Source of the DNA: an uncultured Chloroflexia bacterium
GTDB taxonomy: Bacteria > Chloroflexota > UBA6077 > JACCZL01
Assembly (NCBI GenBank): GCA_963765765.1
Contig: CAVXYC010000005.1
Coordinates: 1 to 35,281, forward strand
Length of the DNA: 35,281 nucleotides
Reading direction: 5' to 3'
Below, in pieces: positions 1 through 35,281 of this stretch; the first letter of the stretch is position 1; each line of letters begins with the position of its first letter. The position numbers and the translations under genes are program-made. The notes beneath the pieces are model-generated. The model searched no databases. It was given only the letters and a program-made list of their open reading frames with translations, and was not told the origin of the DNA.

Positions 1-915
<915 letters not shown>

Positions 916-916
<1 letters not shown>

Positions 917-1086
917 TTGCGAAACAGACCCACATCCCGCGAGGGACACCTCCGGAGCGGGAAGACGGCGTGCGCAAGGCGTACGCCAAGGCTTCCAAAT
1001 CAGCTCAGCAGTGGGTGGAGTCAGACGAGCTGGAGAACTATGCCCGCGCCCTCGAGCTCGCCGAACGACGGCATCGCTTGAAGTGA
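916..1086 (+). CDS. Small hypothetical protein (~56 aa), apparently coupled to the helicase stop
   Basis: AKQTHIPRGTPPEREDGVRKAYAKASKSAQQWVESDELENYARALELAERRHRLK looks protein-like and helical. It fills the gap between the helicase stop and the terminator. The start would be ATT overlapping TAA. Confidence 0.5.
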
Positions 1087-1109
1087 CGTCAAACTTTCTG
1101 AGGACAAAT

Positions 1110-1139
1110 GGGGCGCCCAAACGGTCGCCCTTTTCTTTT
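1110..1139 (+). terminator. Rho-independent terminator
   Basis: GGGCGCCC-aaac-GGTCGCCC stem (one mismatch) followed by TTTTCTTTT. Confidence 0.7.
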
Positions 1140-1321
1140 GACTGCGGCGGTGTTCGCCGCTGTCAGACCCGGCTGGAAGCCGAACGCGCTCAGCACTAAA
1201 AGCAGCGAAAACGGCGGCAGTCGAAAAAACTCTGCTCTCGATACCGAACCGACTTTATAGCGCGCTTTCGGCCCACCCCGTAACATCGGACGCTGCTCGC
1301 ATTCACCAATTTGGAGGTCCA

Positions 1322-2508
1322 TTGTTGTCAGTTTCGTTGTCGCGCTACGCGCGGGGCTCACTCCCGCTCTGCTCTGCGCCGCGTTGCTCGTGACCGCCTG
1401 CTCGCCCGCCGCGCCCACCCCTACCGCGGCACAGGCAAAGACCGATTCCGCGGCCACCGCCAAACCAGCCGCTTCTTCCGCTACGGCTTCGGCGGCCGCG
1501 TCACCGGCATCATCGCCGAGCGCGGCGAGCTCTTTTGCCCCGGCGGCAAATCCAGCCGCCGACGTTGCGTCCAAGCCGCTGGCCACGCTGCCAGACTTTC
1601 CCACCAAACCCATCGATATCATCGTGCCGTACCCGCCCGGCGGTGGATTCGATGCGCTTTCGCGGCAGATTGCGAATCCGCTCCAGCGCCAGCTCGGTCA
1701 GCCCGTGGTGGTGAAGAATGTTCCCGGCGGCGGAACGCGGATTGGCGCTCGGCAGTTTCAGCAAACGCAGGCCGATGGTTACACCTTAATTTTACTCGGG
1801 GATACCAATCTCTACGCGAGCACGCTCGTAGAGCCGGCCAAGGGCTTTGACATGCAGAGCTGGGCCTGGGTGGCGGGCATCCGCCACTCTCCGGCTGTTG
1901 TCGTCCGGTAAAGACTCGCCGTTCAAAACGGCGCAGGACCTGGTAAATGCCGCGAAAGCCGGACAGCGAATAAGGCTGCCCAACAATGGCCTGGGCGGCT
2001 ATCTTGGAAGTCAAGTCCTCCTGGCCACCGCTCTGGGTGTGTCGAAAACGCGGTCCACGTGGCGGAGTTGGTGGGCCAGGCGACATGGCGCCATCGCTCA
2101 TCAGGAACGAGACAGAGATGACCTCGAACCCGGTGACGTCATGGATCGGGTTCTTCCAGACGGGCGACTTGCGACCACTCTTCGTCCCTCAGCCCGACCG
2201 TAATGCGCTGATTCCTGATGTGCCGACAGCTCTAGCTGAATCTGCCCAACGTCAATGATCTAGAGGTACTGGGCACCAGCACATATGGATTCGCTGTTGG
2301 GCCCGGCACCCCGCCGGACCGCGTGCAGCTTCTGCAGGAAGCCACCTTGCGTGCGATGCAGGACCCCGAGTTCATAGCCTGGGCGCGCGAGAGCGGCACA
2401 ACTGACGACCTCCTGCCGTTGCCGGGGACGGAGTTCAAGTCGCGCAAAGCGGCCGAGTACGGGACGTATTTCAAATATGTGGACCAGATCAAGAAGGCTG
2501 TGAGCTAA
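1322..2508 (+). CDS. Tripartite tricarboxylate transporter substrate-binding lipoprotein (TctC/Bug family), frameshifted
   Basis: RBS GGAGGT, lipobox LLVTAC, Pro/Ala linker, FPTKPIDIIVPYPPGGGFD, VVVKNVPGGG, and C-terminal GPGTPPDRV..LRAMQDPEF. Confidence 0.88.
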
Positions 2509-2568
2509 TCCATCAGTGGTGGGCCGCGTGAGCCGACGCGGCCCACCACTTGCCACAACGCCCTTGAA

Positions 2569-3663
2569 GTGTCGACTCCACATCGTCCCGACTCTCCCAA
2601 TGGCCCGCGCGGAACTGAAGTACTGACGCGTCTTGCCGCGGTCCGCGACGTGGACGGCGCCAGCTATCTCGAGACCTTCGTGGTATCAGCGGTCGCCTCG
2701 ATCCTGCTGATACGTCTCTACCTCGAGCTCATGGATTACCCGCGGATCGGCAGCGGCGGCTTGCACATTGCCCATGTGCTCTGGGGCGGCTTTCTCATGC
2801 TGCTGGCGCTGGTGCTCCTGCTCGGATTCCTGGGTAAGCACGTCAAACGCGCAGCGGCAGTGGTAGGTGGAGTTGGCTTCGGCGCATTTATCGATGAGTT
2901 AGGGAAGTTCATCACCAGCGACAACAACTACTTCTATCGTCCCACCGCCGCGCTTATCTACGTGATCTTTATTGGACTTGTCTTACTCTTTCGCTGGATC
3001 GAACAGCGCCGAGATCATTCGCGTTTAGAGCTCCTCGTGAATTCCGCCGACATGCTGAAAGAGATCATCATCGATGGCGCGCAGAGCGATGAGATCATGC
3101 GGGCGCTAGCACTTCTGGAGCAGGCTGGCGAGGATACCGAGCTAACCCGGGCGCTTCGGCAGGTGGTGCTCAAAGCTGATCGTGCCCCCGATCACCCGGC
3201 GTCAATCCCCACGCGTGCAGCACTGGGCGTGCGCACCTTGTACGAGCGGCTACTCGCACACCGCTGGTTTCAGCGAGTGCTCCTGCTTATCTTTGTCGGC
3301 AATGCCGCCATCGGCGTGATTGTGGTCGGAGTGTTTCTAGCTCAGGGTGCGGACTTGCTTTTCAGCAGCGAGGAGCGCTCATTCACGGCGATCGGACAGG
3401 CTACCAGTGCAGCGATGGTGTGGGGTCTGGCCGTCGTGGGAACCATGCGACTTCGCCGTTCCCGTCTGGCCGCCTTTCGATGGTTCAAGCGCTCGGTGCT
3501 CGCCACCATCTTCTTCGTCCAGGTCTTCCTATTTATGCAAAGCCAGCTAATCGCTCTTGTCGGTCTCCTTGCAAATCTGGTGCTTCTGGGTGGAGTCAAT
3601 GCACTTATTCGAGCCGAGCGAATCCGACGCGCGGAACACGGCGAGCTTCCGATAGCGCGATAG
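2569..3663 (+). CDS. Multi-pass membrane protein of unknown function
   Basis: Intact 364-aa ORF with ~8 hydrophobic segments in two blocks separated by a soluble linker. Motifs LHIAHVLWGG and GFGAFIDELGKFITSDNNYFYRP. Confidence 0.8.
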   Translation: MSTPHRPDSPNGPRGTEVLTRLAAVRDVDGASYLETFVVSAVASILLIRLYLELMDYPRIGSGGLHIAHVLWGGFLMLLALVLLLGFLGKHVKRAAAVVGGVGFGAFIDELGKFITSDNNYFYRPTAALIYVIFIGLVLLFRWIEQRRDHSRLELLVNSADMLKEIIIDGAQSDEIMRALALLEQAGEDTELTRALRQVVLKADRAPDHPASIPTRAALGVRTLYERLLAHRWFQRVLLLIFVGNAAIGVIVVGVFLAQGADLLFSSEERSFTAIGQATSAAMVWGLAVVGTMRLRRSRLAAFRWFKRSVLATIFFVQVFLFMQSQLIALVGLLANLVLLGGVNALIRAERIRRAEHGELPIAR

Positions 3664-3741
3664 CATGCTGAACGGCCGCACGCCGATATGCAACTCCCAA
3701 CGCTCCAGCGCCGTCATACGAATACGAGGAGGACTCGTCTG

Positions 3742-4987
3742 ATGACTACACCCGTGCAAGGAGCGGATTCAACCAGCGATGATCGGTGCTGAATCCACCC
3801 TCGCCAGTCGCCCCCGTAAGGCCCGAGCAAGTCGCCGCGGTCCGAGTTGATGACGCTACCGCTGAACAGATTTCCACCGCGGTGCGAACCTACGTGGAGT
3901 CGCTCACCTCACTCGAGGCGCAATCACCCGAGTTCGAGCACAAAGTCACAGCGATCAGTCGTATGGGCAATGATGAGATTCGACGCTCGGCCGAGGCATC
4001 AAACCGATTTCTGGATCGACCCACGATCGCGCTCAAGGACGGACCGCTCTCACAGGGCTCTGACGTCTCCACGGCGCTCCTTTCACTCCGTCAGCAAATA
4101 GATAGCCTGGACCCTTCACGTCACCTGGGCAATCGTCGAGGCATCTTCAGTCGCCTGACCATGCGCGACGAAGTGGGCACGTATTTCCGCAAGTACCAGT
4201 CAGCGCAATCGCAGATTGAGGCCATTGTCAATAGCCTGTACCGAGGTCAAGACGAGCTGCTACGCGATAACGCCGCGCTGGAGCAGGAGAAAGCGCATCT
4301 CTGGGAGATGAAGCGCCGCCTGGAACAGTATTCATACATGGCCGGCAAGCTTGACGAGGCGTTAGAGACTGAGGTCCAGCAGATCTCGATCGAAGACCCT
4401 CAGAAAGCACGCGCACTGAAAGAGGATGCCCTCTTCTACGTGCGTCAGAAACGTCAAGACTTACTCACACAGCTCTCGGTCACAGTGCAGGGTTACCTGG
4501 CACTGGACCTCATCCGAAGGAATAACCTGGAGCTGTCAAGGGAGTAGAGCGGGCAACGACAACCACGGTCTCGGCCCTCCGCACAGCGGTCATCGCTGCG
4601 CTCGCCCTGGGAAACCAGCGCCTGGTGCTTGATCAGATCACCGCGCTCAACAGCACGACAGGCAACATCATTCAGTCCACCTCGGAGATGTTGCGACAAC
4701 AATCGGCCGAGATTCAGAATCAGGCCGCCAGCTCTACAGTGGACGTCAAACAGCTGCAGTCAGCCTTCGACAACATCTATGCGACAATTGATGCAATCGA
4801 CACCTTCAAGCTGTCGGCGCTGGACTCAATGAAGACGACGATTGACGCGCTCACCAAGGAGGTGGCGCGTGCCCAGACCCACGTGGAGCGAGCACGAGCA
4901 TCCGAGCTGGCCAGCTCCGGGCCGAAACGATGCAGCAGGAGCTTGTGTTGCCAGCTGAGAAGGGTGCCGCGTGACGGACTACGATAA
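3742..4987 (+). CDS. telA: Toxic anion resistance protein (TelA/KlaA/YaaN family), frameshifted; 3' end approximate
   Basis: RBS GAGGAGG before ATG 3742. Coiled-coil with YFRKYQSAQSQIEAIVNSL..GQDELLRDNAALEQEK, QKRQDLLTQLSV..QGYLALDLIRRNNLEL and LQSAFDNIYATIDAIDTFK. Confidence 0.88.
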
Positions 4988-5108
4988 CAGTGCCCCATCC
5001 CGTGAGGGGGCGGCTTTCCCGGGAGCCCAACAGACCCTCCGACCGGGATATCTACGAAGAACCGCACCCTCGAGGGACGCGGCTCTGTTAGCGAGAGGTC
5101 ATTAGACC

Positions 5109-5790
5109 ATGTGGTTACTACTATTCCCACTCCTGCTCGTGACCATTGTGCTCTCGATGATCCTGGGCACAGCGGCAATATTCGTGACCGTAGCCAGGGA
5201 TATGCCCGTCCTCCTGATCGCGCTAGGCGCCTGGATCGTATGGCGGGCGAATCGCCCAAGCTCACATCGCCGCGCGTATCGTTACGGGCATCGCCAATGG
5301 CGATACGAGGCCGATCAACGGCGACCCGAGGCTGGTCGCATCATCGAGCATGACACCGTAAAACCGCCCGCGGTCGGACCCGCCGCAGCGACCCCGATTC
5401 AGAGGCCGAGCGGGAGCTGCCCATCGATGTGCAAGTGATGGTGGAGCAGATCACGCGCAAGGCGGATGTCCTACAGGGCTATGCAGATCGCTTTCCTCCC
5501 ATGTCACAGGACTTGCACATCGTTCGGCAGACGGCGGCTGACTATCTCCCCAGAACGGTTAACGCATACCTGGCGTTACCGAGCGATGACGATCCGTTCG
5601 ACATCACCACCAATGAGGGGCGCTGCAGGAACTTCGCAACCAGCGACGGTTGCTGGACGTGAAACTTGACGAGATCGCGCAGGATCTTCAGCGTCAGGAC
5701 ATGGATCGTCTTCTTGCGAACCGACGGTTCCTCGAAGAACGATTCCGTCCACGCGAATTAGAAGAGCCAGCAGGAAGCGGCAAAAGCTAG
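5109..5790 (+). CDS. Membrane-anchored TelA partner (XpaC-like), frameshifted
   Basis: Two N-terminal TM helices, then a helical domain with HIVRQTAADYLPRTVNAYLALP ... LLANRRFLEERF. Adjacent to telA. Confidence 0.7.
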
Positions 5791-5808
5791 TCAGAACTCC
5801 TGTGCTCT

Positions 5809-5910
5809 GCCCTGGCCTTTGGCCTTTGGGAGAGGGTTGGGTCGAGACGAGGGGATCTCCAGCGCCTCTCATCCTCGCTCCAGCCCTCTCCCAAAGGCCA
5901 AAGGCAGGGC
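5809..5910. repeat. REP-like inverted repeat (~31-bp arms) between convergent genes
   Basis: GCCCTGGCCTTTGGCCTTTGGGAGAGGGTTGG (5809-5840) versus CCAGCCCTCTCCCAAAGGCCAAAGGCAGGGC (5880-5910). Confidence 0.85.
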
Positions 5911-6461
5911 TTAGCGCCGACCTAGCAGCGCTAGCAGCTTCGCCTGAGGGCTCGCATCGCGCCCACGTCCAGGTTTTCCCCGAAGATACCCGCGCTACGC
6001 CATTGCTCGCTGATTAGCTCGGCGATCGGCAAGAGGCCTGAACCAGATCCGCGTCAAGCGTTGCATCTTGCCCGCTGCCGACAGCAATGTCCCAGCCGTG
6101 AACAAGCGTATCCAGGAAGAGCTGCAACGCGTACTCCGACCGAAAATCACCGAACGAAAGATGGCAAACGGCATCCATTGCTCCAGATGCCTCGGCCGCG
6201 GCGGCGGCCAGTGGAACCGAGCGCGCGTACGCAATACAGGTCATTTCCGACGATGTCGCCGTCCAGCCTGTCTCCAACGTCCGCCATCGTCTTACCCTGA
6301 AAATCTCCGCCGCCCAAAGATTCCACCCACGATGTGATTTACTACATCGCGAACATTCCACTCCGTGCAGGGTGTAGCGGAATCCACTGATCAGGACGCA
6401 CGTTTGCAATGATTTGCTCGGTCCTGCGCATGGCCTGCGCATAAAGCTGCCCGGTCGTGAT
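5911..6461 (-). CDS. TIGR03086-like metal-binding protein (DinB / maleylpyruvate isomerase superfamily), frameshifted
   Basis: Stitched: TPCTEWNVRDVVNHIVGG NLWAAEIF, HLSFG, DTLVHGWDIAVGSGQD, ending KLLALLGRR*. RBS AGGAGG upstream; the apparent start codon reads ATC. Confidence 0.82.
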
Positions 6462-6536
6462 GCCGCCTCCTACTGCATCAGCCATAGAGTCCGCCTTTTC
6501 TAAGCTGCGCTCACCGCGACTCCATTGTAGTGCGCT

Positions 6537-6575
6537 CCATCAGCTCCCTCGCCCTTTGGGTGAGGGAGCTGATGG
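6537..6575. repeat. 18-bp hairpin (REP-like) in a divergent intergenic region
   Basis: CCATCAGCTCCCTCGCCC-ttt-GGGTGAGGGAGCTGATGG. Shares a CCCTC.CCC / GGG.GAGGG core with the 5809-5910 element. Confidence 0.7.
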
Positions 6576-6663
6576 AATGTTTCTCGGCAGGATCGGGAGC
6601 CGGTTGCGTCGCCCAGGGCCTAGCGGATCGTTATGCTCATGCAGGACCACGAAGGACAATCAT

Positions 6664-8782
6664 TTGGACTTACCCGTAATCCTCATCGTTGGCCATGACG
6701 CGTTGGTGCGGCGCGCCATGCAGCGAGATCTCGAACGGCAGTTTGCTAGCGACTATCAGGTGCGCTCAGTTGATTCCGGTCGGCCTGGTCTCGACGTCAT
6801 CCGCGAATGCGCCTTGCACGGGCAACCGGTGGCCATGCTGCTTGCCGACCAGCCTATGCCAAGATGAGGGCATCTCGTTTCTGGCCGAGTCGGCTTGATC
6901 ACTCCGAGAGCCAAACGAGTGTTGCTGGCTGCCTATGACGATACTCAGGCCGCGATCAGCGCGATGAACCAAGTGGGTCTGGACTACTATCTCCCGCGAC
7001 CAACGGGCTCTCCCGACCAGAGCCATTACACCGCCATCAGGGACCTCCTGGATGACTGGCACACAACCGCGCCAAGGCTCGGCTCCGGAATTCGTGTCGT
7101 CGGTCATCGCTGGTCCGCCGTTCCCATGAGATCAAAGATTTCTAGCGCGGACCTCGTTCCTTATGAATGGATGGACGTTGAGGCACAGGGGGACGCGCAG
7201 CATCTCCTGGGCGCTTCCGGCACCAATCCGGCCCAGCTTCCACTGGTGCTCTTTCCCGATGGGCGACACTGGTCCAGCCTGACGTTTCCAAACTCGCGCA
7301 ACGCCTGGGCCTTCCACCACGCCCAACGTCGTTTCCTACGATCTCGTCATCGTCGGTGGCGGACCCGCCGGATTGGCCGCGGCAGTCTACGGTGCCTCGG
7401 AAGGGCTCCACACGCTACTGATTGAGCGCGAGGCTCCTGGCAGTCAGGCAGGAATGAGCGCACGCATCGAGAACTACCTCGGGTTCCCTTCAGGTCTGAG
7501 CGGTGGCGAGCTACCCGACGCGCTGTTGTTCAAGCCAGTCGCTTCGGGGCCGAGATCCTGACTCCATGCGAGGTGGTTAGCGTCGAGCTGCACGGCGACT
7601 ATCGGGTGATCCGTTGTCCTCGGGCGAAGAGATCAACTGTCAGGCGCTACTCATGCCACAGGCATCTCCTATCGAAAGCTGGATGTACCGGGCGCCGATC
7701 CATTGTCCGGCGCGGGCGTGTATTACGGAACGGCCGTACCAGAGGCGCTGGAATCGCAGGGGCGGGACGTCTTCATCGTTGGCGGCGGCAACTGGCCGGC
7801 CAGGCGGCTATGTATCTCTCCCAATATGCCCGCTCGGTGACGGTGCTCGTGCGCGGCGAGTCACTGGCTAGCAGCATGTCGCAGTATCTCATTGCCCAGA
7901 TTGAGTCCACGGACCGCGTCACTGTGCGTGCGCGAACGAGCGTCATCGAGGTGCTGGGCAAGCCACATTGAGTCGCTACTCTCCGATGCTCCGATCCCGC
8001 CATGGAGGAGACCATCCCAGGGGACGCACTCTTCATCTTTACAGGTGCTACGCCTCGAACCGATTGGGTGGCGGGGACGATCGAACGCGATGAGGATGGC
8101 TTCATTCTTTCCGGAGCGGACGTGATGCGCGACGGCAACCCACCACTCGGCTGGCCGCTGGAGCGCGATCCCTATTGGCTCGAGAGCAAGTGTCACCGGG
8201 TCTCGTCGCCGGTGATGTGCGTCATGGATCGGTCAAGCGGACGCCTCAGCCACCGGCGAAGGCGCCATGGCCGTACAGCTCATTCACGGCCACCTGGCCG
8301 TTCCATCGCCGCGGCGAGTGGGGTGGGCTGCTGCTCCTGAGGAGCACATCGCTCTCCTGCGCTCGTCGTCCATCTTCGCGAACCTGGCCGATCGCGATCT
8401 CAGCTTCTGGCAGAGCTAGCGAATCCCGTGGACGTACCGTGTGATCAGCTCAATTGAAGAAGGTCGGGAAGGCGACACGCTTTACCTGGTGTTGGATGGG
8501 CAGCTCGAAGTCTTCACTAATCGCGACGGTCGTGATGTGCGGCTAGCGCTCCTCACCCGCGGACAAATCGTTGGCGAAATGGCAGTGCTGCAACAATCGC
8601 CGCGCATAGCATCTGTCCGAGCCCTCCGGGACGCTCGCCTGCTGGTGATCAGCCAGGCCGCGTTTCTACGAATGCTGATGAAGAATGCGAACGCATTGCG
8701 TGAAGTCTTGCGCACCGTCACGTCTCGCGTACGCGAGACGGAGAACACGTTAACTCAGCAAGCACCATTCCCTCGTGGATAA
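6664..8782 (+). CDS. Receiver-domain / thioredoxin-reductase-like FAD oxidoreductase, apparently fused to a C-terminal cyclic-nucleotide-binding domain; frameshifted
   Basis: REC-like N-terminus (LLADQPMP). FAD motif [23 protein letters not shown], then [26 protein letters not shown] motif IVGGGN..GQAA and C-terminal [11 protein letters not shown]. The frame continues without a stop into [11 protein letters not shown] and a cNMP domain ([37 protein letters not shown]). Confidence 0.85.
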
Positions 8783-8906
8783 GCTCCAAAGTACTGCCCC
8801 TGAGAGGTCTGCATCACGGCTAATCCACTGAGAGAGGGCGTGCCCGGTAGCCAAGGTGCCCCGGTGAATGCACGCCGCCCGAACCCCGGCCGCCTTGGCC
8901 AAAGCA
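8772..8906 (-). ncRNA. Putative structured RNA or orphan 5' leader, family unassigned
   Basis: Lies just downstream of a sigma70-like promoter. Has two interleaved 7-8 bp helices and a longer imperfect hairpin. No long ORF follows. Confidence 0.4.
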
Positions 8907-8912
8907 CAGCGC

Positions 8913-8942
8913 ATGATACGAACGGCCCGAAAAGGCTGTCAA
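8913..8942 (-). promoter_or_regulatory. Sigma70-type promoter
   Basis: Minus strand TTGACA-N18-TATCAT. Confidence 0.6.
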
Positions 8943-8952
8943 GACTAGCGAA

Positions 8953-9027
8953 ATGAAGAATGCGGAGTGAAGAATTAGGTCAGTAATTCCCTTGACCATT
9001 CTTCATTTTTAATTCTACATTCTTCAT
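8953..9027. repeat. AT-rich heptamer-based inverted repeat
   Basis: ATGAAGAATGCGGAGTGAAGAATTAGGTCA versus TGACCATTCTTCATTTTTAATTCTACATTCTTCAT. Both arms are built from degenerate TGAAGAA/TTCTTCA 7-mers. Confidence 0.7.
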
Positions 9028-9031
9028 ACGT

Positions 9032-9552
9032 TCAATAGCGCTCCCAATGTGCGACTCAGTGATCGGTTTGCGCGCTCCGCCATCTGGCCGTGGGGGTCGT
9101 GCGCGACGAGCTTCCACGTCCGTGTGTCCGACGGCCACGACAGTTTTGGCACGCTCGTCTGAGGGGATCCCGAGCAGCGATTTGGCATTGTCAGGGCCGT
9201 CGTTTTTCAGCGTGGCTACGGTCGAGCCGAGACCATGCGCTGCCGGGCCAGACACAGCCGCTCCGCGAGCCGTCCTTCGTCAAATGCAACGTCATCGCTC
9301 GTGCTAACTATCAGGAACACCACGCCAGCAGTTGCCGCGGGTTTGGCGCCCACTTCACCAATCTTCTCTTCTGACCGAGGCATCCTCCACCACGACCACT
9401 TCCCAGGGCTGCCGATTCACTCCGCTCCCCGTCCAGCGACCAACCTCGAGAATGTCCTCGATGACCGGCCGATCAATCTCCTCGGGCGTGTACTCCTTGA
9501 TCGCCCGAAGCTTCGCAAGAAAGGTCGACTTCTCATTATTAGATAGCGCCAT
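9032..9552 (-). CDS. Nitroreductase family protein, frameshifted
   Basis: LRAIKEYTPEEI..IEDILEVGRWTGSGVNRQPWEVVVV, AAHGLGS, LLGIPSDE..VVAVGH, RKP, ending AHWERY*. Confidence 0.88.
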
Positions 9553-9725
9553 TGCTCCGCCCCCCACACTTCACTGAGCGCGCTCACGGCACGCTTGTAA
9601 TCATTATGTCCCACGGTCCTTGCGGTGGCGACCGATCTGCGTCTGAAGATCTCCATAGACCTCGTTGACAGTCCAGTGCTAGGCTGACGCATATCTCGAC
9701 GTTCATGATTCAAAGGGTGGTAACC

Positions 9726-10773
9726 ATGGCTGCACGGCACCCACGCTCACATCGTTGATCTCCGCGGACTCGCATGTGATGGAGCCGCACGACTCCGGGA
9801 GACGCGATTGCCCGCCGCGCTACGAGACTCCGCACCACGCTTTCCCGCGCCAAAGGTTGGCGAAGGATTCCAGGGGCAGCCCGGTGGGCATGACCCTCAC
9901 GCCCGACTGGATGAGATGAGTGCGGATAACGTGAGCGTTGAGGTGCTCTACCCCACGCTCACGCTATCGCTGTTCGATCTCGACGATGCCAGCCTCCAAG
10001 AGGCCCGTTTCCGCGTATCAACGACTGGCTGATCGACCATGGCGGGTTTCGCCTGAGCGACTCGTCGGTCTAGCGGCCATGTCTGCCTACAACATTGAGC
10101 ATGCCGTGGCGGAGCTCACGCGTTGCGCCCAGGTAGGCCTTAGGGTGCGCTCGTCTGGCAAGCGCCGCATCCGGATTTGCCGTTCTCCGGTCAGCATTAC
10201 GAGCGGCTCTGGCCTGCAGCACAGGACTTGAGCATGCCGATCAGCATGCACATTCTCACGGGACACAGCTACCACAAAGGCGGTCTGATCGCGGCGCAAG
10301 TCAGGTCAAGCGCGGGGGTCTAGCACCATTCCGTGGCGCGGTGAATCTGAAGATCGCGGACACGGCCGGAGCCATCTTTGACCTGGTCTATAGCGGCGCT
10401 CTGGAGCGCTTTCCCGAGCTGAAGATCGTCAGCGTTGAGACGGAGATGGGCTGGTTGCCGTTCTACGAGCAGCAATGGGACTATTACTTCCACCGCTACG
10501 CCGCGGCTAACCCGCCCATCCACCAGCCGCCCAGCACCTATCTACGCCATCAGGTCTACGCAACCTTCTTCAACGACCCTATGGGCGCTCGCCAGCTCAC
10601 CTGGTGGGGTCAGGACACCAGCATGTGGTCCAACGACTTCCCCCACCCCAACACCACCTGGCCCAACTCCCAGGCCGTCATCGCCGGACCTCGGCCACCT
10701 GCCCGCCCATGTGCAGCGCAAAATCCTGTGGGAGAATGCCGCGCGGTTATATGGCTTAAGTCTTAATGATTAG
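9726..10773 (+). CDS. Amidohydrolase_2 family metalloenzyme (decarboxylase/hydratase-like), frameshifted
   Basis: ISADSHVMEP, EVLYPT, PISMHILTG, GALERFPELKIVSVETEMGW, WSNDFPHP, KILWENAARLYGL. Confidence 0.88.
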
Positions 10774-10915
10774 CGAAGGCGCAGAGGGACTAATGGGACA
10801 GCTGATGTGAACACATGACGACGGCCCGTATAGCCGCGCATGAACGTAATGGCTAGATCCGTTTGTCGCCTCCGTCCAATAAGTCACAGTCCGTTCAACT
10901 GTAGAATGAATTCTA

Positions 10916-11672
10916 ATGATCCCCCTCCTCATAGATTCCCGTTCCCTCCGCGTTCTTGCCACCGAGGCGACCCCGTGACCTGATCTCCAGCCGCTCGCTG
11001 GCAACCGGCGACCGCATCCCCGGTGAAGCAAGAGCTAGTAACACTCCTTGGAACGTCTCGCTCCACGGTGCGCGAAGCGCTCAAGTCGCTCGAGCATGAG
11101 GGCCTGCTTGTCAGTCGTCAGAGGGCTGGGACGTTTTGTCGCGGAACCGGCACCCGTGACCTTCGATCTGACCGACCTGGATTTTCTCCGCCATACCAAT
11201 CAGCTCCTCGGCAGGTCGAGGACTGCGCGAAGAGTTTCCGTACGTCGACATCGGCGAGGGGGTCGCCGATGCGACGACGGCAAAACATCTGGGAGTACAG
11301 ATTCGGTCTCCACCATCGTCCTAGCGAATCCAGTGCGCAAGGTCAATGGCGAGCCTATTGGTCTCTTCAGGTCGGAGATTGCGAATTGTCCGTGGCTCCT
11401 CGAAGAAGCTGCAGGAAGCACAGCCCGCATCGATTTGTGACTTCATCTCGAAAGGTGGGCGGACGCGCAAATTGATCACGCAGTGACAAAAATTCAAGCA
11501 GTGTCCGCCTCGTCCGAGCTCGCGCCCATTATTGGTGCACCCGCACGGTCACCCGGTACTCGAAGTGCAGCAGATTCGACAGGACGGTTCCAACGTACCC
11601 ATCTACCTCACGCGAAGCCATTGGCGGACGGACCTTATTACTTTCCGTCTCACGCGTCAGTTTCAGGCCTAA
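10916..11672 (+). CDS. GntR family regulator (HutC-type, UTRA effector domain), frameshifted
   Basis: GDRIPGE..ELVTLLGTSRSTVREALKSLEHEGLLVSRQ.AGTF(V). UTRA-like RKVNGEPI, IQAVSASSELAPIIG and YLTRSHWRTDLITF. Confidence 0.82.
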
Positions 11673-11691
11673 ATTTAATAATTTACACCTG

Positions 11692-11740
11692 TGATATAAC
11701 GCTGGTAGGTTAGGGCGCAACTTGTCAGACATCTGATAAG
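11692..11740 (+). promoter_or_regulatory. Extended -10 promoter and palindromic operator upstream of the TctC/PrpD operon
   Basis: AT-rich patch with TGaTATAAC (11692-11700). Inverted repeat CTTGTCAGA-ca-TCTGATAAG (11721-11740) contains the GntR-like TGTC-A-GACA. Confidence 0.55.
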
Positions 11741-11763
11741 TGCGGAAATTGAAGCGCCGTGCG

Positions 11764-13071
11764 ATGGCGGACATTGGGGCATTACGACAGCGGGTAAGTC
11801 GAGACCGACAACGTCCGCCCGCTAACTCACGAGCCCGGCGAGACGCCCTGCTTCTCCTGGTTGTCACAATTGCCGGGGTCTTGTCGCTTGCAGCGTGCAG
11901 TTCACCCGCACCAACTGCAACCATCTGACCCTACAAGCAAGTGGCCACGGCCGGTTCATCGCCCGCCGCGGCGGCAAGCCCTGCGCGCTCCGCCGCCGCT
12001 CCATCCGCCTCGCCGGCGGCGAGCCCGGGGACATCCCCACCGGTCGGGCTTGGAGTCGACTCGCAGCCGACGAGCAGAGTGGACCAGTCGCTCGCCAACA
12101 TGTGGCAGGGGAAGATGCTCACCATCGTTGCAGGTGAGGCGCCCGGCAGTGCGAACGACACGACCGCGCGCATCATGGCACGGCATCTCGGTCGACATTT
12201 GCCCGGTCAGCCAACGATCATCGTCCAAAACATGCCCGGCGGGTCGCACCGCATTGCCATGAACTTTCTCTACACCGCCAAGTCAGACGGTCTCACCATC
12301 GGCATCGTCGATCTCAACGTCCCCTTCGACCAGCTCTCCGGTGAGGGCGCTGAGCAGGGCGTTCGTTACGACGTGAACAAGATGCACTGGCTGGGGCAGC
12401 CCCACGGTGGTGAATCAGCTTCTTGCGGCGCACCAACGCGCTGGCGCCACGCCAGCCGATCTCAGCTCGCTCGCAACACGAGAAGTAAAGATGGCCAACA
12501 CGTCCGCTGGTGATTCCCACACGTGATTCAGGCAGTACTGAATGGCGTTTTCGGTTGGAAGCTCAAGCCGATCTTTGGCTACCAGGGCACCCAGAACCGG
12601 CAGCTTGGCGTGATGCGGGGTGAAGTGGATGGCATGGTGAGCACCTGGGACAGCTTCCGCCGAACCATGGGCGATGAATTCAAAGCTAAGAACATGCTCC
12701 CCATCCTGGCCATCGGCGACCTGGGAAACGATCCGCTCCTTGACGGCATCTCGACGCTAGACAAGCTGGTGGCAACCAAGACCGCTGATGACAAGGCCCT
12801 GGCCGATCTGGCCGTTCGGCGCTATGACTGGGGTCGACGAATGGTAGCGCCACCCGACACCCCAGCAAACGTGGTGGCTACGATCCGTGCGGCTGCTTAC
12901 GCCTGCACCTTCGCCGACCCGAGTTTCCTGGCGGACGCTCAACAGATCGAGCTTGAGGTGATTCCGGTTTCCGGTGATCGGGTCCAGGAGCTTATGACGA
13001 GCTTCATGAAGACACCAAAACCCGCGCCGGACCGCATGGAGCCGCCCATCGATGCGGAGGCAGGCAATTGA
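11764..13071 (+). CDS. TctC/Bug-family substrate-binding lipoprotein, frameshifted
   Basis: Lipobox LSLAAC, AASPA linker, WQGKMLTIVAGEAPGSANDTTARIMARHLGRHLPGQPTIIVQNMPGG, GYQG..RGEVDG, GRRMVAPPDTP. Confidence 0.88.
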
Positions 13072-13074
13072 CCG

Positions 13075-14482
13075 TTGAGCACGCGCAATATGACTGCCAC
13101 AGAGCAGCTCGCTGAGTATGTTGAAAATTTAGGGTACCAGCATCTTCCTGCATACATGGTATTGAATATGGCCAAGTTTAGCATTCGCGACATCGTAAGT
13201 GTGGCGCTGTTTGCAAGCGATCTCGACTGGACCAACCACGGCGGCGGCTATGGCTCGCGAAGCTGAATGCGCCCCTGTGGCCAGCGTCTGGGGCCACGGT
13301 TGGAAGACCTCTGCTCCTTACGCAGCGCTGGTCAACGGTACTGCCGCTCACGGCATTGAGATGGACGACCGGAACCATAACCTGGAGATTCACAATGGTG
13401 CTGCCACCGTTTCCGCAGCCATCGCCATGGCCGAGCGGTGCGGCAGAAGCGGGCGCGACATCATCCTTGGCGTGGTCTGTGGTTATCAGGTCGCCTTCCG
13501 CGTAGCGCGGGCAACTCGAGGGCGGCATCTGGCCGCGCTTCTATTCCGATGGAATCAGGAGCTTCTGGGGCGCCGCCGCTGCGGCGGCCAGGCTGCTCGA
13601 GCTCAGATAAAAGGGCATGGTCTATACCTTCGGTATCACCGTAAATATGGCTTCCGGCCCGATGGAAGACACGCTCGATCCATTTGGCACGATGGTCAAA
13701 CCACTCCAAGGCGGCGGATGGCAGGGTTATTCCGGCGTCATGGCTGCGCTCCTGGCGCAACAAGGGCTCACGGCGCCGCGCGCCATGATTGATGGCGAGG
13801 ATGGGTTCTGCATTTATTTTTGCACCGTCAAGGAGCCCGATCTCGAGCTTCTCACGAAAGACCTCGGGGAAGACTTCGAGATGCTCCACTGGGAGACAAA
13901 GCCTTACGCCACCCGCCGCGCTTACCACAGTGCCATCGACGCAGTGAAAGAGCTGCGCGCGGGAGCACGGCGTTCAAGCGGAGCAGGTTGAGCGCATCGT
14001 CATGGGTGCCTCCAGCCGATTCGCCGGCAATTCGAACGTCGGGAAGCCTGATTCGGTGATGGCGGCGCAGTACGCCTGGCCTTCGCTACTTCCGCCGCCT
14101 TTCGCCACGATCTAGCCAACCCCGCCATCTGGAACGAGCACACTCTTCGACGCGGCACGCCCGCATCTCGGACACGTGGAATCGAGCGTCGGTGGAAGTC
14201 GACCCCGAGATCGACGCGATCTACAAGCAGACCGGAACCAACGCGGGTATCCGTGTGACGGCTCAGCTCACGTCCGGTCAGATCATCAGCGTGTGGCGAA
14301 AACACGCCAAAGGCACACCGGGTAATCCGATGACACGAGCGGACCTGGACTCCAAGTTCACGCTCCTTGCAGCTCACGCGCTCGGAGATGAAGGTGCCGC
14401 CCGACTCGGATCCACTCTGGACCATCTCGAGGACGCGCCCGCGCCATTTGATCTCACCACCCTGACCACGCGTTCCGCGTAA
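13075..14482 (+). CDS. MmgE/PrpD family protein (paralog 1), frameshifted
   Basis: TEQLAEYVENLGYQHLP, APYAALVNGTAAHGIEMDD, IHNGA, GYQVAFRV, WETKPYA, KGTPGNPMTRADLDSKF. Confidence 0.9.
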
Positions 14483-14509
14483 TCGCGACGCGGCTGACAA
14501 GGACAAACT

Positions 14510-15928
14510 ATGAGAGAAACAGAGCAGCTCGTTACCTGGGTTGATCAACTCACCTACGCGGACCTGCCTGAGCCGGTGGGGTCCACATGGCCAAGGCATG
14601 CATTCGCGATGCAGTGGGTGTTGGCTTGTTCGCGAGCAGCCTTGAATGGACCGAATATGGTGGCCGCGATGGCTCGCGAGGGCCGACTGTGCGCCAGTTG
14701 CTAGCGTCTGGGACTGGGATTGGAAATCCTCGGCGCCATACGCCGCGATGATCAATGGCACCGGTGCCCACGGAATTGAGATGGATGATCCCAACGACAA
14801 CCTGGAGATTCACAACGGCGCTGCGACCGTTCCGCGCTGGCCTCGGCACTTGCCTAGAAATCGGGTAAGAGTGGCCAGGATCGGACCGTCGCGGTCGTGT
14901 GCGGTTTCGAGGTGGCGTTCAGGCTGGCTCGCGCCACGCAGGCCCGGATCGAGAACTTTTACTGGAGCAGCGTCCGCAGCGTGTTTGGATCGGCAGCGGC
15001 TTCAGGCAAGGTCATCGGGCTCGACCATAAGGGCTTGCTGAACACGCTTGGTATCACGGGCAGCCTGGCTTCGGGCCTGCACGAGCACACCCACACCAAT
15101 TCCACGCGGGACCATGGTGAAACGACTCCAGGGGAAAGGATGGCCGGCGCAATCAGGAGCGACCGCAGCGCTTCTTGCCGAGAAGGGCATGACGGCGCCG
15201 TCCACGATCCTGGAGGGCAAACTGGGTGTCTGCCAATCCTTCTTGCACCAAAGGTGAGCCCTATATCCAAGCGCTCGTTCGAGGGCGGAGCGAGGGATTC
15301 AAGACCTCCAGCACACCGGGAGACCAAACCGGACGAAACAATGGCCAGCGCGGCCGGCATCCTTGACGCTCTTTCACAGGCACGTGAAGAAGCCGTGGTG
15401 CCTCGCGAGACGAGGTGACGCGCATCTCAGTTGGCTGCTCGACAAAGAGCATGACAAACGCACGCCGCCCGTGGCCGCAATCGGTCCTGTCGGCGCAGGC
15501 GAATACGCCATTTGTCGTGGCCGCCAGCTTCTACTACGAGATGGGCTACCCGGGCATCTGGAGCGAAGGAATTCCTGTCCGACGAGCGTATCCCAAGGCT
15601 CGCGGAGCGCTTCGAGACATTCATCGACAATGAGCTGGAGCGTCAGGCCGCCGAGACCAATGTCATCGGTGCGGGCAAGGTCGCGCTGACGCTGGCCGAC
15701 GGGCGCACAATCAAGGGTGTGGGTACCACATCCATCGGGAACGCCTGAAAACCCACTCACGCAGTGGGAGCTCACCCTGGAAAATTTGGGAACCCTTGAA
15801 CAGCTCGCGCACTGCCGGATGCACAGATCGATGAGCTGCTGCGCTACATCAATACGCTCGACACGCACCGGGCCAGCTCGATTTGGCAGCGTCGCGGACA
15901 TGAGCGGGTTCAGATCACTGGAGTCTAA
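14510..15928 (+). CDS. MmgE/PrpD family protein (paralog 2), frameshifted; 3' end approximate
   Basis: MRETEQLVTWVDQLTYADLPE, APYAAMINGTGAHGIEMDD, GFEVAFRLA, GTMVKRLQGKGWPAQSG, GTPENPLT. Confidence 0.88.
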
Positions 15929-15955
15929 CCATTCAGCGACGGAGATCGCTACCAT

Positions 15956-17229
15956 ATGACCGATCGGAACACACAGCGCACATCATTGCGGGACCGCGCA
16001 CAGCAAAGTGCGGGCGGGATTCTGCTGATCGCATGCGTGGCTCTGGCCGCGTGCTCGAGTCGGCCGACGCCATCACCCACTACCAAGCCGTCGGCCCCGG
16101 TCTGCTCCGGCAAATCCTGGCAGGGCGCGGTCGCCGCATCTCCGGGTGGGTGGCGGAAGCCCGCTGCTTCACCGGCAGCCTCTCCAGCCGCCTCCCTCGC
16201 GGCGCAGGTGCCCGTCGTGCCGAAGCCGTCTGCGCCACCGGATCCGGCACTGGCCAGTGTGTGGTCGGGCAAGGTGTTCACCATGGTCATCAGCGAGGCG
16301 CCCTGGGCGGCGCCGCTGATGCTACGGCGCGGCTGGTGGGCACCCATCTGGTGAAGCACCTTCCCGGGCACCCCTACGTACGTTCCGCAGAACATTCCCG
16401 TGCCAATAGCCGTATCGCGGCCAACTCCCTGTACACAGCTAAAGGGGACGGATTGACCGTCGGGATGGTCAACTCCGGGGACCCTGCATTCCAGCTCGCT
16501 GGTGAAGGGCCCGAACAGGGGGTGCGCTACGACGTCACCAAGTTCCAGTGGATCGGGAGTCCCACGGTTCAGACGCAGGCGCTCGTGGTCCATCAGAAGA
16601 TCGGCGTCACAGTGCAGACGCTCGATCAGCCTGACCATAACTCGCGGCACTCGCTGGGCATCGCCGGGCGTAGACAACCCAGATGGTGTCGGTGCTGCTC
16701 AATCATGCGCTGGGCTGGAAACTCAAGACCGTCTTTGGTTACCAGGGCCTCCCCGGGCGCATCCTGGGCATCGATCCCGGCGAGGTGGACGGACTTGTGG
16801 CCACCTGGGACGGCGTACCATTGATCAAGGGCGACGACCTGCGCAACAAGACACTCTGGCCGCTTGTGATCGCCGGTAGAGATAAGGACGACCCGCTCCT
16901 GGCAGGCGTACCCAACGCAGAACGGCTTTTTGCCAACACCACACCCGAGACGCGAGAAATGCTGGCACTGGTGACACGGCCGTATGAATGGGCGCGACCG
17001 TTTCTGGCGCCTCCCGAAACGCCGGCCAACATCGTCGCCGGTTTGCGCGCCGCGTTCGACGCGACCATGGCAGATCCTGACTTCCAGGCCGAGGCCAGGC
17101 GCCTTCAGATCGACGTGCTGCCCGTCTCGGGCGAGCGCATGCAGACCGGGCATGGCCGAGTATCTGAAATCGTCGCGGGAGACCGTCGATAAACTCCAGG
17201 CGCTGGTCGACGCCGAGGCGCCTCAGTGA
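15956..17229 (+). CDS. TctC/Bug-family substrate-binding lipoprotein, frameshifted
   Basis: Lipobox VALAAC, PAASPAASPAAS linker, GGAADATARLVGTHLVKHLPGHP, GVRYDVTKFQWIGS, ARPFLAPPETP..LRAAFDATMADPDF. Confidence 0.88.
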
Positions 17230-17255
17230 TGTCCCGGCTCGACCTGGAGCTGTCG

Positions 17256-18637
17256 ATGACTATGAAGGAGACATCTCGGCTCGCGTCCTTCCTCGCAGAT
17301 CTTCACTACGAGGATCTGCCGCCGGACGTCGTCGAGCTTGCCAAAGCTGGCGATTCGAGACGCTATCGGCGTGGGCCTGTTCAGCACCCGCCTGGAGTGG
17401 TCGCAGATCGTCGCGGACTTTGCTCACGATATGGCGGGCGAAGGGCCGTGCCACGGTCTGGGGGCGACCGTGGCGGATGACGGCTCCGTACGCGGCCCTG
17501 GTGAACGCGACGGCCACGCACGGAATCGAGATGGACGATCGCAGCCACAACCTGCAGATCCACAACGGCGCGACCACTGTGCCCGCGGCCGTCTGCGCTC
17601 TACCGAGCACGCAGTGGCCGCTCGGACGCGACCTGATCCTGGCAGTGGTGTGCGGTTACGAAGCGGCCTACCGCGTGGCCCGAGCATCGCAGCGGCGCAT
17701 CGAGCGTTTCTACTGGGTGAGCAACCGGAACATCTGGGGTGCGTCGGCCGCAGCGGCGAAGGCGCTGAAACTGAGCCAGGGCGAATTCGTGTGTGCGTTC
17801 GGAATCGCTGGCGGCATGGCGTCGGGTCTGTGGGAATTCACCCACGATCAGGCGGGCATGATGTCCAAGCGACTCCAGGGCGGCGGCTGGCCTGCGTACT
17901 CCGGAGTAACGGCGGCGCTTCTCGCACAGCGCGGATTTACCGGACCAGCCAGCATTCTGGAAGGTGAGAGCGGATTCTTACAGTCATTTTGCACCGCGGG
18001 AGAACCCGACACTGAGGCACTGGTGCGGAATCTGGGTGAAGATTTCGAGATGCGCCACTGGGAGACCAAGGCCTACGCCACGCGCGGCGTCTTCAGCACG
18101 CCTGTGGAATGCGTCTATCGTTTGGTAGCGGAGCATGGTGTTGAGCCGCGGAGCATCAGACGGCTCGCGCTGGAGTGTCGTGAAGGGCTGGTCCAGCACA
18201 CGACTACCGGTCGGCCCCCGTCGCTTACGGCCGCTCAGTACAACGTGCCCTTCGTCGTAGCGGCAGCCTTCTACTACGATCTCCAGGATCCGTCCATCTG
18301 GGACGAATCGATCCTGCAAGACGAGCGCGTCCTGGCGCTCTCCGAGCTTGTGGAAGTACAGCCAGATCCACAGGCATCCGACGAGTACGGTCCGCTGGGC
18401 TCACGCCTTACGGCGACGCTGGCGGATGGCCGAACCGTGAGCGTGCACGTGCGACACGACAAAGGGTCACCGGAAAACCCCATGACGGCGCATGACGTAC
18501 ATGCGAAGTTCGATGTGTTGAGTCGGCACGCACTGCCCCGCGCCCAGGCGGATGCTCTAAGTCTAATCATCGACAAGCTCGATCGCGTCGACACACCGCT
18601 GGATTTGAGCAATCTGGCGGGACGGTCGACTCGCTGA
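17256..18637 (+). CDS. MmgE/PrpD family protein (paralog 3), frameshifted near the N-terminus
   Basis: ETSRLASFLADLHYEDLPPDVV, APYAALVNATATHGIEMDD, KRLQGGGWPAYSG, GFTGPASILEG, KGSPENPMT. Confidence 0.92.
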
Positions 18638-18652
18638 AGGAGACCGAATAAC

Positions 18653-20040
18653 ATGAGAGAGACCCAGCAGCTCGCGGAGTACGTGTCTTCGCTGCGATAC
18701 GAGGATTTACCGTCCGAGGTGGTGATCACCGCCAAGAACGTCATCCGGGACATGGTGGGCGTCGGGTTATTTGCCAGCCGACTCCCCTGGACTGAGAAAG
18801 TGACCGACTTCGCCCAGGCCGCGGGCGGCCGAGGCAAGAGCACGGTCTGGGGTCGGGAGTGGCAGCTGACGGCGCCGTACGCCGCATTAGCCAACGGCAC
18901 AGCCGCCCACGGCATCGAGATGGATGAGCGGATCCACGGCCAGGACCTGCACAACGGCTCGTCGAGCGTCGCGGCCGGCATTGCCACTGCCGAGTATGCC
19001 GAGGGCAACGGGCCGGGACCTGATTCTGGCAATCGCCTGCGGTTATGAGATCGCGTCCCGCGTCAGTCGAGCATCCGATCGGCAAGCGCGACAGTTCTAT
19101 CCCAGCAGTCTGTGGAACATCCTGGGATGCACCACGGCCGTGGGCCTGCTCCTTGGCCTGGATGCCGTAGGACTGCAGAACGCGCTGGGCATCGCCGGCG
19201 GCATGGCCTGCGGCCTCACCGAATACAATCACGACCCGCACGGGACCATGGTCAAGCGGCTCCAGGGTGGCGGCTGGCCCGCCCAGGCGGGCGTGACGGC
19301 CGCTATGCTGGCACAACGGGGTTTCACCGGCCCGATCGAGCATCATCGAGGGTGAGAACGGCATGCTGCGTTCGTTCTGCACCACCGGCGAGCCAATCAT
19401 GGAGGCACTCACCGATCGGCTCGGCGAAACCTGGGAGATGCCGCTCTGGGAGACCAAGTGGTTCGCCGCCTGGGGCGGATCGCACAGCGGAATCGAGGCC
19501 GTCCTCACACTGCGCGAAGAGCACGACCTGACACCCGAGCAGATCGACTCGATCGAAGTTGGCATCAGCGAGAAGATCTATCCTGAGACGCAGAGGCCGG
19601 CGCCGCGCAGTATCCTAGCTGCCCAGCACAATCTGCCATTTATCCTCGGCGCCGCATTCTATTACGACCTGCACGATCCACGAGTGTGGCAGGACAGCAT
19701 TCTGGACGACGAACGAGTGCTAGCCATCGCCGCCCGTGTCAAAGCACATGTGGATCAGGAGGTCAACGATATCGTCCTCGCCACCCGCGATCTCGGTGGC
19801 ACCAAGATGACCATCGATCTATCCGACGGTCGCCAGGTGAGCACCTACGTGCGCTACACCAAGGGAACGCTGGACAATCCACTCTCACCTGCCGAGCTTG
19901 ATGATAAGTTCCGCATGATGAGCGGCGCCGCCCTCGGCCCCCAGCAAGTTGATGCTCTCAGCCACCTGCTGACGAATCTCGAGCGTACTGACCGGCCGCT
20001 GGACATGAGCCTGGCGCTGCGTCAGGGAGCGCTCGCATAG
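18653..20040 (+). CDS. MmgE/PrpD family protein (paralog 4), frameshifted
   Basis: RBS AAGGAG. MRETQQLAEYVSSLRYEDLP, APYAALANGTAAHGIEMDE, KRLQGGGWPAQAG, WETKWFA, KGTLDNPLSPAELDDKF. Confidence 0.92.
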
Positions 20041-20046
20041 GAACCA

Positions 20047-21348
20047 TCAGACAAACCGATCCTATATCCAACCCGCCACATAGTCAAACGTTGTCTTCAC
20101 GGTGTCTCCGTATTGCCCGGGGAACTCCTCGCAGGCCGCGCACGGGGTGATATTGTGTGAGGCGCCTTCCACGAAGACGAGCCTCTTGTCCGTGCTGCCG
20201 TGCGGTGCTGGAAAAAGATCCTCGCCTGTAAACCACCCAGTAGTGGCCCGTCATGGCCATGAGCAACAATGGCACGTGCACGCCTTCCAGATTGGCCGGC
20301 GTGGACGTGTTGGACGAATTCCAATCGATGCCCTGGATGTCGTCTTCGGTGATGGCGTAACGGTCCGGGTTCACGCGAATGGCGTTGCTGCTCAGCCAGG
20401 ACTTTACGGAGTAGGCGATTGCTCCCGATGACCACGAGGGTATTTCTCTGTGCGGCCGTCAAACTCGCCGCCCCGCCAGAGCTGGGCGTCACGCCGGTCA
20501 CCCGGACGCTGTGCGGAACATCCACAATCGTTGACCCGTCCGAGCGAAGTATCGGATAAGCGTCCTTCGTGTGCGCGATCAGCCGTGGATCGAGCTGCCA
20601 GATGCGCGCCTGGCCGCGTGCGAGCGGAAAAGGGCTCGTCACGGTTACAGGCCCCGCCCCTGCCGAATAAGCTCCAGCCGTTCTTGAGCGCGCTGGGTCA
20701 GACGTTGCATCCGCTGCGCTTGCGCTCGCAGGTAACGATGCCGAAAGTCGTCACTGTACCGCGGGCCGGCGGGATCGTAACCGTTTCGGGGATCGAAGAC
20801 GTCCAGCGTTGGATCGATTCGATTCGGCTCATCCTCGTCCACTACTGCCGGTTCCATGGCCGTGAGCGTGTTGGCAGCGTAGCCGTGATGCGCGTCCAAC
20901 AGCACCAGGCCATCAGCGGGCGGCAGTCCGTCTAAGATCGTCTCCGCCCCGGCGCGTGCTGCCCTTGGACCCGCGCCGCCGCCACGTCATTCTCCGCCAC
21001 GTTTTGATAGAAGGGCATGAGCTGACCGCCGCCGCTGTGGCCGATGAGTACTACCTGCTTGATTCCGGGGAGACCACGCAGATAGTCCACAGCAAGCTTC
21101 ACATCCAGCGGCACCTGCTCCCAGATCATCGTCTCGCGGTTGGTATTGAAATAGCGCCCGTTTACGCCCATCGCCCGGAAACCGCGGCTCGCCAGCTCGC
21201 TGCAACCGATATGGGTCATGTAGTTGGAGTTGGGATGCATGAACACCACTCCAACCGAGGTCTTCTGCCTGGCTCCGATCGGGCCTGCAGAGCACCCTGA
21301 TGGCTGTAGGGGAAGGCGTACGAAATCCAGGTTTAAGTGATCAGTCAC
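20047..21348 (-). CDS. Alpha/beta-hydrolase fold protein, frameshifted
   Basis: VVFMHPNSNY, AVDYLRGLPGIKQVVLIGHSGGG (GxSxG nucleophile elbow), LLDAHHG, DPTLDVFDPRNGY, VPLLLMAMTGH, FVEGASH. Confidence 0.8.
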
Positions 21349-21365
21349 CTGCCCGAATGACCTTG

Positions 21366-22565
21366 TTATTCTACATCTACCACAATGCCATTCGGGCGAC
21401 ATCGTGAAGCGCTTCTTGTCGAGCTCATGATCCAGGCCGACCCTGGCGCCATCTTCAACGATGACGTTGTTGACAAGAATCGCGTTGCGGAAAAGGGCGC
21501 CGTAACCAACGCGGACGTCATCCAGCAGCACTGAGCCATCGACGCGCGCTCCGCGCTGGACTCGTACAAGCGGCGAAAGCACCGAGTTCTGCACGGTTCC
21601 GCCGGCCTTAATGACACCGGCGCTGAGCAATGAGTCGTGCGCCTCACCCTGCTGTTGGTCCAGCACAAGTTTGGCTGGTGCGACCGGTGGGATGCCAGGT
21701 GTGGATAGGCCACTGTAGGTTATAGAGATTGAACGCCGGGACCGGTGCCACCAGATCCATGTGCGCGTCGTAGTACGCGTCAATAGTACCGACGTCACGC
21801 CAGTAGCCCCAGTCCGCCTCGGTAGACCCCGGAACTTTATTCAATGTGAAGTTGTAACAGCTTGCATCACCACGCTCCACGAATTTAGGCACCAGGCTTC
21901 CGCCGATGTCGTGTGCGCTGCGGTGACCCGGGACTTTGTTGTCACCGCGTTCACCCACGCGGCTGTGGTGAAGATGTAATTACCCATGGAAGCCAGGATC
22001 TGGTCCGGGGCATCGGTCCAGCCCGGCGCACTCGCCGGTCTTCTCGCGGAAGGCCTCGATCTACTGTCCGTGCCATCCTGGATGACACCAAAGGCGCTTG
22101 CCTCAGCCCGCGGTACCCTGACGGCCGCGACTGTGAGTCCGGCGCCATGGGCGATATGGTGCTCCAGCATCTGCTGAGGGTCCATGCGGTAGACGTGGCT
22201 CGCGCCGAACACGAGGACCCAGCCCTGCCGCTCGTCATAGATCAGGTTGAGGTTCTGGTACACAGCGTCCGCTGAGCCGAGGAACCACTGCGGGCCACGG
22301 CGCATTTGTGCCGGCACGGTGGCCACGTAGTGACCCAGCATGGCGCTCATCTGCCAGGTCTGAGCCACGTGTCTATCCAGACTGTGGCTTTTGTACTGAG
22401 TGAGCACAACGATCTTGCGGTAGCCACCGTTGGCGATGTTCGAGAGTACGAAATCGACCAGGCGATATGTGCCGCCAAAGGGTACAGCCGTCCTGCGCGG
22501 TCGGCTGTAAGTGGGCTGAGACGCTTTCCCTCTCCGCCCGCGAGGACCATAGCAAGAACCTGCAT
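21366..22565 (-). CDS. glgC: Glucose-1-phosphate adenylyltransferase (ADP-glucose pyrophosphorylase), frameshifted
   Basis: [90 protein letters not shown], followed by a beta-helix tail. Confidence 0.95.
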
Positions 22566-22878
22566 CCTCCGCCCCTTCTGGCGCCGTTCGCGCCAGGCGA
22601 TTGTGCGCCGCCGCTATATTACTGACGAGATTAACAAGCGGATTAACCGTACCACGTAGGAATCCGACAAATGGCGACCGATTTCAGGTGAAATCTGGCA
22701 ATCTATGCGGCTTGTCAGGCCTGGCGCCGGAGCGCGTGGCTATTGCAAGGGGCAGCCTCTAGTGGGTGTGCTGCGGGTGCCAATTCGTACCCGGTGCACG
22801 TGGCCGTCTCGGAAGGGAATTCTTACGATGACTGCAATCTCGGGACTGGAATCCAGGCCTTCAGGAAAGGCGAAAGCC

Positions 22879-23683
22879 ATGCGTGTCAATGTTGGCTGCG
22901 AGCTAAGGATTTAGTTCGCCCGCGCCGTGCCGCTCGTAGCTCAAGCGTTCCGCGCACTGACGATGCGCACGAGATTCTCCGCGAAGAGCGCTCGGCTGAA
23001 CCAATCGATCGATCGCACGAATATCAGGATGCCTTCGGGAATCGCTGCTGGCGCATCCTGTCGCCAGCCGTGAACTTCTCGTTTCGCTACGATGCGGAGG
23101 TGATTATCACCGGCGAGCTGGATCCGGGTGGTACCCGAGGCGATGCAGATTCCAGTGGAGGACCTGCCGGAACTCCTCTCGCCTGGACGCTCCCAAGCCG
23201 TTACATCCTCTCTGATGTGCTGGGCAGCACGGTCTGGGATCTCTTTGGCTCAACGCCCCCCGGGTGGGGCCGCGTGCAGGCGATTTGCGATTGGGTCCAT
23301 CAGCACATTCAGTTCCGAGCCGCAAGCACCACCCCCGCTACCACAAGCCTGGATGTGTATCATCAGCGCTACGGCTTTTGCCGAGATTTCGCCCACCTGG
23401 GTATCACCATGTGCCGCGCTTCAATATTCCCGCACGCTACGTCTTCGGCGACCTTCCAGACATCGGCATTGAGCCGCCGGATGTACCCATGGACTTCCAT
23501 TCCTGGTTCGAGGCCTATCTGAGCGGGCAGTGGTACACGTTTGATGCGCGACACAATGAACCGCGCATTGGACGGATTCCGATCGGCCGCGGACGCGACG
23601 CCCTGGATGTCGCCATCGTCACCCAGTATGGCGCCAGCACGCTCGCGGGTATCAGCGTCTGGTCGGATGCAGTCGACGCTTAA
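22879..23683 (+). CDS. Transglutaminase-like protein, frameshifted
   Basis: YQDAFGNRCWR, LPSRY, GWGRVQAICDWVH, and catalytic triad motifs GFCRDFAHL, MDFHSWFEAYL and WYTFDARHN. Confidence 0.9.
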
Positions 23684-23706
23684 CCAGGGAATACAGGGCT
23701 CGGTCG

Positions 23707-24651
23707 TTGACAGCCTTGAAACTCCCGCCACACTGCTTGACCATGCCAGCGTGGATTGGGACCGAGTACGGCGCACCAGTTACCTGGTCGACCAGGTGCT
23801 GCGCTACGAATATCCCGGCCCGTGGAAAATCTGCATCAGCGTCTAGTGCTTTCCTTCACGATCGATACGGACAACAGCGGCTTCTGAATCGCCACCTTCA
23901 AGTGAGCGGTCCTCAACCGAGGCTTCAAGAAGAGCTCGATCAGTTCGGAAACCGGTGTGCCATCTGTTGGTGCCGCGAACCGAGCGGGTTATCGAATTTG
24001 AGGTCCGTTTTCTGGTGGAGCTCAATCGCGCTGCACGTCCACTTTCGCCGTAAATATGAAGGACCCGGAGTACCTGGAGCCGACGGCTCTCACGATGCCT
24101 GACGGACACCTGAAGGAAGTCGCGACCCAGCTCGCCGGTTCGGGCGATCGCCCTGGACCTCCCGAACCGAATCAATGATTGGGTCAGGCAAACCATCGAG
24201 TACAAGAAGGATGTGACGGCGTGAAGACCACGGCGGCGGAGGCATTTTCGCTTCGCGCGGTGTGTGCCAGGACTACTCCCACATCATGATCAGCATCTGT
24301 CGGCTCCTTGAGACCCGGCCCGCTACATATCCGGTCATCTCCTGGGCGAGGGCGCGACGCATGCCTGGGTCAAGGTGCTCGCGCCTGATCCCGTTCATCG
24401 TGATCGATTCAGCATCCAGGCCTTCGATCCCACTAACGGTCGCCGGTGTCGCGCCGATGCGATTACGGTTGCCGTGGGACGCGACTATTCGGACGTATCG
24501 CCCACCTCCGGGAACGTTCGCGGCGCCCTACGGCGGGTTCCTCTCCAGCCGCAAAGCGGCCGGCATCATTGAGCTAGAGTACTTCGAGCCGGAAGCTGCC
24601 TATCCCTCGCAGGAACAGTCGACTGGTGGCGCTCCTTCCTGCTGCTTCTGA
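23707..24651 (+). CDS. Transglutaminase-like protein with a bacterial transglutaminase N-terminal domain, frameshifted; ends approximate
   Basis: LRYEYPGP, DQFGN, GVCQDYSHIMISICRLL, SGHLLGEGATHAWV, AFDPTNG, VAVGRDYSDVSPTSG. Confidence 0.87.
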
Positions 24652-24717
24652 GTCACACGGCACGATGAGTCCCGCGCCAACTACCATTCCCGGTATTAAC
24701 TCAACGGGAGTTCTGCT

Positions 24718-25291
24718 ATGCCGCGTATCCGTCCCATTACTGTTGACGAAGCCGAACCGCAAGTTCGAGCCGCGATGGAGCGCAACCTTGAAGTGTTTGG
24801 ACGCGTCCTCCCGAGCACCGAAGTTACGGGCACGCTCCCAGAGTGCAAGAAGGCGCTCGCGCCCTTGACGCGGGAATCACCGCCGCCGACGAATCTCACC
24901 CGAGCTTCGATCATTGATGAACGTACGCGTGGCCGCCACGGTCGGCTGCCCATTTTGAATGGATAGTAATGCTGCCGGGAGCAGCAGGAACGGTGCGTCC
25001 GACGAGAAGATCGCCGCCGTCTACGAATACGAGAAAAGCGATCTCTTTACGCCGGCCGAGCGCGTCGCGCTGGAGCTGGCCGACGCCATGACGGAGACGC
25101 CACCAAACGTGACCGATGAGCTCTTCGCGCGCCTCCAGGAGCACTACAACGAAGCCGAGCTTGTGGAGCTCGCCGCGATCGTCGCGCAGGAGAACTTCCG
25201 CTCTCGATTCAACACGACGTTCAGGGTTGAAAGCGCGGGCATGTATTGTCCCGTTCCTCCAGCGTCCGTCGACGCCGAGCCTGACGCCTGA
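24718..25291 (+). CDS. AhpD/carboxymuconolactone-decarboxylase-fold peroxidase-like protein with CxxU; probable selenoprotein
   Basis: MPRIRPI.. then, after an indel, ELRSLMNVRVAATVG-C-P-F-(TGA 24956-24958)-MDSNAAG..FTPAERVALELADAMT..LQEHYNEAELVELAAIVAQENFRSRFN. Confidence 0.85.
24956..24986 (+). promoter_or_regulatory. Putative bacterial SECIS element
   Basis: UGA, 11 nt spacer, then hairpin UGCUGC-cggga-GCAGCA with G at the second loop position. Confidence 0.7.
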
Positions 25292-25343
25292 TCCTATGGA
25301 GTGCGCGCGGGGGCGCACTCCATATCTGGCTACTGCCGCTAAG

Positions 25344-25714
25344 CTAGAACCGAAAACCCAACAGGTTCCAGTGCCCAAGCCAGGCGATATAGGCCAGTCC
25401 GGTCAATGCCATGATGGCACCGTGGGTTCGAGCCGCCCCGCGTCGCTGACCCGCTCGCCAGGCGAGCAGGCAGACGATGCACAACACGGCGGTCATCACC
25501 ATACTGGCCATGGGCAGCAACAATAGCGCCTTGACCACCGGTGGAACGTCATACGGCAGTCGTAAAAGCCGAAATACCAAACTGCGAACCCAACCAGAAA
25601 GAAGATGTTCAGAGCGCTCTGGAGCACGGCCAGACGACTCGTGTATCGGCCCTGACGTGCGCAACAGGCCGGCTGAGGCGAACCGATTCTTACGGTTCGT
25701 GACGGGACAGACAT
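25344..25714 (-). CDS. Small membrane protein or gene fragment (~3 TM), frameshifted
   Basis: Hydrophobic helices ending WLGHWNLLGFRF*. This resembles the C-terminal membrane module of some beta-lactamase-like serine hydrolases (from recall, unverified). Confidence 0.5.
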
Positions 25715-25760
25715 CCGCGGGCTTTAGTGTATTGGAAAGGAAGCTCCCTCGTTCGTGGGT

Positions 25761-26153
25761 TCAGGCGTGCCAGTCGGGATGATCGTCCCATTGACTGATC
25801 ACGCCGTTGGCGGCTTCCAGAGCATGGTTCGTCTTGGGAAAGCCGATGTACGGCGCGCACTGAACGATCGTCTCGATGATCTCTTCGCGGGTTGCACCGC
25901 GGTTGAGCGCGCCGCGCGTGTGAATGGCCACCTCGCCGGGCAGGTCCTGCGCCGCGGTGGCAGCAATCACGATCAGCTCGCGCAGCTTCAGGTCCAGGCC
26001 AGGGCGAGCCCAGATGGTGCCGAAACAGTATTCCAGGATACTTTCAGCATGCCCGGGATCTATCTCATTGAGAGCGCGCCAGCGCTCTTCGCCGTTCTCA
26101 CCAAAGGCACTCCGTCGGATCTCCTGGCCACGTTGCCGTCGATCGTCACTCAT
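25761..26153 (-). CDS. Carboxymuconolactone decarboxylase family protein (PcaC-like)
   Basis: Intact. FGTIWARPGLDLKLRELIVIA..HTRGALNRGATREEIIE..YIGFP; no CxxC. Confidence 0.9.
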   Translation of the reverse strand: MSDDRRQRGQEIRRSAFGENGEERWRALNEIDPGHAESILEYCFGTIWARPGLDLKLRELIVIAATAAQDLPGEVAIHTRGALNRGATREEIIETIVQCAPYIGFPKTNHALEAANGVISQWDDHPDWHA

Positions 26154-26177
26154 CGCGAGCCTCCCTCAACTTGGGCG

Positions 26178-27038
26178 TTATCGGAACAGCGGATGCCCGA
26201 TGCCTGGCGTCTTCACACGCAGGCTGTAGATGGACGTCCGAGCAGTGAAGTAGATCGTTCTCAGATCTGGCCCGCCAAAGACCAGATTCGCGGGGACCTC
26301 CGGCGTGCGGATAATACCGAGCTTCTCGCCAGCGGGATTGAATACCCACGTGCCACCCGCCCCGGTGCAAAAGATATTGCCAGCAACATCCACTTTCATA
26401 CCGTCCTGTACGCCGTCCGTCTCGTCCGACGACATATCGGCAAAGATCCGCCGCCGTACTACCGTCCGATCATCGGCGAGCTCGAAGACGTGGATGTATT
26501 GACTGAATCGCGTGTTGGAGACGTACAGCAGCTTCTCGTCCGGAGAAAACGCTAGTCCGTTGGGGTACTCGCAGTTGGCCACCAACGATACATCGCCATC
26601 CGAAGCGATCCGATACACGCCGGAATAGAGCAACTCCTTTTGATCCAGCGGTACGCGTAAACCGGGATCAGTGAAATAGAGGCTGCCATCCGAGGCGCAG
26701 ATAACGTCATTCGGGCGACTGAGTCGTCCGCCTTCAAATCGGTCGACCAGTGTCTCAGCGTCGGAGCCGGGAGTCCAGCGAGCAATTCGTCGACTCCCAC
26801 CCTCGCAGACGATGATCCGACCCTGGAGATCCAGCGTCGTGCCGTTGCCGTCCCCGGTGTTCTCTCGAATCAGCTCCGGCGAGCCGCCTGGAACGAGCTT
26901 GTAGTACTTCCCCACCCAAATGTCTGAAAAAGTCAGATATCCGTCCCTATGCCAGATAGGCCCCTCGACGAACTCAAAGCCCGTCGCGACCCGCTCAGGC
27001 TCGGTCGTTTCTAGAATCGCGCTGAGGTCTTCGTTCAT
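26178..27038 (-). CDS. SMP-30/gluconolactonase/LRE family protein
   Basis: Intact. GFEFVEGPIW, RPNDV, LYFTDP, PNGLAFSPDEKLLYV, DGMKVDVAGN, ANLVFGGPD. Confidence 0.95.
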   Translation of the reverse strand: MNEDLSAILETTEPERVATGFEFVEGPIWHRDGYLTFSDIWVGKYYKLVPGGSPELIRENTGDGNGTTLDLQGRIIVCEGGSRRIARWTPGSDAETLVDRFEGGRLSRPNDVICASDGSLYFTDPGLRVPLDQKELLYSGVYRIASDGDVSLVANCEYPNGLAFSPDEKLLYVSNTRFSQYIHVFELADDRTVVRRRIFADMSSDETDGVQDGMKVDVAGNIFCTGAGGTWVFNPAGEKLGIIRTPEVPANLVFGGPDLRTIYFTARTSIYSLRVKTPGIGHPLFR

Positions 27039-27070
27039 GCTGGCCTACCTTTCAGCTGTGCATCTCACGT

Positions 27071-27168
27071 CCTGGGACCGCGGGCGTCTCGCCCGTTGGA
27101 TCAGACCGCGCCAACTACAGGGATTTGGGAGATCTAGCCGGGACGGGCGAAACGCTCGCGGTCCCAGG
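27071..27168. repeat. REP-like inverted repeat (26-bp arms) inside an operon gap
   Basis: CCTGGGACCGCGGGCGTCTCGCCCGT versus ACGGGCGAAACGCTCGCGGTCCCAGG (2 mismatches). Confidence 0.85.
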
Positions 27169-27175
27169 GGCTGTC

Positions 27176-28261
27176 CTATCCATTGGGCGTGATCACCGCC
27201 ACCATGGCTTCCAGCGTCTCACTGGCACGGAATGCCTCGTTCGCCTGGTCCAGCCCGTATTTGTGGGACACCATGCGCTCGACCGGGTACGGCGTCATGG
27301 TCTGCATGGCTTCAGGCAACGGATAAATGACTCCGGGTCGGCTCCTGACACGCCGGTTACCCGCAGCCCCTTCTGCACGATATGAGCTGGATTGATGGGC
27401 ACCGCGCCAAAGTCCGTGGCTGAGCCAACCAACAGATACCGGCCACGGAGCGGACCATCTCCAGCCCCTCCTGAACGACGGACTGGTCCCGGCGCACTCG
27501 ATGACCACGTCCGCACCGCGGCCGTTGGTGATATCCTGAATGCGCTGCACACGCGCTTCCGGCGTGGGAAAATCCTGCAGATCCAGCGTCTCGCTGGCGC
27601 CCAGCTCAAGCGCCATCTCGAGCCGATGTGACGGCGCACCAATCATGATGACTCGGCCGGCGCCCGCGGTCTTCGCCTGCACCAGGCCTGCCATGCCCAT
27701 GGGTCCGGAGCCTTGAACGACGACGGTGTCTGCCAGGCCAATGCCGCCCATGCGCTGAATGCCGCGCCAGTAGGTGGGGTTGCCGGTCACGCTGATGAGT
27801 GCCCGCTCCGACGTCACGTCGTCCGGAATCTTCAGAATCCATCGACGTGTGGGCTCAAGGTAGACGTACTGGCTGAAGCCTCCGGTAATGTGCGGCGGCT
27901 CGGTGAACGGCCGCATGCCGTACATCATGCGCTCTTCACAGTTCTCAGCCATGGCGCAGCTTCGGCACTTACCGCACGGGGCCGAGCGGAAGAGAACGCG
28001 GTCTCCCTCCCGTAGCGGTTGACCGAGTACGTCCTTATCCAGTCCCTGTCCCGCCATCGCGAGCGTAGCCACGTTCTCGTGGCCGAAGATCATAGGGTGC
28101 GGGGTGGTATCGATGTGCAGGTTGTGTACGTCCGTCCCGCAGACCGCGGCCATGGACATCTTCACGATGGCACCGCCCGGCGGCGGATCGGGAACCGGGA
28201 ACTCCTGCACTTCCAGCGGCTTACCAGCCCCCACAAAGACCGCGGCCTTCGATGTCGTCAC
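27176..28261 (-). CDS. Zinc-dependent medium-chain alcohol dehydrogenase, internal compensating frameshifts
   Basis: Catalytic Zn VCGTDVH and FGHE; structural Zn CGKCRSC..C; Rossmann VVVQGSGPMG; GRGADVVIECAG. RBS GGAGGT before GTG. Confidence 0.92.
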   Translation of the reverse strand: MTTSKAAVFVGAGKPLEVQEFPVPDPPPGGAIVKMSMAAVCGTDVHNLHIDTTPHPMIFGHENVATLAMAGQGLDKDVLGQPLREGDRVLFRSAPCGKCRSCAMAENCEERMMYGMRPFTEPPHITGGFSQYVYLEPTRRWILKIPDDVTSERALISVTGNPTYWRGIQRMGGIGLADTVVVQGSGPMGMAGLVQAKTAGAGRVIMIGAPSHRLEMALELGASETLDLQDFPTPEARVQRIQDITNGRGADVVIECAGTSPSFRRGWRWSAPWPVSVGWLSHGLWRGAHQSSSYRAEGAAGNRRVRSRPGVIYPLPEAMQTMTPYPVERMVSHKYGLDQANEAFRASETLEAMVAVITPNG

Positions 28262-28486
28262 AATCCCACCTCCCGATCTGCGCGTCTCTGCATTGTTCCG
28301 GCCCATCGCCCGCCGTCAACGGGGGCATGAAAGGCAACGGAGCCGCATCCGAATCGTTGAGGGCGGCACTCGCGGGTGCTATCCTCGCGGCTGGTTCCCT
28401 GCACTTCGCGTATTCATCCCAGCGAACGCGACGCACGAAGCGCCGCCGGGAGGTACCGTAGTCTGGACTCCACGTTCGTCTCTCCG

Positions 28487-29723
28487 ATGTCACGCCGCCA
28501 GGCGCTTCGAGCTTTCGGACTCTCAGGGATTACCGCCGTGCTCGCGGCCTGTACCCAGGCCGCCGCCCCATCGCCCACGGCGCCTGCCGCACCAGCCAAG
28601 CCCACCGCGGCTCCGCCGGCCCCCAACACCGCCCCAGCGGCTCCTGCTCCCACGACCGCGCCGGCCGCTGGGGCACCCGCAGCCACTGTCCCCGGCGCGG
28701 TCAGTGATGCCGAGTGGGCCTCCGTCGTAGAAGCGGCCCGCAAGGAGGGCGTCATCAGTCTGGCCACTTACGCGGGTACGCCGCATCGCAACATAAGCAT
28801 GGCCTTCGAGGCCGCGTACCCGGGCATCAAGGTCGAGCACTCGCAATTCCAATCGTCCTCGCGCGACTACGTGCCGCGTCTGCTCCAGGAGCAAAAGGCC
28901 GGCCTTTTCAATTGGGACGTAGCCCACATGCCCGTCCAGGAGATGACCCGACAGGTACGGCCGGTTGGTGGCACGGAGCCAATACGGCCACACATCGTGC
29001 AGGCGCAAGCGTTGGACGACAAGGGCTGGATCGACTCGTATGAGAAGGGCTACCCGGATGACGAAAGGAAATGGGGCTACGCCCTCACCCGGCAGCGCTA
29101 CAAAAGCGTCTGGATCAACACCGATCTCGTGAAAGAAGGGCGAGATCACCAGATTTGACGATCTGCTGGATCCCAAGTGGAAGGGGAAGGTCCTGATCGG
29201 GGACGCGCGCACCAAGGGATCGGCATTCCTGTCATTCACCGCCGTGCGGGCCAAGCGTGGCGACGCGGATATGACCACGATCATCAAAGACCTCGAGGCG
29301 GCGGTTCTGGTGGACTCACGCCAACTCGTGGAGCAGATGGTGCGCGGCCGCTACGCCTGGGGCATCGGCGCCATCGACTTTCCCGTCCTCAAGGACTTCC
29401 TGGCTCAGGGACTGGGAGGCAACCTGAAAAATATTCCCATGGTCGAGACCGACAGCGTCAACGCCGGCAATCGCACCATGTGGTATCTGAAGAACGCCCC
29501 GCATCCCAACGCTGCCAAGGTCTACATGAACTGGTCGCTCAGCCGCGAGGCCGGCCTGATCACGTCACAGCAGGTGGAGGAGAACAGCCGGCGCGCGGAT
29601 GTGCCGGTCTTTGACGAATCCACCGCGCTCCAGAAGGGCGTGGACTACGTATTCGTGGACTCCGAAGCGATGCTTGACGAAATCGAGAAAACGCAGAACC
29701 TGGCGAAATCGCTCATCAATTAG
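28487..29723 (+). CDS. ABC-type substrate-binding lipoprotein (Fe3+/thiamine/polyamine-like class) with Tat signal, one frameshift
   Basis: MSRRQALR..AVLAAC, Pro/Ala/Thr linker, VVEAARKEG, FEAAYPGIKVE, DLLDPKWKGK, KNAPHPNAAKVYMNW.LS.E. Confidence 0.9.
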
Positions 29724-29768
29724 CGCTCCCTAAGACAATCCCTCGGTGGGGCTGGTGTCCGTACCCCT

Positions 29769-29878
29769 CCCAACCAGCCTCAGAGCGGCGCACGTGAGTA
29801 AGCGATACCTCTCAGGAATCCCCGACGTCCGCCGGGAATACGCGAGAGGAACCGCTTACTCAGGTGCCGCTGAGGTTG
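29769..29878. repeat. REP-like inverted repeat, copy A
   Basis: CCTCAGAGCGGCGCACGTGAGTAAGCGATACCTCTC versus GAGAGGAACCGCTTACTCAGGTGCCGCTGAGG; lies between convergent genes. Confidence 0.8.
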
Positions 29879-29886
29879 TCGGGACC

Positions 29887-31627
29887 TCAGGGCGCAGCCT
29901 TGATTCCTGTCAGATGAGTCCATGTCCCGGAGATGTTGCCGGGGAACACGTAGTCGCCAACGACGCGCGGATTGACCACCGCTTCGGTCGGCAGCCAGAA
30001 AAGCGGGATGTCCTGGTGCAACGGGAAGGCTAAGTCTCCAAGCTGACGCCACAGCTCTGCCTGCTTGGCCTCGTCCAGCTCCACGCGCACGCGGTTGAAC
30101 AGCTCATCGACCTCGTAGTTTTCAACCATTGAGCCACGTGTACCGTGCACACCCGTGTTGTAGGCACGGAACCCGAGCAGTTGGTGAGAGCTGGTACTGC
30201 GGACCTGTACTTCGTTGGTGTATTCCAGTCGCAGGCTGCGGTCGCGGATCTGTGTTGCATCCACGGTAAGCTGATCCGGCGTTACGCCGATCGCCCGCCA
30301 GTAGCCCGCGATAGCTTCGGCGATATCCTCCGATTCTGGCAGGTCCGCCAACCTCTGCATAAACATCGACGTGCTCAACGGGCGGCTTGAAGAGTATCCA
30401 GCCTCTGCCAGAAGAGCGCGCGCCTTCGCCGGGTCGTAACCGTACTCATCTTTGAACTTCGTTTCCCACTCCGGGTTCCAACCGAGGCGGGTTGGGTTGT
30501 AGTGATTCAGCGCCATGACGTCGGCCTTGCCACCAAAGAAGGCCTGATTCATCTCATCCCGATTAATCGCCTTGTTGAGCGCCCGGCGCACGCGAACGTC
30601 CATCAAGGGGCTCTCCGGTATACATGTAGCCTTTGGATGCGTCAACGGGATCGCTCTTATAGCAACAATGGAATGACGCAAACGTCCGCACACTCTGAGT
30701 TTGGCCGCGCAGCGCCTTCATTCCCTGTTTGCTCGCCTCGACGAGCAGATCCTGAGGCAGCGTGGTGGCGTGCACCTCACCCGCCTGCAGCGAAGCTAGC
30801 CGAGTGGACGCCTCCCGCTGCCAGCGGAGCTCGAGCTCCGGGAAGTCCGGCGTCGTTCGCCAGTGCTGATAGGGTACGCGCTCAAACCGAATGTGTGAGC
30901 CCTGGGTGCGGTCTTTGAACTGGTACGCGCCCGTCCCCGCGGTCGGGTTCCCGGAGAGGCTTGGGCGGCCCTCAGCTTCGAAGTGCGCCTTGCTCTTGAT
31001 CTCAACGCCGCTCACGAGCTCGCCCGACACATTCAGGAAATCCGCGTCGGGGCGTTTGAGCCGCACCACGATCTCATGATCGTTGACGATATCGATTCCG
31101 TCGATCAGCCCCCGGAAGTACCCCGAGTTTCCGTGCTGGGAGTCCTCCTGCATGATGTTCCAGAACGAGAACTCGACGTCTCTGGCCGTCATCTGGCCCC
31201 AGCCACCGTGGAACTGGACTCCCGGGCGCAGCTTGAATCGGTACGATTTCCCGTCCGGTTCTACGCTCCATGAGAGAGCAAGCTGCGGAACGAACTTACC
31301 ATTGGCCGGGTCAACCCCGATCAAGTACTCGTACATCGGGCGGATCTGGAAACTTGGCGGCGAGCTGTAGTCACGACCGGGGTCGTTGCCCTCGGTGCTC
31401 GGGGCAGGCATGCTGAACACCAGTCGCTCAACTCTGGCCTTGGCGGCCGGGGCCGCGGTTGGCGGGGCCGGTGCGGCGGTAGGAGCGGACGCAGCCGCCG
31501 TCGGCTTTGGAGCCTGGACGGCGGTGGGAGCAGGGGGAGTGGATGCCTGGCCGCAAGCGATGGATATGGCCAGCGGCAGGCTGACCAGGAGAACCAGTAT
31601 GGGTGACGGTTTGGAATAGTGTTGCAC
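29887..31627 (-). CDS. ABC-type substrate-binding lipoprotein, family 5 (DppA/OppA-like), one frameshift
   Basis: Lipobox ISIAC, PQLALSWSVEPDGKSYRFKLRPGVQFH, GTGAYQF, DVRVRRALNKAINR, YDPAKARALLAEAGY. Confidence 0.92.
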
Positions 31628-31755
31628 GCGCCCTCTCCTCTGTACCTGCGTCTCGGTTTGTCCCCTAACGAGCTTGCTCCCGGATTCCGCTCCTGGTTTG
31701 AAGTAGCGGCCGGAGCGTGTTGGGGCTCCAGCCGCGTGTTCGAATCTCTTGCGGG

Positions 31756-32646
31756 TTACACCATGACCGCTTCTTCAAAGGTGCCCGAGCCAACCTGCTC
31801 AGGTTTAAAGACGTCGAGGTCCAGTGTCCAACGATGCGTTCGCTCGTACATCTCCCGAGTGTACGGCTCGAATACCACTCGCTCGCCGTGGCCAAATGCC
31901 CGAACGTCGACCATGCTGTGATACTTCTCCGGCATCTCCCGGAGGAAGTAATGCTTCAACCGCTCCGGCTCGAGGTCGATGTCCGCCTGAGCACGTTGCA
32001 ATGCTCGGAAGTACCTGTCGAGATCCTCAACCGTCGCGTCACCAGTAGACAGAAATCCGATCATGAACGTCGTATCCAGTACGCGCCGGAATCCGCGCTG
32101 CTCGGCGATGTAGTAGGGAATTCCAAACAAATTCGCCGCCGTAACGGTGTGGTCCAGAAGTAGCCCGAGTCGGTCCATCGGGCCGCCGCCAAACCTCAAC
32201 GTGATGTCCGCCGGTTTCATAATGTTCTCCAGCGCCTGCAGCGTGGAGAAATGACTGCCCGAATGGTAGCCCACCGCTATATCAACCCCCGCGAGGTCTT
32301 CGGGCTTGCTTACCCTGGACTCGTTCGCTACGAACAAGCCCCCGGGTACCACGGAGTAGGCGTGGCCCCACATTCGGCCGTGGCTGGCGGAGGCTGCCAT
32401 ATTGACCATCCAGTGACAGGCTGAGCTGATTTCGCAGGCGCGACCTGCTTCCATCGACTCAAACGCGCCCTGGCGAATGTCGAGTGGGTTGCCATCGGCG
32501 GGCTGCACGCTGGGCCGCGCCTCAGCGCTTACAGCGGCCGTGCCATGGACGAACTCGTAATCCAGACCTTCTTCGGTAAAGTACCCTAGTTCGTCAGCGA
32601 CCCATTCCTGCAGTCGACCATGTGGCGTGATCCGAAATTTTGCCAT
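31756..32646 (-). CDS. SsuA/NMT1/THI5-like binding-protein-fold protein lacking a signal peptide
   Basis: Intact. WVADELGYFTEEGLDYEF, SRVSKPEDLAGVDIAVGYHSGSHF, YFRALQRAQ. No hydrophobic leader or lipobox. Confidence 0.8.
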   Translation of the reverse strand: MAKFRITPHGRLQEWVADELGYFTEEGLDYEFVHGTAAVSAEARPSVQPADGNPLDIRQGAFESMEAGRACEISSACHWMVNMAASASHGRMWGHAYSVVPGGLFVANESRVSKPEDLAGVDIAVGYHSGSHFSTLQALENIMKPADITLRFGGGPMDRLGLLLDHTVTAANLFGIPYYIAEQRGFRRVLDTTFMIGFLSTGDATVEDLDRYFRALQRAQADIDLEPERLKHYFLREMPEKYHSMVDVRAFGHGERVVFEPYTREMYERTHRWTLDLDVFKPEQVGSGTFEEAVMV

Positions 32647-32687
32647 GGGCTTCTCTTTTGGTGCTCGGCCGGTCCGTACTGGCCAGA

Positions 32688-32716
32688 ATTATGTCCCTGT
32701 TAATAGAGTACGTCAA
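32688..32716 (-). promoter_or_regulatory. Sigma70-type promoter for the 31756-32646 gene
   Basis: Minus strand TTGACG-N17-CATAAT in the AT-rich gap divergent from marR. Confidence 0.65.
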
Positions 32717-32778
32717 TAGTTATGCTAGGAAGCAAGATGATTTGTGATGAAGCTAGCGCCGAACCAGATGAATAAACA

Positions 32779-33360
32779 GTGAACCGGTTCACGATATCGG
32801 AGGATGGTCTGCTCTCCGATCAGTCTGTGCAAGACGTGGCGTCCATGTACCAACAATTGGCGCCGTGGGCGGACGGTCTGACCATCGAGGCCAATGCGAT
32901 GGTAGTACGTGCCTATACGGCCATGATCGCCCGAAACGCTCCCTGCTGGGCTGAATTCGGCCTTTCGGACGGCCGATTTACGCTATTGCGCTGGCTCTAC
33001 CAGGCCGAAAACCACCGTCTCTCGATGATTGAGCTTGCCCGCCGGATGAACGTAAGCCCCGCCAATGTGACGAAGCTGGCCAAAGGGCTTGAGCGCGATG
33101 GCCTGATCAAGCGCGTGAACCACCCACAGGATCGCCGACTTGTTATCGCAGCGCTAACCCCGGAAGGGCGATCGCGATTTGAAGCTGTGCTTCCTTCCAT
33201 GCGGAGACGCATCGAAGCCGCGTGGGCTGGTATTTCCAATCAAGAGAAGCGCGTGCTTATCCACATCCTGTCCAAGCTTCAGATGACGATGCAGGCTGAC
33301 GTGGACGTCGCCGCGTTGGTCCAGCGGGAACCCCAGAACGCCTCCGATTCGGAACGCTGA
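32779..33360 (+). CDS. MarR family transcriptional regulator
   Basis: GLSDGRFTLLRWL..LSMIELARRMNVSPANVTKLAKGLERDGLIKRVNHPQDRRLVIAALTPEG. Confidence 0.93.
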   Translation: MNRFTISEDGLLSDQSVQDVASMYQQLAPWADGLTIEANAMVVRAYTAMIARNAPCWAEFGLSDGRFTLLRWLYQAENHRLSMIELARRMNVSPANVTKLAKGLERDGLIKRVNHPQDRRLVIAALTPEGRSRFEAVLPSMRRRIEAAWAGISNQEKRVLIHILSKLQMTMQADVDVAALVQREPQNASDSER

Positions 33361-33422
33361 CTTCGGCCCGTCCATTGACCGCGGAGCATAGTTCCACGAG
33401 CGGTCCGAAATGGGACTCGCAA

Positions 33423-33529
33423 CAGCGCCGCGACCGTGAGCGCGCGGATTCCTTGAGCGCTCCGGTCTACGTCGTGGAGAGTCAGGAGGAACCCGCTTAC
33501 TCACGTGCGCGGCACTGAGGCTGGTTGGG
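33423..33529. repeat. REP-like inverted repeat, copy B
   Basis: 33494-33529 matches the reverse complement of 29769-29804 at 34/36 nt. The left arm CAGCGCCGCGACCGTGAGCGCGCGGATTCCT is degenerate. Confidence 0.75.
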
Positions 33530-33532
33530 GCG

Positions 33533-34583
33533 TTACAGCCCGAAGAATCTCCTGGGGTTCGCCTCCAGGATCTGCTCCTGATCAGCCTCCGACAAACCAG
33601 AGCGGCGTAGGTCCTCGATAGCCGACGGCCAGAGGCCGTTGGGGTCGCCGTGATAGAAGTCGCTGCCCAGCATGAATTGATGGTCGGGCACCAGCCGCAC
33701 CATGTCGGCGAGGGATGGCTCTTTGGTGTGCACCGTGATGTAGAAGCGGTCGATGTACTCGCTGGGCATCCGCTCGAGGTGCGCGATCAGTCGCGAGGCC
33801 TGGCCGCGCTCCAGATGGTCCTGGTAGTAAATGTCCAGCCGTTTGACAAGGTACGGCACCCAGCCCACGCCGGCCTTGAACATGCCGAATTTCAGCGTGG
33901 AAAGCGATCCAGAGCGCCGCTGAAAATCAGGTGCGCCATGGTCAGCATGTAGGTGAACGAAAAGCCCAGCGCGGAGCCCAGGAAACCGTACTCGGCGCCG
34001 AATCGATCGGCGCCAACCAGCGCGGTGTTCAGCGGCTGAGCATCGGAAGTACGCGCCGCTCCGTGCGCCAGCACGGGCACGTCTAGCTCGGCCACCTTCG
34101 CCCAGAACGGGTCCAGCTCACGGCTGCCCAGGTGGAGATCGCCGACCGCACCGTTACTTTTACCGACCGCAAGCCGAGCGTATTGACGGCCCGCTCCAGC
34201 TCCTTGATCGCGCCGTCGATGTCGGCCAGATAAACCCAGGCCACACCGATGTAGCGATCGTGCCCCTTGATCGCCGCGGCGGTGGCGTCGTTGTAGGCGC
34301 GGGCTAGCGAGTTGCCGATCTCCGGATCGTCCTCATAGATCAGGGGTCGGTTCTCCGGAATGAGCACCTGCCGATCGAATCCGTGGCGGTCCATCACCGC
34401 CGTGCGCTTGCTCAGGTCGTAGCCGTCCTCCGGGATGCTGATCAGCGGTGCGCCCTGCCGCAGCACGTTGATTCGTGTGCCGTCGCGCTGATATTGAATC
34501 CAGTCTCGCGCTGCCGGGCTGTCCACGTGGTCTAGCCACTCCAGCGGCAGATAATGCGTGTCGGCATCGATGTACAGGGTCAT
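33533..34583 (-). CDS. Amidohydrolase_2 family metalloenzyme, frameshifted
   Basis: YIDADTHY, LARAYND, AIKELERAV, VPVLAHG, LIFSGALDRFP, AGVGWVP, MLGSDFYHGD, ILEANPRRFFGL. Confidence 0.9.
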
Positions 34584-34652
34584 GACGTCGTCTCCCCCTT
34601 TGCGCAACCTTGAGCGCAAGCGCCACTCAGAATAGGTTAAGGTTCTCAACCG

Positions 34653-34674
34653 TTGTAACGCATTGCGTTACAAT
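34653..34674 (+). promoter_or_regulatory. Perfect palindromic operator overlapping the -10 box of the TA operon
   Basis: TTGTAACGCA-t-TGCGTTACAA; TACAAT at 34669-34674. Confidence 0.75.
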
Positions 34675-34685
34675 CTCTTGAATCT

Positions 34686-34969
34686 ATGTTGTATGTGCGC
34701 CGTCTCACCTGGGACCCTGGTAACGTGGCGCACATAGCCCGACACAATATCACCCCGGATGAGGTCGAGCAGGTCTGTCATGGCGAACCGATCATCCGAC
34801 AGAGTTATCTCGGAAGGCTTCTCGTGATTCGCCCCAATCACGCCAGCCATATCCTGCTGGTTGTTCTCGATCCCGAAGGCGACGATGCGTATTACGTGGT
34901 GACAACTCGACCGGCGGATGGAAAGAGCGACGCACATTTCAAGCTGAGAAGGGAGGGGAGACATCATGA
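34686..34969 (+). CDS. brnT: BrnT-family ribonuclease toxin (type II TA), one frameshift near the 3' end
   Basis: LTWDPGNVAHIARHNITPDEVEQV..RLLVI..ILLVV..YVVTTRPA..KERRTF. The stop overlaps the next start (ATGA). Confidence 0.82.
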
Positions 34970-35265
34970 CCACGCGAGAATCACGCACAAAAGTTACGAA
35001 GAAGCCAATCCCAGATTTCAAGTCGAGAGAGGAAGAGGGCGAAGTTCTGGGATACGCATAGCGCGGCCGATTACTGGGACGAGTCGGAGCCCGTCAAAGT
35101 TCGCTTCGCCCGGGACCCTTGTCTGAAGGGATCACTATTCGTCTGGACCCGGGCACCATGCGAGAAGTCCGTGAGCAGGCTAAGAAAAACGGCCTAGGCC
35201 CTACGACCTTGATCAGAATGTGGGTATTAGAGCGGCTGCAGGGGGTCCGCCCAACAACACGCTGA
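34966..35265 (+). CDS. CopG/BrnA-type ribbon-helix-helix antitoxin, frameshifted (absent from the ORF track)
   Basis: KPIPDFKSREEEAKFWDTHSAADYWDE..ITIRLDPGTMREVREQAKKNGLGPTTLIRMWVLERL. Confidence 0.85.
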
Positions 35266-35281
35266 TTCGGTCTTCTTCTCA

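Follow-up and report, generated by a model that had tools for sequence, protein, structure and literature searches.

The window analysed here, a whole contig of 35,281 nt from an uncultured Chloroflexota bacterium, carries between 10.98 and 20.04 kb a co-directional, tightly packed array: a GntR regulator gene, a gene for a binding protein (SBP), two PrpD-like genes, a second SBP gene and two further PrpD-like genes (Table 1). As the breaks in these genes resemble assembly noise more than biology, the most sensible reading of the array is an ordinary acid-utilisation locus, as yet uncharacterised. We lean towards a carboxylate-utilisation operon comprising a HutC-type GntR regulator, two TctC/Bug lipoproteins and four old MmgE/PrpD paralogues, whose breaks are most likely small-insertion errors of sequencing or assembly.

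Layout of the locus and its binding proteins

In a Pfam scan of the window (273 ORFs, each at least 70 aa), 10 stop-to-stop ORFs within 13199-20037 matched pieces of MmgE_PrpD_N and/or MmgE_PrpD_C. Frameshift-aware alignment rebuilt both SBP genes and, at full length, all four PrpD-like genes. The order SBP, PrpD, PrpD, SBP, PrpD, PrpD and the common orientation described in the initial annotation are confirmed. Its naming of the parts is also right: the regulator is of the GntR type, the binding proteins are of the TctC type and the enzymes belong to the MmgE/PrpD family. The intergenic gaps are short (~16-30 nt). None of the seven genes (regulator and six cassette genes) has an intact open frame, and the six cassette genes together contain ~27-29 frameshifts and 3-4 in-frame stops. 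The initial annotation had listed the frameshifts for correction. In fact, they dominate the contig as a whole and decide whether anything in the locus is functional.

Table 1. Features of the locus and its surroundings, with frame breaks and the evidence for each assignment.
Feature	Position	Strand	Frame breaks	Evidence and remarks
Third, more canonical TctC gene	1558..2451	+	at least 3 frameshifts	PF03401 E 1.3e-10, ORF 1261-1908; frameshift-aware alignment
Amidohydrolase_2-family gene	9724..10773	+	several frames	PF04909 E 6.7e-8, ORF 10137-10763 only
GntR/HutC-type regulator	10984..11672	+	at least 3 frames	HTH 10984-11140; UTRA C-terminal remnant ~11517-11636
Imperfect palindrome CTTGTCAGACATCTGATAAG, 20 nt	11721..11740			8/10 pairs; 24 nt upstream of SBP1 ATG
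SBP1, TctC-family lipoprotein	11764..13071	+	2 compensating frameshifts near 12394 and 12515; in-frame TGA at 11926	frameshift-aware alignment; signal peptide ending LSLAAC
PrpD1, MmgE/PrpD family	13090..14482	+	5 frameshifts (13237, 13517, 13962, 14071, 14148); TAA at 13608	Pfam and frameshift-aware alignment; 90.5% identical to P0010 (87,608-nt contig)
PrpD2, MmgE/PrpD family	14510..15903	+	11-13 frameshifts; TAG at 14855	Pfam and frameshift-aware alignment; 89.9% identical to intact P0002 (456 aa), 23 nt longer than its CDS
SBP2, TctC-family lipoprotein	15956..17229	+	3 frameshifts, near 16298, 16672, 17142	frameshift-aware alignment; signal peptide ending VALAAC
PrpD3, MmgE/PrpD family	17256..18637	+	4 frameshifts (17343, 17443, 17600, 17623), all within the first 370 nt; remainder a single 405-codon frame	Pfam and alignment; 95.9% identical to intact P0129 (458 aa)
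PrpD4, MmgE/PrpD family	18653..20040	+	2 frameshifts (19001; 19335, a 1-nt insertion, ccg-a-tcg); 19335 common to P0029 (87,608-nt contig)	Pfam and frameshift-aware alignment

The regulator has a clear GntR HTH (PF00392, E 2.7e-11, 43.4 bits versus a cut-off of 27). Of the proposed UTRA domain, only a sub-threshold remnant was detected (PF07702, E 0.0016, 18.7 bits, cut-off 23.8), encoded in another frame than the HTH. An operator had been postulated ahead of the cassette. Its sole candidate is the palindrome listed in Table 1, and this is no better than chance, since 20-mers with 8/10 palindromic pairs occur 27 times across the window versus 21.8 times in shuffles. The Amidohydrolase_2-family gene, whose N-terminal pieces lie in frames other than that of the ORF matched by Pfam, is located directly upstream in the same orientation and possibly belongs to the same operon.

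Both SBPs have lipoprotein signal peptides and are 43.1% identical to each other. The motifs GEGxEQGVRYD and GWKLKxxFGYQG are present in their read-through alignments and absent from the third TctC gene, which corroborates the private motifs ascribed to this pair. Their designation as TctC proteins is based on relatives and a profile search. By Pfam on the window itself, none of four SBP fragments reaches PF03401 at E<=0.001, and two of the four match at E 0.02-0.04. SBP1 is 42.6% identical to a Mycobacterium SBP (L002:6369-7529) that scores 29 bits on this profile. Among seven relatives scanned, three lie above the 27-bit cut-off (L002:6369, L003 and L004; 29.0-30.8 bits), one just below it (26.1) and three far below or unmatched. 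A profile of the SBP subfamily (A2) searched against the PDB matched 11 sequences, all of them TTT SBPs (E 8e-13 to 3e-6), among them TphC (8e-13), BugE, BugD, AdpC, MatC and Bug27. Judged from these matches, SBP1 and SBP2 are probably divergent TctC-family lipoproteins (TctC/Bug, tripartite tricarboxylate transporter).

Origin of the frame breaks

Contig-wide, breaks affect at least 17 gene regions, and only ~6 are whole. Even the DeaD helicase core is frameshifted, at position 117. The DeaD fragment also supports the taxon, its match to a protein of a Chloroflexota MAG having 94% identity. Compared to near-identical orthologues, 23 frameshifting indels were scored: +1 nt in 14 cases, +2 nt in 7 and -1 nt in 2. 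This bias of 21 insertions versus 2 deletions (binomial p 7e-5) is accompanied by three codon insertions and no codon deletion. Amino-acid mismatches amount to 17-23% within 4 residues of the breaks versus 2.8-7.5% elsewhere. Intact orthologues are present on JGI and Logan contigs, namely P0129 (458 aa), P0126 (364 aa), a MarR (193/193 residues identical) and the DeaD protein P0145, and P0146 on an NCBI MAG contig is full length, too. A comparison with the sister contig (87,608 nt) revealed mostly private lesions: MarR is whole in the window and broken there, PrpD2 broken in the window and whole there. A break directly after the motif GFTGP recurs in three contigs and affects two different paralogues, which points to a context-dependent error. 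Contig-wide breakage, the 21:2 ratio of insertions to deletions and the intact orthologues together argue for assembly noise, which we moderately favour over true pseudogenes. If the breaks are errors, the cassette genes are probably intact in the living organism.

Alternatively, the cassette might be a decaying relic in a Chloroflexota lineage that is shedding genes. The regulator, both SBPs and the four enzymes would then be true pseudogenes, and the loss of the TctA/TctB permease gene, which relatives retain between SBP and enzyme, would belong to the same dismantling. We consider this possible, but clearly the less likely explanation. It would account for multiple lesions in every cassette gene, the real-looking in-frame stops of three kinds (TGA 11926, TAA 13608, TAG 14855) and the absence of a TctA remnant from the window. 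The breaks are also patchy (23 events in 6.6 kb, chi-square p 0.001), and five ORFs totalling 4.05 kb between them are break-free (P ~4e-7 at the cassette rate). Such a pattern is expected if selection kept some genes; uneven coverage or polishing could yield the same. One lesion, the insertion at 19335, is common to the sister contig and lies outside any homopolymer. Furthermore, PrpD1 and PrpD2 carry substitutions at family-invariant residues (IEMDDP, QGKGW, KPLQ) while the orthologue P0002 is intact, and their divergence from the orthologues outside the breaks is still 6.6-7.5% of residues versus 2.8% for PrpD3. Against decay speaks the polarity of the indels: bacterial pseudogenes are described as deletion-biased in parts of PMC6054270, and both the 21:2 ratio and the 3:0 codon indels are the reverse. 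GC3 is 0.71-0.84 in broken and 0.67-0.75 in intact genes, so that broken genes show no lowering and no AT drift. PrpD2 has 13 breaks, yet only 46 of 455 residues (~10%) differ from its intact orthologue. A broken DeaD core, the predominance of broken regions over the contig and intact copies in relatives with 96-100% identity likewise speak against decay. To our knowledge, Chloroflexota are not a phylum known for genome decay; a literature search yielded nothing on point. Deletion bias, composition drift and lesions common to relatives, by which a pseudogene array is recognised, do not characterise the locus, apart from the one lesion at 19335.

Enzyme family and paralogue relations

All four enzymes match the Pfam N- and C-terminal domains (PF03972 and PF19305). 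Frame 17168-18634 of PrpD3 reaches 133.5 and 89.4 bits on them (cut-off 32.1), and the fragments of PrpD1, PrpD2 and PrpD4 cover successive segments of the two profiles. The read-through alignments contain the motifs HGIEMD, HNG, K.LQG.GW and ETK reported before. In the tree, the four enzymes fall into one clade (99/99) that comprises 31 of the 49 rows and includes proteins from Mycobacterium and Acrocarpospora. By tree and equivalog scores, they constitute one small, uncharacterised MmgE/PrpD clade outside every characterised clade, in line with their earlier description as uncharacterised.

The best solved relatives of the orthologue P0129 are cis-aconitate decarboxylase (CAD, IRG1/ACOD1; PDB 6R6U, 6R6T, 7BR9; E 3.5e-23) and iminodisuccinate epimerase (PDB 2HP0/2HP3; E 9e-20). 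By Pfam, they share the two-domain architecture, and motifs of the HxxE/DxDD...H, K and ETK type are retained. The relation is, however, distant (85 bits over ~440 residues), and the eukaryotic or plasmid-type contexts of these enzymes are unrelated to the locus. Parts of PMC6789909 name Asp93, His103, His159, Lys207 and Lys272 as conserved carboxylate-coordinating residues of hCAD; parts of PMC12290011 name His88, Glu91, His102, His152, Lys202 and Lys266 for PaMsi. In the pairwise sequence alignment of P0129 with CAD, on which the residue mapping is based, the Asp93 position is kept as Glu (HGIEMDD), Lys207 is kept (KRLQGGGW) and the IHNG histidine is one position off His103. We read the ETK lysine as the likely equivalent of hCAD Lys272. 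By contrast, the His159 position is Tyr (RFYW) in all four paralogues, and Thr97 is replaced by Arg. [quoted passage not shown] According to parts of PMC12290011, it is a cofactor-free MmgE/PrpD-family enzyme with a free C4-dicarboxylate substrate and conserved carboxylate-coordinating residues, and a TctC-type SBP gene adjoins the C. necator itaconate/methylsuccinate cluster. In the PrpD-like clade, its His152 (corresponding to hCAD His159) is Tyr. The CoA-transferase, hydratase, lyase and acyl-CoA dehydrogenase genes mentioned there for this cluster have no counterpart among the 273 ORFs of the window by Pfam.

Two other views of the enzymes have to be weighed. E. coli PrpD (b0334) belongs to the same Pfam family. 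The enzymes might be ordinary PrpD proteins, with a role as 2-methylcitrate dehydratases in propionate catabolism, as some homologues are labelled '2-methylcitrate dehydratase PrpD' by JGI. This is extremely improbable. The tested orthologues and clade relatives reach only 31-63 bits on NF042438 (cut-off 950), and just one tested relative (L003:9821-11197) matches NF006943, with 22.9 bits (cut-off 575), whereas the control E. coli PrpD scored 929 bits on TIGR02330 and 925 on NF006943. In the tree, the latter lies outside the clade on a 6.25-unit branch. With PrpB and PrpC of E. coli plus a PrpF as queries, tblastn found none of the three genes in the window (best E 0.08-4.7), and none of the 273 ORFs matches a Pfam family of citrate synthase, PEP mutase, aconitase or PrpF, so that the reported lack of methylcitrate-cycle genes is borne out. 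The dehydratase identity was rejected, as the equivalog models were failed by >10-fold in score.

The initial annotation instead postulated that an SBP-PrpD-PrpD unit was duplicated and diverged, with each pair of enzymes possibly assembling into a heteromer dedicated to one binding protein. We regard this as improbable. Gene order indeed repeats with short gaps, orthologues of all four enzymes occur together again on the 87,608-nt contig, and two clade members each are present on a 20,379-nt and an 8,345-nt contig. However, the enzymes are deep paralogues (43-52% identity) that form an unresolved polytomy inside the clade, and the closest pair is PrpD3-PrpD4 (52%), not 1-3 or 2-4. AU tests neither support nor reject the pairings expected from a duplicated unit (1+3, p 0.23; 2+4, p 0.082); 3+4 and all four together gave p 0.18 and p 0.19. 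Neither expected pairing appears in the ML tree, and each costs 8.4-9.0 log-likelihood units. In addition, four related loci pair one SBP with one enzyme and a TctA or TctAB gene, and characterised members are homodimers (CAD; parts of PMC6789909).

Related loci and proposed function

An uptake system had been proposed, but the window does not provide its membrane component: five TctA/TctAB queries from related loci found no TctA or TctB in it (tblastn, best E 0.24). In five of six related loci, a TctA gene adjoins the enzyme gene, and it is fused to TctB in three (Pfam). In four of them, the SBP gene is followed by TctA and then by a single PrpD-like gene, the order in L005 being judged by ORF sizes alone. 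Loci of this TTT-linked type, none of them characterised, occur in Actinomycetota: Mycobacterium sp. NAZ190054 (L004), Mycobacterium sp. PS03-16 (L005), a Mycobacterium MAG (L002/L006) and Acrocarpospora catenulata (L003). They share with the window the enzyme clade (46-50% identity), the divergent TctC-type SBP subfamily (37-43% identity, motifs GEG..GVR.D and FGY.G) and a GntR-family regulator nearby. In contrast to the window, which has no permease gene and two enzymes per SBP, a TctA gene of ~700 aa is located between the SBP gene and one enzyme gene; Pfam detects a TctB domain fused to it in L003, but none in L004. Their regulators are of the FCD type, that of the window is probably HutC/UTRA-type.

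For the favoured carboxylate-utilisation operon, the following mechanism can be envisaged. The regulator would repress the operon until an acid or its derivative binds to it. The two surface-anchored SBPs may capture two related di- or tricarboxylates and pass them to TctA/TctB membrane proteins presumably encoded elsewhere in the genome. In the cytoplasm, the PrpD-like enzymes would act on a common C4 1,4-dicarboxylate moiety via an enolate intermediate. The reaction may be an isomerisation/epimerisation, a dehydration or a decarboxylation, in keeping with all family members characterised so far. A more speculative and rather unlikely extension is that, if the genes are intact, the clade catalyses a reaction new to the MmgE/PrpD family. 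The tandem paralogues would then be obligate heteromeric pairs or perform two consecutive steps (e.g. epimerase and dehydratase/decarboxylase) on two related environmental polycarboxylates. Such a clade would be marked by the Tyr replacing the otherwise conserved His159/His152 and by its tie to a divergent lipoprotein TctC subfamily of monoderm Chloroflexota and Actinomycetota.

Reading frames of the cassette and its surroundings

The cassette is a genuine cluster of genes from known families; its reading frames are unreliable, and it is uncharacterised. The window is a complete contig with a GC content of about 0.61, and between 9.8 and 20.7 kb the ORF listing is nearly devoid of long open frames. 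A Pfam scan of all 273 stop-to-stop ORFs of at least 70 aa in the window located pieces of MmgE_PrpD_N and/or MmgE_PrpD_C in ten ORFs of the stretch 13199-20037. Using a purpose-written frameshift-aware protein-to-DNA alignment, six co-directional genes were rebuilt: two for TctC-type binding proteins (SBP1, SBP2) and four for MmgE/PrpD-like enzymes (PrpD1 to PrpD4). This bears out the order SBP-PrpD-PrpD-SBP-PrpD-PrpD proposed in the initial annotation; the spacing between enzyme genes is only about 16-30 nt. The motifs quoted there as private to the SBPs or shared by the enzymes are present in the read-through alignments, and the third TctC gene of the window lacks the SBP motifs, as claimed. 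Likewise, the statement that methylcitrate-cycle genes are missing agrees with the absence of citrate synthase, PEP mutase/isocitrate lyase, aconitase and PrpF from the Pfam scan of the 273 ORFs. The proposed operator did not hold up: an inverted-repeat search of the window yielded no convincing candidate, and the sole operator-like element is a palindrome at 11721-11740 with 8/10 pairs; 20-mers of this kind number 27 in the window, this one included, versus 21.8 in shuffles. Neither tRNAs nor Rfam families were detected when the window was scanned for them.

Features of the window and state of their reading frames
Feature	Position	Strand	State or source
DeaD-type RNA helicase	1-900 (contig start)		broken at 117 in helicase C-terminal domain
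First TctC gene	~1558-2451		in pieces
Multi-pass membrane protein, 364 aa	2569-3663	+	intact; directly after first TctC gene
TelA (toxic anion resistance)	3783-4984	+	two overlapping frames, single shift near 4530
Amidohydro_2 gene	9724-10773		in pieces
GntR HTH	10984-11140		Pfam
SBP1	11764-13071		frameshift-aware alignment
PrpD1	13090-14482		frameshift-aware alignment
PrpD2	14510-15903		frameshift-aware alignment
SBP2	15956-17229		frameshift-aware alignment
PrpD3	17256-18637		frameshift-aware alignment
PrpD4	18653-20040		frameshift-aware alignment
CMD-SGL-ADH block	25761-28306	-	three consecutive whole genes in otherwise broken contig
MarR gene	32779-33360		whole
Amidohydro_2 gene	33536-34667		in pieces
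NTP-transferase/GlmU-like gene			three pieces
Transglutaminase-like gene			in pieces
SBP_bac_5 gene			in pieces
FAD-oxidoreductase/cNMP-binding region			in pieces
NMT1-like SBP			perhaps whole

Compared with distant homologues, PrpD1 contains 5 frameshifts and a TAA at 13608, PrpD2 11 frameshifts and 2 stops, PrpD3 4, PrpD4 2 and SBP2 3 frameshifts. SBP1 carries compensating frameshifts at 12394 and 12515, and an in-frame TGA (11926) separates its lipoprotein signal peptide from the mature domain. The picture is unchanged when near-identical orthologues serve as reference; PrpD2 then shows 13 frameshifts and a TAG at 14855. In the GntR regulator, the HTH, the middle part and a UTRA remnant (PF07702, E 0.0016, 18.7 bits, below the cut-off of 23.8) lie in three different frames. 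Recoding or programmed frameshifting is ruled out by +1, +2 and -1 breaks in unrelated contexts and by in-frame stops of all three kinds.

Many genes outside the cassette are fragmented, too, and whole-looking ORFs are scarce. The DeaD gene has a second break in its Arg/Gly-rich tail; its orthologues on other contigs (94-95% identical) are full length with 579-610 aa. The two Amidohydro_2-family genes are each spread over at least three frames, and the first immediately precedes the GntR gene in the same orientation. For the 364-aa membrane protein no Pfam or NCBIfam match was found; its counterparts from three further contigs (P0126-P0128) share 97-98% identity with it. The CMD-SGL-ADH block comprises carboxymuconolactone-decarboxylase-family, SMP-30/gluconolactonase-like and zinc alcohol dehydrogenase genes. 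An exact look-up of these three ORFs and the NMT1-like ORF in the protein collection gave no hit; the chosen start codons may be wrong. Another gluconolactonase-like gene stands behind the PrpD-like gene of L006, one of the related loci considered below.

Origin of the frame breaks

At 94% identity, the DeaD fragment matches a Chloroflexota MAG protein, and the other named matches listed are almost all from Chloroflexota/Chloroflexi MAGs. A Mycobacterium-like actinobacterium undergoing genome decay, suggested by the lipoboxes, the GC content and the best PrpD matches, was rejected as host on the strength of the DeaD match. All four enzymes have orthologues on an 87,608-nt sister contig (NCBI/ENA): P0010 for PrpD1 (90.5%), P0002 for PrpD2 (89.9%, intact with 456 aa), P0131 for PrpD3 and P0029 for PrpD4 (95.3%); MarR and DeaD are encoded there as well. 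An intact 458-aa PrpD3 orthologue, P0129 (95.9% identical), is found on a 5,608-nt JGI contig. Among the copies compared, most of the intact ones come from JGI or Logan contigs, namely P0129, P0126 (356/364 identical to the membrane protein), MarR P0122 (193/193) and DeaD P0145; intact DeaD P0146 is from a 9,450-nt NCBI MAG contig. The contigs with broken copies (35,281, 87,608 and 8,345 nt) stem from NCBI/ENA or ENA, and P0124 (34,293-nt contig) is merely shorter at its N-terminus. This division by source counts for noise. A search for a close full-length SBP1 orthologue returned only 12 distant proteins with 28-36% identity.

The breaks are probably noise rather than decay. Polarised against near-identical orthologues, the 23 frameshifting indels comprise 14 of +1, 7 of +2 and 2 of -1, an insertion excess with a binomial p of 7e-5. 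Codon indels in the same comparison are 3 insertions and no deletion, and PrpD2 is as long as the intact orthologous CDS plus 23 nt. Since bacterial genomes and pseudogenes are described as deletion-biased (PMC6054270), this polarity counts for noise. If the cassette genes were instead true pseudogenes, which we consider the less probable reading, 21 insertions versus 2 deletions would run opposite to that bias, and no drop in GC3 is seen: broken genes have 0.71-0.84, whole genes 0.67-0.75. In favour of decay, the breaks are patchily distributed (chi-square p 0.001 across the seven regions evaluated), whole ORFs totalling 4.05 kb would remain unbroken with P ~4e-7 at the cassette rate, and each kind of in-frame stop occurs. 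In addition, the non-homopolymer insertion at 19335 (ccg-a-tcg) is common to the window and the sister contig, and PrpD1 and PrpD2 have lost family-invariant residues; outside the vicinity of breaks, 6.6-7.5% of their residues still differ from the orthologues.

Several observations at the breaks themselves point back to noise. Amino-acid mismatches within 4 residues of breaks amount to 17-23% versus 2.8-7.5% elsewhere (permutation p 0.04, below 5e-5 and 1e-4), which is what a locally garbled consensus would look like. The 13 lesions of PrpD2, at only about 10% divergence from the intact orthologue, are hard to reach via natural decay. The genes affected differ between the window and the sister contig: of the two, only the sister contig has a shifted MarR, and only the window has a broken PrpD2. 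Immediately behind the GFTGP motif, a break is seen in PrpD4 of the window (19335), in P0029 and in P0028, a PrpD3-like gene on a third contig. Its recurrence on three contigs and in two paralogues points to either a context-dependent sequencing error or a mutational hot spot. Such gene-breaking indels are known from long-read assemblies (PMC8574707, PMC12007338). Homopolymer-type errors as the sole cause are ruled out, as the longest runs near the 23 breaks are 2-4 nt and equal to background. A literature search on pseudogenes or frameshifts in Chloroflexota MAGs found nothing specific. The reading frames of this contig are untrustworthy, and claims of pseudogenes, gene loss or private motifs need read-level confirmation here.

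The enzyme clade and its binding proteins

The MmgE/PrpD family is large: of 1.84 billion representatives, 16,624 match at E<=0.001 and 1,973 at E<=1e-30, and only about ten have at least 41% identity to P0129. According to PMC12290011, roughly one in five prokaryotic species has a homologue, and the majority of these proteins are uncharacterised; functions have been established for 2-methylcitrate dehydratase, the cis-aconitate decarboxylase (CAD) of fungi and animals, iminodisuccinate (IDS) epimerase and, as of 2025, (S)-(R)-methylsuccinate isomerase. The substrates of all these enzymes share a C4 1,4-dicarboxylate moiety on which they act, and the mechanism proposed for them involves an enolate (PMC12290011). 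In a 49-row ML tree, the four paralogues fall into one clade of 31 rows (support 99/99) together with Mycobacterium spp., Acrocarpospora catenulata and contig-only proteins, and E. coli PrpD is placed far outside. An assignment as 2-methylcitrate dehydratase PrpD was rejected: the NCBIfam equivalogs were missed widely (31-63 versus 950 bits), and the E. coli PrpD control scored 929 bits on TIGR02330. The cluster is not a methylcitrate-cycle locus. The nearest solved relative is cis-aconitate decarboxylase (E 3.5e-23), followed by IDS epimerase (E 9e-20). Judged by alignment to hCAD, the clade appears to retain motifs with equivalents of Asp93 (as Glu), His103, Lys207 and Lys272, whereas a Tyr would take the place of His159 (residues from PMC6789909). 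A compact clade (about ten clusters at 50% identity in the 1.84 billion representatives) with a putative Tyr at a conserved active-site His is a modest lead, and the intact orthologues P0002 and P0129 are available for assay.

SBP1 and SBP2 are probably divergent TctC proteins. None of four window fragments matched Pfam TctC at E<=0.001, 3 of 7 scanned relatives score 29.0-30.8 bits, above the cut-off of 27, and the 11 PDB sequences matched by an SBP-subfamily profile are all binding proteins of tripartite tricarboxylate transporters (TTT). Both SBPs have lipoprotein signal peptides, which fits a host from the Chloroflexota, a monoderm phylum.

Duplication and related loci

The four enzymes share 43-52% pairwise identity, highest for PrpD3-PrpD4, and SBP1 and SBP2 share 43%. 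These values do not exceed the identities to proteins from other phyla. The four paralogues are old, and a duplication of the whole unit is possible. In the ML tree they form a polytomy without any of the tested groupings. The pairing 1-3/2-4 suggested earlier is thus absent from the ML tree but unrejected by AU tests (PrpD1+PrpD3 p 0.23, PrpD2+PrpD4 p 0.082); PrpD3+PrpD4 (p 0.18) and all four together (p 0.19) are likewise above 0.05. Nothing shows a new type of system here. TctC genes commonly adjoin catabolic clusters and MmgE/PrpD homologues are common, so the significance of the arrangement as it stands is little.

One scan of species-representative genomes yielded six related loci (L001-L006; L002 and L004-L006 from Mycobacterium, L003 from Acrocarpospora). 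In L002, L003 and L004, a TctC-like SBP gene is followed by a TctA-family gene (~700 aa; putative in the first L002 module) and a single PrpD-like gene. A fused TctB domain was detected by Pfam in L003, the second L002 module and one L006 gene, but not in L004. A GntR(FCD) regulator is nearby in L004 and, putatively, in L002. Judged by its ORFs, which match those of L004 in size and position, L005 would have the same layout. In L006, SBP-TctAB is divergent from the enzyme, and in L001 an ABC transporter replaces the TTT genes. The clade is consistently tied to TTT transport; a literature search on PrpD/MmgE with this transporter type found nothing on this clade. SBP and PrpD-like genes are also linked in relatives, but with one enzyme and TctA instead of two enzymes per SBP without permease. 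In the window, five TctA/TctB queries found no trace of these genes (best E 0.24). Unlike in the relatives, TctA/TctB are thus missing, and the permease-less tandem-enzyme layout is specific to this lineage of Chloroflexota. It may recur within the lineage, as suggested by the four orthologues of the sister contig, known there from proteins alone.

The second module of L002 (13486-20778) is inverted and pairs a very divergent PrpD-like gene with genes for PrpF and an FAD-binding_2 flavoprotein, which hints at aconitate or tricarballylate-type chemistry in this branch.

Follow-up and report, generated by a model that had tools for sequence, protein, structure and literature searches.

Does the TGA inside an AhpD-like gene of this uncultured Chloroflexia bacterium end the gene, or does it encode selenocysteine (Sec, U)? 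The gene lies in a window, by which we mean the whole stretch of DNA analysed here (35,281 nucleotides), and the codons GGC TGC CCA TTT TGA ATG GAT (24944-24964, plus strand) put the TGA at the second Cys place of a CxxC motif, in the context G-C-P-F-U-M-D-S-N. An earlier, sequence-only reading of the window had proposed a hidden selenoprotein of the AhpD/CMD fold with a C-x-x-U motif and a SECIS hairpin. Comparative evidence, set out below, supports that proposal.

The reading frame around the TGA

When the TGA is read as U, the frame runs from ISPELRS through GCPFUMDSN to GASDEK and beyond, and remains open until the stop at 25289-25291. The Pfam domain CMD (PF02627) spans the TGA (read-through residues 7-72, E=7.6e-13, 48.7 bits versus a cut-off of 23), and the redox motif C-P-F-U is present inside this CMD/AhpD-like domain. 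The domain had been described as continuing in frame on both sides of the TGA, with the TGA at the second Cys of the AhpD CxxC, and both statements were confirmed, the latter by solved structures whose CxxC aligns with the CxxU. The extent first given for the gene, 24718..25291, held in part. Its C-terminal two thirds and 29 codons 5' of the TGA are in frame, whereas the ATG at 24718 is out of frame with the TGA (24956-24718 = 238, which is no multiple of 3) and two 1-nt gaps interrupt the sequence. A stop at 24866-24868 closes the same frame on the upstream side of those 29 codons.

The frame breaks were located by DNA alignment of the window with the two closest genome loci, L001 and L002. 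The N-terminal third of the window gene is distributed over three frames, which read MPRIRPITVDEAEPQVRAAMERNLEVFGRVLPSTEV, YGHAPRVQEGARALDAGITAA and RISPELRSLMNV... in turn (Table 1). Both L001 and L002 have AGGAGG at the place aligned with the window's Shine-Dalgarno-like GGGAG. The first Cys of the motif is invariant in 52/52 full-length relatives, and the invariant E, N and N of the relatives' ...QENFRSRFN... are kept in the C-terminal part of the window gene. A consensus promoter scan of the window found no promoter. Just 3' of the stop lies a G+C-rich hairpin that is possibly a terminator; it is absent from the output of the consensus terminator scan, whose sole terminator-like site, a minus-strand one inside the gene, does not exceed chance expectation.

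Table 1. Positions in the window of the gene's parts, of the adjacent signals and of other genes split between frames
Feature	Position	Strand	Evidence and remarks
Shine-Dalgarno-like GGGAG	24706..24710	+	7 nt 5' of the ATG; read from the sequence
N-terminal segment, ATG frame (MPRIRPITVDEAEPQVRAAMERNLEVFGRVLPSTEV...)	24718..24824	+	aligns with N-termini of full-length relatives (MPRIR...)
First frame break	about 24821..24825	+	1 base short versus L001/L002 (1-nt gap, DNA alignment column 123); YGHAPRVQEGARALDAGITAA frame follows
Middle segment, second frame (YGHAPRVQEGARALDAGITAA)	24825..24889	+	matches 'YGHAPTIQEGARALDAGISAAG' of L001
Second frame break	24889..24890	+	1 base short versus L001/L002 (1-nt gap, DNA alignment column 192); TGA frame (RISPELRSLMNV...) follows
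Third-frame segment up to the Sec codon	24890..24955	+	holds the first motif Cys (TGC, 24947-24949)
In-frame TGA, predicted Sec codon of C-P-F-U	24956..24958	+	TGA in 80/80 related loci; Cys in 119/122 spanning homologues; aligned with second Cys of CxxC in solved structures
C-terminal two thirds, own stop TGA 25289-25291	24959..25291	+	110-aa ORF of gene callers; one database protein identical
SECIS-type hairpin UGCUGC-CGGGA-GCAGCA	24970..24986	+	stem 24970-24975 / 24981-24986, loop 24976-24980 (CGGGA); 11 nt after the UGA
12-bp G+C-rich hairpin without U-tract	25295..25324	+	just 3' of the stop; -28.7 kcal/mol, z = -2.66, 2/200 shuffles fold as well
Split gene, TelA	3786-4547 and 4625-4987		Pfam scan
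Three split genes, MmgE/PrpD	13199 and 13617; 14646 and 14897; 18653, 18924 and 19363		Pfam scan
Split gene, transglutaminase-like	22743 and 23264		Pfam scan
Split gene, SBP_bac_5	30563-31627 and 29887-30693		Pfam scan
Split gene, Amidohydro_2	34083-34649 and 33533-33883		Pfam scan

Splitting of this kind is not confined to the gene under study. A gene was counted as split when ORFs that follow one another in different frames cover successive stretches of a single Pfam model, and a Pfam scan of the 95 window ORFs of at least 110 aa identified at least seven other such genes (Table 1). Because these other genes of the contig are split in a like manner, the two 1-nt gaps in the gene are probably errors of consensus or assembly. 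The gaps relative to L001 and L002 in the N-terminal third, together with a TGA frame open merely 29 codons 5' of the TGA, could also be expected if the family were a genuine selenoprotein family of which the window copy is a decaying pseudogene with real frameshifts. We regard such decay as unlikely. The similar splitting of at least seven other window genes indicates a problem of consensus quality and not the loss of a single gene; every family-invariant residue is still present across the three frames, the hairpin stem is perfectly paired, and other datasets contain fragments with 92-94% protein identity.

As assembled, the window copy is broken and is possibly not expressed as a full protein.

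The TGA and the hairpin among relatives

When one genome was scanned for each species, 232 relatives were confirmed, and the best 80 of the 232 were analysed. TGA occupies the aligned codon in all 80 of these loci, with the context G-C-P-F-U in 61. Their record titles name Chloroflexota/Dehalococcoidia/Thermomicrobiales, Acidobacteriota, Gemmatimonadota, Proteobacteria, Myxococcota, Verrucomicrobia and one Streptosporangiaceae MAG. In 52 of the 80 loci an in-frame start matching M-x-R-[IVLMF] is found 78-80 codons 5' of the TGA; the other 28 were assigned no start under this strict pattern. An exhaustive search was made of 50%-identity representatives, the best 150 of which were inspected. The motif is spanned by 122 of them, and the residue at the Sec place is Cys in 119, Arg in two and Ser in one, while 12 of the 28 non-spanning representatives begin just 3' of the Sec position. 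A Sec/Cys pair at the second place of a CxxC motif is an accepted selenoprotein signature. Since TGA recurs in 80/80 related loci and Cys replaces it in 119/122 distant homologues, we take the TGA to be genuine and not a sequencing error. The sequence-only reading had judged a chance substitution at this codon, together with a correctly spaced hairpin, unlikely and had pointed to homologues with Cys or TGA there as the check, and the comparison bears out that judgement with homologues of both kinds.

The same codon appears to have shaped the database record of the family. Search of a large protein collection gave 237 matches, and nearly all among the best 120 of the 237 are 77-124 aa in length and cover the post-TGA part alone. 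Eighteen sequences were inspected: 14 start at the residue right after the UGA (MD-x-N...), three start 2-8 residues later, and the remaining one, P0084, has Cys in the place of Sec (GCGFC). We read these headless fragments as the classic footprint of gene callers that halt at a Sec codon. They carry the names 'hypothetical protein' or 'alkylhydroperoxidase family enzyme', which agrees with the earlier statement that genes of this class are routinely misannotated.

Gene callers do report the 110-aa ORF at 24959-25291, databases contain more than 100 such fragments and an ATG stands immediately 3' of the TGA, as would be the case if the TGA were a substitution error or a true stop followed by an independent short gene. 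This is highly improbable given that the same TGA is found in 80/80 relatives from independent assemblies and that in many of them the codon after it is ATT, ATC, GTG or CTG and not ATG. Moreover, the CMD domain and the solved-structure alignments cross the TGA, no Shine-Dalgarno-like motif precedes 24959, and the 110-aa fragment would be without the entire catalytic motif. An alternative genetic code, in which TGA is reassigned to Trp or Gly and not read as Sec, would likewise yield an in-frame TGA within a conserved domain, but it would need no conserved hairpin at a fixed spacing, and the aligned residue of the homologues is Cys in 119/122 and never Trp or Gly. The terminal stop codons of the 80 related genes are TGA in 38, TAG in 35 and TAA in 7, and the window gene likewise terminates with TGA. 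Because TGA is still a stop in the carrier organisms (38/80 genes), reassignment is excluded, and we consider it scarcely conceivable. Sequencing error, independent short ORF and alternative code were each rejected on this conservation, Cys and stop-codon evidence.

The window was also scanned for further in-frame TGA codons flanked on either side by 40 or more open codons. The scan returned 117 candidates, none outstanding, a number to be expected because the sequence is G+C-rich and frameshifted; the target gene itself fails the 40-codon filter owing to its own frameshift.

Downstream of the TGA, the sequence-only reading had described a perfect 6-bp hairpin beginning 11 nt after the UGA, the spacing of the E. 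coli fdhF SECIS. Hairpin and spacing were both recovered as described: the hairpin is the centroid structure of the local fold and the minimum free energy (MFE) structure of a 40-nt stretch. The further claim that the hairpin exceeds chance depends on how it is measured. Single-sequence folding of the window hairpin is not better than that of shuffles (z = -0.67 and -0.98), with z ranging from -0.4 to -2.8 across seven sequences, whereas covariation and synonymous-site conservation in 81 sequences uphold it. Folding energy of single sequences was set aside as weak support and covariation was used instead.

An ungapped alignment of 81 sequences (the window and the best 80 of the 232 loci), covering -6 to +50 around the UGA, gave an RNAalifold consensus with exactly the six pairs of the window and compensatory changes in five of the six. 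Across the 81 sequences, pair 21-37 is UA in 39 and CG in 26; pair 22-36 is UA in 34, GC in 32, AU in 6, UG in 4 and GU in 3; pair 25-33 is GC in 73 and AU in 7; and pair 26-32 is CG in 66, UG in 8 and GC in 7. The covariation score, which takes in two extra outer pairs, is 0.341 versus 0.120 ± 0.010 in shuffles, none of 500 of which reach 0.341, and a slide control in which the 3' partners were moved 1-3 columns scored 0.036-0.170. The two outer pairs beyond the 6-bp stem are mostly unpaired in the 81 sequences, and some relatives have stems of 8-9 bp versus 6 bp in the window. The loop consensus is C-G-[G/U]-N-[A/G], with G at the second base (24977) in 81/81.

Two third-codon positions inside the hairpin are near-fixed (T at 24973 in 80/81, C at 24976 in 79/81), and third positions outside it vary freely. 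Paired codons covary in the protein as well, Ala/Ser/Thr (GCU/UCU/ACU) with Ser/Arg/Ser (AGC/AGA/AGU). Codon changes are linked across the stem, which shows that the RNA constrains the peptide it encodes, N-A-A-G-S-S in the window. Rfam gave no match on the whole window at gathering thresholds or on 24850-25100 at E up to 10; this null is uninformative because no family of the library matched a bacterial SECIS of such kind. Judged by its position, conservation and covariation, the conserved hairpin is functional-looking and most readily understood as a SECIS.

Fold, predicted chemistry and gene neighbourhood

A profile built from the 52 full-length relatives, with Sec written as Cys, was searched against solved structures. 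It matched Atu0492 (2gmy; 1.2e-23), PA0269 (2ijc, 2o4d; about 1e-20) and the debrominase Bmp8 (6ohi; 5.3e-22), in each case with the CxxC columns aligned, and the Bmp8 match covers nearly the full length (profile 5-170 on chain 13-177). An AlphaFold model was obtained for the L001 orthologue, which is 78% identical to the window across the matched part. The model is all-helical (pLDDT 95.7, pTM 0.90) and contains U81 in a helix that begins at residue 79. Foldseek TMq values for this model are 0.73 for PA0269, 0.81-0.82 for Bmp8 and 0.85-0.87 for 2prr, but just 0.50 for M. tuberculosis AhpD.

Residues invariant in 52/52 relatives are C78, U81, D83 (U+2), G93, A157, E159, N160 and N166. The catalytic relay of AhpD is absent. 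At U+4, the place of the AhpD His, the window has Asn, as had been noted from the sequence, and the 80 loci have N in 62, H in 13, G in 3, K in 1 and S in 1. At the place of the relay Glu (-12 from the first Cys) the window has Ser, and the 52 relatives have S in 17, A in 9, C in 5, K in 5 and other residues in the rest; Glu is not one of the eight most frequent. Of 104 Cys-form homologues, 70 have Gly, 18 Asn and 5 His at +4. Since the Cys forms lack them too, loss of the AhpD relay residues characterises the subfamily and is not due to Sec.

No neighbouring gene is conserved. Upstream of the gene the window holds transglutaminase-like genes; downstream, on the other strand, are a gamma-CMD-type gene without CxxC, an SMP-30/gluconolactonase gene and a Zn-ADH gene. 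No gene partner is common to 25 related neighbourhoods (149 ORFs), within which a PEP mutase gene occurs upstream in L001 and L014 only, and a Sec-peroxiredoxin with a DsrE-like gene in L003 only. The scanned window ORFs include no AhpC-TSA domain, and among the 25 neighbourhoods this domain was detected in L003 only, about 1.2 kb 5' of the gene and in the same orientation. There the peroxiredoxin gene has an in-frame TGA at T-P-G-U, and its read-through matches AhpC-TSA 1-123 of 124 (E=5.5e-34), which by sequence shows that L003, a carrier of the gene, has a second predicted selenoprotein gene, of a classical family. With regard to the Sec machinery, the 35-kb window has no tRNA and no SelA, SelB or SelD domain among the 95 ORFs scanned (110 aa or longer). 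Flanking DNA of the 80 loci (790 kb) contains 12 tRNAs, none of them tRNA-Sec, and no sel genes were found in them. Nothing follows from the missing tRNA-Sec in window and flanks, since selC is not necessarily linked. The missing AhpD relay and the lack of a conserved AhpC neighbour weaken a specifically 'AhpD' interpretation of the chemistry.

The explanation that we favour, and that as a whole we hold with considerable confidence, is a genuine Sec-encoding gene whose hairpin acts as a SECIS and whose product, of about 190 residues with an all-helical CMD/AhpD-like fold and the redox motif Cys-Pro-Phe-Sec, works by a selenol/thiol redox mechanism. The fold, the motif, the Sec/Cys correspondence, the conservation of both UGA and hairpin and the covariation of the latter come from the analysis itself. 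The UGA at 24956 would be decoded as selenocysteine, and the hairpin 11 nt downstream would act as a bacterial SECIS that recruits SelB with Sec-tRNA(Sec) to the ribosome. The protein would most likely be a selenol/thiol oxidoreductase. Sec, in the first turn of its helix, may attack an oxidised substrate (peroxide, sulfenate or disulfide); Cys78, three residues upstream, would resolve the adduct as a Cys78-Sec81 selenenylsulfide, and a cellular thiol system would re-reduce it.

A selenoprotein might instead carry out chemistry other than peroxide or disulfide reduction, as a reductive dehalogenase or a small-molecule reductase like the CMD-fold Bmp8. Bmp8 is the best solved full-length match (E=5.3e-22; TMq 0.81-0.82), the AhpD His/Glu relay and a conserved AhpC partner are both absent, and a review proposes that Bmp8 dehalogenates through oxidation of its cysteines to a disulfide (PMC5577590). 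Identity to Bmp8 is just 24%, however, and its C-M-Y-C-K-S-H lacks the family's invariant U/C-x-D; no halogenase or biosynthetic cluster was found in the window or the 25 neighbourhoods, and in one relative, L003, a Sec-peroxiredoxin lies near the gene. We consider such chemistry quite unlikely. A related and slightly more speculative suggestion, which we rate as a long shot, is that the C-P-F-U-x-D-x-N clade is a distinct, very widespread soil/groundwater subfamily outside every curated model, with the thiol-dependent debrominase Bmp8 as its nearest solved full-length relative, and possibly a Sec-dependent small-molecule reductase (for example, a reductive dehalogenase analogous to deiodinases) and not a peroxidase adaptor. 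Selenol/thiol oxidoreductase activity remains the function that we prefer for the window gene.

Comparison with known systems

The element downstream of the UGA matches the E. coli fdhF SECIS in its spacing, both being coding-sequence hairpins some 11 nt 3' of the UGA, and the G in the apical loop would be a further likeness. It would differ in its stem, which has 6 bp and no bulge, whereas the fdhF stem carries a bulged nucleotide, and its loop consensus, C-G-[G/U]-N-[A/G], may differ too. The family offers a clear-cut case of RNA structure moulding a protein sequence, the hairpin forcing linked changes in two codons.

That AhpD-like selenoproteins form a known class, as the sequence-only reading had stated, is documented by several reports (PMC1088965, PMC2398784, PMC13188914). 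Zhang, Fomenko and Gladyshev described 27 AhpD-like CxxU sequences of COG2128 from the Sargasso Sea in 2005 (PMC1088965), and the 2008 analysis of GOS data by Zhang and Gladyshev gives 'AhpD-like 1' (COG2128; 299 Sec forms and 902 Cys homologues) and 'AhpD-like 2' (pfam02627; 70 Sec forms) (PMC2398784). A 2026 review names an 'AhpD-like protein, TIGR01926, CxxU' and several AhpD-related NCBIfam selenoprotein models (PMC13188914), and in a 2026 database paper the AhpD-like family serves as the example for browsing, and genomes of Dehalococcoidia are reported that have 46-49 selenoproteins (PMC13326102). By their published descriptions, the AhpD-like CxxU sets are like the present family in fold class, in Sec at the second motif place, in a SECIS just downstream and in many Cys homologues. 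Compared on the same descriptive basis, those sets are marine, whereas most of the present relatives are Chloroflexota and Acidobacteriota of soil and groundwater. In biological kind the gene is nothing new, AhpD-like CxxU selenoproteins having been known since 2005; terrestrial Chloroflexota and Acidobacteriota commonly have the trait.

Likeness to AhpD proper (M. tuberculosis AhpD, 1knc; PA0269, 2o4d/2ijc) lies in the helix-turn-helix core with C-x-x-C, and PA0269 superposes on the L001 model with an rmsd of 1.3 A over 139 columns. The relay of M. tuberculosis AhpD and PA0269 is described as Glu, Cys, Cys and His, with Cys48, Cys51 and His55 invariant and Glu36 in the proton relay (PMC3141380). 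The window gene differs by Asn for His55, by Ser for Glu36 and by the lack of genetic linkage with ahpC. Bmp8 (6ohi, 6ohj) is similar in length class, full-length architecture and place of the CxxC, and differs in its 24% identity, in the residues after the motif and in biosynthetic gene context, which the window lacks.

The best curated match is NCBIfam NF053654, 'YciW-related (seleno)protein' (GroundWater_YciW), which likewise comprises a selenoprotein or a Cys form. It aligns end to end with full-length relatives (model 1-177 of 179, E=1e-38 to 5e-44), but against a cut-off of 310 the window fragment scores 126.4 bits and three full-length relatives 132.8-150 bits. The clade of the window gene is, on these scores, a sister of NF053654 and not a member. 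TIGR01926 matches at 34.7-43.1 bits, under its cut-off of 81.8, and JGI names headless relatives 'alkylhydroperoxidase family enzyme' in the style of COG2128. The value of the case lies in annotation: the family is cut at the UGA by gene callers, leaving more than 100 headless public fragments, and with scores below its cut-off the nearest NCBIfam selenoprotein model would not rescue the clade automatically. From these sequence comparisons we assign the gene to the known AhpD-like CxxU kind; within it, with the NF053654 and TIGR01926 scores both under their cut-offs, the gene sits in a clade that current curated models leave unclaimed.

Broken and intact genes around the selenoprotein gene

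At least seven genes of the window are broken into successive ORFs in differing frames, each ORF matching a consecutive part of one Pfam model. The pattern points either to a problem with indels across the entire contig or to widespread decay of its genes. The MmgE/PrpD-family tandem upstream of the selenoprotein gene comprises three broken members and one intact member, and an MmgE/PrpD gene likewise lies near the selenoprotein gene copy at the related locus L067. Both transglutaminase-like genes immediately upstream are broken by frame changes, the second having been assigned by eye only, from ORF translations.

Directly 3' of the selenoprotein stop codon, a G+C-rich hairpin without a U-tract may represent a terminator or a repeat element. 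The CMD-family gene that follows on the opposite strand looks, from its sequence, like a gamma-carboxymuconolactone decarboxylase type because the CxxC motif is absent.

Features in the window and at the related locus L003
Feature	Position	Strand	Remarks
TelA	3786-4987		split; Pfam
MmgE/PrpD tandem, n=4	13199-20040	+	three split (Pfam); intact member 17420-18637
Transglutaminase-like, n=2	22743-24651	+	first 22743-23683 (split; Pfam); second about 23541-24651
Hairpin, 12 bp	25295-25324		-28.7 kcal/mol, z = -2.66
CMD family	25761-26153	-	PF02627, E=9e-24; 470 nt downstream of selenoprotein gene
SMP-30/gluconolactonase	26178-27038		next after CMD-family gene
Zn-ADH	27176-28306		after SMP-30/gluconolactonase
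SBP_bac_5	29887-31627		split; Pfam
Amidohydro_2	33533-34649		split; Pfam
Peroxiredoxin	L003 4131-4613	+	TGA at T-P-G-U; about 1.2 kb upstream of AhpD-like selenoprotein gene
DsrE-like	L003 5087-5647		between peroxiredoxin and AhpD-like genes

Residues at the Sec position and the C-terminus

Within the best 150 representative proteins, 2 of the 122 motif-spanning homologues carry Arg at the Sec position, one of them being P0125 (QCPFRIDS). Either a single-nucleotide substitution turning UGA into CGA or AGA, or an annotator's read-through call, would be consistent with such an Arg. A Y-C-P motif close to the C-terminus (window about 25250-25260) shows almost no variation in the nearest Chloroflexota relatives (alignment A1) and is not conserved in the wider family (alignment A4, 52 full-length relatives). 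Its Cys may serve as a clade-specific extra redox residue.

UGA as Sec codon and as stop

At L003, a second gene, a peroxiredoxin, has an in-frame TGA of its own and gives a full-length AhpC-TSA match once this codon is read through. An FMN-reductase-like ORF is located farther upstream. The selenoprotein gene itself terminates with TGA in the window (25289-25291) and in 38 of the best 80 of 232 confirmed related loci. As read from these genes, one mRNA would employ UGA in two ways, as Sec where the hairpin is present and as terminator where it is absent. Such dual use would conveniently make the transcript its own control for decoding that depends on context.
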